A stretch of 64,000 bases of DNA from Candidatus Heimdallarchaeota archaeon (GTDB lineage Archaea > Asgardarchaeota > Heimdallarchaeia > Heimdallarchaeales > Heimdallarchaeaceae): positions 32,001-96,000 of the forward strand of contig JAHLWR010000004.1 of the NCBI GenBank assembly GCA_019057815.1, read 5' to 3'. Made by a program: the position numbers and the translations under genes. How positions within the stretch are numbered: position 1 is the stretch's first letter; every line of letters starts with the position of its first letter. Positions 1 to 64,000 of this stretch are shown piece by piece. The notes under the pieces were generated by a model. That model had not been told where the DNA came from. It saw only the letters and a list, made by a program, of their open reading frames with translations, and made no database searches.

Positions 1-19
1 TAAGAATTGAGCTTCCTTC

Positions 20-469
20 TTACAATTTCTGATAATCTCTGAATTTTTGTAAAATCAATTCCTCTCCATCAGAAGTTTCAGGAGCTACCCAATTTAAAAT
101 TTCGATTGGATTTCCTCCTTTGATGATTAATTCCACATTTCCGAGAGGTGAGCTAGTGTCTGAAGTGATGACAGCTATTTTATTTATATACAAAGCTTGT
201 TTATGAAGTAAAAAAGTTACTGATTCATTGATTTCGTCAATAAAAGCACATTTCCTTACAGTGTCCAAAATTTTTCTTTCTCTAATGACAAAGAAGAAAT
301 TCCGAATGGAAGATAGAGGTTGGTTTTCTGCTACTAATGTTTTGTTTTCAATATCCTTGACTTCTTGTATTTTGGGAAGTTCACCTAGGAGATGGATAAA
401 ACATTGTTCTAACTTTTGTCTGTTTTCAGTGGAAAAATAACTCATTTTTACTGTGATAGTTAATACCAC
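20..469 (-). CDS. UPF0201/DUF54-family predicted RNA-binding protein
   Basis: TEN..K near the N-terminus and the FLLHKQALY motif. Overlaps the stop codon of the UPF0200 kinase, a common archaeal gene pair. Confidence 0.7.
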   Translation of the reverse strand: MVLTITVKMSYFSTENRQKLEQCFIHLLGELPKIQEVKDIENKTLVAENQPLSSIRNFFFVIRERKILDTVRKCAFIDEINESVTFLLHKQALYINKIAVITSDTSSPLGNVELIIKGGNPIEILNWVAPETSDGEELILQKFRDYQKL

Positions 470-1047
470 TATTTTTCATCTCCTTCCAAATCTTTTAATA
501 AGGAAATAGCTTGTTCGTAGAACATTTCTTTTGTTTCGTTGTTAGAAATTACGAAATTAGAATAAACCATTGTTTCACCCAAACCTAAGCTAAGTTCAGA
601 TTGGTCTCTTTTATCAAACTCTTCATTGGTCTTAGGAGCGTCAGTACGCCCTCTAAATCTTAATCTCTGGAATCTTACTATTGGTTCTGCATGTATTGCT
701 ACTAAAAAGAAAACTTTTCCTAAATGCTTTCTAAAGTATTCAACTTCCTTTTGACTCCTAATCCCATCAATAATGATTTTATCTCTATTTTCTCCAAGAA
801 GTCTATCAATTTCTATGCAAGTTAAATTGGCTACAGCTTCATCTCCATGCGTTTTTCGAATATCAGTCATTACTCTTGCAGTGTTTTCAGGATTAGGTTC
901 CAGTCCTATTTCTTTTACTTTTTTTCTAATTACATCTCCCATGATTACTGTGTGATAATTAAGCTCTCTAGCTATATTAGCAAATTCACTTTTTCCAGAC
1001 CCAGGCATTCCAGAAACGCCAAGAATGTTAATGTTTTGCTCGGACAT
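469..1047 (-). CDS. Archaeal dephospho-CoA kinase-like P-loop kinase (UPF0200)
   Basis: GMPGSGKS Walker A, MGDVIR, IIDGIRS, RGRTDAP and RDQSELSLG. ATG at 1047 chosen as start; the ORF extends to 1065. Confidence 0.85.
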   Translation of the reverse strand: MSEQNINILGVSGMPGSGKSEFANIARELNYHTVIMGDVIRKKVKEIGLEPNPENTARVMTDIRKTHGDEAVANLTCIEIDRLLGENRDKIIIDGIRSQKEVEYFRKHLGKVFFLVAIHAEPIVRFQRLRFRGRTDAPKTNEEFDKRDQSELSLGLGETMVYSNFVISNNETKEMFYEQAISLLKDLEGDEK

Positions 1048-1201
1048 GCAGCTCATCAATCTCAAAATTAGCTGAAATAAAAAGTTTGTTAATTGGTGAA
1101 TCTTTTACAATTAGTCAAATAAAACATGTAATCGTAAAAACTGATTTCATTTTATTATTATATAAAAAACACTTAAAAAATGCTAATCAAATAAATTATC
1201 C

Positions 1202-1780
1202 ATGGTTAGAACTTTCTTATCTGTTGATATCACAAATAAGCAAATTATAAATAATCTTAGTGCTATTCAACAGAGACTAGCTGGTCTAGGAGCAGATATT
1301 AGATTAGTTAACCCTCAGATAATTCATTTAACGTTAGAATTTCTAGGAGAGCTCTCTTCAACTCAAATTGATGTTGTAAAGGGAATCATGAATGAGATAA
1401 AATTTGATAGTATTAAACTAAAAGTTGTAGGAATAGATGTTCTACCTAATAAAAATCACATTAAAGTTATTTGTTGCAAAGTCGAGGGCGATGTCCAGAA
1501 ATTACAAAACATTCAAAAAGCCTTAAGAGTTAAGCTTGGAAAAGAAGGTTTTAGGACTGACAATCGGAAGTTTAAACCACATGCAACCATCGCAAGAGTA
1601 AAGTCTTCAAGGAAAAAAAATGAATTAATAAGTTTAATAAACGAATTGTCAGATGCAGATGTAGGCAATCAAGAAATTGATTCGATCAAACTCAAGAAAT
1701 CAGAGCTTAGACCTGATGGTCCTCAGTATTCAATACTTCATGAAGTATATGCGGAAAAACAAATAAATAATCGTGTTTAA
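1202..1780 (+). CDS. thpR: RNA 2',3'-cyclic phosphodiesterase (2H family)
   Basis: MVRTFLSVD N-terminus, two HxT motifs (HLTL, HATI), C-terminal SELRPDGPQY. Adjacent to the cca-like gene. Confidence 0.9.
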   Translation: MVRTFLSVDITNKQIINNLSAIQQRLAGLGADIRLVNPQIIHLTLEFLGELSSTQIDVVKGIMNEIKFDSIKLKVVGIDVLPNKNHIKVICCKVEGDVQKLQNIQKALRVKLGKEGFRTDNRKFKPHATIARVKSSRKKNELISLINELSDADVGNQEIDSIKLKKSELRPDGPQYSILHEVYAEKQINNRV

Positions 1781-1792
1781 CTGGTGTGTAAC

Positions 1793-3301
1793 ATGGATGA
1801 AAGCAAACCTAGAAGAAGTTCCTCTAAAGGAAAACAAAAGAATAATCACGATTATATTGAGAAACAAGTTCTCGAAGTAATTCAAATACAAAAAGACCCA
1901 CATGCTGAAATTGGAGAAGTCTTATCAATTCTAAAAGAAAAAATTCAAATGGATTTAGTTTCACTTGGAGTAGCTGGTAGAGTAGCAATTCAAGGTTCTT
2001 TTGTTAGAAAAACTTATCTTAGTGATGACGATTCCTTTGATCTACTAATTATACTCCCAAAATCAGAGAAACCAAATGTTCACTCCATTTTAGATTCGCT
2101 TCTTAAAAGATTGAAAAAAGATAGAGTCAAGAAAGAAAAAATAGAAGTTACAAAAATTACTGGTAAAATACCTTATTTGCGCCTATTCGCAGGAAATGAA
2201 AAAATACATCTTTTTGTTGGATTTGATATATCACAGGGAGAGGAGAAAATATCCATTTTTGATTATATTCCATATCATAGCCAATATATCTTAACTCATA
2301 TGGATAAGAAAGTCAGGAAAGATGTAGTTTTACTCAAGAAATTCACAAAAGCTATTGGAGTTTACAGGGACGACTATGGTGCTATAGGATTCAATGGATA
2401 TTTATGTGAACTTCTGATATTGTTTTATGGTTCTTTTAGAGAAACACTAAAAGGAATCTGTAAATGGAGGGCAAGAACTGTTATCGATATTAAGAAAGCA
2501 CGATTGAAATTTGAAGATGTTGACGAGCTTTCAGTCGAAATGATTTATGGTTATTATCCAATATATGTCCCCGACCCTTTATACAGAAAAGAAAATATAG
2601 CAGCAGATGTTTCAGTTGATCAATTTAATTCTATAATTGCCGCTGCTAATTATTATCTCAGCAAACCAAGTTTACTATTTTTTGAAGAGTCATTATATGA
2701 AATACCTCTCTTCAATGAGATAGTGCATAAAGTTGTTAATTCGAAAAAAGAAATAATAGTATTAGCTATTCCAAGAAATTTCCAAGAATCTGGGGTTTCA
2801 TGGCAAAAAGCACTAAGTATTAGGAAGGCACTAGAACAAGAACTAATCAAGCACTACTACATGTTAGAAAGGAGCAAACCTTTTGTCTCCGATGATTATT
2901 ATGGTACAATTTTATCTCTTATGACCCCTAACCCTCAGTTATCACAAAGAAAAGAAGGACCCGAAATTATATCAGAAGAGTCGGTGAAATTTCTAGATAG
3001 ATATGCCAAACACATGGATGTTATTTCTGGACCTTTCATCGATTATGGCAAATGGGTGGTATATTTCAGTAAAAGAGGTCAACCAGTTTATGAATTCATT
3101 TCAGCATTAGTGAAAAAGAATGCTTTTATTCTAAATGTTGATTCTTTCCTAAAATTGGAAATTAAAGAAAAACTGAAGGTTATAGGAGTTGACCAAAATC
3201 TTCAACAGATGTATGAAACAGATGATTCATTTGCTGAAAATCTTTTCTTGTTTGTAGTCAGAAAACCTTTATGGGTTCATACACTAGAATTCGAGGAATG
3301 A
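1793..3301 (+). CDS. cca: Archaeal class I CCA-adding enzyme homolog with degenerate active site
   Basis: GSFVRKTYL, LLKKFTKAIGVY, GFNGYLCELLILFYGSF, DP...NIAA, and position after thpR. Catalytic residues are altered (see findings). Confidence 0.8.
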   Translation: MDESKPRRSSSKGKQKNNHDYIEKQVLEVIQIQKDPHAEIGEVLSILKEKIQMDLVSLGVAGRVAIQGSFVRKTYLSDDDSFDLLIILPKSEKPNVHSILDSLLKRLKKDRVKKEKIEVTKITGKIPYLRLFAGNEKIHLFVGFDISQGEEKISIFDYIPYHSQYILTHMDKKVRKDVVLLKKFTKAIGVYRDDYGAIGFNGYLCELLILFYGSFRETLKGICKWRARTVIDIKKARLKFEDVDELSVEMIYGYYPIYVPDPLYRKENIAADVSVDQFNSIIAAANYYLSKPSLLFFEESLYEIPLFNEIVHKVVNSKKEIIVLAIPRNFQESGVSWQKALSIRKALEQELIKHYYMLERSKPFVSDDYYGTILSLMTPNPQLSQRKEGPEIISEESVKFLDRYAKHMDVISGPFIDYGKWVVYFSKRGQPVYEFISALVKKNAFILNVDSFLKLEIKEKLKVIGVDQNLQQMYETDDSFAENLFLFVVRKPLWVHTLEFEE

Positions 3302-3336
3302 CATGAATTTTGTGTGTACAAATTCTTTAGAAGTGC

Positions 3337-3384
3337 TTGATAGCATTCATCCCCCACCTAAAGAAAGGGGACTTCTGCTATCAA
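3337..3384 (-). mobile_element. IS200/IS605-type right-end hairpin relic
   Basis: Perfect 9-bp inverted repeat TTGATAGCA/TGCTATCAA. The minus strand reads GAAGTCCCCTTTCTTTAGGTGGGGGATGAATGC, resembling tnpB-element right ends. No transposase nearby. Confidence 0.55.
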
Positions 3385-3521
3385 CCGTCGTCCACTGAGT
3401 GTAGAAAAGTTGACTAATCTTGCCATAAGCATCCGAACTACAAAAATGGCGATGTAGAAGGAGAGTAAAAACTAACTCTTTTTTCTTTTACGGGTTTATA
3501 TATGAAATTAAAAATATATAA

Positions 3522-3720
3522 GTAGAGATAGTGTGATCATCACTACTTACCTGTTCTGCAACTACACAAGTGGTTGTCCCTCAGTCAACTCTAAATGAAA
3601 CAGGGAGCCTAGCTAGCTCTGTGTTGATGACACACTACCTATAATGGAAAAGTCTTCATGACTACCCCTCAACGCACGTGAGGGGTCAAGGGTGAAATCC
3701 CTTCAAACGACGGTTAGAAA
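3522..3720 (+). ncRNA. Putative structured ncRNA, omegaRNA-like, without an associated tnpB ORF
   Basis: GC-richer and ORF-free. Stems CCTGTT/AACAGG, GCAACTAC/GTGGTTGT, GAGC/GCTC, TGTGTT/GACACA, CCCCTCA/TGAGGGG and AAGGG/CCCTT lie downstream of a TACGGGTTTATATA promoter-like motif. Confidence 0.4.
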
Positions 3721-3809
3721 GCCTCTGGCAAGTTTAACCAAGTTTCATAACGTGCGTTAAAATGTCTGTTAACAGTAAGAAAAAATAAAGAAAAGGAAAT
3801 ATGAAGAAT

Positions 3810-5045
3810 TTAGAAGATTTTTAATTCTCTTCCAATATCTTCGAACTTCCCAAGAGATAAGTCTAGATGCTCTTTTGTTAGTCCTGTATTCATCATTACT
3901 CTAATCCTAGATGTTCCGCGAGGAACCATTGGAAACATGATTGGTAAAGCAAAAATCCCTTCTTCCATCAAACGATCACTCATCTTTTTAGCAGTCTCAT
4001 TTTCACCGCAAATTACAGGAACAATAGCAGTTGGACATTTTGCTGCAGCAGCTGTAATTGGGTGACTGAAACCGATATTCACAATCTCCTTCTTGAAATA
4101 ATCACAATTATCCAAGAGCTTTGCAACAACAGGTTCAAAGAACTCAGATTTTGGATTAAGTACTTCTAAGGAACCAATAGCAGCTCCTGCAATAGCAGGG
4201 GGAGGAGAACCACTTAAAAGATAGGAACGGGCAGTATTTCTAAGGAAGTTTATCAAATCTTTAGAACCAGTTATTGAGCCTCCAACAACACCCATTGCTT
4301 TGCTGTAAGTGTTCATTTCAACTTGAACTTTACCTTGAAGATCAAAATGGTCTACAATACCCTTACCCTTCTTATCTCGACCTAAAACACCATCTCCATG
4401 AGCATCGTCAACAAAAATCATCGCACCATAATCTTCGCATAATTTCTGTATCTCATCTAGAAGAGACATATCTCCATCCATTGAAAATACCCCGTCTGTT
4501 AGAACAAGTATCCTTTTTTCACCATTTGGATCTTCTTTATCAGCTTCATGTAATCTGGCTTCAAGCTCACCCATATCATTGTGCTTGTATATTGATCGTT
4601 TAGTTTTAGTTAATCTCACTCCATCAATAATACTTCCATGATTTAGTTCGTCACTAATGATAAAATCATCCCTTCGTACCAAGGGTGGAATAGCTCCTTC
4701 ATTAGCTATGAAACCGCTCATGAAAACTATTGCAGCTTCTTGTTCTTTGAACTCTGCATGTTTTTGTTCCCATTCTTCATGGATAACCATGTTACCAGCA
4801 ATAGCTCTAACTGAGCCTGATCCTGCACCATATTTTTCGACTGCCTCTATTGCGCGTTTTCTTAAGTGAGGATGATTACTAAGATTCAAATAATTATTAG
4901 AACAAAGCATCAAAAGTTCTTTGCCTTCAACTATAACATTAGGAACAGAAGGAGTCTCTAATTTTCTGTGGACCCATTCTCTACCTTCTTTTTGTATTTG
5001 CTTATATTCTTCTTTTAAAAATTTCGTAGGTTTTCTTTTAGCCAT
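3810..5045 (-). CDS. PLP-dependent alpha-oxoamine synthase (glycine C-acetyltransferase / BioF-like)
   Basis: CSNNYLNL, SDELNHGSIIDG, TDGVFSMDGD, DDAHG, TYSKA and the C-terminal RIRV. Confidence 0.9.
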   Translation of the reverse strand: MAKRKPTKFLKEEYKQIQKEGREWVHRKLETPSVPNVIVEGKELLMLCSNNYLNLSNHPHLRKRAIEAVEKYGAGSGSVRAIAGNMVIHEEWEQKHAEFKEQEAAIVFMSGFIANEGAIPPLVRRDDFIISDELNHGSIIDGVRLTKTKRSIYKHNDMGELEARLHEADKEDPNGEKRILVLTDGVFSMDGDMSLLDEIQKLCEDYGAMIFVDDAHGDGVLGRDKKGKGIVDHFDLQGKVQVEMNTYSKAMGVVGGSITGSKDLINFLRNTARSYLLSGSPPPAIAGAAIGSLEVLNPKSEFFEPVVAKLLDNCDYFKKEIVNIGFSHPITAAAAKCPTAIVPVICGENETAKKMSDRLMEEGIFALPIMFPMVPRGTSRIRVMMNTGLTKEHLDLSLGKFEDIGRELKIF

Positions 5046-5233
5046 TTAGGCACCTCTCTTGCTATGACATAAAGATAACATAGGCTATTTATTCTTTACT
5101 GTGAACTTACGATTAATAGAAATAATCTTTGCTAGATGGAATAAAAAAAGAATGCTTTACAAATGTAAATTTAAAGGAAAATATTTTATAAGGTATATTT
5201 CTATCGGGATTAAAATATATCAGTTGTGCTAAA

Positions 5234-6553
5234 ATGGTTTCAGTCAAATATTCAAATGTAAGCATTGCGTATGGTGATTTTATAGTTCTTGAAAATTTGG
5301 ATTTAGATATTCGTGATGGTGAGATAACTACACTTCTAGGTCCATCAGGTTGTGGTAAAACAACACTTCTGCGAGCTCTTGCAGGCTTTGTTGAACCTTA
5401 TGAAGGACATATCTATCTAGGGGAAGAAGAAGTAACACTCCTTCCACCTCAAAAAAGGGATACTGCTATGATTTTTCAGAATTATGCTTTATGGCCTCAT
5501 CTGTCGATTTTCAAGAATGTTGAATATGGGTTGAAATTAAGAGATAAGGATAAAGTAGATGATGAAAAACCTTGGTATTCAAAGTTGATATGGCTAGCAA
5601 AACCTTTCTTTATCTTCGTTCCTCAAACACATAAATCTGTATCCAAACGTCTGAAAGAAGAAAAAAAAGTTTATTTTAAGAACAAACCTAAAACTGCAAT
5701 AGTTATTTGGTGGTTTAAGGTACCATTGAGAAGATTTAAACTTACTTTTGAAGAATCAACTTTTACTTACCTCGATTTTAAAGCGACTAAAGATCCTTCA
5801 TGGGCTTATAGGAGAAAAAGAGTTTTAGATGTATTGAAATTGGTACACCTTGAAGACCAAGCAAAAAAACAACCTACTCAATTATCAGGTGGTCAACAAC
5901 AAAGAATCGCCCTTTGCAGAGCAATAGTAGTAGAACCAGATGTGTTGCTCTGTGATGAGCCTTTGTCTAATCTAGATGCTAAATTGCGTCATGAGCTTCG
6001 AACTGAAATTCGTTCTATTATCAAAAAAATAGGCATAACGGCTATTTATGTTACTCACGATCAACAGGAAGCACTAGCAATTAGTGATCGGATCGCTGTG
6101 ATGAATATCGGAAATATTGAACAGTTTGGTACACCTACAGAAATATATTCTAACCCCCATACACTCTTTGTTGCACAGTTTATGGGAACTTCATGCACTT
6201 TTAAGGGCATCGTAAAATCTAGTGATACAGTAGAATTGAAGGGTGGGGAAATTATGAAATTCAAAACCCAAAAGAGCATAGACTCTGGTGTAGAAGTTAG
6301 TTTGATAGTTAGACCCGATAATGTTTGCGTGATTGAAAAAACCGACAATCCTATTGAAGTAGAAATTAATACTATAGAATACTTGGGAACAGAAGTAAAA
6401 ATAACAGGGAAACTTAAAGATGATACAATTCTCTTAATTGATGTAGCTGAAAAAACAGAAGAATATGCAAAAATGGTAGTAGGAGATATAATAACTGCTT
6501 ACATTAAACCAGAAGAAACTTTTGTATTTATAGGAGAAGAAAGAATCTATTAA
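5234..6553 (+). CDS. ABC transporter ATP-binding subunit (PotA/MalK-like, C-terminal TOBE) with an insertion of about 80 aa
   Basis: GPSGCGKTT, FQNYALWPH, LSGGQQQR, LLCDEPLSNLD and YVTHDQ. Confidence 0.9.
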   Translation: MVSVKYSNVSIAYGDFIVLENLDLDIRDGEITTLLGPSGCGKTTLLRALAGFVEPYEGHIYLGEEEVTLLPPQKRDTAMIFQNYALWPHLSIFKNVEYGLKLRDKDKVDDEKPWYSKLIWLAKPFFIFVPQTHKSVSKRLKEEKKVYFKNKPKTAIVIWWFKVPLRRFKLTFEESTFTYLDFKATKDPSWAYRRKRVLDVLKLVHLEDQAKKQPTQLSGGQQQRIALCRAIVVEPDVLLCDEPLSNLDAKLRHELRTEIRSIIKKIGITAIYVTHDQQEALAISDRIAVMNIGNIEQFGTPTEIYSNPHTLFVAQFMGTSCTFKGIVKSSDTVELKGGEIMKFKTQKSIDSGVEVSLIVRPDNVCVIEKTDNPIEVEINTIEYLGTEVKITGKLKDDTILLIDVAEKTEEYAKMVVGDIITAYIKPEETFVFIGEERIY

Positions 6554-6623
6554 AAGCCCTTCCACTTTTATTTTAACATATTTTCTTCTTCTGTTTATTA
6601 CTTATTTCTTCAGAGCTATTACC

Positions 6624-6875
6624 CTAACAATCCTGGTTATTTCTATTCTTTTCAAGTTCTTGAATAGGAATATTTATTCTTTCTAAACCAATAAATTCAA
6701 GTTCTTTTTCTTTGTAATCCTCTACCATTGATACATAGACACAAATAGCGCTTTTCATGTTATTTCTAAGTTCCTCTATATCTTCTGCAGTAGTATTGCA
6801 TCCAGGTAATTCAACAAGATTACCAATATAGTTGCCTTTTTGATCCTTCTCAATAATCATTGTAAACGTTTTCAT
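6624..6875 (-). CDS. HicB-family antitoxin-like protein (orphan)
   Basis: MKTFTMIIEKDQKGNYIGNLVELPGCNTTAEDIEELRNNMKSAI matches the HicB N-domain. ATG at 6875 has an upstream GGAG. No hicA adjacent. Confidence 0.75.
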   Translation of the reverse strand: MKTFTMIIEKDQKGNYIGNLVELPGCNTTAEDIEELRNNMKSAICVYVSMVEDYKEKELEFIGLERINIPIQELEKNRNNQDC

Positions 6876-7043
6876 TTTTATCTCCAATATTTCAAAGGAT
6901 AAACGAAATATATAACTATCGGCATAACTATGGTGAATGAAATTCTTATTAGAAGTATACAATTTGGAATATTTGTCCGATGATTCTAATCAATCAACGA
7001 TAACTGTTATATATATTCTAAGTCTACTTTTTTAACGATTAAA

Positions 7044-7724
7044 ATGTTTGAATATGAGGAAATTAAAATACACTGGCTTGGTCATGACGCTTTTTGGATA
7101 GAAGCAAAAGGAAAGAACATCTATATTGATCCATTCAAACTAGCTAAAAGCAATCTTCCCAAAGCTGACATTGTGGTTACAAGTCATGAACATTTTGACC
7201 ATCTTAACCCTGAAGCTATAAACTCTATAAGTGATGAGAATACAACCCTAATTGGTCCAAAAATCTGCCAAGAACAATTAAATGCTGAAATCGACAGAAA
7301 GAAAGAAGTTAAGGAGCTAAATCCTGGAGAATCAATCGCTTTTGAGTGGATAAGAATCTCAGCTATAGCTGCTTACAATACTCATAGATTTAGGGATCCT
7401 GAAACAAAGACACCGTTTCATCCTAAAGAATCTGGACACATAGGAACAATATTTGATATAGATGGAATTGTAATTTATCACTGTGGTGACACTGATAAGA
7501 TACCTGAAATGGAAAATCTTAAACCTACTATTGCGCTAATTCCTGTTTCTGGAACCTACGTGATGGACGTAGAAGAAGCTGTAGAAGCTGCTAAGGTAAT
7601 CAAAGCTGAGGTTTCAATTCCTATGCATGTCGGACGAGGAATTGGTGAGTTAGAATACATAAATGAGTTTAGAGATAAATTACCTAGTTTCCAGGTTGAA
7701 ACTCTAGAAATTGAAGAAGACTAG
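7044..7724 (+). CDS. MBL-fold metallo-hydrolase (UlaG/UPF0173-like)
   Basis: HWLGHD, IYIDPF, SHEHFDH, YHCGDT and IPMH. Confidence 0.9.
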   Translation: MFEYEEIKIHWLGHDAFWIEAKGKNIYIDPFKLAKSNLPKADIVVTSHEHFDHLNPEAINSISDENTTLIGPKICQEQLNAEIDRKKEVKELNPGESIAFEWIRISAIAAYNTHRFRDPETKTPFHPKESGHIGTIFDIDGIVIYHCGDTDKIPEMENLKPTIALIPVSGTYVMDVEEAVEAAKVIKAEVSIPMHVGRGIGELEYINEFRDKLPSFQVETLEIEED

Positions 7725-8721
7725 TTCTAATCTTTATCTTGTTTTTCTTTTTCTTCTTTTTTTTCATCATAATTCCAAGGACAGATCAATATCACTTTAT
7801 TTTCAACAATAAAAGTTGCTAGCTCACTATTAGGATAACATCCTACATCGTCATAGAAAGCTAATACAGCTCCATCTTCTGGAGCTTTTATGATCTCTTT
7901 AGTTTCTCCAAAAATATTTCGTATTTCTATAATAGGTTCTCCTTTCTCAACTAATTTGCCTTCTTTTACAAGTGGGATAAACAATCCTGATGTTGTGGAA
8001 TGAATAGGTATTTCTTGCCATAATTTTTCGTCCAAATCTGGCATCAAAGGCTCCCTCTTAGGCTCAGTCTCTAATATTTTTGCCCATCCTAAAACATTTA
8101 GAATCCCCTTTTTAGCGATTTTAATGAGATCTCTTTTAACAATTCCAGATCCTCCGAGCTCAACTGTAAAAGCAGGTTTTCTGAAACCATTAACAAAACT
8201 ACCTGTTGTTGACCTATGGAGATTTTGTCTGAAGTAATGTCTTGGGGGATCTTCAACAACTACAGGCAAATTAAAAAGCTTAACCATCACCAAATTGTAA
8301 TCAAATAATTGCTTGGCGCTTTCAATCTGGCTTTTATCATCATCTTCTTCATAATAAACACGATCAATATATGAGAAAGGAACAGATTGAATAGAATGAC
8401 AGTGTAAATCGATATAATAGTCAACTTCTTTGAAAATCTCTGAAATGGTGGAATAAACCTGCTCTTGAATCTCTGAAAAATTTTTGGGGTCTAGTAATTT
8501 ATCATACGGATCTTCATAATTTATTATAGGTTCTTTCTTTGGTTTCGGATCTAACCATAGCCGATTTGGGTCTGAATCAGTATAAAACGGTGATCTTTTT
8601 AGTGTTAATAATCCCGCTGGATTTAAGGTGGGTAAAACAACAACACAACCTTTCATTTTTAGAGGGTCTAGTTCCTGAATTACTTCTTGTAGAGCAACTA
8701 AACCATGTAATTCGCTTCCAT

Positions 8722-8920
8722 CGACTTGATTTTTGTACAATTTTCGTATACAATCATCTTGCACTCAGGTCAATCAACAGGGACTGATCCGCTCATTGTG
8801 CCGTTAGAGACGGTCGAGGGCACCTCAGCCACAGAAACTGGATAACACGAGGTTAGCCGCTCACGTGGAACAGGTAGATAGGATGACCAGGAACTGAACA
8901 ACTTCAACCCTTGTTTATAT
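8722..8920 (-). ncRNA. Putative TnpB omegaRNA (reRNA) scaffold overlapping the tnpB 3' end
   Basis: Expected position between RuvC-III and the element end. Local stems GTGCC/GGCAC, CCGT/ACGG, CACG/CGTG and ATCA/TGAT. The 5' boundary is approximate. Confidence 0.55.
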
Positions 8921-10062
8921 TTACCTAAGAGGGAGATATTACGCGAAGCGTTGCGGTCAGCGTGGACTTCAAATCCACAGAAATGACATCTGTAGAAGTC
9001 TCGAGTAGTACGTGATTGTTTACTCCTCTTACCGCAACGCGAACAAGTTTGACTGGTAAAATGGGGATAAATAGGAATAATTGATATACTGTGGAGTTGA
9101 GCAAGATGGATAAGTTTGTACAACAACACTCTGTACGGCCACTTGTTCAACTGTCTGCGAGCCTTTTTAGCTCCCTTCTTATCTTTTGTTGCTTGTTTGG
9201 TCCATTTTTTACGAAGATGGGTGACATCTTCAACTACGATAGCAGAACGAGTGAGAACTGCTAAATCAACTATTTCATGTGCGATCTGCGCACAACGGGT
9301 TTGAACATACTTCTTTTCACGATACTTTAACCTTTTGAGTGCACGCCGTGCACTGACACTTCCTTGACTAGCATGTTTTTGTAACATTGCTCGTCGTTTA
9401 AGGAACTGGTGCTGTTTCCACGCCAGATCCTTCCCAAGATATTGTTCCACCAGAGGAAAACAAGGATGGTTGAGAGTGTAAGCTGCTGCTACTTTAACTC
9501 CTATGTCCACTCCGATGGTTCCTTCCACCTCTTGGACGGGGGGAAGCGGTCGACGAATAACCAGATGCGCTACCCACTGACGATTATTCTTGAACACAAT
9601 ACAACTGTGAGCCTCCCATCCTCCTTTAACGTGGTCTCGGAGACGATACCACCCTCCGTTCATCTTAACAGGGAAAGCTATACGTTTTTTTAAAGGTGAA
9701 AGCGAGAGTATGGGGTGCCCTTGAGCGGTAAATTTGAGGTTTCCACTTCGAGGAAAATTGAACTCTAGGGGGAAGTTGCGGAAGAGTATAGCTTTTTTAG
9801 CTGCGTACACTCTCCGTTGTACCGCTTCCTGAACTTGACTCTGAATGCCAAGATGTTTGTGTTTACGATAAACTATGTGGTGGAATTTGGTTAAAGAGCT
9901 AGCTTGGTTGGTGAATGGTAGGAGTTGATTAGCAAAAGATACAATCTTTACCTGTGCTGTATTCAAGTATCTCTTTTTTTCTTTTCCAGGGGTTAAAACT
10001 AACGGGATAGTCTTCTCGATCATTTTTCTCGAAATGCTTTTTCTCCCCTTAGTTTGCATCAT
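8770..10062 (-). CDS. tnpB: RNA-guided endonuclease TnpB
   Basis: RuvC-I GVDIG, RuvC-II VVEDV, zinc finger TSQTCSRCG...CHFCG, RuvC-III HADRNASRNI. All three acidic residues are intact. Confidence 0.95.
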   Translation of the reverse strand: MMQTKGRKSISRKMIEKTIPLVLTPGKEKKRYLNTAQVKIVSFANQLLPFTNQASSLTKFHHIVYRKHKHLGIQSQVQEAVQRRVYAAKKAILFRNFPLEFNFPRSGNLKFTAQGHPILSLSPLKKRIAFPVKMNGGWYRLRDHVKGGWEAHSCIVFKNNRQWVAHLVIRRPLPPVQEVEGTIGVDIGVKVAAAYTLNHPCFPLVEQYLGKDLAWKQHQFLKRRAMLQKHASQGSVSARRALKRLKYREKKYVQTRCAQIAHEIVDLAVLTRSAIVVEDVTHLRKKWTKQATKDKKGAKKARRQLNKWPYRVLLYKLIHLAQLHSISIIPIYPHFTSQTCSRCGKRSKQSRTTRDFYRCHFCGFEVHADRNASRNISLLGKYKQGLKLFSSWSSYLPVPRERLTSCYPVSVAEVPSTVSNGTMSGSVPVD

Positions 10063-10081
10063 CTTTCTATCTTTATTTTCC

Positions 10082-10095
10082 TATAAAAACCCGTA
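10082..10095 (-). promoter_or_regulatory. BRE/TATA-like promoter of tnpB
   Basis: TACGGGTTTTTATA about 20 nt upstream of the tnpB ATG. The same TACGGGTTT occurs at 3489-3497. Confidence 0.5.
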
Positions 10096-10369
10096 GTATT
10101 ACATAATTATACTACTTATAAAATTGTACAAAAAAGTCTCTCATGAATATTAGCTGAAAGCAAGAACAATGGTCCGTCTTCTTTACCTCTTATTATTGCA
10201 ACAGGTAATTTTTCTATGTTGCCATGAGGATATTCGAATATATCTACATATGCGAACTTCTTCTCACCTGGGTGACTCTGGATTCCAAAAATTTCCATAA
10301 CTTAGGAGGATGCACTTATATTTTAAGTATTATTGCTCGAGGTTTGTTTTTCAATAACATTAGTGATTA

Positions 10370-11479
10370 TTAGGGATTCTTAAATGCTTGTTCTAACTCT
10401 TCTGTTGTAGCTCGAGGAATTTTAGCCATCGCAATGTTTTCAGTTATATGAGCTGGGTTTTTCATACCTACTAATGTTGAAACGATATTTTCATGAGCTG
10501 ATCTAGCATAGTGAATAGAAGATTGAGCTTGACTATAATCAGGAGAAAACTGAGGATAGTATTCATCTTGTAGTAATTTGCCTTGTAACATCGGTGCAGA
10601 ACCAAAAAGTCTGATTCCGAATTTTTTTGCGGATTCAGCTAAAGTATATTTTTCATTGCTTATACTTTGATTTCGAAGGCTTACAGCTTGATGATAGAGG
10701 TAGTTTATTGGAGTTTGAACAAATTTGAATCCATGATCCTCCCCACCAATCTCTTTTGCAATATTTACTACTCTTTCAAGAGATAAATAATTAGGTTGAT
10801 TAGGAAGAACACGTAAAGAATCCCAAGTAGCAAGACCATACCATCTGATTTTCTTTATATCTCTCATCTTCTCATAAAAAAGGAAGACTTCTCTTAGTTT
10901 ATCATTAAATTCTATCTGATTTATGTATTCAAGCTGTGATTCAGCAGGGTTATGCAAATAGATCAAATCAACAGCTTCAAGTTGTAGATTTGATAACGAT
11001 TCATATAATTGAAATTCAAGAAAAGAAGGGGCCATACAATGGATTCCACCAGCTACGTCTTCTTTTCGACAGATATTGGAGTGAATAATTTCTTCATATA
11101 AGTATTCTGGAATGTTATTATAGTATTTTTCTTGATTAGGAGCTATATATCCATTTTTCGTAGAAATGAAAATTTGTTCTCTTGAAAATTCTCCAGAATT
11201 AAATAGGGATGCTAAAGCTTTACCAATAGATTGTTCAGCTCTCTGAAAACGGTAATTTATCGCTGTATCTATTACATTAACTGCTCCTGATCTCAAACAC
11301 TTGGTAACAGCATCTACGACTTGTTGATCAACTTCAGGAGTAGGGTTACCTAAGTAAGTTCCTAAACCTATAGATGACAAAAAAAGTTTTTCTACTTCGT
11401 TAAAGTGCTGAGGATGAATGTAAGATTGAGAAATAGCTTTTTCCATGTACTCCTTTGTTCCTTCCTTGGATGCAAACAT
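10370..11479 (-). CDS. Aldo/keto reductase
   Basis: SSIGLGTY, IDTAINY, ISTKNGY, DLIYLHNP and LVGMKNPAHITEN. ATG at 11479 chosen as start. Confidence 0.9.
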   Translation of the reverse strand: MFASKEGTKEYMEKAISQSYIHPQHFNEVEKLFLSSIGLGTYLGNPTPEVDQQVVDAVTKCLRSGAVNVIDTAINYRFQRAEQSIGKALASLFNSGEFSREQIFISTKNGYIAPNQEKYYNNIPEYLYEEIIHSNICRKEDVAGGIHCMAPSFLEFQLYESLSNLQLEAVDLIYLHNPAESQLEYINQIEFNDKLREVFLFYEKMRDIKKIRWYGLATWDSLRVLPNQPNYLSLERVVNIAKEIGGEDHGFKFVQTPINYLYHQAVSLRNQSISNEKYTLAESAKKFGIRLFGSAPMLQGKLLQDEYYPQFSPDYSQAQSSIHYARSAHENIVSTLVGMKNPAHITENIAMAKIPRATTEELEQAFKNP

Positions 11480-11662
11480 ATTTAGCAATAATTTTTTAAC
11501 AAATATAAATTGTTGGTTTCCAGAAAAGTTTAGAGTATTCGAACCTTTTGAGAAATTAATCTTTCGCGAAAATAGGAGGAAATCTTTATACCCATAGACT
11601 CTTCTCTCCACGTTTTAAAGGAGAGTTTATATATAACTCGAAAAATCCATAAATTGATTATT

Positions 11663-13141
11663 ATGAAAGATATACAAGATGTTACAGCTATTGAAGCTAA
11701 AAAAACTAGTTTCCGAAACGTTTTCTTATGGTCAAGTTATGATGCAGCAGATACACTTTTCAGTCAAGCTGTAATTAGCTTAATCTTTCAACCATTCGTA
11801 CTTTTAATGGCGTTTTACAATGGAGTTGGATCGTATAGTCAAGCTTTTCTTTATATGTCGCTATTTATGGCACTATCTAATTTATTAGTTGCTCTTCTAG
11901 GTCCTTTTATTGGTGCTTTAAGTGATACTATTGGAAAAAGGAAACCTTTAGTTTTAATTGTTGCATCAATTATGATGCTAGCAACTCTGGGAATGTTGCT
12001 TTGGAAGAATTGGGTGTGGTTATGTATCATGTTTGTTATCGCTAATTTCTGTTACCAGGCAGGAAGAATGTTTTTTGACAGTATGATACCCTTTTTATCT
12101 GAAACAAAAAAACGAGGTTTTGTTTCCTCTATCTCTGGTTCTTTAAGCTTTATAGGTACTATGGCAGCAATTGGGATAGGAATGGCAGTATATGGTAAAA
12201 CTAACGAGCCTGATGTACCAGCAAGAATTTACGAGCAAGCTTTAGAAAATGCTAGTAATTTACAGCCAGGAAGTTCTCCTAATTTTGGTAATTTGTGGTT
12301 ATTCATTATCCTTTCCGTTGTTGCTATCGCATTGTTGACGTTACCCTTTATTTTCAGCAAAGAAAAAACTCAACCTAATGAAAATGGAATAAAAAAGAAC
12401 TTAAAAATTGCTCGAACTAATTTCAGACAAACTTTAAGAGAGTTATTCAAATATAAAAATGCTCTAATTTTCATTATAGCTTGGTTCTTTGTAACGGATG
12501 CGGCTAATACAGCTATTCTTTACATGAACGCAGTGTTAACTGATGGTGGTGGTGGGTCTCCTACAGATGCTTTAATCATTATTGCTGTAGGTGGTGTTCT
12601 TGCTATGGTAGGTGCCATTGGACATGGAATTTTGATGGATAGGATTGGTCCAAAAAAGAATTTTATGATAAATATAACCGCTTGGGGAATAGCAATTATC
12701 TTAGCTATTGTTGCAACGTCTTTAAATGGTTATCATTTAGCTAACGGTATTCATCTGAATGAAGCTGGTACAGCAAGTGCTTGGGCATATAAGATAATGT
12801 TTGCTATGGTAATTCCTGTTGGTATTGGTTTTGGAGGTATCTGGATAATCGGTCGCCAATTTATCTATCAAATAGCTCCCCCCTCCAAAGTTACACAATA
12901 CATGGGTTTCAAACAAATTTCTGGACGTGTTAGTGCAATCGTAAGTCCATTAATCTTCTCTGGGTTCATAGCAATGTCAGAAAGTTTAGGTCTTTCAATT
13001 CCTTACAGTTTTACAGTAGCTTTAATACCTCTAGTTGTATTCTTTTTAATAGGTTTCATCATAATTACAAGGTATAAATCTGTGCATGAAGAGTATTTAG
13101 ATGGAGAAAGGGCACCATATAAGAAGTTACAAAAGAAATAA
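11663..13141 (+). CDS. MFS transporter (UMF1/Atg22-like)
   Basis: About 12 hydrophobic segments, GALSDTIGKRK and MDRIGPKK motif-A loops, W..YD.A near the N-terminus. Confidence 0.85.
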   Translation: MKDIQDVTAIEAKKTSFRNVFLWSSYDAADTLFSQAVISLIFQPFVLLMAFYNGVGSYSQAFLYMSLFMALSNLLVALLGPFIGALSDTIGKRKPLVLIVASIMMLATLGMLLWKNWVWLCIMFVIANFCYQAGRMFFDSMIPFLSETKKRGFVSSISGSLSFIGTMAAIGIGMAVYGKTNEPDVPARIYEQALENASNLQPGSSPNFGNLWLFIILSVVAIALLTLPFIFSKEKTQPNENGIKKNLKIARTNFRQTLRELFKYKNALIFIIAWFFVTDAANTAILYMNAVLTDGGGGSPTDALIIIAVGGVLAMVGAIGHGILMDRIGPKKNFMINITAWGIAIILAIVATSLNGYHLANGIHLNEAGTASAWAYKIMFAMVIPVGIGFGGIWIIGRQFIYQIAPPSKVTQYMGFKQISGRVSAIVSPLIFSGFIAMSESLGLSIPYSFTVALIPLVVFFLIGFIIITRYKSVHEEYLDGERAPYKKLQKK

Positions 13142-13286
13142 ACACTAAAATTCCTTTCTTTTCCCTTTTTTTTCTTTTAAAAAATTTCTTGATATGTTGA
13201 TTAAGAGTAAAAAGCTATTCAGCTGTAACCAAATTTTTTTAATGACATAATCTTTTAAGAATAATAGAAACTTCTTGTGATTGCTA

Positions 13287-14207
13287 ATGGGAAATTCTGG
13301 ATTGAACCTTGAAGATGTATTGATGAAAAGGCTTAAGCTTAATCTTGATGACGATGATGACATAGCTTCAGTCTTAAAAGAAGGGGAATATTCCGAATCT
13401 TTTGTTAAAGAACTACAGCAAAGAAATCTTGTTCTTCTCGAAGCACTAAGAAAAGTGAAAATGCTTGTCGAGAGATTGATGTTACAAAATAAAGAACTCA
13501 AAAAACGTGTGATAATTCTTGAAAAAGAGTACAAGGATCAGCAAAAAAAAGGCGTGAAAATGGTTTCTGCTGCTCGATATAGAGAGATGAAAACAAATGC
13601 TGACGAGCTAGCGCGAAGCTTACCGAAATTACTGAAACTAATTAAGTTGCTCAATTCAGAGAATAAGTTGTTAAAAGATAAAAGTTTAGCTATCGAAAAT
13701 GAATTTTCAGATATGATGGATGAGAGAGATGACCTTAAAACGCGTTTAGTTGGTTTGAATGAGAAAAACCAACTAGAAGTTGTAGCAGAATTAACAGAAC
13801 TCTTTCCAACTGTGGACATAGCGGCGATAACAGCTAAAACTATAACAGAAGCTGCAGTTGTAAATAATGATTTAGTTAATGGTACATCTCCAGAAATCAA
13901 ATCAATAGCTCAAGCTGCAAGTGATTCAGCACCAACAATTGAGAAACAAGCTAAAAGCGATTTGTCGCATGTAAGTAGTCTCAGTAATGAACAAATATCA
14001 AAGCTAATTGATCTGGTAGTGAAAATTAATGATAAAATTGAGAATCTTAGCGGAACAATGGTTATCGCCGCTCCCGGAAGAAAAAAAGGTAAAATACAAC
14101 TTGATTTAGCTGATGCTATAAGCGAAGGAAAAATGGGAGAAGGAGATGAGCGTCCTGATAGACCAGATCTGGAAGATATTCTGGATGATATACTAATTTC
14201 GGGTTAG
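13287..14207 (+). CDS. Hypothetical coiled-coil protein
   Basis: Long heptad-rich N-terminal half, low-complexity linker, acidic C-terminal motif. No family recognised. Confidence 0.7.
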   Translation: MGNSGLNLEDVLMKRLKLNLDDDDDIASVLKEGEYSESFVKELQQRNLVLLEALRKVKMLVERLMLQNKELKKRVIILEKEYKDQQKKGVKMVSAARYREMKTNADELARSLPKLLKLIKLLNSENKLLKDKSLAIENEFSDMMDERDDLKTRLVGLNEKNQLEVVAELTELFPTVDIAAITAKTITEAAVVNNDLVNGTSPEIKSIAQAASDSAPTIEKQAKSDLSHVSSLSNEQISKLIDLVVKINDKIENLSGTMVIAAPGRKKGKIQLDLADAISEGKMGEGDERPDRPDLEDILDDILISG

Positions 14208-14494
14208 TTAGTTACACACTTATGTTGGATAAGAAACAACAAATATAAGGAAATTTTCCGAAATAATTGCACAGTTTCAAATAGTATAGAAACTAGTATT
14301 CCTATAACTGTTAATATTTAATTAATGAGAGTCTCAGATCCTTTTTTATCGCATAACTTGAACTTAAAGTAGTGCATGATCATCATTAACCCTCATGATA
14401 GTAATATTTTTGAGGTAATATGACTTTTGGTTTCAACAAGATTATTTAGAAATAGAACTACTTAGAAAATTTTTCTCGCTCCACAAAAAAGATT

Positions 14495-14538
14495 AAATAT
14501 AATGGTAATTTACAAATATAACGGTAATACAAATATAA
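14495..14538 (+). repeat. Three short direct repeats (AAATATAA[T/C]GGTAAT) upstream of the RHH/zinc-finger gene
   Basis: AAATATAA units start at 14495, 14514 and 14531; the first two continue as (T/C)GGTAAT. Confidence 0.65.
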
Positions 14539-14553
14539 TACAGGTGATTTGAG

Positions 14554-15543
14554 TTGACACCAAAAACTAGTGGAACCAGGACTTCAAACGTTTATACCAT
14601 TAATTTGCCTTCACAGTTTAAAAAATCTGTTCTGGAAAAAGCTCAACTTTTTGGTGGTGCTGGACATTTGATCACATTGTCATTAGATGATTTAGCTCTG
14701 AGAGTAAGGAAAGCTAGAAACAGATTAAATTTAGTCGAAGAATTGAATGATTATATTAAACTTGAAATTTTATTAATGAGACGTTATGAATTGGAGAGAA
14801 AAGACGGAGAGAACATTAAATTATCTTTTAGATTAAGGGATATTATTAGTAAAAATAGTTTGAACATAATAAAGAAGAAAACTGGTTGGCAGACTTCAAA
14901 AACTGTTAGAATCGCCTTATTGTGGTATTTGTATGCGAATTTTGATGAATTTGTAGCTTCTGAAAGTTTCGTAAATTTGTTGAGATGTGATCACTGTGGT
15001 TTTGTAACTCATGATCAGAGAGCTTTAGCAGTTCATATCAAAACACTACATGAGGTTGTTTGTCCATATTGTGGTGCTCACTATATGAGTACATCGTATC
15101 ATAGTTGTCCTCAACAAGAACTAACAAAAGTAAGAATTGAGCCAAGTCAACCAATTCCTGATTCTTTAAGTGATTCTCCAAGTTTAGTTGATGCTCTATC
15201 TGCTATTGACTCTGACGAAACAAAACTATTAAAAGAACTAGGAATTAAGGATATTAAACCCATGAAGGACGAAGCTGATGTTCTTGCAGATATCTCAGAT
15301 TTAATTCCTGATCCAAGTTTATTTGATGATTCAGATGCCCAATTGGAAAAAATACAGGAAGAGATATCTAAAGTTGGGGGAACCTTAGTAGATTTGCCAA
15401 GAGGTTCAGAAGCATCAGAAGTTGATGACAAAAAGAAAGATAAAAAACATAAAAAAGAAAAAGACTCCAACCTTGAAAAACTACAATCAGAGATAGGTGA
15501 GATGCTATTATCTTTAAAAGATGATGGTTTATTAGATGAATAA
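14554..15543 (+). CDS. Putative DNA-binding protein: RHH-like motifs, C2H2 zinc finger, C2HC finger and acidic tail
   Basis: IKLSFRL...TSKTVRIALLWYL (RHH pattern), CDHC-x12-HIKTLH, CPYC-x9-HSC and a D/E-rich C-terminus. TTG start with upstream GGTG. Confidence 0.65.
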   Translation: MTPKTSGTRTSNVYTINLPSQFKKSVLEKAQLFGGAGHLITLSLDDLALRVRKARNRLNLVEELNDYIKLEILLMRRYELERKDGENIKLSFRLRDIISKNSLNIIKKKTGWQTSKTVRIALLWYLYANFDEFVASESFVNLLRCDHCGFVTHDQRALAVHIKTLHEVVCPYCGAHYMSTSYHSCPQQELTKVRIEPSQPIPDSLSDSPSLVDALSAIDSDETKLLKELGIKDIKPMKDEADVLADISDLIPDPSLFDDSDAQLEKIQEEISKVGGTLVDLPRGSEASEVDDKKKDKKHKKEKDSNLEKLQSEIGEMLLSLKDDGLLDE

Positions 15544-15592
15544 GGGTTAGAGTTAAAAAGTATGAAAATAATTAATCTAGTAGGTGCTATAA

Positions 15593-16459
15593 ATGGTTAA
15601 CCCGATGAGAATATTACTCTGTGAAGATGATGAGGATATCGCTTTTCTAATCAAGATTAGTCTTCTCAAAGAGTTTCCTGATGCTGAAGTACATATTACC
15701 TGCACAAAAGAAGAAACCCTAAAAATGCTTTTTGACTTGAACTATGATGTTGATGTTATCCTTCTTGATTATTTACTAGTAAATTCTACAGGTCTTGAAG
15801 TGTTAGAAGAAATCAAAAAAATAACTGAAATCCCTGTAATTATTATCACTGGGCAAGGTTCAGAAGAGGTTGCAGTCAAAGCTATGAAACTTGGAGCTTC
15901 TGATTATATAGTCAAAAGAGGTCGTTTTTTCAACCAAATTCCAAAAGTTGTTGAAAAAGTCACAAAATTCAAGCCTCGATATGATTTGGATAAGATATTT
16001 ACAGCTTTTTATAGATTCGGTTATTCAGGAACTGAACCAATATCTGTTAGTAAAATACCAGAAGAATATGAAAGTAAAAGAGAAACTGTAGTTTTGTCTC
16101 TAGGAGTTTTATTGTTTACTCTTTTTGGGATGGGTGAAGTAGAAAAACTGGAAACAGGTTCGATTTCAGGACCAGTAAGAATCCCTAAAATGAATCAATA
16201 TAGTGCTACCAGTTTCCTCTATGTGGTTAAAGATAGAAACCAACAAGATCCCAGACTTAAAGATGAAAAAGGTGGAGGGACAGATTATTGCATTGTTGCT
16301 ATAGGATACCCATCAGAGTACTCAGATTTAGTTTATGGACTTGATAAAATTAAGAATGTATTGAATATATTCTTTGAAGGTATAAATGATGTTTCTGAAA
16401 TAAAGGAAAAATCTCAAAATGTTGAAGAGCAGATTTACAACATTATTAGAAGGTTTTAG
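15593..16459 (+). CDS. Response regulator (REC) with an uncharacterised C-terminal domain
   Basis: ILLCEDD, ILLDY (phospho-Asp), ITGQG and GASDYIVK. Confidence 0.85.
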   Translation: MVNPMRILLCEDDEDIAFLIKISLLKEFPDAEVHITCTKEETLKMLFDLNYDVDVILLDYLLVNSTGLEVLEEIKKITEIPVIIITGQGSEEVAVKAMKLGASDYIVKRGRFFNQIPKVVEKVTKFKPRYDLDKIFTAFYRFGYSGTEPISVSKIPEEYESKRETVVLSLGVLLFTLFGMGEVEKLETGSISGPVRIPKMNQYSATSFLYVVKDRNQQDPRLKDEKGGGTDYCIVAIGYPSEYSDLVYGLDKIKNVLNIFFEGINDVSEIKEKSQNVEEQIYNIIRRF

Positions 16460-17621
16460 TTTTTCTCAAATAAGCTGATTCATAAGTTTTTACAATCTTT
16501 TCAGCTTCTAGTTCCCAATTATAACTGTTAAAATACGCTTGCTGAGCATTTATTTTCATTTGTGCCAACTTATCTTTGTTATTATAAAGATCAAGAATGG
16601 TTTTAGCAATTTCTCTTGGAGATGTTGGATCGATTAGTTCTCCAAATTTCTCCATTCCTTCTATAGCCCTTTGTAACCCCTCAAAATTTGAGCCTATAAA
16701 TGGAACTCCAGCAGAACAATAATCATATAATCTATTTGGCATTCTAAGAAAATTATTTTTTCCAGGTTGGAATAGAATTAATCCAATATCGCAAGTTCTA
16801 AGGATAGATAAAGCATCTAAATAATCCATCCATCCAGTTAATGTAAAATAATCTGATAAACCTTTTTCATTTACTAACTTCCTCATTAGTTCCAAAGCAG
16901 GTCCTGAACCAATTATTAGAAATTCAATGTCTTCAGAAGAAAGTTTTTCTTTTAGTATTTCTACAGTTTCAACTGTTTTATCGTATCCAAGGTTTTCATA
17001 CATCACTCCAAAGTAAACAACTCTGAATTTAGTTTTTTTCTCATATTTAGAAGAAATAGGTTTTAAATGAGCTTTTTCAACGTCTATTTTGGAGGGGTAA
17101 TTTGATACCCATTCACTATTAGTGTTGTATTTTCTTTTCAATGTGTCTGTTACTGTTGGAGCAGCTGTGATTATTTTATCAACCTTTTTCAGATATTTCT
17201 TTTCTAACCATGTATAGGCAATTAAAGCTAGCAAACCAAATGTTTCTGACATTTGTTCAGGAAAATTTTCATGACTATCATAAATTACAATGTCTGAGAT
17301 GTTTTTTAATTTTGAAGCAAGAGGAAGAACATTCAAGTCATGTAGGTGCAAAATGTTGTACTTTTGCTTACCAAACCTTTTTTTAACATTTTTCCAAAAT
17401 TCGAAATATTTGAAAATAGACTTGCGTTTACTGCTCATCCTTATGATTGTGTAGCCATCGCGTTCTTCTGTTTCTGGTAGTTCTCCAGTTCGATCAATTG
17501 CAGCAATTGTTACTTCATTTCCATCTTGAATTAAGTAACGAGCCTCTTTTTCAACTCGTACATCAGGTGAAACAGAACTTAAAACAACCATTAGAATATT
17601 TCTCTTTGCCTTGGTCATCAT
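16446..17621 (-). CDS. Glycosyltransferase family 4
   Basis: DVRVEKEA, IYDSHENFPE and PNRLYDYCSAGVPFI. Confidence 0.9.
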   Translation of the reverse strand: MMTKAKRNILMVVLSSVSPDVRVEKEARYLIQDGNEVTIAAIDRTGELPETEERDGYTIIRMSSKRKSIFKYFEFWKNVKKRFGKQKYNILHLHDLNVLPLASKLKNISDIVIYDSHENFPEQMSETFGLLALIAYTWLEKKYLKKVDKIITAAPTVTDTLKRKYNTNSEWVSNYPSKIDVEKAHLKPISSKYEKKTKFRVVYFGVMYENLGYDKTVETVEILKEKLSSEDIEFLIIGSGPALELMRKLVNEKGLSDYFTLTGWMDYLDALSILRTCDIGLILFQPGKNNFLRMPNRLYDYCSAGVPFIGSNFEGLQRAIEGMEKFGELIDPTSPREIAKTILDLYNNKDKLAQMKINAQQAYFNSYNWELEAEKIVKTYESAYLRKTKTF

Positions 17622-17708
17622 CTCTTCTTGTATTTATTACATTTATAAATAATCTTTCAGTGCACCAAATGCAATATATTTTTTAGTCTTGATTTTATAG
17701 AGGTTTTA

Positions 17709-18230
17709 ATGATTAATTCCAAGAAGCGTGACCTTACTATATTCTTTGACCCTAAAATACCCACAGATGAAATAAACACTATTGCTGAAGAAATAAGTTA
17801 CACTTATGGAATACAAATAATAGAAAAGTTAGAATTATCGATTATTTCTAGTGCCCTAAACAAATCTAGAAATCAATATAATGGTCAATTTTTACTCAAT
17901 TTTCTAATCGAAAACAAGAAACAAAGATTCTTTTTATGGATTGTTAAAGATGATTTGTATGTACCTTTTAGAAATTTTGTTTTTGGGCTGGCTACAAAAA
18001 ACTATGGGGCTGTTTTAACATTTTATCGATTGATCAATATTACTATGAAAATTAAGGAAAGTATCCATGAATGTGGTCACATTTACGGATTGAATCATTG
18101 TAAAAACAACTGTGTTATGCAATATTCCAACAGTTTCAATGATGCAATGAATAAACCTTCAAAATTATGCCAAAAATGCCAACAAAGTCTGGTTTCAAGT
18201 ATTGACAATTTACAAGATAGCATAGTTTAA
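17709..18230 (+). CDS. Archaemetzincin (peptidase M54)
   Basis: HECGHIYGLNHC..CVM..S......LCQKC, RNQY and NFVFGLA. Confidence 0.9.
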   Translation: MINSKKRDLTIFFDPKIPTDEINTIAEEISYTYGIQIIEKLELSIISSALNKSRNQYNGQFLLNFLIENKKQRFFLWIVKDDLYVPFRNFVFGLATKNYGAVLTFYRLINITMKIKESIHECGHIYGLNHCKNNCVMQYSNSFNDAMNKPSKLCQKCQQSLVSSIDNLQDSIV

Positions 18231-18473
18231 TTGTTAAAGTGATAAAATAGAGAAAGATGCTTAGTGCACAATTAGATCTCTTTCATTTTTAAGATGAAAC
18301 CAGATATTTAGCTCTCAAACAACAATATCAGATTTTATTGCTAGATTTAAAGTAAGCTTTTTCCTATTAATTTTTAAACAGTGCTCTTTATCTATTCCTC
18401 TTTTCTAATATGTGATAGATAAAAATGAACTTTAACAACTTATCTGAAAAAACAAAATTGGAGGTTTTCTAAA

Positions 18474-18851
18474 ATGAATGGTGATGAACATAATATGATG
18501 ATGGACTGGTGGAATATCCCTTACATGGGATATATAATGGTTGCATTATTGACTGTTTTTATTATTATAGGTGTCTTTATCTACAAAGATGCGGAAAGAA
18601 GACAAATGAATGGAGCCTTATGGCTAATTTTAGTACTTATTCCTTGGATTGGAGTAATTTCTATAATTGTTTACTTGATTGTAAGGGCAAATTACCCAAT
18701 ACAAAAAACTCCTGTTCAGTATCAACCTGTAGAACCTTACCAACATTCTCAAAAGCACCAAAAAGCACTAGAGATGCTAGATGAAAGGTATGCCCGTGGA
18801 GATATCATACGCGAAGATTACTATTTAATGAAAAAAGACATCGAACAGTGA
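18474..18851 (+). CDS. Small membrane protein with C-terminal SHOCT domain
   Basis: Hydrophobic helices around YKDAERR..NGALW; ALEMLDERYARGDIIREDY. Confidence 0.8.
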   Translation: MNGDEHNMMMDWWNIPYMGYIMVALLTVFIIIGVFIYKDAERRQMNGALWLILVLIPWIGVISIIVYLIVRANYPIQKTPVQYQPVEPYQHSQKHQKALEMLDERYARGDIIREDYYLMKKDIEQ

Positions 18852-18920
18852 TGTCTTTTTGTCATTAACAAAGATTAAATAGTGTTGTTTTGGACATATT
18901 GCATAGATTAGGTGCTATGA

Positions 18921-19175
18921 TTGTACAAAAAGTATATACAATCTGTGGTTTCAGATTGTGTAAAAGAGCAAAATTACGTTGTTTTGCTTAAACCTGACAA
19001 AATAGATGAAGTTTATAAAAAAATTCAACTAAAATGTTTACTTCTAGAAAAGATCGGGACAATCATTGAAAAATATCAATTCGGAAATGTTATAATTAAG
19101 TTCTACTTAACTGGTAGGTTAGTATTAATGGATGTAGATGAATTGGAAATAACCCTCTCAAAACTCCTGGTGTAA
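18921..19175 (+). CDS. Hypothetical small protein, first gene of the iscS-iscU operon
   Basis: 84-aa ORF ending 2 nt before iscS; TTG start with upstream AGGTG. Confidence 0.55.
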   Translation: MYKKYIQSVVSDCVKEQNYVVLLKPDKIDEVYKKIQLKCLLLEKIGTIIEKYQFGNVIIKFYLTGRLVLMDVDELEITLSKLLV

Positions 19176-19177
19176 GA

Positions 19178-20395
19178 ATGGAAATGAAAAGCGTTAAAGA
19201 ATTGCTGGAAGTTCATGGAAAAGCAGAAAAAGATTGCTATTTTGATTGGGAAAATGGTTCAATTGTTGATGTAGAAGTATTTAACGCAATGAAACCGTTT
19301 TTCTTAGAAAAAGGTTATGGTAATCCAGCTATTACTCACAGAATAGGATGGGAATCTTACGAATTTTACGGAATAGAAAAGGAAAAAATCGCTAATTCAA
19401 TAAATGCTGATTCAGTAAATTTAGCTTTAACTTTCAGCAGCACAGAGTCCAACAATATAGCAGTTATAGGAACTACAAGACTTGATAAGAAAAGAAAGAA
19501 AATCCTAGTTTCTAGTGTAGAACATTTAAGTGTAATACATGCTGTAAAAGCGCTATATGATCAAGGAATCAAAATAGAAACAATTCCTGTGTCTCACAAT
19601 GGTGTTGTTAATTTAGACATTCTTCAAGAAAAATTAGATGAAAACACATTAATGGTAAGCTTACAGTCGATTAACCATGAAATTGGTACTATACAACCTG
19701 TCAAAGAAGCTATTGAAATTGTTAAAGATAAGGATGAAGATATTTATTTTCACACAGATGCTTCTGCAGCTTATGGTAGAATCCCACTCGACTTTTTGGA
19801 TCTAAACGTAGATTTTGGGACAATAAGTAGTCAGAAGATATTAGGACCTAAGAGTATCGCAGGTCTTTATGTTAAAGATGGTATAAAACTCAAATCAATT
19901 TATGAAGGACAATTAAGTGTTGAGATTTTGTCACCTGATGTGGAATATATGCCCTTACTTGCAGGTTTTGCAAAAGCTGTTGAAATTCAATTTAATAAAT
20001 TCAAAGAAATCAATGAACATACTCTTAAATTAAGAGATAAGTTGATGTATGGCCTTCAAACAACAATTCCAAGAGTTGAAATAAACGGTCCTGAAGGACA
20101 TCATCGAGCTCCTGACAATGTAAATGTAAGCTTTTTAGGTTGTGAAGGAGAAGCGTTAACATTAGAATCTAGTATGAGTGGCATATTTGCTTCAAGTGGA
20201 AGCGCATGTACAAGCCGAATATTAATGCCTAGCCATATATTAACTGCAATCGGAAGAAAACCTGAAGAAGCTCATGGTAGTTTTCTCATGAAATTAACAA
20301 GACTAAATACAGAAGAAGAAGTTAATTACACATTAGAAACCTTACCAAAAGTTATCAATCGCATTCGTTCGATTACAGGAGGTATAGAGCTTTGA
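19178..20395 (+). CDS. iscS: Cysteine desulfurase IscS/NifS homolog (divergent)
   Basis: GNP, STESNN, EHLSV, NHEIGTIQP, SSQKILGPK and the SSGSACTS catalytic Cys loop. Followed by iscU. Confidence 0.85.
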   Translation: MEMKSVKELLEVHGKAEKDCYFDWENGSIVDVEVFNAMKPFFLEKGYGNPAITHRIGWESYEFYGIEKEKIANSINADSVNLALTFSSTESNNIAVIGTTRLDKKRKKILVSSVEHLSVIHAVKALYDQGIKIETIPVSHNGVVNLDILQEKLDENTLMVSLQSINHEIGTIQPVKEAIEIVKDKDEDIYFHTDASAAYGRIPLDFLDLNVDFGTISSQKILGPKSIAGLYVKDGIKLKSIYEGQLSVEILSPDVEYMPLLAGFAKAVEIQFNKFKEINEHTLKLRDKLMYGLQTTIPRVEINGPEGHHRAPDNVNVSFLGCEGEALTLESSMSGIFASSGSACTSRILMPSHILTAIGRKPEEAHGSFLMKLTRLNTEEEVNYTLETLPKVINRIRSITGGIEL

Positions 20396-20407
20396 GGAGA
20401 TGGAAAA

Positions 20408-20905
20408 ATGTCGAGTAGAATACCGTTACCCTACGCTCCACGCGTTTTAGAGTTGTTTAGAAACCCTCAAAATCTTGGACATATGAAAGATGCAACTGTC
20501 TCTGCAACTGCAGGAAGCCCTGCTTGTGGTGATATAATCATTATCTACCTTAAGATAAATGATGAAACTGAAAGTGTTATTAAGTCAAGTTTCGAGAGCT
20601 ATGGTTGTGCATCAAATATCGCAAGTGCAAGCCAGTTGACAATACTTATCGGGAAACTAACTTTGAAAGAAGCTTGGGAAATAACATGGAAACAAGTTTC
20701 AGACAAGTTGGGAAAGCTACCAAAAATAAAAACTCATTGTGGAAGCCTAGCTGTCGGTGGTTTAAGGCGCGCAATTAGAAAATACTATTCAGAAGTAAAT
20801 AAAAAGAAGCCTGATTGGCTACCTGAAGAAATCACCAAAGATGAAAAACACGCTCTTGAAGAGGAAGCATTAGCAGAGAAAATGAAGAAAAAATATGTAC
20901 TATAG
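20408..20905 (+). CDS. iscU: Fe-S cluster scaffold IscU/NifU
   Basis: FRNPQNLG, GSPACGD, YGCASNIASAS and KTHC. Confidence 0.9.
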   Translation: MSSRIPLPYAPRVLELFRNPQNLGHMKDATVSATAGSPACGDIIIIYLKINDETESVIKSSFESYGCASNIASASQLTILIGKLTLKEAWEITWKQVSDKLGKLPKIKTHCGSLAVGGLRRAIRKYYSEVNKKKPDWLPEEITKDEKHALEEEALAEKMKKKYVL

Positions 20906-20962
20906 ATTTAGTTATCTGCAAACAATATCTTTTTAATTTTGTTTAGTTCTCTCGTGTTTGAA

Positions 20963-21301
20963 ATGAGTAGAAATATTCCTATTAAAGTAGAGAGAAGAGA
21001 AGACACCTCAAATTATTATGCTGAAAGCATTCAACTCGTACACTCGATGGCTGGATTCAAATTGATTATCTTTCGAGATAGAGCTGAATATGCTGAAGAA
21101 GCACGAATAGGCCCAGAAGCTTTGATTCCTCGATCGATCACAAAAGAAATTATTGCAGAAGTAAGTTTTTCTCCTCAACAGCTGAAGATTATGAACAAAG
21201 TTATAGAAGAACAAATTAAAAACTATGAGAGCAGATTTGGAACTATTACAATTCCAGACAAAACTCCAAAAAAAGATAATTCAACAGCTACTTTTGTTTA
21301 G
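20963..21301 (+). CDS. DUF3467-like protein
   Basis: YYAES..., FKLIIF, SPQQLK and IKNYESRFGTI pattern. ATG at 20963 chosen as start. Confidence 0.65.
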   Translation: MSRNIPIKVERREDTSNYYAESIQLVHSMAGFKLIIFRDRAEYAEEARIGPEALIPRSITKEIIAEVSFSPQQLKIMNKVIEEQIKNYESRFGTITIPDKTPKKDNSTATFV

Positions 21302-21315
21302 TTGATAGCTTATTA

Positions 21316-21693
21316 TCATCTTTTTTGAATTTCTTCAATTGTTTGTAATAATTCATCTAAACTAAATGGTTTTCGCAAAAAGTATGGAATTCCTAAATCC
21401 GTAACTTCTTTCTTTGTGATTCTGTCATCAGCAGTAGCAATTATAATCTGATTCTTAATATCAGGTGAAATTTCTAATAGCTTTTTTGTAACTTCAATAC
21501 CAGACTTTTCAGGAATACGGATGTCTATTAAAAATACAATATCATGAATTTTCTCTTTGAGTTGTTCTATTTTTTCTATAGCAGTTTTTCCACTCGAGAC
21601 AACTCCTTCAATCTCTATTCCTTCTCTATCAAAAAGCATCGTATAGAGGTTAGAAATGTCGGATTCATCTTCTATTATGTATACCTTTTTCAT
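21316..21693 (-). CDS. Single-domain response regulator (CheY-like)
   Basis: IIEDE, LIDIRIPEKSG, IATAD and LRKPF. Confidence 0.9.
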   Translation of the reverse strand: MKKVYIIEDESDISNLYTMLFDREGIEIEGVVSSGKTAIEKIEQLKEKIHDIVFLIDIRIPEKSGIEVTKKLLEISPDIKNQIIIATADDRITKKEVTDLGIPYFLRKPFSLDELLQTIEEIQKR

Positions 21694-22018
21694 TGTTTAG
21701 ACCTATGATAACAATCGCTATTAAAAACATTGAAGCGTATTTATTAAGTATTTCGTCATCTCTCATCTACAAGATAAAAAACCAATAATGTTATTTAAAA
21801 CTAATAAAATAGAAAAGAAATATTTGTATGACAGCCATCTACCTGAAAATTATTTTGTCTCCTTGTCAACTAAGGAAAGAGAGGGAAAAAGCGGGAGTAT
21901 ATAGGAAAAAAAGTATCCAGAGATGACCTTCTACGAAAGATTCGGTTTTACAGCAAGGAGACTTAATATTTCATAAATATGCATAAGATATTTAAGTAAA
22001 GAAATAATAATATGAACC

Positions 22019-22510
22019 ATGCGGTTTAGAAAAGGAAAAATCTACTTTTTCCTATATTTAACAACATCAGCGTTTCTTGTATGTGTGTCGAATGTTTCAG
22101 CTGGGGAATACTTTTGGTTCGATGTAGGACCAAATCAGTTTAAGAGAACATCATTTACAAGTGAAGGAAATTATTCTTTGATTCAATTAACCATTAATGT
22201 TGAGTATGGAGGACCTGTCTCTGTTTTCATTCTGGATCAAGCTTCATATAATTCATGGCAATTAGGGGGAGAAGTATCTGCTAAGGCTGGAGGACAGAAT
22301 ATAACCGATAAAATGACAATAGAAGGACAACTTGGACCACCAGGTGAATATGAGTTGATTGTAGATAATCGTCAAAATAGTAATAATGCAGGAGTAAATA
22401 TTGATTTTGTAGTTACACTTCCTGGTTACTCAGCTCTTCTATCTTTCTTAGCGTTAATACCTCTAGTGATCTTTTTAAAGAAAAAGAAGATAAAAAAGAA
22501 TATTAGATAG
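22019..22510 (+). CDS. Secreted, C-terminally anchored beta-sandwich (GOLD/p24-like) protein
   Basis: Signal peptide, GEYELIVDN strand motif, PGY followed by a TM helix and a poly-Lys tail. Confidence 0.6.
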   Translation: MRFRKGKIYFFLYLTTSAFLVCVSNVSAGEYFWFDVGPNQFKRTSFTSEGNYSLIQLTINVEYGGPVSVFILDQASYNSWQLGGEVSAKAGGQNITDKMTIEGQLGPPGEYELIVDNRQNSNNAGVNIDFVVTLPGYSALLSFLALIPLVIFLKKKKIKKNIR

Positions 22511-22608
22511 AAATTAGGGACTTGTAAAGTTGATAAGTTAATTCCAAATCATTAGAAACAGTTAAAAAATGTAAGTCAATTTTCAAATATAAAATGTAAT
22601 GTGATATT

Positions 22609-22911
22609 ATGACTATTCTACCAGACCATGAAGCTGTAAATTATAGGTACGATGTTCAATCTATGATTAAACATCCAGATCTTAAAAGAGATGATAAAAA
22701 CAGAATCCGTGATCATATTAACAAAGATTGTATTGGGGATTGTTTACTTGTAATAGGGATGTCTGGAATGATAAAAGTACACTTCCATACAGATGAACCA
22801 GAAAAGTTGCGCGATGTATTGGGACAATATGGTGAACTTGAGAATTTTGATATTGAGGATATGAAAGAACAATTTGAAGCTTTCAAAGCAAAACAAAAAG
22901 AGAATCAGTGA
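22609..22911 (+). CDS. Stand-alone FakA/DAK2-family middle-domain protein
   Basis: GDCLLVIG...IKVHFHTDEP...G.L...DIEDM..Q matches the FakA/YloV linker domain. Confidence 0.7.
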   Translation: MTILPDHEAVNYRYDVQSMIKHPDLKRDDKNRIRDHINKDCIGDCLLVIGMSGMIKVHFHTDEPEKLRDVLGQYGELENFDIEDMKEQFEAFKAKQKENQ

Positions 22912-23306
22912 AAATGAGCTCTCTATATCTACAGAGTTCCTTATGTAAGAATTGTGGTCACTGTTGCTTCAATTGTAGTTTTTTGGGAGATAATGGTTGT
23001 ACTGATTTGGAGTACAGCTCAAAAACTAGATGTGGATCTTTCCCAATAATTTTTGGAAATTCTTCTAAAATGGGTTACAATAACTTGTATGAACTTTCTG
23101 ATCCTGATTTGTATGAAAATCCAAATAAAATAAAGAGTTTCATTTATGAATATCCAAAATGCCATCTTATTCAGAAAGAGCGATTTTTCAATGTTTTAAG
23201 ATGGTTTGTTAACGATATAAATATAAGTGACAAAAAAGTGCAATTTTTTGTTAGTTTCAACACAGATAATCTTTATATTGAGTATAATCCTACCAAAAAG
23301 TTATAA
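22908..23306 (+). CDS. CxxCxxCC (YkgJ-like) cysteine-cluster protein
   Basis: CKNCGHCC..CSFL...C...CGSFP. GTGA overlap with the upstream gene. Confidence 0.6.
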   Translation: MKMSSLYLQSSLCKNCGHCCFNCSFLGDNGCTDLEYSSKTRCGSFPIIFGNSSKMGYNNLYELSDPDLYENPNKIKSFIYEYPKCHLIQKERFFNVLRWFVNDINISDKKVQFFVSFNTDNLYIEYNPTKKL

Positions 23307-23330
23307 TCAGCTTTTTCATCAAATAATTAG

Positions 23331-25871
23331 ATGGTTCAGAGATTTAGTCTATCTAGACGTTTGATTGTTATGACAGTTTTGTTTTCTTTTCTACTTCTAC
23401 TTTTACTAATCTCACTTATTAGTATATCAACAGAAATTAGAATAGATCGTATATATGAGCAAGCTTCAGAGGATTACCTAGATTCGAAAATAGCAAGTAT
23501 GCACATTGCAAGTCATCAATTTGTTCAATCAATTGATAACCTTATCGGAGGGATGAAAGTAACTCTTAATAAAACAGTAAATTCAGTTAGAACCTCTCTT
23601 TTTTCAGATTCAGCATTTTCAACTTATGTAAGTAACATCTCGTTCTTTAATGATCAAGATTGTTACAGTTATATTAATGGATACATTAATTCAAGTGTGG
23701 ATAGAAGTGATAACATCTTTTTTTATGATTCCAATTCAGATGGAATAAATGATATGGAACTTCCTGGTGCAGTTCTCTTTGGTGATGTTAAATCTCATTT
23801 AAATATTAGTGGGGAATACTATTTGCAAATCAATGCATCTATTCAAGGAACACTTTCTGAAGATGCAAAAATATTTCTTTACGCATATGTGAATGAATCA
23901 AGTGTTCAAATAGAGTTTACTTATGAATATAAAACTTTTTTCGGAGAAAATTTTGATAATACAATATTAAGTGAATGGAGAAGTAATAATCCCACTCTCC
24001 CAAATACAATAGAAGATACTTTACATGAATTGCAACCTGAATATTTACAATCTTATTTTCTTATATTAGAACCCAGTAATAGTACGATAACGATTTCAAA
24101 AATATCAGAAAAATCTAGAATTGATGGTTGTGTGAATGGTTCTTTAGATGGTTATTACGAAGGAACTATTCAAGGGAATCTCAATGGTGAAGTATCAGGT
24201 TATATCGATAAAAGACCTATGGAAATAAATTCGTTCTTTCCACCCTTTCTTGCACCGTTTTTGGAATGGGTGTACTTTGCTACACCGAATTATATTATTA
24301 TCTTTCCAATTGCTCCTGATTATAGGATTGACTTAGGAGTAGGATTAGGATTAAGTGCGAATTTTGATTGGCTAAAAAGACCTTGGTATAGAGAAATACT
24401 AGAACAAGAACAGGAAAAAGTTTTAGCTGGTGGCACTCCTAGCAACGAAAGTTATTTCTCAGATTTAGGAATAGATTACGTAAACCAAAACTTGTTTATT
24501 TCGCTAGGGCAGGCAGTTTACAATGAAACAGGAAATTATGAGGGATTATTTGTTTTAGATTTCAACCTTGAATATATGATGGATGCTATAGAACTCGCTA
24601 TAACAGAAGATGACTTTAATTTGATTGTCAATAAGAATGGTGATATTCTCCTTTCACCAGAATATCTTAAAAATATTTCACGTACTCCTAAGGAAGTTTT
24701 TCCTACAGAGAATATTTACGATCTTAATAACTCTGATTTAGAAACAGCATTTTCCTATTCGAAACAAGGATACATTGGTAATGCAACTCTAACCTTTGAG
24801 AACGAATCATATATTTTAATTTACCAAGAAATTGAGCAGTTAGATTGGTATCTTCTTCACTTCACTCCTGAAGATTTGTTACGAGAAGAATTTAATCCTT
24901 TATTGATGGATTTAGAAAAACATCTAAGAGCTATGCAAAGAGGTTTGATTATTGGTTCTATTGTTATTATCACATTTATCAGCATCTTTGCTCTTATTCT
25001 TTCATATTCATTCCGAAGATATCTTCAAACCCTCCTAAATGGGATTTATGCCGTTTCAGAAGGTGATTTAAGTTTTTCTTTCAAACTTGCTGAAGAACAA
25101 AAAATAAGCGAGTTAACTGAAGTTTTTTATGCTTTTGAAGAAATGGCTCTAAAATTAGATGATTCTTTGAGAAAAGAGCGTGAAGCATCATATTTTGCAC
25201 AACTAACTTTGGATCTTTTTGTTCATGATCTATCCAATTATTACCAAGCTTTGCGAGGATATATAAATTTCCTAGAAAAAATGGTTGCTGAGGATCCAAA
25301 TGCAAAAGAAATCGTAGAGAATTTGGATAGAATCCTCGATAAAGCTGATGAATTAAGGTCTAAGGTAGTTAAACTACAACTTGTTGAAGAGAAAAGTTTT
25401 GATATTAAGATAAATAAGTTGGTACCATATATTGATGAAGCAGAGCAATACATACGTAGAACCTATCCAGATTATGATATGACAATCGATAAGAATTTTG
25501 ATGAAGGTGTGGAAGTTCTAGCTGACTCCTTCCTTGTTGATATTTTCAAGTACCTTTTAGAAAATGGATTAAATTCTGCTAATAATAATAAGATTCAATT
25601 TGTAATAACAGCAAATAGGATTCAACTAGACTCTAAAAAGTTCTGGCAAATATCCGTTGAGGATGATGGTAAAGGTATATCTGATGAACACAAAAAACAG
25701 ATTACTAGTAGCTTTAGAACAGGAAAAAGAATTAAAGGTTTAGGGATGATGATTATTTTTAAAATAATCAGAATGATAGGTGGTACTCTATCTATTGAAG
25801 ATCGCATAAAGGGAGATTATACAAAAGGTGCGAAAATTATTTTTACCTTAAGAGATAGCAAAGAAAAGTAA
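23331..25871 (+). CDS. Membrane sensor histidine kinase (extracellular dCache-like, HAMP, HisKA, HATPase)
   Basis: Two TM helices, the RPWY Cache motif, HAMP segment, FVHDLSN H-box, EDDGKGI and GLG boxes. Confidence 0.9.
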   Translation: MVQRFSLSRRLIVMTVLFSFLLLLLLISLISISTEIRIDRIYEQASEDYLDSKIASMHIASHQFVQSIDNLIGGMKVTLNKTVNSVRTSLFSDSAFSTYVSNISFFNDQDCYSYINGYINSSVDRSDNIFFYDSNSDGINDMELPGAVLFGDVKSHLNISGEYYLQINASIQGTLSEDAKIFLYAYVNESSVQIEFTYEYKTFFGENFDNTILSEWRSNNPTLPNTIEDTLHELQPEYLQSYFLILEPSNSTITISKISEKSRIDGCVNGSLDGYYEGTIQGNLNGEVSGYIDKRPMEINSFFPPFLAPFLEWVYFATPNYIIIFPIAPDYRIDLGVGLGLSANFDWLKRPWYREILEQEQEKVLAGGTPSNESYFSDLGIDYVNQNLFISLGQAVYNETGNYEGLFVLDFNLEYMMDAIELAITEDDFNLIVNKNGDILLSPEYLKNISRTPKEVFPTENIYDLNNSDLETAFSYSKQGYIGNATLTFENESYILIYQEIEQLDWYLLHFTPEDLLREEFNPLLMDLEKHLRAMQRGLIIGSIVIITFISIFALILSYSFRRYLQTLLNGIYAVSEGDLSFSFKLAEEQKISELTEVFYAFEEMALKLDDSLRKEREASYFAQLTLDLFVHDLSNYYQALRGYINFLEKMVAEDPNAKEIVENLDRILDKADELRSKVVKLQLVEEKSFDIKINKLVPYIDEAEQYIRRTYPDYDMTIDKNFDEGVEVLADSFLVDIFKYLLENGLNSANNNKIQFVITANRIQLDSKKFWQISVEDDGKGISDEHKKQITSSFRTGKRIKGLGMMIIFKIIRMIGGTLSIEDRIKGDYTKGAKIIFTLRDSKEK

Positions 25872-26186
25872 TTATGGACTTATTTCATCATTTTTCTTCT
25901 TTTTTTCTTTTACTTTTGCTTTAACATCAGCTTTAAGGTTAAGGTAGAGGGGTATTATCACTACAACTATTAATATTCCAGAAAGGACTAAACTGGTTAT
26001 TATCCAGGGAGATTCACCTAAATTTACGTCATTCCACAAATCTCTAATCCCAAAAACAATAGTTACAACCCAAATAGCAATAAATGCGGTAAGCGCGAGA
26101 TATTTCCCAATCTTTGTAATTTTCTGAATTTGCTCATTTTTTTTATCTGTTAAAACTTCAACTGATTTTTCGTTGTCGTTAGGCAT
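25872..26186 (-). CDS. Hypothetical 2-TM membrane protein
   Basis: Two clear hydrophobic helices with charged termini. Confidence 0.65.
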   Translation of the reverse strand: MPNDNEKSVEVLTDKKNEQIQKITKIGKYLALTAFIAIWVVTIVFGIRDLWNDVNLGESPWIITSLVLSGILIVVVIIPLYLNLKADVKAKVKEKKKKNDEISP

Positions 26187-26340
26187 ATTCCAATAGACAA
26201 AACAAGGAATACTTTAATGTTTTGACAAGTAAACCAAAATCAAACGAAATTTGATTTTACTATTTTAAAAATTAGTCTCTTTTTGAAAAACCTTAAAAAC
26301 CTTTTTGTAAAGAAACACTATAGCGTAAGGAGATTTATAA

Positions 26341-27405
26341 ATGACTATTAAAATCAATGAAGAATTTCTTAAAAAACTAGTAATAACCCCAAGAGCTACA
26401 GGATATGAGTTTCCAGCTCAAAAACTTATCAAATCTTATCTGGAAAAAGATGTTGATGAAATTTATAGCGATCGTGTTGGCAACTTATTTGCAGTTATTA
26501 ATCCAGAAAACCCTTTCAAAATTATGTTAGCTGGACATATTGATCAAATTGGATTTCAGATTTCTTATATAGATGACCAAGGTTATCTTTGGTTTCTACC
26601 CTTAGGTGGTTTTGACACTACCACATTACCTGGGAAACGCGTAAGAGTTATAGGAAAGAACGGTGAAAATCTGGGACTTATAGGAAAGAAAGCAGTACAT
26701 CTAATGAAACCAGAGGAAATGAAAAAAGCTCCGGAAATGGAAAAATTGTTTATTGACATTGGCTGTAAAAACAAAGATGAAGCAGAAGAAAAAGTGCAAG
26801 TAGGAGATTTTGCTGTTTTTGACTATGGATATAGTAGAATAGGTGATAATAATTATGCTATCGCTGCAGGTTTTGATGATTCTATCGGTTCCTTCATTAT
26901 TTGCGAAATTATGAAAGAGTTAGCAAAAGACAAGAATTTCTACGCTGGTGTTTACGGTGTTTCAACGGTTCAAGAAGAGATTGGTTTCCGTGGTGCTCAT
27001 GTTGCTGCTCGAAAGATTAACCCAGATGTTGGAATTGCTTTTGATGTAGGTTTTACAGCAGATGCCCCCGAAGTGGAGAAAAAAATGGTTGGTGATACCA
27101 AAATTGGTGAAGGACCTATTATATCCATTGGTCCAAATTTAAATCCTGAAGTAGTCAAAAGACTTATCGAAATAGCTGAAAAAAGCAAAATACCTTATCA
27201 GAAAAATGCGGCTAATAGGGGTACAGGAACAGACGCTAACGCAATTCAGCTAACAGGAGCAGCTACAGCCCTGATATCTATCCCAAATAGATACATGCAC
27301 ACTGCTTCGGAACTCATAAGTTTAGAAGATGTTGATAACATAGTTCAATTAACAGTGGAATTCATAAAATCAATAAAAGAGGAAGATAAGTTTCTTCCAT
27401 TTTAA
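26341..27405 (+). CDS. M42-family metallopeptidase (TET-like aminopeptidase)
   Basis: GHID, LGG, FIDIG, FDD, VQEEIG, GTDA and RYMHT. Confidence 0.9.
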   Translation: MTIKINEEFLKKLVITPRATGYEFPAQKLIKSYLEKDVDEIYSDRVGNLFAVINPENPFKIMLAGHIDQIGFQISYIDDQGYLWFLPLGGFDTTTLPGKRVRVIGKNGENLGLIGKKAVHLMKPEEMKKAPEMEKLFIDIGCKNKDEAEEKVQVGDFAVFDYGYSRIGDNNYAIAAGFDDSIGSFIICEIMKELAKDKNFYAGVYGVSTVQEEIGFRGAHVAARKINPDVGIAFDVGFTADAPEVEKKMVGDTKIGEGPIISIGPNLNPEVVKRLIEIAEKSKIPYQKNAANRGTGTDANAIQLTGAATALISIPNRYMHTASELISLEDVDNIVQLTVEFIKSIKEEDKFLPF

Positions 27406-27412
27406 TTCTTCT

Positions 27413-28249
27413 TTATTCAATGAGCATGGTTAGGTCAAAGTTTTTCACTGTGTGAGTAAGAGCTCCTGATGAGATCACATCTACTCCCTCAATCGCGTAT
27501 AATTCTACATTTTCAAAATTAATATTCCCACTTAATTCTATTAGAACGGAAGGATTAACATTCTTAATTGCTGGGATAACAAGTTTAACATTAACAGGTT
27601 TGAAATTGTCCAACATAATTATATCAGCACCTGCAGAAGCTGCTTCCAAAGCTTCTTCTTTGTTTTTGACTTCAACTTCGATTTTTTTACTAAAACTTGT
27701 CTTGCTTTTTGCTTTTTCTATTGCTTCAGTTATAGATTTGAACATCTTCAAATGGTTTTCTTTCAAAAGGATCATATCAGAGAGATTAAAACGATGCGTG
27801 TCCCCTCCACCTTTTGAGATTGCATACTTGTCGTATTTTGCTAACCCAGGAGCTGTTTTTCTTGTTGCACAAATTCTAATGTTTGGGTTATACTGTTTAG
27901 TAATATTAATCATTAGGTCTGTTTGAGTAGCAATACCGGATAATCTACCTAAAATGTTCAGAGACAATCTTTCTATCTGTAACAATGAATGGATATTTCC
28001 TGTGAAAGAAACAATAGGTGTTTTATTAGCTACTTTGGACCCCTCTTCTACGAGAAGTTTTATTTCTGTTCCTACCATTTCAAAAGCTCTCTCAACTAAA
28101 AACAAACCTGCGATTATACCTTCTTGTTTAGCAAAAATTTGCCCTTTAGCTTTATAATTAGGTAATAAAGATGTAGTAATGTCCCAAAGAGGGATGTCTT
28201 CTGCAAGCCATCTTTTAAGATCTTCATCAATAAGAATTTGCGGAATCAT
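27413..28249 (-). CDS. nadC: Nicotinate-nucleotide diphosphorylase (quinolinate phosphoribosyltransferase)
   Basis: ERLSLN, SGIAT, TRKTAPG, HRFNLSD..LLKENH, EVEV, IMLDN and SGNI. Confidence 0.95.
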   Translation of the reverse strand: MIPQILIDEDLKRWLAEDIPLWDITTSLLPNYKAKGQIFAKQEGIIAGLFLVERAFEMVGTEIKLLVEEGSKVANKTPIVSFTGNIHSLLQIERLSLNILGRLSGIATQTDLMINITKQYNPNIRICATRKTAPGLAKYDKYAISKGGGDTHRFNLSDMILLKENHLKMFKSITEAIEKAKSKTSFSKKIEVEVKNKEEALEAASAGADIIMLDNFKPVNVKLVIPAIKNVNPSVLIELSGNINFENVELYAIEGVDVISSGALTHTVKNFDLTMLIE

Positions 28250-28267
28250 TGTGAATCTTTCGTGAGT

Positions 28268-29293
28268 TTAGTATTTCAGCATTCTGATTACTGCTTTATG
28301 TGCTCTCCTTCTAATATTTTCATCCAATGTGATATAATTCTCTTCTTTGGGATTTTCAAGAGCTTGAAGTATAGATACTAAGTCGTTTTCTTTCATGTTT
28401 GGACAGATCATATTACTGTCTACGAGATTTAAATGAGGATATTCAACTTTCATTCTGTCAATAAATCCTTGCTCAGTTAGAAAGAGTATTTTTTTGGATG
28501 AGGGTGCTTCATTCAAAAATCTGTGCATATCTCCTGTTCCACCTGTTTTAGTTGAGGATTTTACAATCTCAGGTCTGCATTCCAAATGTGAAAAAGAGAT
28601 AACTTCGTTATCATTAAGTTCTTGTTCAAATTTTCTAGGTGATATTGCGTGATGAGTCCTACAATATCCTTCCCAAGTTATTACTTTTTTACCTGTTATT
28701 CTAGCCAAATTCTCCCCCATGTTTTTGTCAGGTAAGTAAATTATTGTATCACTCTCTAATGATTCAATTATTTTTTTTGCATTGGTTGATGTGCAACAAA
28801 TATCTGATTCTGCTTTTACATCTGCTGTTGTATTAACATAGCAAACTATAGGGACTCCAGGATATTCTAGTTTGAGCTTTTTAACATTCTCACCGGTTAT
28901 AGAATCAGCAAGAGTGCATCCAACTCCTCTTGTAGGAACTAAAACGGTCTTTTGAGGGCTCAGAATCTTGACTGTTTCAGCCATAAAATCTACACCAGTA
29001 AAAAGAATAGTGTTTTCCTCAACTTCTGTTGCTTTCTTTGATAATCCTAAAGAGTCTCCAACAATATCTGCAACTCCAAAAAGAATATCTGCGGTTTGAT
29101 AGGAATGGGCTAAAATCTTAACGCCCTTTTCCTTTTTTAACTTGTTAATCTTTAGTGTAATTGGAGCAAGTTTCTCGCAAACCTGTTTACTCCAGCCTAA
29201 GAGACTTAATTTTGAATAGAGACGATCAGATTCTTGTCTAAGTTTCTCAGAGAAACATTGTTGTTGTGATGTAGCTTTTTCCGCAATGAGCAT
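28268..29293 (-). CDS. nadA: Quinolinate synthase
   Basis: LAHSYQ, GDSLGLS, GVDFMAET, GCTLA, YVNT, WEGYCRTH, HLEC and CPNM. Confidence 0.95.
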   Translation of the reverse strand: MLIAEKATSQQQCFSEKLRQESDRLYSKLSLLGWSKQVCEKLAPITLKINKLKKEKGVKILAHSYQTADILFGVADIVGDSLGLSKKATEVEENTILFTGVDFMAETVKILSPQKTVLVPTRGVGCTLADSITGENVKKLKLEYPGVPIVCYVNTTADVKAESDICCTSTNAKKIIESLESDTIIYLPDKNMGENLARITGKKVITWEGYCRTHHAISPRKFEQELNDNEVISFSHLECRPEIVKSSTKTGGTGDMHRFLNEAPSSKKILFLTEQGFIDRMKVEYPHLNLVDSNMICPNMKENDLVSILQALENPKEENYITLDENIRRRAHKAVIRMLKY

Positions 29294-29483
29294 TTGATCT
29301 CGGTTTATCTATCTTCTACAGTATTTAAAGAAAGTTCGATATGGGAAAGAAAGGGAGAGTATATTCCTTAAAACCCATTCCAATTGACTAGAACTGAATA
29401 ATGCATCTATCACTAAAACTATTTGAAGCAATATTTACCTCTATTATTGTTAGAAATAGCAATACATAAAGGCCTTACGTATG

Positions 29484-29503
29484 TGGGTGTGATATAACAC
29501 TCA
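29484..29503. promoter_or_regulatory. Imperfect palindrome, candidate operator
   Basis: TGGGTGTGATATAACACTCA (8 of 10 pairs complementary) in the nadA / NADK-HTH divergent region. Confidence 0.3.
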
Positions 29504-29631
29504 TTTATATAATTCTGTTTTTTATATGTTTTTTTGAAGGAAATAACTACCTTAAAGCCCAATAGAGAGATGTTGGAAAACTATTTAACCTTATAAATAG
29601 ATATGAGTATAGAATCATTGAGTTATTCAAC

Positions 29632-30681
29632 ATGAAGATAGCATTATACATTACTGAGGATACGAATTATGTTGAACTAGCTAATACTATTAAGAAAACT
29701 ATTTTGGCAATTAATCCAGAAACAATATTGATAGAAATAGCAGATAAGCACTTATCTACTAATAATTGGTTAGAAACGTCAAATTTATTTCCAAAAAATG
29801 ATCTCAAATGCATTATAGCAGTAGGTGATACTGGAACCTTTCTTCGAGCAATATTTCATATGCGTTCCAATATTCCAGTAATAGCAGCTTCAATAGAAAA
29901 GATCAGTTTCTTTACAGAGATAACACCAAACAACTTGTATGAAGCGCTTCAAGCTATATTAACTGATAAGTATTTTATTGATCAGTATAATAGAATTGAG
30001 ATTAGAGATCCAAGAAGTAAGATTGCTTTTTCAGCATTAAACGAGATAGCTATATTCCCTAATGAATCAGCTCGTTTAATGAACTATACTTTAGTAATCG
30101 ATGATGATGTGCTTTACAGGTCTTGTAGAGCTGATGGTCTAATAGTATCAACAGCTTTAGGGAGCACAGGATATGCATTATCTTCAGGGGGGCCAATAGC
30201 GTATGGTGATCCAGAAATATTAATTGTAATTCCAGTAAATCCACTCGATAAAGATCATAGTCCTGTTGTTGTACCAATAAATTCAGTAATTAAAATAATT
30301 AATGTTGAAGCACGTTCATCGCTAGGTTTGATTCTAGATGGACAATTAAGGATCCCAATAGAAGAAGAAGTAAGTATAAGAAAATCGAACATTTCTGTAG
30401 GAATAGTAAGATTTGAATCGAAAAGAAATCTAATGGCTAGACTCAGAAAAAGGCTAGTAGAACAGGATTTACGCCTTCTAGAAGGTGTTCCGCCATCAGC
30501 TAAATATATTTTTAAACTACTTTTAACAGAAGGAGAGATGACACAAAAGGAATTAATCGAGAGTACGGGATTACCAAATAGAACAGTACGAAATGCACTA
30601 AGAATACTGAAGGAAAAAGGGGTTATAATGCAAAGAGCTTATTTGAAAGACGCTCGTCAATCGATTTATTTTGTATCATGA
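29632..30681 (+). CDS. NAD kinase-like domain fused to a C-terminal winged HTH
   Basis: ALNE, DGLIVSTALGSTGYALSSGGP and LDGQ. C-terminal PPSAKYIF...MTQKELIESTGLPNRTVRNALRILKEKG...DARQSIY. GGDG is replaced by GDTG. Confidence 0.85.
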   Translation: MKIALYITEDTNYVELANTIKKTILAINPETILIEIADKHLSTNNWLETSNLFPKNDLKCIIAVGDTGTFLRAIFHMRSNIPVIAASIEKISFFTEITPNNLYEALQAILTDKYFIDQYNRIEIRDPRSKIAFSALNEIAIFPNESARLMNYTLVIDDDVLYRSCRADGLIVSTALGSTGYALSSGGPIAYGDPEILIVIPVNPLDKDHSPVVVPINSVIKIINVEARSSLGLILDGQLRIPIEEEVSIRKSNISVGIVRFESKRNLMARLRKRLVEQDLRLLEGVPPSAKYIFKLLLTEGEMTQKELIESTGLPNRTVRNALRILKEKGVIMQRAYLKDARQSIYFVS

Positions 30682-30904
30682 GTTCATTTAAGTAAAAAAG
30701 TAAAAAAAGTGATTTAGTATTTCTAGAACTATACTAAAAAGGTGGAAAAGAAACCATCTAGATCTTCTTTGATATAATACTTATATAAGTCGATGTTTGA
30801 TTCTCACGAAAATTTTTCTGCATTCAACAAGATAGAATTTATTTTAAAACAAAACCATTGTGGCTAAGAGTATATAAGAATAAAAAAGAAGGAATAGCTG
30901 TTAC

Positions 30905-32908
30905 TTATTCTATTTTTAGTCTTTTTCGAGAGAGTAATATTAGGAGTAGCAAAGGAACTACTACTATTAATAGAGTAAATGTGAAAAATATTTGAGTTTC
31001 ATCTGTAGAATATTCGACAGGTTCGTCAAGAGGGTAAAGATCGAATGAACTTGCAGAACCATAAATAGAATAATTACCTATCCCTGACCAATCTGACCAA
31101 AAATTGCCTTCTGAAGTTTCAGTATCATACCATGTATTGTTTGTTCCAGAATCATGTGCTTGGGAAGTTCTTCCTAGATTATTGTCTACAAAGGTATTAT
31201 GGTGAATGATGTTATTATCAGAATCAGACAAGGAGTCGACACCATAGCGTTCATTTTCTTGTAGAAGATTGTAAGTAACGACACAAAAATCAGAAGACGC
31301 AAGAAAGATGCCATATCTGTTATTATTGCAACTGTTGTTTAAAATAGTGGAACTCCCAGAATAGTGAAGCTTGATGCCTATGTAGTTGTTGTTACACGTG
31401 TTGTTTTCAACCTTCGCACTCCCAGAAGAGTAAAGAGAGATGCCGTTCCAGTAGTTGTTGTTGCATGTGTTGTTTACAATAACTGAATATGTACAGTAGT
31501 AGAGAAATAAACCAGTTGTAGCGTGATTTAATATTTGGTCACGTACTGTCACACTAGTACAGTTGACTAACATCAGCTGCCCATAGACTGGTTCAGCAAT
31601 TATTGTAGAGTCAAGGTTTATGTAAAAACCTATTTTTTTCCCATTCACCCAATTATTCTCGACAGTATACGATAGATAAGCATCAATGGTATATTCCCTT
31701 ATCTCTAAGCCACAATTAGTAAAAGTGTTGTTTGCCACAGTAGCTCTACCAGAAAGCCAAAGAGAGATGCCCTCGTCATTGTTGTTGCACGTGTTGTTGA
31801 TGATAGTAGAACTACCAGAATTCTTAAGCCTGATGCCTTTCCAGTTGTTATTGCACATGTTGCTTATCACCGTCACACTCACAGAATCCTCAAGCCAGAT
31901 GCCTTCGTTATTGTTGTTTTCGCACGAGTTGCTTATCACCGTAGAATTACCAGAAGACTCAAGATAGATACCACCGTACCTGTTGTTGCTGCAAGTATTG
32001 TTAACAATAGTGGAATTACCAGAAGACTCAAGATGGATGCTATAGTGGTTATTACTGCATGTATTGTTAATAATAACTGAATATGTACAGTAGTAGAGAA
32101 ATAAACCAGTTGTAGCGTGATTTAATATTTGGTCACGTACTGTCACACTAGTACAGTTGACTAACATCAGCTGCCCATAGACTGGTTCAGCAATTATTGT
32201 AGAGTCAAGGTTTATGTAAAAACCTATTTTTTTCCCATTCACCCAATTATTCTCGACAGTATACGATAAGTAAGCATCAACTGTACTTTCGCTTATATAT
32301 AAACCACAATTAGAAAAAGTGTTGTTTACCACCGTCGAACTCCCAGAATACCTAAGCCAGATGCCATGTCTGTTATTATTGCTACATGTGTTGTTGGTCA
32401 CTGTCGAACTCCCAGAATCCTCAAGCACGATGCCATAATCGCCATTATTGTTGCACGTGTTGTTGGTAACAGTAGAATAATTAGAATCGCGAAACTTGAT
32501 GCCTTCATAGATATTGTTGTTGCACGTGTTGTTAATGATAGTTGCTGTCTTATCAGCTACATTTCTGATACAAATACCATAATATGCGTCAACATAGCAA
32601 TTACGAACAATGAAATATTTAGTTGTAGCTCTAATATAAATACCATAGCGACTAGTTGTTGTGATCTTGTAACCATCAATAAGATAAGGGTTCTCAACTG
32701 TTCCTGTTCCGGGAAAAACCAAAAAATCACTATCAGAAGTAATGGATATAGGATCATGTGGTGTTAATGAGGAGTAAGTTGGTGGGTTGTAAGAAACAGT
32801 TGTAGAACTTACTCTTATACCAGAGAATATACTTATTCCAACAATTAATAGTGAAACACATAAAACTCCTCTAATTGAGACTTTAGATTGTTTTGATGAC
32901 CTTTTCAT
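30905..32908 (-). CDS. Membrane-anchored right-handed parallel beta-helix (NosD/PbH1) surface protein
   Basis: Signal peptide, many NNTCNNNxxGIxLxxS coils, the GNFWSDW...DLYPL cap and a C-terminal TM with basic tail. ATG at 32908. Confidence 0.9.
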   Translation of the reverse strand: MKRSSKQSKVSIRGVLCVSLLIVGISIFSGIRVSSTTVSYNPPTYSSLTPHDPISITSDSDFLVFPGTGTVENPYLIDGYKITTTSRYGIYIRATTKYFIVRNCYVDAYYGICIRNVADKTATIINNTCNNNIYEGIKFRDSNYSTVTNNTCNNNGDYGIVLEDSGSSTVTNNTCSNNNRHGIWLRYSGSSTVVNNTFSNCGLYISESTVDAYLSYTVENNWVNGKKIGFYINLDSTIIAEPVYGQLMLVNCTSVTVRDQILNHATTGLFLYYCTYSVIINNTCSNNHYSIHLESSGNSTIVNNTCSNNRYGGIYLESSGNSTVISNSCENNNNEGIWLEDSVSVTVISNMCNNNWKGIRLKNSGSSTIINNTCNNNDEGISLWLSGRATVANNTFTNCGLEIREYTIDAYLSYTVENNWVNGKKIGFYINLDSTIIAEPVYGQLMLVNCTSVTVRDQILNHATTGLFLYYCTYSVIVNNTCNNNYWNGISLYSSGSAKVENNTCNNNYIGIKLHYSGSSTILNNSCNNNRYGIFLASSDFCVVTYNLLQENERYGVDSLSDSDNNIIHHNTFVDNNLGRTSQAHDSGTNNTWYDTETSEGNFWSDWSGIGNYSIYGSASSFDLYPLDEPVEYSTDETQIFFTFTLLIVVVPLLLLILLSRKRLKIE
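31478..32268. repeat. Exact 197-bp intragenic direct repeat (31478-31674 = 32072-32268)
   Basis: Base-by-base comparison; the 594-bp offset is in frame. Confidence 0.9.
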
Positions 32909-33236
32909 AGTTTCACCTATCAAGATAATAAAATCATGTTATATTATATTTTATGAATTTTAACTCTTTCGCTCTGGAAATGACACTTCCTTTTCTCTCA
33001 ACTTACTAAAATAAAGTCGAAGTTTTAAAACTATAAAATTGTATTTAAAGAAAGTATAATTTTCATACTGAATCTCAGCTACTAGAGAATTGGTTTCTGT
33101 AAATCAGATTTTTTCTTATTTGCGTTCGAATTTTTCGTAAGTAGCTTTAAATATGATAAGCCATTCTTGTTTTTTTGGGAAAAGACTTAGATAAGTATCA
33201 AAATGTATTTGTCTATAGTAAAAAGAGTCGCGAGAA

Positions 33237-36200
33237 GTGAATAGAATGATATGTAAAAAGAAAATTATGGCAGTTTTAGCTGTTTTTTTGTTAATGTTGA
33301 ATATTTCGACAGTTTATACTAGTGCGCACGCAGTAAGCAATCAAACTGAATTTTTGTTATATGCTAATCCTGGAGATATGTTGACTAAAAAAATTGGGAT
33401 AATATATGATCCTTTTAACCAAATAACAGAAGAAGTTGCAAAATCGATTTATGAAACTATAGATGTATTCTACTCTAAAGTAGAGCTAGTTCAAGTTTTC
33501 AATCATAATTCATTTGTAGAAGCGTTTTACACAGATTATTGGATTATGATTTATGTCTTTCACTCATCTCTAGAAGGAATAGAATATGGAGGTTGGACTC
33601 TATCATGGAAAGATTTGTCATGGTATTATGATGCTTATTCTGAACGCAAGCACATAGGAGTTTTTGGTAACGCATACCAATTACCAAATTATGAAATTGC
33701 TGAAAACTGCTATTTTGAGAAAGTAGAAGTATTAGAAGCACGTTTAGGATATTTACATGCAGTATGGTCACTTTCAGAGATTTTTTCACAAGAAGCTGAT
33801 CCACTTTATAGAGAGATAGGAGACAGATTCAAGCTTGTAGCGGTGAAATACTTTGGTGATGAAATGGAATCTTTAATTCAATCAGAAATTGATCCAAAAT
33901 ATGGTTTAGGAGAAGTTGACCCTGCAAAAGCAAAAGCAAGGCTTGAAGACAGTCTGAAAGACCATCCTACAAGGCTAAACAAAGTTCACCCAATTACTGG
34001 AGAATTATTAGATCCAACCAAAAAGATTGATGGTTTTAATCCTGTTATAGATATTACACCTGAGCTTCAAGTAGATCCTGGAGATGTAGTTCTTGGTGAC
34101 TTTCCAGACTTATCTTCTATTACTGGAGCAGCAGGTGATGTAATAAATATCATTTTAGGTATCATAGGTGTTGAAATCCCTGATGGCGTTATCACAATGG
34201 CAGGAAGCTACGCTAGTGAAATATCAAATATAATCAAACAAATTCCTAAAGTTATAGGGCTTATTAGGGATCCTAGTGCAAGCACAGCTATTGAAATATT
34301 TCTGGACATATTGGAATCAGCTTTTCCCTCTTTAATTCAATATAAACCATTCTTTGAGATCGCGGCTCAAGCAATTTTTGCAGTTAGAGAAGGTCCAACA
34401 GCTTTACTAGGATTAGTAGATGATTTGTTACTATTCATTGTTCCTGAAAGCGCAAGGGATTTCGTTGAAACAGCAACAGATGCACTAAACCTTACTCAAG
34501 ACTTCTTTGATGAATTAGTGAACCATGAAAACAAAGGTTCTTTCATCATGAGTTATCTGAATAAGCAACTTATGTATACTCTCATAGAAACAGCTATTGA
34601 GACGCTGGGAATTGGAGACGTTCAAGAAACAACCTCTATGATAACCCAGATGATTCAAGTAGGAATCGACCTGATATCTAATAAGAACATAACTCATATC
34701 GTTACAGATGTTCTTCCTACTTTAGTAAAAAGTCTTCTAGGTGGGTCACTTGATTCAACAGGTGAGAAGATACTTGATATAATCACATCAGCATTAGGAA
34801 TGGGACTAGGAGCAGCTGGTGTCATTGATTTAGATTTTAAGGATGGCTTTATTAACATTCTAAAGGCTATATGGCCAGATATCAATGAAAAAGCTCCTGA
34901 AATTAAGGGAAAAATTGATGAAGTTATTGATATAGTAAAGCAAATAGTAGAAGGAGAAACATCATTACCCAGTTTTACTACGGTTAAAAATCAAATAGTT
35001 GGAATCTTAACAAATGTAGATTCATATTCATCCCTATTTGATTTAAATGAGAATCAAAAACAAGTTGTTGGAGAAGCTATAACTCTTGTCTTAGGACTTC
35101 TCAACGGAAACTTCGACACATCAGGTTCTAATTTTATCTCAGTAGTGGATGGTATTTTGGATCATTTCACTGGTTTTGATACAGGAGTAAAAGAAATCAT
35201 AACTAAGACTCTTGAACTAACGTCATCATTAATCGCTTTTATTTCCGATATTGATGGATTTAAAACATATGTTAAAGGATCAGTCACTAATTTCCTATCA
35301 GATTATGACAATGTAGGTAAATTAATATCAACTGTTGTTGGAGCAGTTCTAGATGATCATGGACCTGATCCTCAAGTTTTACAACAGATTGGAAATGTCG
35401 TAGGATTAATTATTAATCTAATAAAAGACGGAGCAGACTTTTCTGTACAAAACATTATACAAGCAATCGTTGGTGTAGCGAGTGCAGCATTAACTAAACT
35501 TGATGTCAATATACCTTTTTCAGTCATTGAAAATATTTTCAACTTAATGTTTTCTGGTTTACCGGAATTTGACAATGTGCAAGATGTTGTTAACACCATT
35601 ATGGATGTAATAGAACCGTTAGTTCCAAGTGAAATTAAAGATATTATTGATACTGTTCTAACGTTTTTAGGTTCATCTAGGCAGTTATATACAGATAGTT
35701 TGAAATGGATCATTAACCAGTTAGTAGGCTTTGTAGCAGGGAAGATAGCAGATTTGCTGAATACACTTACAAACAAACTGAACGAATTCGTTGAATCAAT
35801 TGGAGATTTAGTGAGCTATGATGCAGATTTCAATGTGGAATTTGGAGGTTTCTCAGCCTTTACAATGAATGTATTTTTCTCCTTATCTCCAGGATTTTCG
35901 ATAAATAGTGATGCAATACAAGAACTAATAACAGATTTAGTTTTCCAGGGATCAGATGCTTTAAGTGGAGATAACCTAGGTAAACTTTTCAAAACAATAT
36001 TAAAATCGGTTTCAATTATACCGTTGTTCAAAGCAGGAGTAACAGTAAGCTCTGGAAATTCTGGAAAGAATGATTTAATGAAGACGCTGCTGGATATGCT
36101 AGGTCTTGAACTATCGTTTTCTGGGTCAGCAGGACTAACTTTACAATTGCTGAAAATAGAGAGTGGTAGAATAAGTACGAGTGATTTCTTCAAAGTTATA

Positions 36201-39200
36201 GAGTTCTTCTTCAGATTTGAAATAACTGTGTCAAAGAAAATTCCACTATTAGAGTTCTTAGGGCCTGGAGGATCTGCTCTAGCGAAAGTAGCAGAATTCT
36301 TAGGTTTAGGAGGAATATATCTTGTTATATCATTCTTCCTGAGTGTAGAAATCGTAAGAAGAGTAGAGACTACGTTTCAAGAAGCTGCGGATATTCTAAC
36401 TGTTATTATAGGTTTGAGTGTCATGATAGTAATAGATATCAATCTAGTGATAGTAGGAATTAAGATTACTTTAGGTTTTGTAGTAACGTTATCATTTATT
36501 CAAGATTTCGCGGCAGGGGCGCCGTTACAAGTGATTCTTGAAATCTCTTTCATAGTGACAGTGAAACTAACGTTCTTATTCTTAAGTTGGGGTAAGACTG
36601 TAGAATGGGGACCAAACCCAATTTATCTAGCAGGAGGACAAGATGATCCGGAAACGAAGGATGAGATGATGGGAGTCGACTCGGACGGGGACGGGCTTCC
36701 TGATTCATATGAAATAATGGTACCAGGTTTAAGACCAGATTTAGCTGATTCAGACGGTGATGGACTAACTGATAAATTTGAAATCAAGCATACAGGTACA
36801 AATCCAATACTTGCAGATACGGATGGAGATGGCTTAGATGACGGTTTTGAGCATTCTGTCTGTAAAACTAATCCTCTAGCACCTGATTCAGATTATGATG
36901 GATTGGATGATTATCAAGAAGTAGTTATTATAGGAACAGACCCTAATAATATCGATACAGACGGAGATGGTCTAGATGACTATTATGAAGTAAATACCAA
37001 GTGGAATATGACTGGAATAACAAGGAGTGTACATTCTGTTACTATTGGAGGAGTGGAATATTTCGATCATACAGATCCTCTAGTCGCTGATACAGATCAA
37101 GATGGGCTGTTAGACGGTCAAGAAGGACCATTTGGAGGATATTATGGTCCTGAACTTTATAGTGATGATTTCCCAGACCAACCTCCAATATTCTTCAACG
37201 AAGGATATACTCATCCACTAGACAATGATACAGATGATGATAGTTACCAGCAACTATGCAATGGAACAATTTCACCTTTACGCATGTATTTGATAGATAT
37301 GACAGATAGAGTTGAAATCGAAGGACAATGGGTAATATTCTTGGAAGATGATGAACTAATCCCAAGATTAGTAAGAACCAACCCCACTAACCCAGATTCT
37401 GATGGTGATACGGGAATACAAAGTCCAGATTGGAGAGGAGATGCATGTCCACCGCACTGGTTCCTGAGGTCAGATGGTTACGAATTGTGGCTAGACCCCC
37501 CAACAGACCCGAATGATGGAGATTCAGACGATGATGGTCTTATTGATGGATTGGAAGGATACGGTAACCCCGAAACTAATCATACTGATCCAAACAACCC
37601 AGATACAGACGGAGATGGTCTAGGGGACCTTCAAGAAATAATTCTAGGAACTGATCCACTAAATCCAGATTCTGACGGAGATGGGGTACTTGATGGAGAT
37701 GAATTCTTCAAGTATGGAACTAATCCTGCTTGGGAAGACACTGATTTTGATGGATTATTAGACGGAGAAGAACTCTTTCTCTATCACACAAACCCTCTAG
37801 ACCCGGACTCCGACGGGGACGGGTTGACAGACGGTTTAGAAGTGCTGTATTATGACACCGACCCTATGGATGAAGATCAAGATAATGACGGTCTGACAGA
37901 TTGGGAGGAGTTATTTGTCTTCTATACGTCACCGCGTATGTATGATACAGATGGAGACGGTCTTTCCGATTATGAGGAAGTCGCTATTTATTTGACCGAT
38001 CCCCTAAAATGGGATAGTGATAATGACACTATTTGGTATCTAAACGAATTTGGTGAATATACTTTTGAAATGTCAGATGGTCAAGAAGTGAAACTTTATG
38101 GTACTAACCCCCTATCCTCTGATACTGATGGTGATGGTATTTATGATAGTTATGAACTCTATTTAGGTTCAGGGTTAATTCCTGATTTTGAACCTGTACT
38201 TCTTGATCCGAATTCAAACGATACGGACTCAGATGGAATTATTGACTTCCACGAATACCAAATTACAAATGTGTCAAACATAATCCATCCTTACATTAGT
38301 TTCGTTATCATTACACCTTTTAACACCTCAGTTGTAAATCCTGATACGGACGGAGACGGGTTACTGGACGGTGAAGAGCTTTATGGTTACGAAGTTGGAT
38401 ATTCTAGACCTTGGGTTTCAAGCAATTTAGTACGTAGCCTTCCTAATAATAACGATTCAGATGGAGATGGTTTGACTGATTATGAGGAGATAGTGGTGTT
38501 TGAAACAGATCCGAATACAGATGACACAGATGGCGATTTTCTTTCTGATTATGATGAAGTTAAGACATTTGTTTATCCTCAACATCATGATTACAATGGT
38601 GATCCAGGTGTTGCTTTAGATCCATTTAATCCCGATGTAGATGGTGATATGTTACCGGATGGATCAGAAATCTTACTTTACGGATCAGATCCGACGATTG
38701 CTGATGAAGATGATAATGGTGTTTTAGATGGTTACGAAAAAGACTTTGATTTTGATGGTTTAGAAGATGGTTACGAGTTCTTCAAATATAAGACTTGGGC
38801 TATTGCTGGTGGAGGAGTTACTCAAGCAGATTCTGATCGAGATGGTCTTTCAGATGGTCAAGAAGTCTATATGTTTGGAACCAATTGTACTTATTGGGAT
38901 ACAGACAATGACACCTATTCTGACGGGCTTGAAGTGATGTTGGGACTTGATCCATTAACATTTACAACCTTTGAGGAATTTCAAGCAGCAATGGATGTTA
39001 TAGAACGTGGTATTGTGGTTATCTCACCAATACAAGGCGGAGTTTATGCTGAAGGTAATCATACTTTCATTGTCTACAATGGTTCTGAAGTCTTAGATAT
39101 CACTTATCAATTAAACAAAGATGATGAGGGATTTGAAGAAAACTATACAATGTCTTTCACTACCGAAACAGGAACTTGGATGAGTGGAACCTACTATACT

Positions 39201-39443
39201 ACAGGAATATCTCTGAAAAAAGGGGAGTATGAAGTTATGTTCTATGTCCATCATTGGGATGACAGCTATACAACCGTCAATCGCTCATTCTCTGTTGCAG
39301 TAGTAGAAGGTTTGACGAACTTCGAGCTTGTTATGATTGGAGTAGGTGGAGGAGCAGCAGCGGGAGCAGCAGGTACATTGGTGTACTATATGGCTCGAGC
39401 TGGTAAATTTAGCTGGCTTAAGGGCTTGTTTGGAGGTGCATGA
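33237..39443 (+). CDS. Giant secreted, membrane-anchored protein with about 25 TSP3-like DxDxDG Ca-binding repeats
   Basis: Signal peptide, long amphipathic helical region, hydrophobic beta-rich region, D[ST]DxDGLxDxxE...TxP repeats (about 36680-38950), Ig-like segment and Gly-rich C-terminal TM. Confidence 0.85.
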   Translation: MNRMICKKKIMAVLAVFLLMLNISTVYTSAHAVSNQTEFLLYANPGDMLTKKIGIIYDPFNQITEEVAKSIYETIDVFYSKVELVQVFNHNSFVEAFYTDYWIMIYVFHSSLEGIEYGGWTLSWKDLSWYYDAYSERKHIGVFGNAYQLPNYEIAENCYFEKVEVLEARLGYLHAVWSLSEIFSQEADPLYREIGDRFKLVAVKYFGDEMESLIQSEIDPKYGLGEVDPAKAKARLEDSLKDHPTRLNKVHPITGELLDPTKKIDGFNPVIDITPELQVDPGDVVLGDFPDLSSITGAAGDVINIILGIIGVEIPDGVITMAGSYASEISNIIKQIPKVIGLIRDPSASTAIEIFLDILESAFPSLIQYKPFFEIAAQAIFAVREGPTALLGLVDDLLLFIVPESARDFVETATDALNLTQDFFDELVNHENKGSFIMSYLNKQLMYTLIETAIETLGIGDVQETTSMITQMIQVGIDLISNKNITHIVTDVLPTLVKSLLGGSLDSTGEKILDIITSALGMGLGAAGVIDLDFKDGFINILKAIWPDINEKAPEIKGKIDEVIDIVKQIVEGETSLPSFTTVKNQIVGILTNVDSYSSLFDLNENQKQVVGEAITLVLGLLNGNFDTSGSNFISVVDGILDHFTGFDTGVKEIITKTLELTSSLIAFISDIDGFKTYVKGSVTNFLSDYDNVGKLISTVVGAVLDDHGPDPQVLQQIGNVVGLIINLIKDGADFSVQNIIQAIVGVASAALTKLDVNIPFSVIENIFNLMFSGLPEFDNVQDVVNTIMDVIEPLVPSEIKDIIDTVLTFLGSSRQLYTDSLKWIINQLVGFVAGKIADLLNTLTNKLNEFVESIGDLVSYDADFNVEFGGFSAFTMNVFFSLSPGFSINSDAIQELITDLVFQGSDALSGDNLGKLFKTILKSVSIIPLFKAGVTVSSGNSGKNDLMKTLLDMLGLELSFSGSAGLTLQLLKIESGRISTSDFFKVIEFFFRFEITVSKKIPLLEFLGPGGSALAKVAEFLGLGGIYLVISFFLSVEIVRRVETTFQEAADILTVIIGLSVMIVIDINLVIVGIKITLGFVVTLSFIQDFAAGAPLQVILEISFIVTVKLTFLFLSWGKTVEWGPNPIYLAGGQDDPETKDEMMGVDSDGDGLPDSYEIMVPGLRPDLADSDGDGLTDKFEIKHTGTNPILADTDGDGLDDGFEHSVCKTNPLAPDSDYDGLDDYQEVVIIGTDPNNIDTDGDGLDDYYEVNTKWNMTGITRSVHSVTIGGVEYFDHTDPLVADTDQDGLLDGQEGPFGGYYGPELYSDDFPDQPPIFFNEGYTHPLDNDTDDDSYQQLCNGTISPLRMYLIDMTDRVEIEGQWVIFLEDDELIPRLVRTNPTNPDSDGDTGIQSPDWRGDACPPHWFLRSDGYELWLDPPTDPNDGDSDDDGLIDGLEGYGNPETNHTDPNNPDTDGDGLGDLQEIILGTDPLNPDSDGDGVLDGDEFFKYGTNPAWEDTDFDGLLDGEELFLYHTNPLDPDSDGDGLTDGLEVLYYDTDPMDEDQDNDGLTDWEELFVFYTSPRMYDTDGDGLSDYEEVAIYLTDPLKWDSDNDTIWYLNEFGEYTFEMSDGQEVKLYGTNPLSSDTDGDGIYDSYELYLGSGLIPDFEPVLLDPNSNDTDSDGIIDFHEYQITNVSNIIHPYISFVIITPFNTSVVNPDTDGDGLLDGEELYGYEVGYSRPWVSSNLVRSLPNNNDSDGDGLTDYEEIVVFETDPNTDDTDGDFLSDYDEVKTFVYPQHHDYNGDPGVALDPFNPDVDGDMLPDGSEILLYGSDPTIADEDDNGVLDGYEKDFDFDGLEDGYEFFKYKTWAIAGGGVTQADSDRDGLSDGQEVYMFGTNCTYWDTDNDTYSDGLEVMLGLDPLTFTTFEEFQAAMDVIERGIVVISPIQGGVYAEGNHTFIVYNGSEVLDITYQLNKDDEGFEENYTMSFTTETGTWMSGTYYTTGISLKKGEYEVMFYVHHWDDSYTTVNRSFSVAVVEGLTNFELVMIGVGGGAAAGAAGTLVYYMARAGKFSWLKGLFGGA

Positions 39444-42400
39444 AGATGAAAAGTAAAATGAGTAACATGCAGAAAAGAGCAATTTCGATATTTGTTCTAA
39501 TATTAATGACATTTTCGTTGTTTGGCACAATACCTGCGTTCTCTGCAGCTAATGGACAATATGACTCCACACTAGAGAATTTGTCAATTGATGAAATTAG
39601 AAAGATGTTAGGTATTCCCTATGATGAAGAGGATATGGAATTTCAAGCTGGTGATGATTATTATCCAGAAGATATTGATTTAGGACTATTCTTAACAGAC
39701 TATTCTAATGAATATTACCAGACTTATCAACCATGGAAGACTAAAGCAGCTGTCCGTTGTATTGAATTATCTGATGATTTCAAATATATGGTTGTTGGTG
39801 GTGGATATCTTTATGATAATGAAATACACATTTACCGATGGAACACTAATATTAACCAGTATTCTAAAGTTTGGAACAGTGGTGATGGTGTAATTAAAGC
39901 GGATGTTACAGACGTTGATATTGCAGATACGGATCATAATGATTTCTTAGAAATAGTAGCTTCTTCAGTTGACGGGCATTGGTATGCTTTTGAACAACAA
40001 CACATCTATGACCCTAACACTAACACTGAGAATATGTTCCAACATGTTTACACTTCACCTTATTTAGGTCAAGTTTGGTCAATAGAAATCAATGACACAG
40101 ACTTAGATTATGATCCTGACGTTATTTGTGTATCATGGGATTACAAGGTTCATGTCTTTGAATATACACTCCATTCTGGTTATCCCTTCAGCCCTGAACA
40201 CTGGATTGAATACACAGAAAAATGGACATCACATAATTTAAGAGCCCATCCTACAAGTTTAGCGGTAGGAGATACAAATTACAATGGTCTTCCTGATTTT
40301 GTTGTAGGGACAAGAGAAGGAGAAATTTTCGTCTTTGAGAATAATGGAACAGTGCTAGATATTCATGGTCAACCATGGCCTTTATGTCAAGATAACAGTT
40401 ACAAGCTGATATATCAGAACAATAATACAATCTGGAAACCGATTTATTCGATGGAAATAGGTAATCTTGACAACAACCCCGGAGATGAAGTAGTCATTGC
40501 ATCTTTTGCTTTTAACGGTTATATTCTTCGATATGATATGCAAGAGGCAGATTATTATCTACAGAAACTAATCAAATATTTCGAACCATGGACACAAAAG
40601 GATTACTATCCAACTGATGACTACATTGATTGGGGTATTTCTGCACAGAATGCTTATCTTAGCTTAGATTCTGAAGCTTTAGGAACAACAGTTCAAGAAC
40701 CACTTAATTTCAGCACAGAATGGTATTATAAAGGTCCTTACCCCTATGATACCGGTGCAGCTCAACTAAATTATACTACTCACACATATTTTGTAGCTAA
40801 TGACACACATTCCTCTTGGGAAGTATATGATTATGGTGCTGATGAAGGCGGTACAGGAAATGGTAATGAAAAAGAAGATGTGGTCTTAGATTTTAGAACT
40901 GGTTTGTTTGATCCACAAATCAATTTTGCTAATTTTGAAATTCAGATAAGTTATGATTTGGAGCATTGGTTAACCATTCCTGAAACATCAATGAGTCATG
41001 GGTCCTCTGGTCTTAATTCTAGAACTATAGAATTTGATGTGGATGAAGTGATGAATGAGTATCAGTGGAAAGACTTTAGGTATATTAATGTCACAGTTCT
41101 TGCAGGAGTAGGGACAACGTACAAGTTAACCTATAGTAAGCTTAACTACGTAGATATGAGAGTATCTACCGCTTTATGTGCATCTGTAGGCACATTAGCT
41201 AGTTCAGTAACAGGAGAACACGATTTACAAGCACTACTAGGAACAGTAGATGGGCGAATTGTAGCTTTCATATATGATGAAACTGTTGACGAATTCATTC
41301 TTTCATGGGATTCTTGGGTAGATGATAGATTTACTCTTGGGACAAACATTTGGGATCTAGAGCAAGTAAAAACTCTAGGGACTATGCCCATGATTTATGG
41401 TTGGACATTTTTAGATACAACAGAATATGTTTTGAAACCTGATACTCAACCTTACCCTCAGATTAGAGATATGATGGGTGATGATTCATGGATTTATGAT
41501 TATGATATAGGTTACATTGACGCAGATCCCAGTGGTCATGGAGATTTTGTTGTAAGCACCCAATCAGGAAATGTTTATTTCTTTGATAGAACTTTTGATA
41601 TCGATATTCCAAACTCGTTCAATTACTTCAACCTAATCAATAGTTATGTTAATTATGATGGTTTCAATCTAACTGTTTCTTTAATTGATTATACAACAGC
41701 ATTTGGTGGTCCTGAACTCTTTATTGGTACTTATGATCCTTCAATTTCTAATGTTTATGATGACTGGTATGATGACACTGACACTGACTCACCAGCGAAT
41801 CTACATATATGGAATCAAGTTGGAATGGCTTATAATGGTCCTGTGAATCTGTATAGCATTGAAAGCACTGGACAACTAGAGGAACTACTGAAGAATGCAC
41901 AATCCATACCTTCAGCTGATGGAGTAGACATGGATGGAGATGGAGATATGGACATTGTGGTCTGTATAGATGGATTATATTTACTATGGAATATAGGTAG
42001 TCATGCGAGTCCTGAATATGTTCTTGATGCGGACTATTTTACAGATGTAAATGCTGTACAAGGTAGAAGAAAATTCATGAAGCCAAAATTTGTTGAGTTC
42101 GATCATGATGGTGATTATGACCTCACTTTAGGTTACTCAAATCGTGTAGGTGCAACATATTTTGATAATTTTGGAACAGCAACTAATCCAAAGTGGGAAG
42201 AAAAGAAGGAACTGCTCAATAATTTAGACTACGAAGCAACAATTAATGTTTATAATTTAACTAGACCTCTTTTCGTCTCATATCTAGATCATAGTATATG
42301 GTCTACATTACAGATGAATTTACTATATGGAGAAGATTTTACGGACAAATACGCACTTTTCTATATGTTTGATGTGTTTACAAACGATGTTCATTTCTTT

Positions 42401-45400
42401 TATATTAATTATGATACACAAACATCTTACATGGTCGCGACCTACCCACTTATTTCTCGTCTAGAAATAAATTCTTTCAGATCAGAAACTGTATTTGAAA
42501 TCTATACTTCTCGTAATTTCGGTTTTAGAGCAATAGAAAGCTGGTCTACAGCATTAGAACTACTAGAGTGGACTATGACTGTTGAAACTGCAGATTTGGA
42601 TGAAGATGGTTCAGGAGAAATTATTGTAGGAGACTATGATAATAATATCTACATCTTTGAACATATGCTCAATAATACTTACAAACGGGCGTTTCGCTCT
42701 CCAGATGTTGTTCAATATTATGCAACAGATGAAACACCATACGCTTGGGATCAATTCGGAGGTTATACAGGCGAATTTAATCAAACAATCTGGAATCATG
42801 TTTCTCATATTCTTGTTGATGTTGACCTTGATGGTGATGGCTACTTAGAGCTAGTAGCATTGGCAGGTACAGTATTTTATATCTTTGAAGTTGTATATGA
42901 CGATTTCAGTGGTAAAATTATTGATGATACCTATCAGCTAGTTCATCGTTTTGATTGTTTAAGAAGTGATGAAGGACCTTATATGATTGAAGCAGGATTA
43001 ATCGATCCTGTAGGATTAACTTGGGCTAAAGATCTCGATCATGATGGCTACAGCGAGATACTTGTGGCTTTTGAATCACAATTATTCGTTTATGAACCTT
43101 ATAGTGGTGAGTTTTACGAAGTTTTTGGACAAGTTGATACACCAACGGGACATTACAACTTAGCAGGTAACAGTAGAGCATATCCTGATATGACAATCGC
43201 AGGTATCTTAGTTGCAGATACAAACCAAAATGGTTGGGAAGAAATAATCATTTATGGAGAAGTTGATGATGCAACTGTACCTTATGATATGGGTTATGTA
43301 GCAATTATAGAAACTAATATTCATGGATACCAGATAATCTGGCAAGCTCCAGTGGATGTCGTTGCTAGTAACAAAATCTATACTGTAGAAATTGCAGATC
43401 AAGATTATGACGGTCAACTAGAGGTTATCATAGGTGGAGAGAAAGGTATATCTATTTGGGAATATCAAGGAGATGCTGATGGGGATTTATATGTGCAGAT
43501 TAATGTTATAACAGGACACATGAATTACCCAATAATGCCATCGAATTCTCTTTTCGGAGAGAACAGTTTTTACGGAATTGATAATCAAATTAGGCAACGT
43601 TCTCATGATGTTATTCAATATGTTTATGGAACCAGTAATCATTCATATATAGCAGTATGGACTGAATGGTACAACCCATGGAGTATATATGTCATTTACC
43701 AAGCTATGAGCCCTGATGGACAAAATTGGTTATATAAAACTATGCTCCCAATAGCTTCTGTTAATGACCAATTACTTCCTTCATTAACACAAACTACAAA
43801 TGGTGATCTTTACCTTATATGGACTGTTTTCAGGTTTTCTGGTGCTTCTGGTAATCGCTATGGGATTCCATGTCTTAAATCTACAGATTTTGGTGATACA
43901 TGGACATCAGAAGGATTTCTAAATGAAACAGAATTATTAGGACCTAATCCTTATCGTTCACCTACAGTTTTTGCACATGATAACGATGGAATTGGCTATT
44001 CCTTTGTTTTTAAGAATAGTACTCATTCTATTCCTTATTATGGTTGGCATTTCAGTAATGGTACAAACATTGTTCCCCAGCCGATTGAAGGGCTTAAAGA
44101 ATTCAATGTTAATGGAATTGATATAGTTGGACATCCTAATAACAGTCCTTCACAAGGTTTCACTTTTGCAGGAGCAATGAGCGCAAATCGTCCAGGAGAA
44201 AACAAAGACGATTACGATATTTGGTTCTTTGAAACAGATATCAGTTTCAATTTGACTATTGAGTCAAGGAAATTAGTAGAAAGTCCTGCAGTTGAACATA
44301 CACCTAGTATTGCTTATATACTTACAGGGACGAATCCACTGCTAATAAGTTATGATGCAGCTGGATATAAACAGGCCATGCCAACAGCTTATGGTTTAGT
44401 TTCTTCTGATTATTTTGAATGGTCAGAGCCAGATATTCTAAATGTATACCCTGATTATCTTGAAAGAAACCCAATAACTGGGGCAATGTATTTCAAGTAT
44501 CAACCATCATGGAGTCTCAATAGTCATGGTTTTAGAGCTCCTAAAGTTACAGCAACATATGATGGAAAATTTGTTGTATTAACAAAACTTGATATTAAAG
44601 GAGTAACTATAGTAGGAGCAGCATATTGGGAAGATTTCCTTTTCCAAGAATATAGTCTAACAATAACTGATTTCACTGCTTTTGGTAAAGCTACTGACAT
44701 TGCTGTAGGCGACACTGACGGTGATGGTTTGAATGAGATTTTAGCTGCAGATGGACCATATGCTAGACTCTTTGAAATCTTTGAAACGACTATAATGAAT
44801 ACTAGATATCAATTTAAGTGGAAGAGCCAAGAATACCAGAACCCAGTATCAGATGTGTCGATATATGATACTAATGGAAATGGTTTTCCTGAAATAATCT
44901 TTAGTGTCCAAGGAGAAGATGTCTATGTCTTTGAGGTTTTGGATCTTTCGAAACCTATTGTAGATTTACAAGTTCCCATACAAATCTATAAAACCCTTGA
45001 ATCCAATACTGCTGTTTATCTGACAACTACTCCAATAGATCTCAATGATGATGGTATTACAGATTATGTTTGTGGAATGGATGATAATATGCTTCATGGA
45101 ATTCTGGGAAACAATGGTACCGTTTTATGGAGTACAGATATTGGATCTACTACAAGATTTACGTTTGAAGGACTCTATAACTATAATAGTCAGATAATTG
45201 TTCTGGACGATAATAACGATATCTTATGGATTAACAAAAGAACTGGTATTATTATTGATACTATTACAACAGGAGATAGCTATGTTGGTGAGGCTACAAT
45301 CTATGATATAAATGGAGATGGATACGGGGATATAATAAGCAAAGATTCTTCTTCCAACGAAATCCGTATATATAGTGGAGTTGATGGAGACATTTTAGAA

Positions 45401-47386
45401 TTAGGTGCTGATGTTGCTGGAGCAGGAGTATTAGGAATTGATGTTGCCTTTAATAGTTCTATACCACTCATAGTTGCGTCGCTAACCAACGATACAATAG
45501 TAGCTCTTGATATTAGCTTAAACGTTCTATGGACATTTGCAATGGATACTGTTACATATTCACAAGTTTATGTCAAAGATTTAGACGCAGATAGCTATTC
45601 TGAAATATTCATTCCAGCTTCTGAATGTGTTTTACTACAAATCAATGGTTCTATTCTCTGGAACATTAGTACTCCAATTGTACCAAATCAAGTTGTTTTC
45701 TATGATATAAATGAAGATGGGATACTTGATCTTATAACAACAGGAGGAGAATCATTCACAGGTTCTGCTTACGATGGTGAAACAGGGTTACTTCTGTGGT
45801 CAAGAGGACTCTGGAAATATGTCGGTTTGGAGGTTGCACTAGGCACCGTAGGAGATGATCCTGTATTATACTATCCATATTATGACATAAATGAAGAAGT
45901 AGGTGTATTATGTGTTAATATAGATGGATCATTAAAGTGGGTTTTTGAAACAGGTATTTTTCCAGTTGGGTATGCAGTTGGGGTAGTTGCTACTGAGATC
46001 AATGGACAAAACGGAGTGATTTTCAGCACTTATGGAGATAAAGTGATTGGAGTAACATCAACAGAGTTTATACCTGTAAAACCATCATATGTAAAAATGG
46101 CACCTGTAGAATTTCCAAGCGAGATGGAATATGAGAGAATGTTTTCAGGAATAGGGGAAATAAATCCAGATACAGTTGTTGTAGCTAACTTTAATGGTTT
46201 AGATTATCCAACTCTATTCTATATAGAAAATAACACCCATGCAGTCTGGTGCGATATTCAGACAGGAGAAATATACAGTAAAGAAACGATAATGGACATA
46301 GGAAACATAGTAAAATGTGTCGCAGCTGATCCTGAAGGAAAAGGTTACCCAACATCAGTATACTTCTATACAGATTTATTCTACCTCGGAGTTATACATG
46401 TTACTACAATGGAAGTAGAGACGAACGCTGACTTAGTAGGTAAAACTAATTCAATTCATGAGCTTCTAGCTTATAGTCTAAGTGGTGTTGGTGGAGATAA
46501 TCTAATTATTACAACAATATCAACCACAAACGTGAATTACATCCGTGTCTATAAACCAAATGCTGGAGACCAAGCATGGTTCGACAGTATTGGAGAGGAT
46601 GTAGGAAAGCAGCTGTTAGCAGGCAACTTAAAGGCTACAGAAAATATTCTTGTTGTAGTTTCTGATTCTACCATAATTTTCTACTTAAAAGACGGAACTG
46701 CGGATTATTCGCTATATAGTAATTACTTTGGAAGAGTTGCAATAGGATATACTAAAACTACTGATACTTATAAAACAGTCTTCATACATGAGGGTTTCGA
46801 TATCCAGAATTATAATGTGGAAATCAATACATTCACCAGTTGGGAAGCTAATTTGGAAACTGACGCAGAAATTTTTGATATGGTGATAGGTGAAATGCAA
46901 GGAGATGCATACTATGAAGTCTATGTTACACAATCAGGTACAGGTATAATGGCTTTTGATGTAGATGCCAAATTATTGTGGTCACATACTCATAGTTCAT
47001 TCTTATCAAACAAACTAATCCTTTACAAAGATCCAAATTATGGAGACGCAGTCTTATTAGCCACAGATTATCACAGAGTGTTTATGTACGATTCCCGAGC
47101 TGATATTATAAGGGAAGCAACTGTCGATTTATTCGATCAGATATTGTTTATTGGAACTTCATGTAATGAAACTCTAAAAGATGAAGGTATTTTCGTCTTC
47201 TTAGCAGGCAATACGTTCTATGGTCACAATCTTGAATCTGTACATGGTATCCTAGCTGAATCGATAGATGAATCAACTATAGATTGGGTATCTCTCCGAA
47301 GAATTGGTGTGCCTGCTTTAGTGATGCTTTCAATAACAATTGCAGCAATAGTACTCATTTCAAGAAAGAGTAAAGTCAAAGTATAA
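39440..47386 (+). CDS. Giant secreted, membrane-anchored multi-beta-propeller protein (FG-GAP, Asp-box and PQQ-like repeats)
   Basis: More than 15 DxDxDGxx[DE]I motifs, Asp-boxes (STDFGDTW, SPDGQNW), G..LW repeats, C-terminal TM followed by RKSKVKV. ATGA overlap with the upstream gene. Confidence 0.85.
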   Translation: MKMKSKMSNMQKRAISIFVLILMTFSLFGTIPAFSAANGQYDSTLENLSIDEIRKMLGIPYDEEDMEFQAGDDYYPEDIDLGLFLTDYSNEYYQTYQPWKTKAAVRCIELSDDFKYMVVGGGYLYDNEIHIYRWNTNINQYSKVWNSGDGVIKADVTDVDIADTDHNDFLEIVASSVDGHWYAFEQQHIYDPNTNTENMFQHVYTSPYLGQVWSIEINDTDLDYDPDVICVSWDYKVHVFEYTLHSGYPFSPEHWIEYTEKWTSHNLRAHPTSLAVGDTNYNGLPDFVVGTREGEIFVFENNGTVLDIHGQPWPLCQDNSYKLIYQNNNTIWKPIYSMEIGNLDNNPGDEVVIASFAFNGYILRYDMQEADYYLQKLIKYFEPWTQKDYYPTDDYIDWGISAQNAYLSLDSEALGTTVQEPLNFSTEWYYKGPYPYDTGAAQLNYTTHTYFVANDTHSSWEVYDYGADEGGTGNGNEKEDVVLDFRTGLFDPQINFANFEIQISYDLEHWLTIPETSMSHGSSGLNSRTIEFDVDEVMNEYQWKDFRYINVTVLAGVGTTYKLTYSKLNYVDMRVSTALCASVGTLASSVTGEHDLQALLGTVDGRIVAFIYDETVDEFILSWDSWVDDRFTLGTNIWDLEQVKTLGTMPMIYGWTFLDTTEYVLKPDTQPYPQIRDMMGDDSWIYDYDIGYIDADPSGHGDFVVSTQSGNVYFFDRTFDIDIPNSFNYFNLINSYVNYDGFNLTVSLIDYTTAFGGPELFIGTYDPSISNVYDDWYDDTDTDSPANLHIWNQVGMAYNGPVNLYSIESTGQLEELLKNAQSIPSADGVDMDGDGDMDIVVCIDGLYLLWNIGSHASPEYVLDADYFTDVNAVQGRRKFMKPKFVEFDHDGDYDLTLGYSNRVGATYFDNFGTATNPKWEEKKELLNNLDYEATINVYNLTRPLFVSYLDHSIWSTLQMNLLYGEDFTDKYALFYMFDVFTNDVHFFYINYDTQTSYMVATYPLISRLEINSFRSETVFEIYTSRNFGFRAIESWSTALELLEWTMTVETADLDEDGSGEIIVGDYDNNIYIFEHMLNNTYKRAFRSPDVVQYYATDETPYAWDQFGGYTGEFNQTIWNHVSHILVDVDLDGDGYLELVALAGTVFYIFEVVYDDFSGKIIDDTYQLVHRFDCLRSDEGPYMIEAGLIDPVGLTWAKDLDHDGYSEILVAFESQLFVYEPYSGEFYEVFGQVDTPTGHYNLAGNSRAYPDMTIAGILVADTNQNGWEEIIIYGEVDDATVPYDMGYVAIIETNIHGYQIIWQAPVDVVASNKIYTVEIADQDYDGQLEVIIGGEKGISIWEYQGDADGDLYVQINVITGHMNYPIMPSNSLFGENSFYGIDNQIRQRSHDVIQYVYGTSNHSYIAVWTEWYNPWSIYVIYQAMSPDGQNWLYKTMLPIASVNDQLLPSLTQTTNGDLYLIWTVFRFSGASGNRYGIPCLKSTDFGDTWTSEGFLNETELLGPNPYRSPTVFAHDNDGIGYSFVFKNSTHSIPYYGWHFSNGTNIVPQPIEGLKEFNVNGIDIVGHPNNSPSQGFTFAGAMSANRPGENKDDYDIWFFETDISFNLTIESRKLVESPAVEHTPSIAYILTGTNPLLISYDAAGYKQAMPTAYGLVSSDYFEWSEPDILNVYPDYLERNPITGAMYFKYQPSWSLNSHGFRAPKVTATYDGKFVVLTKLDIKGVTIVGAAYWEDFLFQEYSLTITDFTAFGKATDIAVGDTDGDGLNEILAADGPYARLFEIFETTIMNTRYQFKWKSQEYQNPVSDVSIYDTNGNGFPEIIFSVQGEDVYVFEVLDLSKPIVDLQVPIQIYKTLESNTAVYLTTTPIDLNDDGITDYVCGMDDNMLHGILGNNGTVLWSTDIGSTTRFTFEGLYNYNSQIIVLDDNNDILWINKRTGIIIDTITTGDSYVGEATIYDINGDGYGDIISKDSSSNEIRIYSGVDGDILELGADVAGAGVLGIDVAFNSSIPLIVASLTNDTIVALDISLNVLWTFAMDTVTYSQVYVKDLDADSYSEIFIPASECVLLQINGSILWNISTPIVPNQVVFYDINEDGILDLITTGGESFTGSAYDGETGLLLWSRGLWKYVGLEVALGTVGDDPVLYYPYYDINEEVGVLCVNIDGSLKWVFETGIFPVGYAVGVVATEINGQNGVIFSTYGDKVIGVTSTEFIPVKPSYVKMAPVEFPSEMEYERMFSGIGEINPDTVVVANFNGLDYPTLFYIENNTHAVWCDIQTGEIYSKETIMDIGNIVKCVAADPEGKGYPTSVYFYTDLFYLGVIHVTTMEVETNADLVGKTNSIHELLAYSLSGVGGDNLIITTISTTNVNYIRVYKPNAGDQAWFDSIGEDVGKQLLAGNLKATENILVVVSDSTIIFYLKDGTADYSLYSNYFGRVAIGYTKTTDTYKTVFIHEGFDIQNYNVEINTFTSWEANLETDAEIFDMVIGEMQGDAYYEVYVTQSGTGIMAFDVDAKLLWSHTHSSFLSNKLILYKDPNYGDAVLLATDYHRVFMYDSRADIIREATVDLFDQILFIGTSCNETLKDEGIFVFLAGNTFYGHNLESVHGILAESIDESTIDWVSLRRIGVPALVMLSITIAAIVLISRKSKVKV

Positions 47387-47460
47387 TCTTCTCTTTCTAC
47401 CTATTTTTCTTTTTTATTAGCTTAAACTACAACCAACCTTTGAATATCATTTTCAATTAT

Positions 47461-47472
47461 TTGAATATTCAA
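47461..47472. promoter_or_regulatory. Perfect 12-bp palindrome TTGAATATTCAA
   Basis: Upstream of the two-ORF operon; a half-site TTGAATAT is repeated about 20 bp further upstream. Confidence 0.3.
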
Positions 47473-47558
47473 GACTTTTATTGAAAGTTCTTTCTCAATG
47501 TTTGTTTAAAACTTTCATAATCTTTATCAATTTCAAAAAACATTTCATCCAGAAACAT

Positions 47559-47924
47559 ATGAAAACAATTAAACAACTGGTTTTCGATATTACGCAAAGC
47601 CGTAGAATAAAAAACTATGCTGAAAGACTGAAAATCGAACCGACTTCAGTTCTACCTCAAATTCAATCAGTAATGGAAATTATATATCAAGCTTGGTTCA
47701 AAAATTATGGCAAAAACAGAGAAATAAGTTTTAATGATTACTTTATATCAATGATGAAATATGCAGAATATTCCCATAGACTAACGCAAAGGCATGAGGA
47801 GATGAAGAAAGTTGCTAATCATGTTGAAATACTAAGACTAGCAATCGTTGAATATGATATTGATTATAACGACATTATAACAATAGAAAATATAGCTAAA
47901 TCAAATCAGGAGGGAAGTGAATGA
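47559..47924 (+). CDS. Hypothetical protein
   Basis: ATG at 47559, helical composition, coupled to the next ORF by an ATGA overlap. Confidence 0.55.
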   Translation: MKTIKQLVFDITQSRRIKNYAERLKIEPTSVLPQIQSVMEIIYQAWFKNYGKNREISFNDYFISMMKYAEYSHRLTQRHEEMKKVANHVEILRLAIVEYDIDYNDIITIENIAKSNQEGSE

Positions 47925-48370
47925 AAATAAAAACAACTATGTTTAAAGTAAAATTCAAAAATAAAATCCCTTGTGACGATGAGTTTAAACTGGGGAGTGA
48001 TCTTGCTTATTATCTCCCTTTCTTAGCTGAATTAACAGAGGAAGTTATGAATTGGGATCTGAGCGATATAAAAGAACATACAAGGCAAAGTAAAGAAGAA
48101 TTTGATCCTTTAAGTAAGGAGTATTCTAATTTATTCAAAGAATATGCACAAATCAAGCTTAGAGCTAACGAGCTGTATTATAGAAACCGCGTAGTAGCAC
48201 TGACAATGGGACTTTTAAGGCAAAAATTAATGCAACTAAAGAGTTCAAATGTAGTTTTACCTCTAGACTATGATAAAGCAATAGAGAAAGTTGAATATTT
48301 CATTTATCGTTATATTACAAAGAAACAAGATGATAGGCTCGTAGAACAGGTTGTTTTTGATGAACGATGA
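47921..48370 (+). CDS. Hypothetical protein
   Basis: 149-aa helical ORF with upstream GGAGG; no family recognised. Confidence 0.6.
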   Translation: MKIKTTMFKVKFKNKIPCDDEFKLGSDLAYYLPFLAELTEEVMNWDLSDIKEHTRQSKEEFDPLSKEYSNLFKEYAQIKLRANELYYRNRVVALTMGLLRQKLMQLKSSNVVLPLDYDKAIEKVEYFIYRYITKKQDDRLVEQVVFDER

Positions 48371-48419
48371 TATTATCGCAAATGATTATAAGTGTTCTAA
48401 AAACTGTTGTTTATAAAGC

Positions 48420-50477
48420 ATAATATAACATGATTTTATCATCTTGGTAGGTCAAATTATGAAAAGGCAAGCAAAACGATCTAAAATTTCAATTAGAAGA
48501 GTTTTATGTGTTTTAATGTTAATTGTTGGAATAAGTACGTTCTCTAGTATGAGAGCAAATGCTACAACTGTCTCTTATGACCTACCATCTTACTCCTCAC
48601 TTACCCCACATGATTCTATATCCATTACTTCTGATATTGATTTTGGGGTTTTTCCTGGTTTAGGAACGGAAGAAGATCCTTATGTTATTGAGGGATATAA
48701 CATTACAACAACGAGTACAAACGGCATTATAACAGCGAGTACAAAGGGTATTTATATTACTGATACAACAAAATATTTCATTATTCGTAATTGCCTAGTA
48801 GATGCAGACTATGGCATTTATATTGATGATGTAGCTGATGGTACAACAACTGTCATCAACAACACGTGCAGCAATAACAACTATGGTATCTCTCTTTTCT
48901 ATTCTGGTAATTCTACTGTTGCCAACAACACTTGTAGCAACAATAACAACTTAGGCATCTGGCTTTGGTATTCTGGCAGTTCTACTGTTGCCAACAACAT
49001 GTGCAACAACAATGGCCATGGCATCTATCTTTTGGATTCTGGCTGTTCTACTGTTACCAATAACACCTGCAGCAACAACGGCTGGGGTATCTCTTTTAGG
49101 TTTTCTAATAGTTCTACTGTTGCTAACAACATGTGCAACAACAATGACTATGACGGCATCGAGCTTGAGGATTCTAGCAGTTCGACAGTGGCAAACAACA
49201 CATGTAACAACAACTACTGGGGCATCTCCCTTTCCTCTTCTGGGAGTTCTACTGTTGCCAACAACACTTTTACTGATTGTGGTTTATGTATAAATGAAAA
49301 TACCCTTGATGCTTACCTCTCATATACTTTGGAGAATAATTGGGTGAATGGGAAAAAACTAGGTTTTTACACTAACCTTGACTCTACGATAATTGATGAA
49401 CCAGTTTATGGTCAATTAATCTTAGTCAATTGTACTAATGTGATAGTACGTGACCAAATATTAAATAGCGCTACAGCTGGTCTATCTCTCTACTCCTGTA
49501 CATATTCAGTTGTTATTAACAACACATGCAGTAACAATGACGATGATGGCATCAATCTTCGATATTCTGGCAGTTCGACTATTGTTAACAACACGTGCAA
49601 CAGCAACTGGGTAGGCATCGCGCTTGAGTATTCTGGCAGTTCTGCTGTTGAAAACAACACATGCACAAGCAACAAAATGGGTATCTCACTTTACCATTCT
49701 TGGAGTTCTACTGCTACTAAAAACACATGCAACAATAACTGGGAAGGCATCTCACTTTCCTCTTCTAGTAGTGCTACAGTGACCAACAACACATGCAACA
49801 ACAATATTAAATGTGGCATCCATCTTTCCTCTTCTGATAGTTCTACTATTGCCAACAACACGTGTAGCAATAACAACTATGGCATCATACTTTATGGTTC
49901 TGGTTTTTGTGTCGTTACTTACAATCTTCTACAAGGAAATGAAGTATATGGAATATACTTACATGATATCTATTTAGGGTACTACTATGTAGGATACCAT
50001 TATATTTATTCTGATAATAATCTTATTCACCATAATAACTTTGTAGACAACAATCTAGGAGGAACTTCCCAAGCTTATGATTCTGGATCTAACAACTTCT
50101 GGTATGATACTGTAACACAAGAGGGCAACTACTGGTCCGATTGGTCAGGAACTGGTAATTATTCTATTGATGGTGATGAAAGTTCAATCGATCTTTACCC
50201 TCTTGATGAACCTGTTGAATATTCTACAGATGAAACTCAAATATTATTCACGCTTACTCTGCTAATAGTAGTAGTTCCTTTGATACTCATAAAATTATTC
50301 TCTCGAAAAAGACGATAAGAAGATTAAACGATAGTTCTTTCTTCTTTTTTTTCGCTTATATATTTTTAACCACAATGGTTTTGTTTTCAAAATCAATTCT
50401 ATCTTTTTGAATGCAGAAAAATTTTCGTAATAATCAAATAACGATTTATCTAAGAATAAATTTATCAAAGAAGATCT
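48420..50477 (+). repeat. Right copy of the inverted paralogous beta-helix unit
   Basis: Shares coding and non-coding homology with 30760-32947 in the opposite orientation. Confidence 0.85.
48459..50318 (+). CDS. Membrane-anchored right-handed parallel beta-helix (NosD/PbH1) surface protein
   Basis: Close paralog of 30905-32908: same leader, ENNWVNGKK...EPVYGQL block and DLYPLDEPVEYSTDETQI anchor. Confidence 0.9.
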   Translation: MKRQAKRSKISIRRVLCVLMLIVGISTFSSMRANATTVSYDLPSYSSLTPHDSISITSDIDFGVFPGLGTEEDPYVIEGYNITTTSTNGIITASTKGIYITDTTKYFIIRNCLVDADYGIYIDDVADGTTTVINNTCSNNNYGISLFYSGNSTVANNTCSNNNNLGIWLWYSGSSTVANNMCNNNGHGIYLLDSGCSTVTNNTCSNNGWGISFRFSNSSTVANNMCNNNDYDGIELEDSSSSTVANNTCNNNYWGISLSSSGSSTVANNTFTDCGLCINENTLDAYLSYTLENNWVNGKKLGFYTNLDSTIIDEPVYGQLILVNCTNVIVRDQILNSATAGLSLYSCTYSVVINNTCSNNDDDGINLRYSGSSTIVNNTCNSNWVGIALEYSGSSAVENNTCTSNKMGISLYHSWSSTATKNTCNNNWEGISLSSSSSATVTNNTCNNNIKCGIHLSSSDSSTIANNTCSNNNYGIILYGSGFCVVTYNLLQGNEVYGIYLHDIYLGYYYVGYHYIYSDNNLIHHNNFVDNNLGGTSQAYDSGSNNFWYDTVTQEGNYWSDWSGTGNYSIDGDESSIDLYPLDEPVEYSTDETQILFTLTLLIVVVPLILIKLFSRKRR

Positions 50478-50592
50478 GAAGGGCTCTTGAAGCGAAAGAT
50501 TGCTGTATAATAAAAGTGTAAAAAAAATAAGACTATAGGAGTATTACGTACCTTTTAGTAAAGGTCACCACCTTCTTAACAAGGTAACTTAA

Positions 50593-51315
50593 ATGAAACG
50601 TTGTATTATTTATGCACGAACCTCTACTGCTGATCAAGAATCAGGTTTGGAAACTCAAATCGATGATGTAACGTCAAAAATATATCAAGCAGGCGAAAGG
50701 GAGATTGTTAAAATCATAAAAGATGAAGATTGCCCAGGAGACAGTGATCCTGAATATAGAGCGGGTTTTAAGGAAATTCTTATTATGGCCTCAGAAGGAC
50801 AATTTGAAGAGATATGGAGTCAATCTAGAGATAGATTATCTAGAGATGTAGACATTCTTGGATATATTCGAGTTATATTAAAGAAAAAAGATATTTCAAT
50901 AGTTTGTTTAGATGATGAAGATAATAAAACCATAACTCGTATTAAAGACCTTTTTGGAGAGATGGAGCTAGAGAAGTATAGAGAAAAAAGATACAAGGGA
51001 ATGATGAGACGAATAAACGAGAAAAAAGTTATGTCAAGACCTCCTTTCGGCTATGCAGTGGGAGATAGTGGTTCACTATTAGTTGACGAAAGTAAAAGAG
51101 GGATAATTAGACGTCTTTTTAGTGAATTTGATAACCCTTTTGCTTCACTGAAAACCCTCAGTATCAAATATAACATTCCTGTTTCAACTTTAAGGAATAT
51201 TCGTTCAAATGAAGTCTACAGAACTGGAGCTGTTCGATGGGCTGGAAAGATAGCATATTACATCGAGCCAATTGTCCCAGAAAATACAGATCAGATGTTG
51301 TATGTAAAAGATTAG
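50593..51315 (+). CDS. Serine recombinase (resolvase catalytic domain plus short recombinase domain)
   Basis: IIYARTST..Q with catalytic Ser, RAGF, RDRLSR, PPFGY and IRSNEVYRTG. Confidence 0.9.
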   Translation: MKRCIIYARTSTADQESGLETQIDDVTSKIYQAGEREIVKIIKDEDCPGDSDPEYRAGFKEILIMASEGQFEEIWSQSRDRLSRDVDILGYIRVILKKKDISIVCLDDEDNKTITRIKDLFGEMELEKYREKRYKGMMRRINEKKVMSRPPFGYAVGDSGSLLVDESKRGIIRRLFSEFDNPFASLKTLSIKYNIPVSTLRNIRSNEVYRTGAVRWAGKIAYYIEPIVPENTDQMLYVKD

Positions 51316-51364
51316 TTCTGTTGTACATTCTCTTTCTTTTTCTTTATTCATGCAGCTTAAGGAT

Positions 51365-52246
51365 TTAATCTTTTTTAATCTGTAATTTAACATTAGGAAT
51401 GCTGGTACTATATCCAAATTCTGTTAAATATCCAGTTATCAAACTTCCAGGAATCATCTCGAAATATGGATTAAGTATATCTAAATTATCTGGTATTTCG
51501 TGTTTCCAAATCTCTTTTTGGGGATAATCTATAGTATTGAACTTTGAGGTTTGTTGAAGTAGTTTTAGTGTTGAACTGACTACAACAACAGGAATTTTAA
51601 ATTTTCTAGCTAGCAGAGCAAGTGCATATGATCCTACTTTGTTGACAATATTACCATTAGGAAACAAAGTATCTGCACCAATCAATATGTAATCTGGTTT
51701 GAATTTCTTGATTGCAACGGTCATTGCTGCGTCGATAAGGTAATGCACCTTATATCCACTCTTACTTGTTTCTAGAGCTAGTTTTTCTCCTTCTTTGGTT
51801 GGTCGAGATTCAAAAATAACCAACTCAGGTAAGTTATTGTACCCCTTTCTGAGTAATTCTCTCAAACCTTTTCGGATTGTGCTAGATCTGGAAAATGTCA
51901 TAATCATTTTCACTTTTTGTAGGTACAAAACTAGTTCTCTAGTAAGATTTTCAGATTCTTGATCTATTCTAGATAAAACTTTATCAGATAATTCTTTTAT
52001 TGGAACTCCTTTTTGATAGAAATCAACAAAATAGATCCAAATATTTCTTAAAGGAGCCATTTCAGACTTCAATGAAGAAACTAGCTTGAAGAGTTCAAAC
52101 AAGTCATTTATATTTTTATAATATTCCGTATTCTCTTCTAATTCCTCTTTTATTAGAAATATAGCTTTCTTGAGAATCTCCGCTGCACCACTAATATTAT
52201 CTCTTTTAAGCTCAGCGATTCTTGTTCTGAATTTTGAGGAACTCAC
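51365..52246 (-). CDS. eIF-2B alpha/beta/delta-family protein (aIF-2B / sugar-phosphate isomerase-like)
   Basis: DNISGA, MAPLRN, TFSRSST, ESRPTKEG, IDAA, IGAD, NKVGS and NPYFE. Confidence 0.85.
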   Translation of the reverse strand: MSSSKFRTRIAELKRDNISGAAEILKKAIFLIKEELEENTEYYKNINDLFELFKLVSSLKSEMAPLRNIWIYFVDFYQKGVPIKELSDKVLSRIDQESENLTRELVLYLQKVKMIMTFSRSSTIRKGLRELLRKGYNNLPELVIFESRPTKEGEKLALETSKSGYKVHYLIDAAMTVAIKKFKPDYILIGADTLFPNGNIVNKVGSYALALLARKFKIPVVVVSSTLKLLQQTSKFNTIDYPQKEIWKHEIPDNLDILNPYFEMIPGSLITGYLTEFGYSTSIPNVKLQIKKD

Positions 52247-52371
52247 TATTTAGATATATAATTTTGTACTTATAAAGTTGTTTTTCAGAACTTGGGAATA
52301 ATATCTTGAAATAAAACCAATATCTATCCAATAGAAAAAAATCTAAAAAGACATTCTTTATTCTCATTCTA

Positions 52372-53280
52372 ATGGGTAGCATTTGGTTTACTTTTTCAAT
52401 ATTATCTGGGTTGTTGTCTTTTGCATCTTATAATATAGGCTTTGCTTTGGAGAAAAAAGCTGTAAAAAACCTTTCAGAAGAAATTAAATCTAATACACTA
52501 CTCATGTACAGAACATTAATCACTAACCATTTATGGTTAACTGGGTTGTTGCTTACTATAGTCAGCATTTTCTTATACTTTATCGCATTACTTTGGGCAC
52601 CTTTAAGCGCTATTGCTCCTCTTTCAGGATTTGGTCTCATAGTTTTGGTAATATACGCCCATTTAGACCTTAAGGAATCACTGAAGAAATTGGAAATTGT
52701 AGCAATATTTCTGATAGTAATTGGAATAAGTGTATCTTCATATCTTATAAGCAAAGATACAGCTGGTGTTAATTGGGAAGAATGGAAAGTGATTATTATA
52801 TCCATTCCTAGTCTAATCGTTTTGGTTGCAAGTGTTTTTGTAAGTTTGGTTTTTGCAATACATACATTTCTAAAAAAGAAGTATTATGCGTCACTTTCTT
52901 TTGCACTATTTGCAGGAGTAGCTTCAGGATTACAATCAGTATTTATCAAAGGAACTTCCATCTGGTTCTCTGAAGATGATTGGAAATTGAACGGTGGTAA
53001 TGTTACATTGCACTTCTTTCTTATTCTTCTGACAGCTTTAATATCAACAGGAGTCTTACAAATAGCTTTTAGAAAAGGAAAAATATCAAACATTATGGCA
53101 CTCTATAATGGTGTTATGACGATTCTCCCAATCACTTTCGGTGGATTGGTTTTGAAGGAGTGGCTACATTTGGATGGTGTAGGACAGTTTTTTCTGTTTT
53201 TTGCAATCTTCTTAACAATTATAGGCATTATAATATTAAGTTTCAAACATCATCAATATCATTCTGATAATAATCGGTAA
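52372..53280 (+). CDS. DMT-superfamily transporter, NIPA (Mg2+ transporter)-like
   Basis: About 9 TM helices; G..LEKK, WLTGL, AL.WAPLSAIAPL, LKE and LQ.A motifs. Confidence 0.65.
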   Translation: MGSIWFTFSILSGLLSFASYNIGFALEKKAVKNLSEEIKSNTLLMYRTLITNHLWLTGLLLTIVSIFLYFIALLWAPLSAIAPLSGFGLIVLVIYAHLDLKESLKKLEIVAIFLIVIGISVSSYLISKDTAGVNWEEWKVIIISIPSLIVLVASVFVSLVFAIHTFLKKKYYASLSFALFAGVASGLQSVFIKGTSIWFSEDDWKLNGGNVTLHFFLILLTALISTGVLQIAFRKGKISNIMALYNGVMTILPITFGGLVLKEWLHLDGVGQFFLFFAIFLTIIGIIILSFKHHQYHSDNNR

Positions 53281-54608
53281 ATCCTTTTTTCTACTTCTTC
53301 CATAACCCTTTCTTCATCATGTGATTCAAATTTTCTGTTTTCAGTAATTACTTTTCCATTAACTATTACATTCTCAACATCATTACCTTTCATTGAATAC
53401 GCAAAATGACTGATAATTGAATTATCAGAACTAATAGGCGTCAAATGAGGTTTCTTCAAGTTTATTGTTATAATATCAGCTAAAGTATTCTTTTCAAGAG
53501 TACCTATACCTGGCCAATGTAGTGTTTCCATCCCTCCAAGAGTTGCCATCTTGAATATCTGTGATGCTTTGATTACTGTAGAATCCTGAAGATATCCTTT
53601 GTAATATAATCCCAAATATCTTATAGTATCAAAAAGATCCAAAGTGTTATTGCTAGCTGGACCATCAGTACCTAGACCTAGAATACACTTCTTATCGATC
53701 ATTTCTTTAACTCTTGGCATTTTATTTCCAAGTTTTGAATTCGATACGGGATTTAGAGCTATTCCTACCTTATTCTGAGAGAGTAAGTCAATGTCTTTTT
53801 CTGTTAAATGAATGCAATGAGCTGCTAAAAGATGATCATCTAGTATACCAATTTCTTGGAAATATTCTACAATTGTTTTAACATTTGGAAAGTTTTCTCC
53901 ATGTTTTATATTAAAAGCGCGACATTGTTCCAATTCGTCTTTAGCTTCAGCCAAATGAGTATGCATAAGAACAAGCGGTTTATCTGGGTTTTTCTCATTA
54001 TATTCTTTTATTTTCAAGAAAGATTGTCTGTAATCCAAAGCTGTGGCAGTGTAGGGTGCATGAGGTGTTATATTTACTCGAATTAGTGAATCAGCTGTAT
54101 CATGATGCTCTTCAACCAATTTAAATGAATCAGAAAGATTTACTTTTTCAGTGAGTACAGGTGCTCCTATCATCCCTCTTAAACCCATATCTGCCATAGC
54201 AAGAGCTTCTTGTTCTGGATACCAATACATAGAAGAGGTGGTTGTAACGCCAGATAGGAGCGATTCTATAGCTCCAAGTTTTGCACCATAATACACATCA
54301 GTATCTGATAATTTTTCTTCAAGGGACCAAATATGATCTTTCAACCAAACTTCTAAAGGTAAATCGTCAGCAACTCCTCTAAATAATGTCATGGAAAGAT
54401 GAGTATGACAATTAACCAATCCTGGAAGAAGTAATTGATTATCATCACCGATAACATCATGTCCAGAAATATTCTGTTTGATTTTTTTAAAAGAATCGAT
54501 ATCTATTATTTGATTATCTTCAACTATAATTAAAGGGTCTTTTGTAAAAATTAGTTTCCCAGTTTGATCATAGTAAATTGCTAGTCTACCTCGGATAGCT
54601 AAATCCAT
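53259..54608 (-). CDS. Amidohydrolase, MTA/SAH deaminase-like
   Basis: PGLVNCHTH, PHAPYT, HTHLAE, AHCIHL and LGTDGPASNN. Confidence 0.85.
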   Translation of the reverse strand: MDLAIRGRLAIYYDQTGKLIFTKDPLIIVEDNQIIDIDSFKKIKQNISGHDVIGDDNQLLLPGLVNCHTHLSMTLFRGVADDLPLEVWLKDHIWSLEEKLSDTDVYYGAKLGAIESLLSGVTTTSSMYWYPEQEALAMADMGLRGMIGAPVLTEKVNLSDSFKLVEEHHDTADSLIRVNITPHAPYTATALDYRQSFLKIKEYNEKNPDKPLVLMHTHLAEAKDELEQCRAFNIKHGENFPNVKTIVEYFQEIGILDDHLLAAHCIHLTEKDIDLLSQNKVGIALNPVSNSKLGNKMPRVKEMIDKKCILGLGTDGPASNNTLDLFDTIRYLGLYYKGYLQDSTVIKASQIFKMATLGGMETLHWPGIGTLEKNTLADIITINLKKPHLTPISSDNSIISHFAYSMKGNDVENVIVNGKVITENRKFESHDEERVMEEVEKRIYRLLSE

Positions 54609-54638
54609 AAGAAAAAGAAAAAGTAATGATTTAAGAGT

Positions 54639-55730
54639 TTAATCCTCTGGAACTTCGTCAAATTCCATTATTCTTGGCTTACCATATGGGAAGTATTTTT
54701 CCACCAGTTCTGTTATCTCCTCTTGTCCCATTTGTGGTTCGAAATCATCCATTACATTACACAGAGCTTGACGAACTTGTACTGTTGGAAATTCACAATT
54801 CACAAAACCTACATAATCACCTTTTTTTTCCAGCATAAGAGAGTAATTTTCTAAATCTATTTCTCTAGGAAATACATCTTTGCCAATCAGGTGTCCTGCG
54901 AAGTTAGCAATAGCTGTAGCAACACCTGAAATCAAATGTTCATCAACATCATACTCAGCAATAAATAACCCTGCGTAAACACTCAATCCATTTGTGTCAA
55001 AAACGTGCACTGATAAAACTCTAGATGATCCATACATTGTTCTTTTACCCCCCCAGATCATCCCTATTCCTACCATTGAAGTTCCTATAGCTACGGTTAC
55101 AAGCTCTAAGTGTAAAATTGCTGGTACTTGCGCAACTGCATAAATCGCGTAAAAAATTCCACTAAGGAAGAAAGCTATAAATGCACCAATTATCATGAAG
55201 TTGATCACTTTTTTTTGTTGTTCCTCAACAAATTTCCTTTGACGCCCAAAGTAGTAAACCATTATTGTACCGGCGAATAGAACCAATCCCGCATCAAATA
55301 TTACCCAAACAATATGCGCTTCAGTAACTATGAAATCTAATTCTGTATTATAAGAAACATCATAAACAGCTTTTGCAAAAGTCATAGCTATTGTTCCACC
55401 GAAGAGCGTGAAAGCGAAAGCTACAGATTTAGAGTTTAAGGTTCTTCTTGCGCTCAAAACCCTAGCGAAAAGCACAGCAGCAATCATGGCAATCATACTA
55501 CACACAGTAGCGATTCGAGAGAAAATGAGAGCGGTACTTTCGTTACCTGGTTTACTAATCACTATTTGTACCAAATTAGAAGCTATCCATCCAATAAGTC
55601 CAAATAGAAGAATAAGAAAATAATAAACAGCGGAAGAAGCAAGTTCAAATTGCTTGATGACTACAATTACTATTACGCTGATAATAACAGCAAGGGAAAC
55701 AATACAGTAAACTAATGACAGAATATTCAT
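54639..55730 (-). CDS. 7TM membrane protein with C-terminal longin-like domain
   Basis: Seven hydrophobic helices followed by VHVFDTNGLSVY...DEHLISGVATAIANFA...EIDL, an Asgard longin-like pattern. Confidence 0.7.
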   Translation of the reverse strand: MNILSLVYCIVSLAVIISVIVIVVIKQFELASSAVYYFLILLFGLIGWIASNLVQIVISKPGNESTALIFSRIATVCSMIAMIAAVLFARVLSARRTLNSKSVAFAFTLFGGTIAMTFAKAVYDVSYNTELDFIVTEAHIVWVIFDAGLVLFAGTIMVYYFGRQRKFVEEQQKKVINFMIIGAFIAFFLSGIFYAIYAVAQVPAILHLELVTVAIGTSMVGIGMIWGGKRTMYGSSRVLSVHVFDTNGLSVYAGLFIAEYDVDEHLISGVATAIANFAGHLIGKDVFPREIDLENYSLMLEKKGDYVGFVNCEFPTVQVRQALCNVMDDFEPQMGQEEITELVEKYFPYGKPRIMEFDEVPED

Positions 55731-55840
55731 CTTGTAATGTATTTTCTTAGTTTAATTTAAACTTAATGCAGAAATTAGAAAAGTTGGTTTTAATGGTAAT
55801 ATCTAGACATTCTAAATCCTCTTTATTGAACAAAACATTG

Positions 55841-56911
55841 TTATTCCTCTTTGTAATATTTTTGAGGTCGATAAGGGTATATATAGATTTCTAGATTGCA
55901 GTTAGGGCATTTGAAATCTTTTGTGATATTCGTGTAAGTTATAGTAAACTGATCTCTTCTGTATATAAGTTCAGAGCATTTCGAACAATATGTGTTTTGT
56001 AGAGGATGTCCAGGTATATTGCCTATGTAAACATATTCTAAACCTAGCTTCTTGGCTAATGAATGCACTTCCTGCAAAGTAGAAGTGGGTGTTTTTGGAA
56101 TAGAGTATAGATATGAAGGTGAATATCCCGTAAAGTGAACAGGTATAGTAGGGGAAAGTTCATTCTTTATTCTATTAACAAATTCTTCAATTTGCTCAAC
56201 TTCATCATTTAGTGTGGGGATAACTAGATAAACAAGTTCAATGTGAACTTCTTTTTCAGATGCATATTTGATATTTTCCCAGATGTAATCGCTATTTATC
56301 TGCAAGTGTTGATTCATAACGTCTTTTGAACCTTTAAAACTAACAGTCATAGAGTTTAATCCTGAATCTATAAGCATTGTTAAAGCATCTTTAGTCATAT
56401 ATCCATTAGTAACATATTGCTTGAAATAACTAGAATCTAGCTGCTGCATAACATCAATAGAAAATTCTAAAGATAAGGTGGGCTCATTGAAAGAGAAAGA
56501 TATTCCTTCGATTATAGAGTTACTTTTCATGCTCTCAATAACCTTTTCAGGATCTAAAATACTCGAAAATTTGTAGTTCTCCGGAGGTGGTCTTTTTGAA
56601 ATATCGAAGTTCTGGCACCAATCACAAGGAAAATTACACCCCCAAGAACCTATAGTAAAAGCCATTTGGCTAGGGAAAAAGTGGTATGCTGGTTTCTTCT
56701 CTACTGGGTTTACAGAGTAACTTGATACATCTCCATATGATAAAGTGTAAAGTTTACCATCTATATTTTTTCTTGTTTTACAAAAACCCTCCTGATCTTT
56801 CTTAAGAACACATTGTCTTCTACAAGTATTACATTGAACATCATCATTATCTAAGCACTCGTAGAGATAGGCTTCTTTTATCCGAGGATCATCTGAAATC
56901 AAGTGTTTCAA
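55841..56911 (-). CDS. amrS: AmmeMemoRadiSam-system radical SAM enzyme
   Basis: CNTCRRQC...GFCKTRKN, PVEKKP.YHF, GCNFPCDWCQN, FNEPT and NTYCSKC...CPNC. Confidence 0.9.
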   Translation of the reverse strand: MKHLISDDPRIKEAYLYECLDNDDVQCNTCRRQCVLKKDQEGFCKTRKNIDGKLYTLSYGDVSSYSVNPVEKKPAYHFFPSQMAFTIGSWGCNFPCDWCQNFDISKRPPPENYKFSSILDPEKVIESMKSNSIIEGISFSFNEPTLSLEFSIDVMQQLDSSYFKQYVTNGYMTKDALTMLIDSGLNSMTVSFKGSKDVMNQHLQINSDYIWENIKYASEKEVHIELVYLVIPTLNDEVEQIEEFVNRIKNELSPTIPVHFTGYSPSYLYSIPKTPTSTLQEVHSLAKKLGLEYVYIGNIPGHPLQNTYCSKCSELIYRRDQFTITYTNITKDFKCPNCNLEIYIYPYRPQKYYKEE

Positions 56912-56992
56912 GTAATTAAATCAGCTACTTTTATTTTATACTTTTTGCAAAGAATTTGAAGCAATATACGAAATCAAAGGAGAAGAAAGAGA

Positions 56993-58471
56993 TTAGAGTT
57001 CTAAAAGGGCTCTTAATATAGGTAAGAATATACCTAAAGATGCGAGAATTTTTGGTCCCCAAGATTGAAGGTAGAATTTGATACCTTTCACAACTCTAAG
57101 ATTGAAAATCTGTGTTTCTATTGGGGCATCAGCTGTAGAGAAATCAATAGCTATTAAATTCGTTCCTATGTTCTCTGAATGGACAGAAATCCAAATTCCA
57201 GTTCCTTGATATAAGATTCCTGTAACCAACTTTACAAAAAGTCTTTTTTGTTGTGTCAATAAGCTATCTGTTTCTTTAGGTATGGTTACAAAATCGTCAT
57301 AAGGGATTAATTCGAAATCTATTTCAAAATCATGTGGTGATAGTTCATCTGCACCATTGAATCTCATAGTTATTTTCTGAGGGTTAGGGTCACCTCTTTT
57401 ACGGTTAAATAGAAGGAAGACTATATCTTGAGTCTCATCTTTCTTCTGAGTTGGAGGAACAGCTGAAGTGATCCAGAAGTCTTTTGAATCTATTATTTCT
57501 GGAGTTTCTCTTAATGTAAGAACAATTCGGTCTACTATTAAGAATACTTCTTTAGTTTCTTTTGTTAAATGTTCAAAGATATCCATCCATCGTTCAATGT
57601 TCAGTTGTTCTCCTCCCATGATGTAATCAACTTTATTTTCAGGGACTATTCTTAGCAACTCGTTCCTCAAAGTATCTATATCCATTACATCGGGGAGTCG
57701 AAAATGTAAATAAAGTAAGACAAGGATATTTTGAACAGCAATCCTTTGTCGTTTTACAGGAGGTTGTATTACTGGAGCAAAATCGATTTCTAAAGAGTCA
57801 GAGATTCTTTCGCACTATTTTATGAAATAAACTCTTGTGATAGGATCCAAAAGAGTATAAATTGAATCTGAAAAAAGAGATTCCAAAACATAAGGATGCC
57901 TTGATACAACATAATATCTAACCATAGTTCCCACTTTTAAACCTGAGATAGAGGGAATCCTGATAGCTATAGCAGCTGCAATTGTAAAAATCATACTACT
58001 TACAGAAAGATAAAGAGAGATCATTGAAACTGAATCAGCAGCTGAATCAGACAAGTTAAGGAACTTTGCTACGCTTTCCACTCCCCAGATTGAAAGAGTG
58101 AATATAGCCCATGAAAGAAGCGCGAAAAAAGAGATTATAAAAAGATAAAAATTACTTGCTTTATATTTTCGTTCAAGGTTCCTGAAACCCGCAGCAGAAT
58201 TGATTGGTGTGCCTTCTTTAGTTAATTTGTTAACTTCAGCATCAAAAGAAAGAGTTACTAGAATTGCGTTGAAGGCTAATATGAAACTGTTAAATACAAA
58301 ACCTACAAAAACTAAATTAACCCAATTGAAGAAAGTTTCACCTTCAAAATTAGCTGGATTAAAGGTGGATAAAGCTAATCCTACAACAATTACAACTGGT
58401 AAGATAAAAGTCAAACTAAAACCTATGAATCTTGAGTAGAAATTAATGATTCTTGCAAATGTTCTAGACAT
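56993..58471 (-). pseudogene. Membrane protein gene (about 492 aa) interrupted by a single in-frame TAG
   Basis: ORF 58471-57815 and ORF 57685-56993 are in the same frame. The 43 intervening codons are open; the only break is TAG at 57817-57815. Confidence 0.75.
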
Positions 58472-58635
58472 TGAAAAATGATTAGAGTTAACAAATATAT
58501 ATTTTGCCTAAAATAAATGAATCTACCAAAGAGATGTCAATAAATCTATTTTACTATTTTTCTATCTTTTTCTCATTTTTATAATTTTAAATAGAAAAAA
58601 TTATAACGACACATATTTAATCACAAAAGAGCAAT

Positions 58636-59442
58636 ATGGACGAGTATATGGAGAAAAATCTCAAACGATGGAATGAAACATCTCAAATGCACGCAAAGTC
58701 CAAAGAGTATGATCTTGTAGGTTTCATAAAAGGTAGGAATAGTCTCTCTTCAATAGAGCTTAAAGCCTTGGGTAATGTTTCAGGAAAAACTCTTCTCCAC
58801 TTACAATGCCAATTCGGGATGGACACCTTATCTTGGGCTAGATTAGGTGCACAAGTAACAGGGGTGGATTTTTCAGATGTGGCAATAGATTTAGCAAATT
58901 CTATCAATGAAAAGTTAAAACTTCCAGCTAAATTTATCTGTACAAACATATATGATCTTCCTAAAGTTCTAGATGAACAGTTTGATGTCGTTTTCACTTC
59001 TTATGGTGTTCTTACTTGGTTACCTAACATCAAAAAATGGGCAGAAATTGTTTCCAAGTACCTCAAACCAAGTGGAATGTTCCTTATTGCAGAAATTCAT
59101 CCATTTACAGGAGTATTTGATGATGAACATCCATCAGAGTTAGTTTACAAATATCCTTATTTTCATAAAAAAACTCCAATGCATTTCAAATCTGAGTATA
59201 CTTATACTGACTCAGAGAAATTAGTAGAAAATGTAGATATGTACGAATGGCAACATAGTTTTTCAGATATTTTAGATTCTTTAATAAACGCTGGTCTTAC
59301 AATTCTACAAGTAAAAGAATATCCTTATACTTGCTTCCAACAATTCCCTTTTTCGAAGAAATGCGAAGATGGATTCTGGCGAATAGAGGATAATAAGTAT
59401 GAGATTCCACTAATGTTTTCAATAAAAGCTACTAAAAAGTAA
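58636..59442 (+). CDS. Class I SAM-dependent methyltransferase
   Basis: LLHLQCQFGMDT, GVDFS, FDVVFTSYGVL.WLP and YEWQH. Confidence 0.9.
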   Translation: MDEYMEKNLKRWNETSQMHAKSKEYDLVGFIKGRNSLSSIELKALGNVSGKTLLHLQCQFGMDTLSWARLGAQVTGVDFSDVAIDLANSINEKLKLPAKFICTNIYDLPKVLDEQFDVVFTSYGVLTWLPNIKKWAEIVSKYLKPSGMFLIAEIHPFTGVFDDEHPSELVYKYPYFHKKTPMHFKSEYTYTDSEKLVENVDMYEWQHSFSDILDSLINAGLTILQVKEYPYTCFQQFPFSKKCEDGFWRIEDNKYEIPLMFSIKATKK

Positions 59443-59526
59443 AGTGTTACTTTCATTAATATCTTACTAGATTTAAATGAGATAAAGTTTTAAGTGTAGT
59501 TTTTTGTTTTGTATTGGTCTTATGCG

Positions 59527-60192
59527 ATGTCGTATATCTTAATGAGAATATTTGAATCCTCCCCTAATAGATATGATAAGGGAATAGATATTCTTACATT
59601 AGGTAAAATGAGTAGAGTTTACAATAGAGTTATTGAACATATCAAAAAAGATCATAAAGTCCTTGATATAGGGTGTGGAACTGGAAGATTAGCACTACAA
59701 GCAGCTCTAAAAGGTGCAAAGGTTAAAGGTATAGACATCAATTCCCAGATGTTAGAAATAGCTAGAAAGCGTTGTAAAGAATTAAATTTAGTAGAAAAAG
59801 TCGATTTTGTTGAAATGGGAGTTGCAGAGTTAAATTCAGAATCGGATAATAGTTTTGATGTTGTGATGAGCACGTTATGTTTTTCAGAATTAAGCAATTT
59901 TGAGATCGATTACGCACTAATAGAAATCAGAAGGATTCTAAAACAAGATGGACTTCTACTGATTGCTGATGAAAATAAATCCAATAAAACTATCAAGAAA
60001 ATTATAAATTTCTCTTTAAAATTACCTTTGATTATTATTACTTATTTATTATCACAAACTACAACTAAGGCTGTAAAACAGCTTGAAAAAAGAGTAGAAG
60101 AGAAAGGTTTGAAATTGATATCAATTAAAAAAACATTCTTGGAGAATTTTATTGAAATAATAGCTCAAAAAGAAGGAAGCACTAATGAGTAG
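59527..60192 (+). CDS. cpaM: Corrinoid protein-associated methyltransferase (CpaM-like)
   Basis: YILMRIFESSPNRYDKGI..LTLG N-terminus, VLDIGCGTG and LCFSELS. Overlaps the HgcAB-like gene. Confidence 0.75.
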   Translation: MSYILMRIFESSPNRYDKGIDILTLGKMSRVYNRVIEHIKKDHKVLDIGCGTGRLALQAALKGAKVKGIDINSQMLEIARKRCKELNLVEKVDFVEMGVAELNSESDNSFDVVMSTLCFSELSNFEIDYALIEIRRILKQDGLLLIADENKSNKTIKKIINFSLKLPLIIITYLLSQTTTKAVKQLEKRVEEKGLKLISIKKTFLENFIEIIAQKEGSTNE

Positions 60193-61396
60193 AAAATATA
60201 TCAGTTGGGTAAATTACGTCATAATTAATGTTCTAGAAACTTTTATTCGATTCTTTCCATTTCCAACAAAAGTTGGAATAAATGAAATAGGGAAACCGAA
60301 TGAAGACTCACCTGTTTTTCTAACCGTGAATTATCATCTAACAGTTTTTAGAGTAAAAAGAGCTTTGAGGGGAGTTGATTGCTACTTACTAGTAGCAAAT
60401 AGTAAAGGCGTAAATGTTTGGTGTGCAGCAGCTGGAGGTCTTTTTACAGATCATGATGTTATTTCTATAATTAAAACTAGTGGGATAGAAGAAAAAGTTA
60501 AGCATAAAAAAGTGATACTTCCACAATTTGCAGCTGTTGGAGTGGAATCAAAAATAATTAGTAAAAAAACTGGTTGGAAAGTAATCTGGGGACCTGTTTA
60601 CGCTACTGATATTCCAAAATTCCTCGAAAAGAATTTCAAAAAAGAATCTTCTATGAAAAAAGTGAATTTCAATATAATACAGAGGGTTGAGATGGCTGTA
60701 GCTTGGGCTTTTCCAATATCTTTAATCATGGCAATTCCGTTTTTCATTTTTTGGTTAAAAGAAACACCTTATTTATTTGCAGAAGTATGGATTATGGCTT
60801 TGATTATATTTATTACATTTCCGATTTATGGTGATTGGTTATCAAACTATAAGAAAGGACGAGTTTCAAGAAACATTAGTAAAAAATTAATCTTAATCTG
60901 CATTTTCTGGGTGATTGGAGTACTACAATTTGTTGTAATTCTCACTCTATTAGAAAATAGGGATTGGATACAGTATGTTAAATGGGCTGCAGTGGTATTA
61001 ATCACAGTATTAGTTCTAGTTCTTGATTTGATGGGAAGCACTCCTATTTTCAAAAGTGATACTCATGAGGATAGGTTGTTGAAAGTTGTACTCGATAAGG
61101 AAAAATGCAAAGGAACCAATATCTGTGTAGATGTTTGTCCAAGAAATTGTTACGAACTTGATAAAGAAAGAAAAGTAATGACAATGCCACATCCTGAACG
61201 CTGTGTTCAATGTGGAGCATGTATTGTTCAATGTCCATATGATGCACTCTACTTCGAAAATACGAAAAAAGAAATAATAACTCCTGATATAGTAAGAAAA
61301 TATAAGCTTAATCTAATGGGAAAGCGTGAATATTGCTGTTTACCCTGTGCAATAAGTGATAATATAATAAATAGTAAGCATGAAAAAGATACATAA
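60185..61396 (+). CDS. Fused HgcAB-like protein (corrinoid domain, 4 TM helices, ferredoxin domain)
   Basis: SPVFLTVNY, GVNVWCAAAGG cap-helix motif, ILPQFAA.G, WGPV, CKGTNICVDVCP and CVQCGACIVQCP. Confidence 0.9.
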   Translation: MSRKYISWVNYVIINVLETFIRFFPFPTKVGINEIGKPNEDSPVFLTVNYHLTVFRVKRALRGVDCYLLVANSKGVNVWCAAAGGLFTDHDVISIIKTSGIEEKVKHKKVILPQFAAVGVESKIISKKTGWKVIWGPVYATDIPKFLEKNFKKESSMKKVNFNIIQRVEMAVAWAFPISLIMAIPFFIFWLKETPYLFAEVWIMALIIFITFPIYGDWLSNYKKGRVSRNISKKLILICIFWVIGVLQFVVILTLLENRDWIQYVKWAAVVLITVLVLVLDLMGSTPIFKSDTHEDRLLKVVLDKEKCKGTNICVDVCPRNCYELDKERKVMTMPHPERCVQCGACIVQCPYDALYFENTKKEIITPDIVRKYKLNLMGKREYCCLPCAISDNIINSKHEKDT

Positions 61397-61418
61397 GTGT
61401 TTTAATATTTGTAACCTC

Positions 61419-62306
61419 ATGTCAGATTATATTATTAAAAGTTATCAAGAAGATTTTATAGAAGAACAAGTAGCAGTAGGAACAGAGGTTCTAAAAGATT
61501 GGAGATTTTTCGGTCAAACATCAGCTGAAAGATTGAAAGAAACCTATTCAGCTGAGGACTTTGATCCAGAAACTAGGATTTACTGCTTCAAAGATGAAAA
61601 GATGGTAGGTTTTCTTACTGCTGCAGTAAGAGAAGTTGATGGAAAAAAACTTGGCTTCTTAAGATTTCCATACGTACTTCCAGAACATGAAAAAGTTGCA
61701 GATTTACTTTTTGAGAGAATTGAACAAGTTTTCAAGAAAAAAGGTATTAGCAAACTTCAAGGAGTAGCGGGAGAAATATGGGGAAGCACAATTGAACAAT
61801 CAAAGAAATGGGGTTTTAAAGAAATGGGAAATAGTTTCTCAGTATATACTCTAGATGTAAGTTCTGCTTCAGTCGACGCTAAGAATCAAGAAGATATTGT
61901 TGAATTTGAACATACTAGAGATGTTGAAAAGATGATTGAAATTTTCATGAATGAGTATGGACAATCAAGAGAAGCAGCTGAGTTAAATTTCAAAACTATA
62001 AAAGAATATGAAGGACCATTTATAGCTCACTATGTTGTTCATAAGGATGATACAATTGTTGCTAGAGCTTTTGCTCACGTAGCTGACCCAGAAGATCCAA
62101 CAATTGCGAATCAGGGAAACATGTATATAACTGACGAATCTTATCGCCAACCATTACAAGCTAAACTCATTAACAGCTGCAAAGAAGCTAAAATTAAAAC
62201 CCTACAAACGTATTTCAACCCACAGACCCAACATCTTATTGAGGCATCCGAGAAATTAGGTTTCAAATGCTCTGTAGAAACAAAACTCTTTGAAAAAGAA
62301 ATATAA
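61419..62306 (+). CDS. Tandem GNAT-like protein
   Basis: Two GNAT-like halves ending KKWGF and EKLGF; MVGFL strand. ATG at 61419 chosen as start. Confidence 0.65.
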   Translation: MSDYIIKSYQEDFIEEQVAVGTEVLKDWRFFGQTSAERLKETYSAEDFDPETRIYCFKDEKMVGFLTAAVREVDGKKLGFLRFPYVLPEHEKVADLLFERIEQVFKKKGISKLQGVAGEIWGSTIEQSKKWGFKEMGNSFSVYTLDVSSASVDAKNQEDIVEFEHTRDVEKMIEIFMNEYGQSREAAELNFKTIKEYEGPFIAHYVVHKDDTIVARAFAHVADPEDPTIANQGNMYITDESYRQPLQAKLINSCKEAKIKTLQTYFNPQTQHLIEASEKLGFKCSVETKLFEKEI

Positions 62307-62320
62307 GAATCTTTTTCATT

Positions 62321-64000
62321 TTACTCCTTTTTTGCATATGTCATAATAAATTCTTTTAATATTTCACTACTGGAATTCTCTTCTGGATCTGTTATATTCA
62401 CAGTTTTCAGACTAGTTTTCTTTAGTTGGAAAGTGTTAAAAGAGAAAGGAATAAGATCATTGTAATTATATGAAGGAACGGTAATTGAAGAGTTATAGAT
62501 GCTGTTTGTATAAACAGTGTTGTTAGCAACATAAAATGTTTCATTGTTCCATAAAGAATCCCCAGTATTTGGATTTGCTTCAAATCTAGGGAAGTTCGAG
62601 CTGGAGATGTCAATGCCAATCTTGTGATTTTCATTAAACAAGTATGCTGTGCTTTCTAGAGGGATTGAGAGAGTATATACTGTATCATTAGTTAGGAAAT
62701 CCCATTCTGATAAACTATTTCTGTTTCTAGCCCTTAAGACTGTGTCTGTAATAAGCATTGATGTTCCATCTGGGTAAACATCTGTTAGTTTCACAGTAAA
62801 ATCTGTATCAGTGCAATTTGAGCTTATGAAGAGTTGCACTTCTATTTTTCCTAGAACTACTAAAGGATTTTTAAGAACAGGAGAAGTAAAGACTAAGACA
62901 TCGTCTCTAAGTTCAACTTCTTGTTGATCGTAAGCTCCTCGATCAAGGTTTAGATTACCCCCACCGTTAGTTGGTACAGGATTAGAAGGATCATATAAAT
63001 ATGATATAAAACCTTCTGATTCACTAGGAGGAGTAGAGAGTAAACTTTGGTTAGGGTAGAAATAGTAATTGATATTTTCAGTTTCTAATGGCCAATCATT
63101 TGCTTGAAACCAATTATTACCAAGAGAACTTGGGTTATAGTCAATAGAGCTCATCAAATAGAAAGAAACAGTAGGTAACATATCCCAAAGGGTAGAGTTG
63201 CTGTTCAACCATTTATCGAATAAAGCATCTGTAAGACTGAAAATTGTGCTGAAATCTTGATTGGGATAGTCTAGTAAACCAGTTCTTTCTCCAAACATCC
63301 CTCCATGAACCCACGGTCCCATTACTAGTTTAGAATTACCTGCTGCTCCTACACCACCTTGATACTGATACCCTTGAAATGCTTCTATTGGACCATCAAC
63401 GAAAATATCATACCACCCACCAACATGAAGAGCTGGAGAATGTATGTCAGAGAAAATGTCCACAATACTTCCATCATTCCAGATTCCATTAGGCTTCTCA
63501 TTCTGCTTAATTATTTCAAGACTGTCTTCTGAGAAACCTTGCTGATCTAACCATGGTAAAATAAGCTCTCTCCTTAATTGTCCTCCTGTAAAAACTGCAT
63601 CATAACTATTAGGAGTGGCAACTATGGGAAGTTGGCATTTCAGAACTTCTGGTGCGTCGGGAGCTAATAAATATTGAGCGATACCTAAAGCTGAAGGTCC
63701 CCATGTACCAACACGACCGTTACACCATGCTTGTTCAGCAATCCAAAGTAAAATGTCATGCCCATCAGCTTTTTCTGTTAGAAAAGGTAAATCTACATAC
63801 CCTTCTGATTCTCCAAAACCTCTCATGTCTTGAATTATAATAATATGGCCTTTGAAAATAAAGCTAGCAAGAAATGAAAATATGTTTTTATCATATGGAG
63901 TTCGGATAAGTATAACAGAAGCAGGTTCAGAAAGATCCAATGGAACGAGAACATCTGTTGCTAGCTTAATTCCATCCCTCATTGGAACCATAAATGGAAC
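62321..64000 (-). CDS. CocE/NonD family hydrolase (probably 5'-truncated by the window edge)
   Basis: MRDGIKLATD, RTPY, QDMRG..SEG, WGPSALG nucleophile elbow, GGWYD, GPWVH and SSSNFPRF. Confidence 0.9.
   Translation of the reverse strand, partial: VPFMVPMRDGIKLATDVLVPLDLSEPASVILIRTPYDKNIFSFLASFIFKGHIIIIQDMRGFGESEGYVDLPFLTEKADGHDILLWIAEQAWCNGRVGTWGPSALGIAQYLLAPDAPEVLKCQLPIVATPNSYDAVFTGGQLRRELILPWLDQQGFSEDSLEIIKQNEKPNGIWNDGSIVDIFSDIHSPALHVGGWYDIFVDGPIEAFQGYQYQGGVGAAGNSKLVMGPWVHGGMFGERTGLLDYPNQDFSTIFSLTDALFDKWLNSNSTLWDMLPTVSFYLMSSIDYNPSSLGNNWFQANDWPLETENINYYFYPNQSLLSTPPSESEGFISYLYDPSNPVPTNGGGNLNLDRGAYDQQEVELRDDVLVFTSPVLKNPLVVLGKIEVQLFISSNCTDTDFTVKLTDVYPDGTSMLITDTVLRARNRNSLSEWDFLTNDTVYTLSIPLESTAYLFNENHKIGIDISSSNFPRFEANPNTGDSLWNNETFYVANNTVYTNSIYNSSITVPSYNYNDLIPFSFNTFQLKKTSLKTVNITDPEENSSSEILKEFIMTYAKKE

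What the first reader, a model, noticed from the sequence alone, without database searches (positions are those of the whole stretch)
27413..30681. Candidate new NAD-sensing transcription factor: pseudo-NAD-kinase fused to a winged HTH, divergent from nadA-nadC
Seen: the catalytic GGDGT motif reads GDTGT (29824-29838) and the GxxGFL loop reads EKISFF. The NAD-binding motifs NE and DG-x-ST-x-GSTGY-x-S-x-GGP are intact. A complete wHTH follows, and the gene is head-to-head with de novo NAD synthesis genes. Established: the GGDG Asp is essential in NAD kinases, and known NAD regulators (NadR, NrtR, NiaR, Rex) use other sensor domains. Inference: an enzyme-derived NAD(P) sensor controlling nadAC.
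Basis: partly seen in the sequence, partly recalled or inferred. Interest (0 to 1): 0.75.

Follow-up and report, generated by a model that had tools for sequence, protein, structure and literature searches.

The report
NAD-kinase-derived regulator of NAD genes
A Heimdall-group Asgard archaeon carries a spare NAD kinase that has lost its catalytic motif and gained a DNA-binding domain. Comparison across archaea indicates it is an apparently undescribed switch for NAD-synthesis genes, acting through a 13-bp palindrome.

Summary
The gene at 29632-30681 encodes a 349-aa protein with a full NAD-kinase fold and a C-terminal MarR-like winged HTH. GGDGT reads GDTGT, the second Gly-rich loop reads EKISFF, and the NE and DG...GSTGY...GGP motifs are kept. 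It faces nadA-nadC.

The genome also has a canonical NADK with both motifs intact, plus a third NADK-like gene.

The fusion is not limited to this family. About 70-78 clusters at 50% identity carry the same wHTH (named members: Bathyarchaeota, Micrarchaeota, Thermoplasmatota; also Asgard and Woesearchaeota loci). They form one clade in an NADK-domain tree. 17 keep GGDG and sit mostly at its base; 53 are degenerate.

- 23 of 26 Heimdallarchaeaceae loci and 15 of 20 distant Asgard loci are head-to-head with nadA. Others sit beside pncB/pncA-like genes.
- A palindrome, GGCAA-N3-TTGCC, lies in all 15 distant nadA-regulator spacers, usually as two copies 29 bp apart.
- The window copy is AGCAATATTTACC (29427-29439).
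- The palindrome is absent upstream of nadA in 24 Asgard genomes that lack the fusion. It stays at nadA in two genomes where the regulator is unlinked.

Ligand and sign of regulation are inferred only. No paper describing this was found. Earlier runs of this scan reached the same reading on other genomes.

The parts
27413..28249 (-). nadC (quinolinate phosphoribosyltransferase), second gene of the target operon
   Evidence: Pfam QRPTase_N and QRPTase_C; TIGR00078 at 312 bits, above its cut-off
28268..29293 (-). nadA (quinolinate synthase), first gene of the target operon
   Evidence: PF02445 at 317 bits; NF006878 at 310 bits, above its cut-off
29322..29330 (-). Candidate TATA box of nadA (CTTTAAATA on the minus strand), 28 nt before the start codon
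   Evidence: Conserved in all 21 aligned Heimdallarchaeaceae spacers. An RNA-library contig of a ~95% relative ends at 29297 (weak hint). Assigned from sequence only.
29343..29355 (.). O1-like nadA-proximal site, degenerate here (GGGAAAGAAAGGG). Relatives read GGnCAAAATTG at the same 13-14 nt from the TATA box.
   Evidence: It corresponds in position to O1 (GGCAA-N3-TTnnC), 7-13 nt from the nadA TATA box in distant Asgard loci.
29427..29439 (.). O2, the candidate operator AGCAATATTTACC, a variant of the palindrome GGCAA-N3-TTGCC
   Evidence: It is the most conserved element of the spacer in all 21 loci. It lies at a fixed 94-97 bp from the nadA TATA box. The same palindrome is present in 15 of 15 distant nadA-regulator spacers and 0 of 24 fusion-less controls.
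29460..29486 (.). Imperfect inverted repeat (CAATACATA...TACGTATGTG). It is the counterpart of a 19-bp palindrome seen only in genus g5. Function unknown; probably not the regulator's site.
   Evidence: Not conserved in genus g4 or outside the family.
29591..29600 (+). Candidate TATA box of the regulator gene (TTATAAATAG), 31 nt before the ATG
   Evidence: TAAATA is conserved at this position in the alignment. Assigned from sequence only.
29632..30681 (+). Regulator gene: 349-aa NADK-fold sensor fused to a wHTH
29824..29838 (+). Degenerate GGDGT motif (GDTGT, residues 65-69)
   Evidence: Alignment with canonical NADKs
29881..29922 (+). Degenerate second Gly-rich loop (IAASIEKISFFTEI against canonical xGxNxGxxGFLTEx), residues 84-97
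30040..30195 (+). Retained dinucleotide-site motifs: N137-E138 and D168-G169...GSTGYALSSGGP188
   Evidence: Invariant or nearly invariant across 84 fusions
30430..30477 (+). Linker helix (residues 267-282) between the NADK fold and the wHTH
   Evidence: AF2 model, with lower pLDDT of 55-63 here
30487..30675 (+). MarR-like winged HTH (residues 286-348; recognition helix about 316-329, LPNRTVRNAL)
   Evidence: Pfam HTH_24/TrmB; AF2 and Foldseek; spacing fixed in 75 of 78 fusions and P288, R317, T318, L326, D340, R342 and Y346 at 90% or more

Best explanation
The gene encodes a transcription factor whose sensor is a NAD-kinase fold that no longer works as a kinase.

The C-terminal domain keeps the dinucleotide pocket. 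The N-terminal phosphoryl-donor and catalytic motifs are destroyed, and a separate NADK does the enzyme's job.

The MarR-like wHTH recognises the palindrome GGCAA-N3-TTGCC. One good site (O2, 29427-29439) and one weak nadA-proximal site (O1-like, 29343-29355) lie upstream of the nadA-nadC promoter.

NADKs are dimers or tetramers. An oligomer probably contacts both sites on one face of the DNA.

Occupancy of the pocket by NAD(P)(H) is inferred to change DNA binding and so to match de novo NAD synthesis to the pyridine-nucleotide pool.

Shown here: domain architecture, motif states, the paralogous NADK, conserved gene linkage, and the operator's co-occurrence with the regulator.

Inferred: DNA binding itself, the ligand, the oligomeric state and the sign. 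The sites lie just upstream of the TATA/BRE region, as for RbkR, which mildly favours an activator released by the end product. A repressor is not excluded.
For: (1) Architecture and motifs.

(2) Spare copy. G000 has a canonical NADK and a third NADK-like gene. The same trio is found in 5 other near-complete Asgard genomes. A second NADK is also found in Woesearchaeota, Thermoproteales-labelled, Baldr- and Thorarchaeota genomes.

(3) Linkage. 23 of 26 Heimdallarchaeaceae loci are head-to-head with nadA. Two exceptions are TnpB-like insertions at contig ends, and in the third nadA lies 6 kb away. 15 of 20 distant Asgard loci (regulator 28-40% and NadA 33-40% identical to the window's proteins) are also head-to-head. 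Others lie beside NAPRTase-like and isochorismatase genes (pncB/pncA-like) or NfnAB-like genes. A Woesearchaeota locus is divergent from nadA-nadC-nadB. Family f24 has no detectable nadA, and there the regulator precedes the pncB-like gene.

(4) Operator. GGCAA-N3-TTGCC with at most one mismatch is in 15 of 15 distant nadA-regulator spacers, and in 9 loci as two copies exactly 29 bp apart. Background in the 15-kb loci is about 0.4 hits per locus, as expected by chance. The Heimdall version AGCAA-N3-TTGCC is the best-conserved spacer element, at a fixed 94-97 bp from the nadA TATA box.

(5) Co-occurrence. 0 of 24 nadA upstream regions have the site in fusion-less Asgard genomes spanning about 14 families. 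The site or site pair stays at nadA in G004 and G051, where the regulator is unlinked.

(6) The wHTH is far more conserved than the sensor, and its spacing is fixed. This matches an invariant operator.

(7) All 70 fusions form one clade in an NADK-domain tree, support 0.985.

(8) RNA-library contigs from a ~95% identical relative cover the nadC, nadA and regulator coding regions (weak).
Against: No binding, ligand or expression experiment exists.

In this window O2 has two mismatches to the palindrome (A for G, and TTACC), and O1 is only a half-site. Regulation here may therefore be weaker than in relatives.

O2 lies about 95 bp from the nadA TATA box and about 150 bp from the regulator's presumed TATA box. 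That is an unusual distance for an archaeal operator.

TATA boxes and transcription starts are assigned from sequence only.

The half-sites are 8 bp apart centre to centre, which is short for a MarR-type dimer.

Stand-alone ~65-96-aa homologues of the same wHTH exist in these genomes and could share or compete for the site.

nadX, the first pathway gene, has no site in this genome.

Related genomes are not independent samples, so the counts overstate the statistical weight.
Confidence: 0.75

Rival explanations
1. Bifunctional trigger enzyme. The window protein is still an active NAD (or NADH) kinase as well as a regulator, as RbkR, BirA and NadR are both enzyme and regulator.
For: 17 of 70 representative fusions keep GGDG and the GxxGFL loop and lie mostly at the base of the fusion clade. 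Many others keep the Asp (G[G/S]DR). In one genome (G404 = G286, 87% complete) only the fusion was found as an NADK.
Against: In this protein and all 24 Heimdallarchaeaceae orthologues aligned, the Asp position is T, A or S, and the second Gly-rich loop is replaced by ASSEKISFF. A canonical NADK is present in nearly all of these genomes. The GGDG motif is nearly universal in NADKs (GGDGT in 124 of 127 archaeal homologues) and is thought to take part in catalysis (PMC3769651).
Confidence: 0.08
2. It regulates NAD genes, but the effector is not NAD(P)(H). Candidates are a pathway intermediate (quinolinate, NaMN, NaAD, nicotinate), ATP or polyphosphate, or no small ligand at all, with the fold serving only as an oligomerisation scaffold.
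For: No ligand was tested. The donor-site motifs vary widely (GDTGT, GGDR, GDDS, GNDR), so the pocket has changed. NiaR and NrtR sense nicotinate and ADP-ribose rather than NAD (PMC2330245, PMC2330246; abstracts).
Against: The residues that are invariant across 84 fusions are those of the NADK dinucleotide-site motifs (N137, D168-G169, G177-S-T, Y181, G186-G-P). Such conservation is hard to explain for a mere scaffold.
Confidence: 0.12
3. The linkage is hitch-hiking. The protein is a DNA-binding protein with a different or broader role, and the palindrome is a nadA promoter element read by another factor, for example the small stand-alone wHTH paralogues.
For: Small homologues of the same wHTH are widespread. 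Similar palindromes lie next to such genes in Methanoperedens contigs.
Against: The palindrome is absent at nadA in 24 genomes that lack the fusion, although most of those carry the small homologues. The fusion sits beside different NAD genes (nadA, pncB/pncA-like) in lineages with different pathways.
Confidence: 0.05

Closest known systems
RbkR, archaeal riboflavin kinase/wHTH regulator (Rodionova et al. 2017, PMC5397151)
   Same: It is an archaeal cofactor-pathway regulator built from a small-molecule kinase domain and a MarR-type wHTH. Its operators lie 1-12 nt upstream of promoter elements of the biosynthesis genes and of its own gene. The regulon was found by comparative genomics. The end product modulates DNA binding.
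   Different: The kinase fold is unrelated (CTP-dependent RibK against the NADK fold). The domain order is reversed: the wHTH is N-terminal in RbkR. RbkR is the sole, active riboflavin kinase in most genomes, whereas here the kinase motifs are lost and a separate NADK exists. The operators differ.
NrtR, NiaR and NadR, the bacterial NAD-metabolism regulators (PMC2330246, PMC2330245)
   Same: They have the same physiological job: local control of nadA/nadB/nadC and pnc genes. NrtR also uses a catalytically degenerate enzyme fold (Nudix) as sensor, fused to a wHTH.
   Different: The sensor folds differ: Nudix, 3H, or NMN adenylyltransferase plus ribosylnicotinamide kinase. None of these was detected here. 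They are bacterial, act with sigma-factor promoters, and have different operators.
NAD kinase NadK/PpnK (EC 2.7.1.23), e.g. A. fulgidus 1SUW, P. aeruginosa 7QVS
   Same: It has the same two-domain fold (TM-score on the target up to 0.84) and the same NE and DG...GSTxY...GGP motifs.
   Different: The GGDG motif and the second Gly-rich loop are lost, and there is a C-terminal helix plus wHTH of about 85 residues. The protein scores 153 bits against NF002984, whose cut-off is 326.
Rex, the NADH/NAD+ redox-sensing repressor
   Same: It is a wHTH joined to a pyridine-nucleotide-binding domain.
   Different: Rex uses a Rossmann fold and controls respiratory and fermentation genes, not NAD synthesis. 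No Rex family match was found.

Membership tests
NAD kinase (PF01513 + PF20143; EC 2.7.1.23) | Two-domain NADK fold | tested here: met
   Pfam hits above the cut-offs. The AF2 model matches 1SUW, 7QVS and 4HAO with TM-score on the target of 0.74-0.84.
NAD kinase (PF01513 + PF20143; EC 2.7.1.23) | GGDG motif with the catalytic Asp | tested here: not met
   The motif reads GDTGT. The Asp position is T, A or S in all Heimdallarchaeaceae orthologues.
NAD kinase (PF01513 + PF20143; EC 2.7.1.23) | Second Gly-rich loop NxGxxGFL | tested here: not met
   The loop reads ASIEKISFF.
NAD kinase (PF01513 + PF20143; EC 2.7.1.23) | NE/D and DG...GSTxY...GGP dinucleotide-site motifs | tested here: met
   N137-E138 and D168...P188 are present and invariant or nearly so in 84 fusions.
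NAD kinase (PF01513 + PF20143; EC 2.7.1.23) | Phosphorylation of NAD | not testable with these tools
   This needs an enzyme assay.
MarR-like winged-HTH transcription factors | wHTH fold: three helices and a beta wing | tested here: met
   HTH_24 E=3e-6. AF2 gives H288-300, H305-312, H316-329 and a wing at 332-348. The best Foldseek hits are MarR-family regulators, several solved in complex with DNA.
MarR-like winged-HTH transcription factors | Sequence-specific binding to a palindromic operator | tested here: inconclusive
   The evidence is comparative only. The palindrome co-occurs with the regulator: 15 of 15 against 0 of 24. No binding assay was possible.
Trigger-enzyme regulators of the RbkR type | Pathway kinase domain fused to a wHTH, with operators at the pathway genes | tested here: met
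Trigger-enzyme regulators of the RbkR type | The enzyme domain is catalytically competent and is the cell's only copy | tested here: not met
   The motifs are degenerate and a separate NADK is present. The feature may hold for the 17 GGDG-intact relatives.
NrtR / NiaR / NadR / Rex | Nudix, 3H, NMNAT plus RNK, or Rossmann sensor domain | tested here: not met
   No such Pfam or NCBIfam match was found.

The most novel reading that the evidence does not exclude
This is the first dedicated NAD-homeostasis transcription factor family of Archaea. An ancestral bifunctional NAD kinase/regulator became, in most lineages, a pseudo-kinase that reads the NAD(P) pool. As a tetramer it bridges two helically phased GGCAA-N3-TTGCC operators to switch de novo (nadA/C/B) or salvage (pncA/B) genes. 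The family spans Asgard, DPANN, Bathyarchaeia and Thermoplasmatota.
Probability: 0.5. Interest if true: 0.8.

Novelty: new variant of a known kind. Interest (0 to 1): 0.72.

Why it matters
I know of no described transcription factor for NAD synthesis in Archaea, and three full-text searches found none. The known regulators (NadR, NiaR, NrtR) are bacterial.

This family would fill that gap. It adds the NADK fold to the short list of enzyme folds recruited as metabolite sensors. It also offers a series from probably active kinase/regulators to pure pseudoenzyme sensors in which that transition can be studied.

These genes are annotated as "NAD(+)/NADH kinase" in public records. That label is probably wrong for most members and inflates apparent NADK copy number in Asgard metabolic reconstructions.

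The operator is short, well defined and directly testable in vitro.

Tried and rejected
Contexts were obtained through the genome search, the fetch from genomes and the search for related loci instead.
- The search for related loci with alignment A3 found no stretch conserved enough. It was repeated with A5.
The same happened to a script with pasted sites, which was rewritten to read files.
- Rfam on the spacer gave only sub-threshold snoRNA-like noise. An RNA element is also unlikely because in most lineages the palindromes lie between the two divergent TATA boxes, outside either transcript.
- The sigma-70 promoter scan does not apply to archaea.
- The 19-bp palindrome TACGTATTGnCAATACGTA was rejected as the regulator's operator. 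It is confined to genus g5, while the wHTH is invariant family-wide.
- A PWM scan and a palindrome scan of the whole genome gave no further intergenic site near NAD genes. nadX has none.
- RNA evidence: only one metatranscriptome holds a ~95% relative, and only as contigs. These cannot show starts, strand or level, and no cover of the spacer was seen.
- No site with at most two mismatches was found near the regulator in L100, L103 and L098.
Full report
**1. What is there**

The window is AT-rich (about 33% GC). Its closest public relatives are MAGs labelled Candidatus Heimdallarchaeota.

- nadC (27413-28249) and nadA (28268-29293) lie on the minus strand.
- A 338-bp spacer follows.
- A 349-aa ORF lies on the plus strand at 29632-30681.

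Pfam and NCBIfam confirm NadA and NadC at or above their curated cut-offs. In the third protein they show NAD_kinase N and C domains plus an HTH_24/TrmB-type wHTH at residues 293-335. Its best NADK equivalog score is 153 bits, against a cut-off of 326.

An AlphaFold2 model built on 84 family members has mean pLDDT 90.4. It matches solved NAD kinases, with TM-score on the target of 0.74-0.84 for 1SUW, 7QVS and 4HAO. A helix at residues 267-282 leads into a three-helix, two-strand wHTH. Folded alone, that part resembles MarR-family regulators, several of them solved in complex with DNA.

**2. Motif states**

I aligned the protein with 24 orthologues, the genome's own canonical NADK and three bacterial or archaeal NADKs.

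- Canonical GGDGT is G[D/G/S/H][T/A/S]GT in every orthologue, and GDTGT here (29824-29838).
- The NxGxxGFL loop is ASSEKISFF.
- N137, D168, G169, G177, S178, Y181, G187 and P188 are invariant across the whole alignment.

GGDGT is present in 124 of 127 archaeal NADK homologues and is thought to take part in catalysis (PMC3769651). That the Asp is essential rests on my knowledge of NADK mutagenesis, not on a test here.

**3. A spare copy**

The genome (95% complete) has three NADK_C-bearing genes:

- a canonical one on C12, with GGDGT and GRVGFL intact and 210 bits to NF002984;
- the fusion;
- a 372-aa NADK-like protein on C38.

The same trio occurs in five other near-complete Asgard genomes. 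A second NADK is also present in the Woesearchaeota, Thermoproteales-labelled, Baldr- and Thorarchaeota genomes that carry a fusion. In one genome (G404 = G286, 87% complete) only the fusion was found.

**4. How wide the family is**

A word-based search found about 39 clusters at 51-92% identity, all Heimdall-labelled, then a drop to ordinary NADKs at 35% or less.

An exhaustive profile search of 1.84 billion representatives found about 78 further clusters at 50% identity. They are 317-362 aa long and match through the wHTH. Named members come from Bathyarchaeota, Micrarchaeota and Thermoplasmatota.

A wHTH profile finds fusion-sized frames in many Asgard families. A scan of genome contigs adds Woesearchaeota and Baldrarchaeota.

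The wHTH has fixed spacing in 75 of 78 fusions. P288, R317, T318, L326, D340, R342 and Y346 are conserved at 90% or more.

In a FastTree phylogeny of the NADK domain alone, all 70 usable fusions fall in one clade, support 0.985. That clade also holds eight proteins without a wHTH; five of these have degenerate motifs and short lengths (240-300 aa) and look like truncated fusions.

- 17 fusions keep GGDG and sit mostly at the base of the clade.
- 53 are degenerate, mostly within one 59-tip clade, support 0.83.

Many degenerate members keep the Asp but read G[G/S]DR. The likely history is a single fusion that made a bifunctional kinase/regulator, followed by loss of catalysis. Rooting and several weak nodes make this an inference.

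**5. Gene linkage**

Within the family, 23 of 26 loci are head-to-head with nadA.

- Two exceptions have a TnpB-like element inserted upstream, at a contig end.
- In G004, nadA lies 6 kb away on the same contig.

Neighbouring genes such as the M42 peptidase and a large secreted protein are also syntenic within the family, so this alone is weak evidence.

The stronger test is at distance. In 20 loci from other Asgard families (regulator 28-40% and NadA 33-40% identical to the window's proteins), 15 are again head-to-head with nadA although the flanks differ.

Of the other five:

- one has the regulator directly followed by a NAPRTase-like gene;
- two have it next to a NAPRTase-like gene and an isochorismatase (pncA-like) gene;
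- one is divergent from NfnAB-like genes;
- one belongs to a divergent subfamily next to a Band7 gene and another NADK-like gene.

Family f24, where the regulator precedes the pncB-like gene, has no detectable nadA in 4 genomes. A Woesearchaeota contig has the regulator divergent from nadA-nadC-nadB.

**6. The operator**

Alignment of 21 Heimdallarchaeaceae spacers shows two TATA-like boxes and one outstanding element, AAGCAA-N3-TTGCCTAT.

In the 15 distant spacers the same element appears as the perfect palindrome GGCAA-N3-TTGCC.

- All 15 have at least one copy with at most one mismatch.
- Nine have two copies exactly 29 bp apart.
- O1 is imperfect and lies 7-13 nt upstream of the nadA TATA box.
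- O2 is usually perfect and lies about 4 nt upstream of the regulator's TATA box.
- Elsewhere in those 15-kb loci, hits occur at about 0.4 per locus, mostly inside ORFs. That is the chance rate.

In Heimdallarchaeaceae, O2 sits 94-97 bp from the nadA TATA box (85-86 bp in genus g4), although the sequence between is not conserved. An O1-like GGnCAAAATTG sits 13-14 nt from that box. The O1-O2 distances of 29, about 72 and about 82 bp differ by roughly whole helical turns. That would suit one oligomer touching both sites, but this is speculation.

In the window, O2 is AGCAATATTTACC (29427-29439) and O1 is degenerate (29343-29355).

**7. Controls**

- The palindrome is absent from the 400-700 bp upstream of nadA in 24 Asgard genomes from about 14 families that lack the fusion. 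Most of these still carry the small stand-alone wHTH homologues.
- It stays at nadA where the regulator is unlinked. G004 has one site at the usual distance. G051 has an O1-O2 pair 29 bp apart.
- Related sites occur in the pncA/pncB spacer of L113 (two GGCAA elements 30 nt apart) and upstream of larA in L099 and L102.
- In this genome no other intergenic site lies near NAD genes, and nadX on C36 has none. The local regulon appears to be nadA-nadC.

Related genomes are not independent, so these counts should be read by lineage, not as statistics.

**8. Expression**

One metatranscriptomic run holds contigs 93-95% identical to the window. They cover parts of nadC, nadA (ending at 29297, 4 nt beyond the start codon) and the regulator ORF (29737-30621), and nothing in the spacer. 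Contigs from an RNA library cannot prove transcription or map ends, so this is a weak hint only.

**9. Mechanism and sign**

The pocket residues that are kept are those of the NADK dinucleotide site, and the phosphoryl-donor side is lost. The most economical reading is a sensor of NAD(P)(H).

Sites directly upstream of the TATA/BRE region resemble RbkR. For RbkR, sites 1-12 nt upstream of promoter elements led its authors to propose an activator whose DNA binding the end product suppresses (PMC5397151).

I lean slightly to an activator released by the nucleotide. O2 next to the regulator's own TATA box in most lineages could equally give autorepression. Neither is shown.

**10. Prior knowledge**

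Three full-text searches found no description of an NADK-wHTH regulator.

Earlier runs of this scan saw the same family in seven other genomes and reached the same reading. I had found the palindrome before reading those notes. I took from them the pointer to RbkR, which I then read myself.

**Verdict**

- Two refinements: the operator is now defined, and the family includes probably active kinases.

Noticed in passing
L008 (G002:C152) and L020 (G016:C86), upstream of the regulator: A TnpB/IS605-OrfB-like gene is inserted in the nadA-regulator spacer in two genomes. The contig breaks there, and this explains two of the three apparent losses of nadA linkage.
   Followed up: partly
L135-L197 (Methanosarcina, Methanolobus, Methanoperedens, Methanoregula, Methanocella and others); also 73-109-aa frames in most Asgard genomes: Stand-alone 63-96-aa proteins are 50-58% identical to the regulator's wHTH. 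In several Methanoperedens contigs, G[G/A]CAA-N3-TTGCC palindromes lie about 67 nt upstream and just downstream of such genes. This suggests the DNA-binding domain family and its site are older than the fusion.
   Followed up: partly
G000:C38 (L004:874-1992) and equivalents in 5 other Asgard genomes: A third NADK-like protein of about 372-390 aa keeps GGDGT but barely matches the NADK equivalog models (27 bits). Its function is unknown.
   Followed up: no
L037 (G040), L038 (G037), L098 (G058): A divergent subfamily of the fusion (24-27% identical; GGDG reads GDDD or SDSD; the DG of the NAD motif reads NG or NS) lies next to a Band7/SPFH gene and a 313-315-aa NADK-like gene. No palindrome was found there.
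   Followed up: partly
L099 and L102 (family f11): A LarA-type lactate racemase gene lies downstream of the regulator, with GGTAAATTWTGCC in front of it. From my own knowledge, LarA's nickel-pincer cofactor is made from NaAD, so it may belong to the regulon.
   Followed up: partly
window 29460-29486; L009-L025 spacers: A 19-bp perfect palindrome, TACGTATTGnCAATACGTA, occurs between O2 and the regulator gene in genus g5 only. The window has a rearranged, imperfect version. It may be the site of another factor.
   Followed up: partly
window 30905-32923 (-) and 33237-39443 (+): A 672-aa protein has internally duplicated Asn-rich repeats of the type NNTCxNN, resembling a right-handed beta-helix. 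A 2068-aa secreted protein has many Asp-rich DxDxDG repeats, resembling thrombospondin type 3 or calcium-binding repeats. The second is syntenic next to the regulator across the family.
   Followed up: no
G002 (same genus): C345 and C101: Two nadA copies are present, one 94% identical (a fragment at a contig start) and one 66% identical. The second carries the g5-type operator, which suggests a mixed bin.
   Followed up: no
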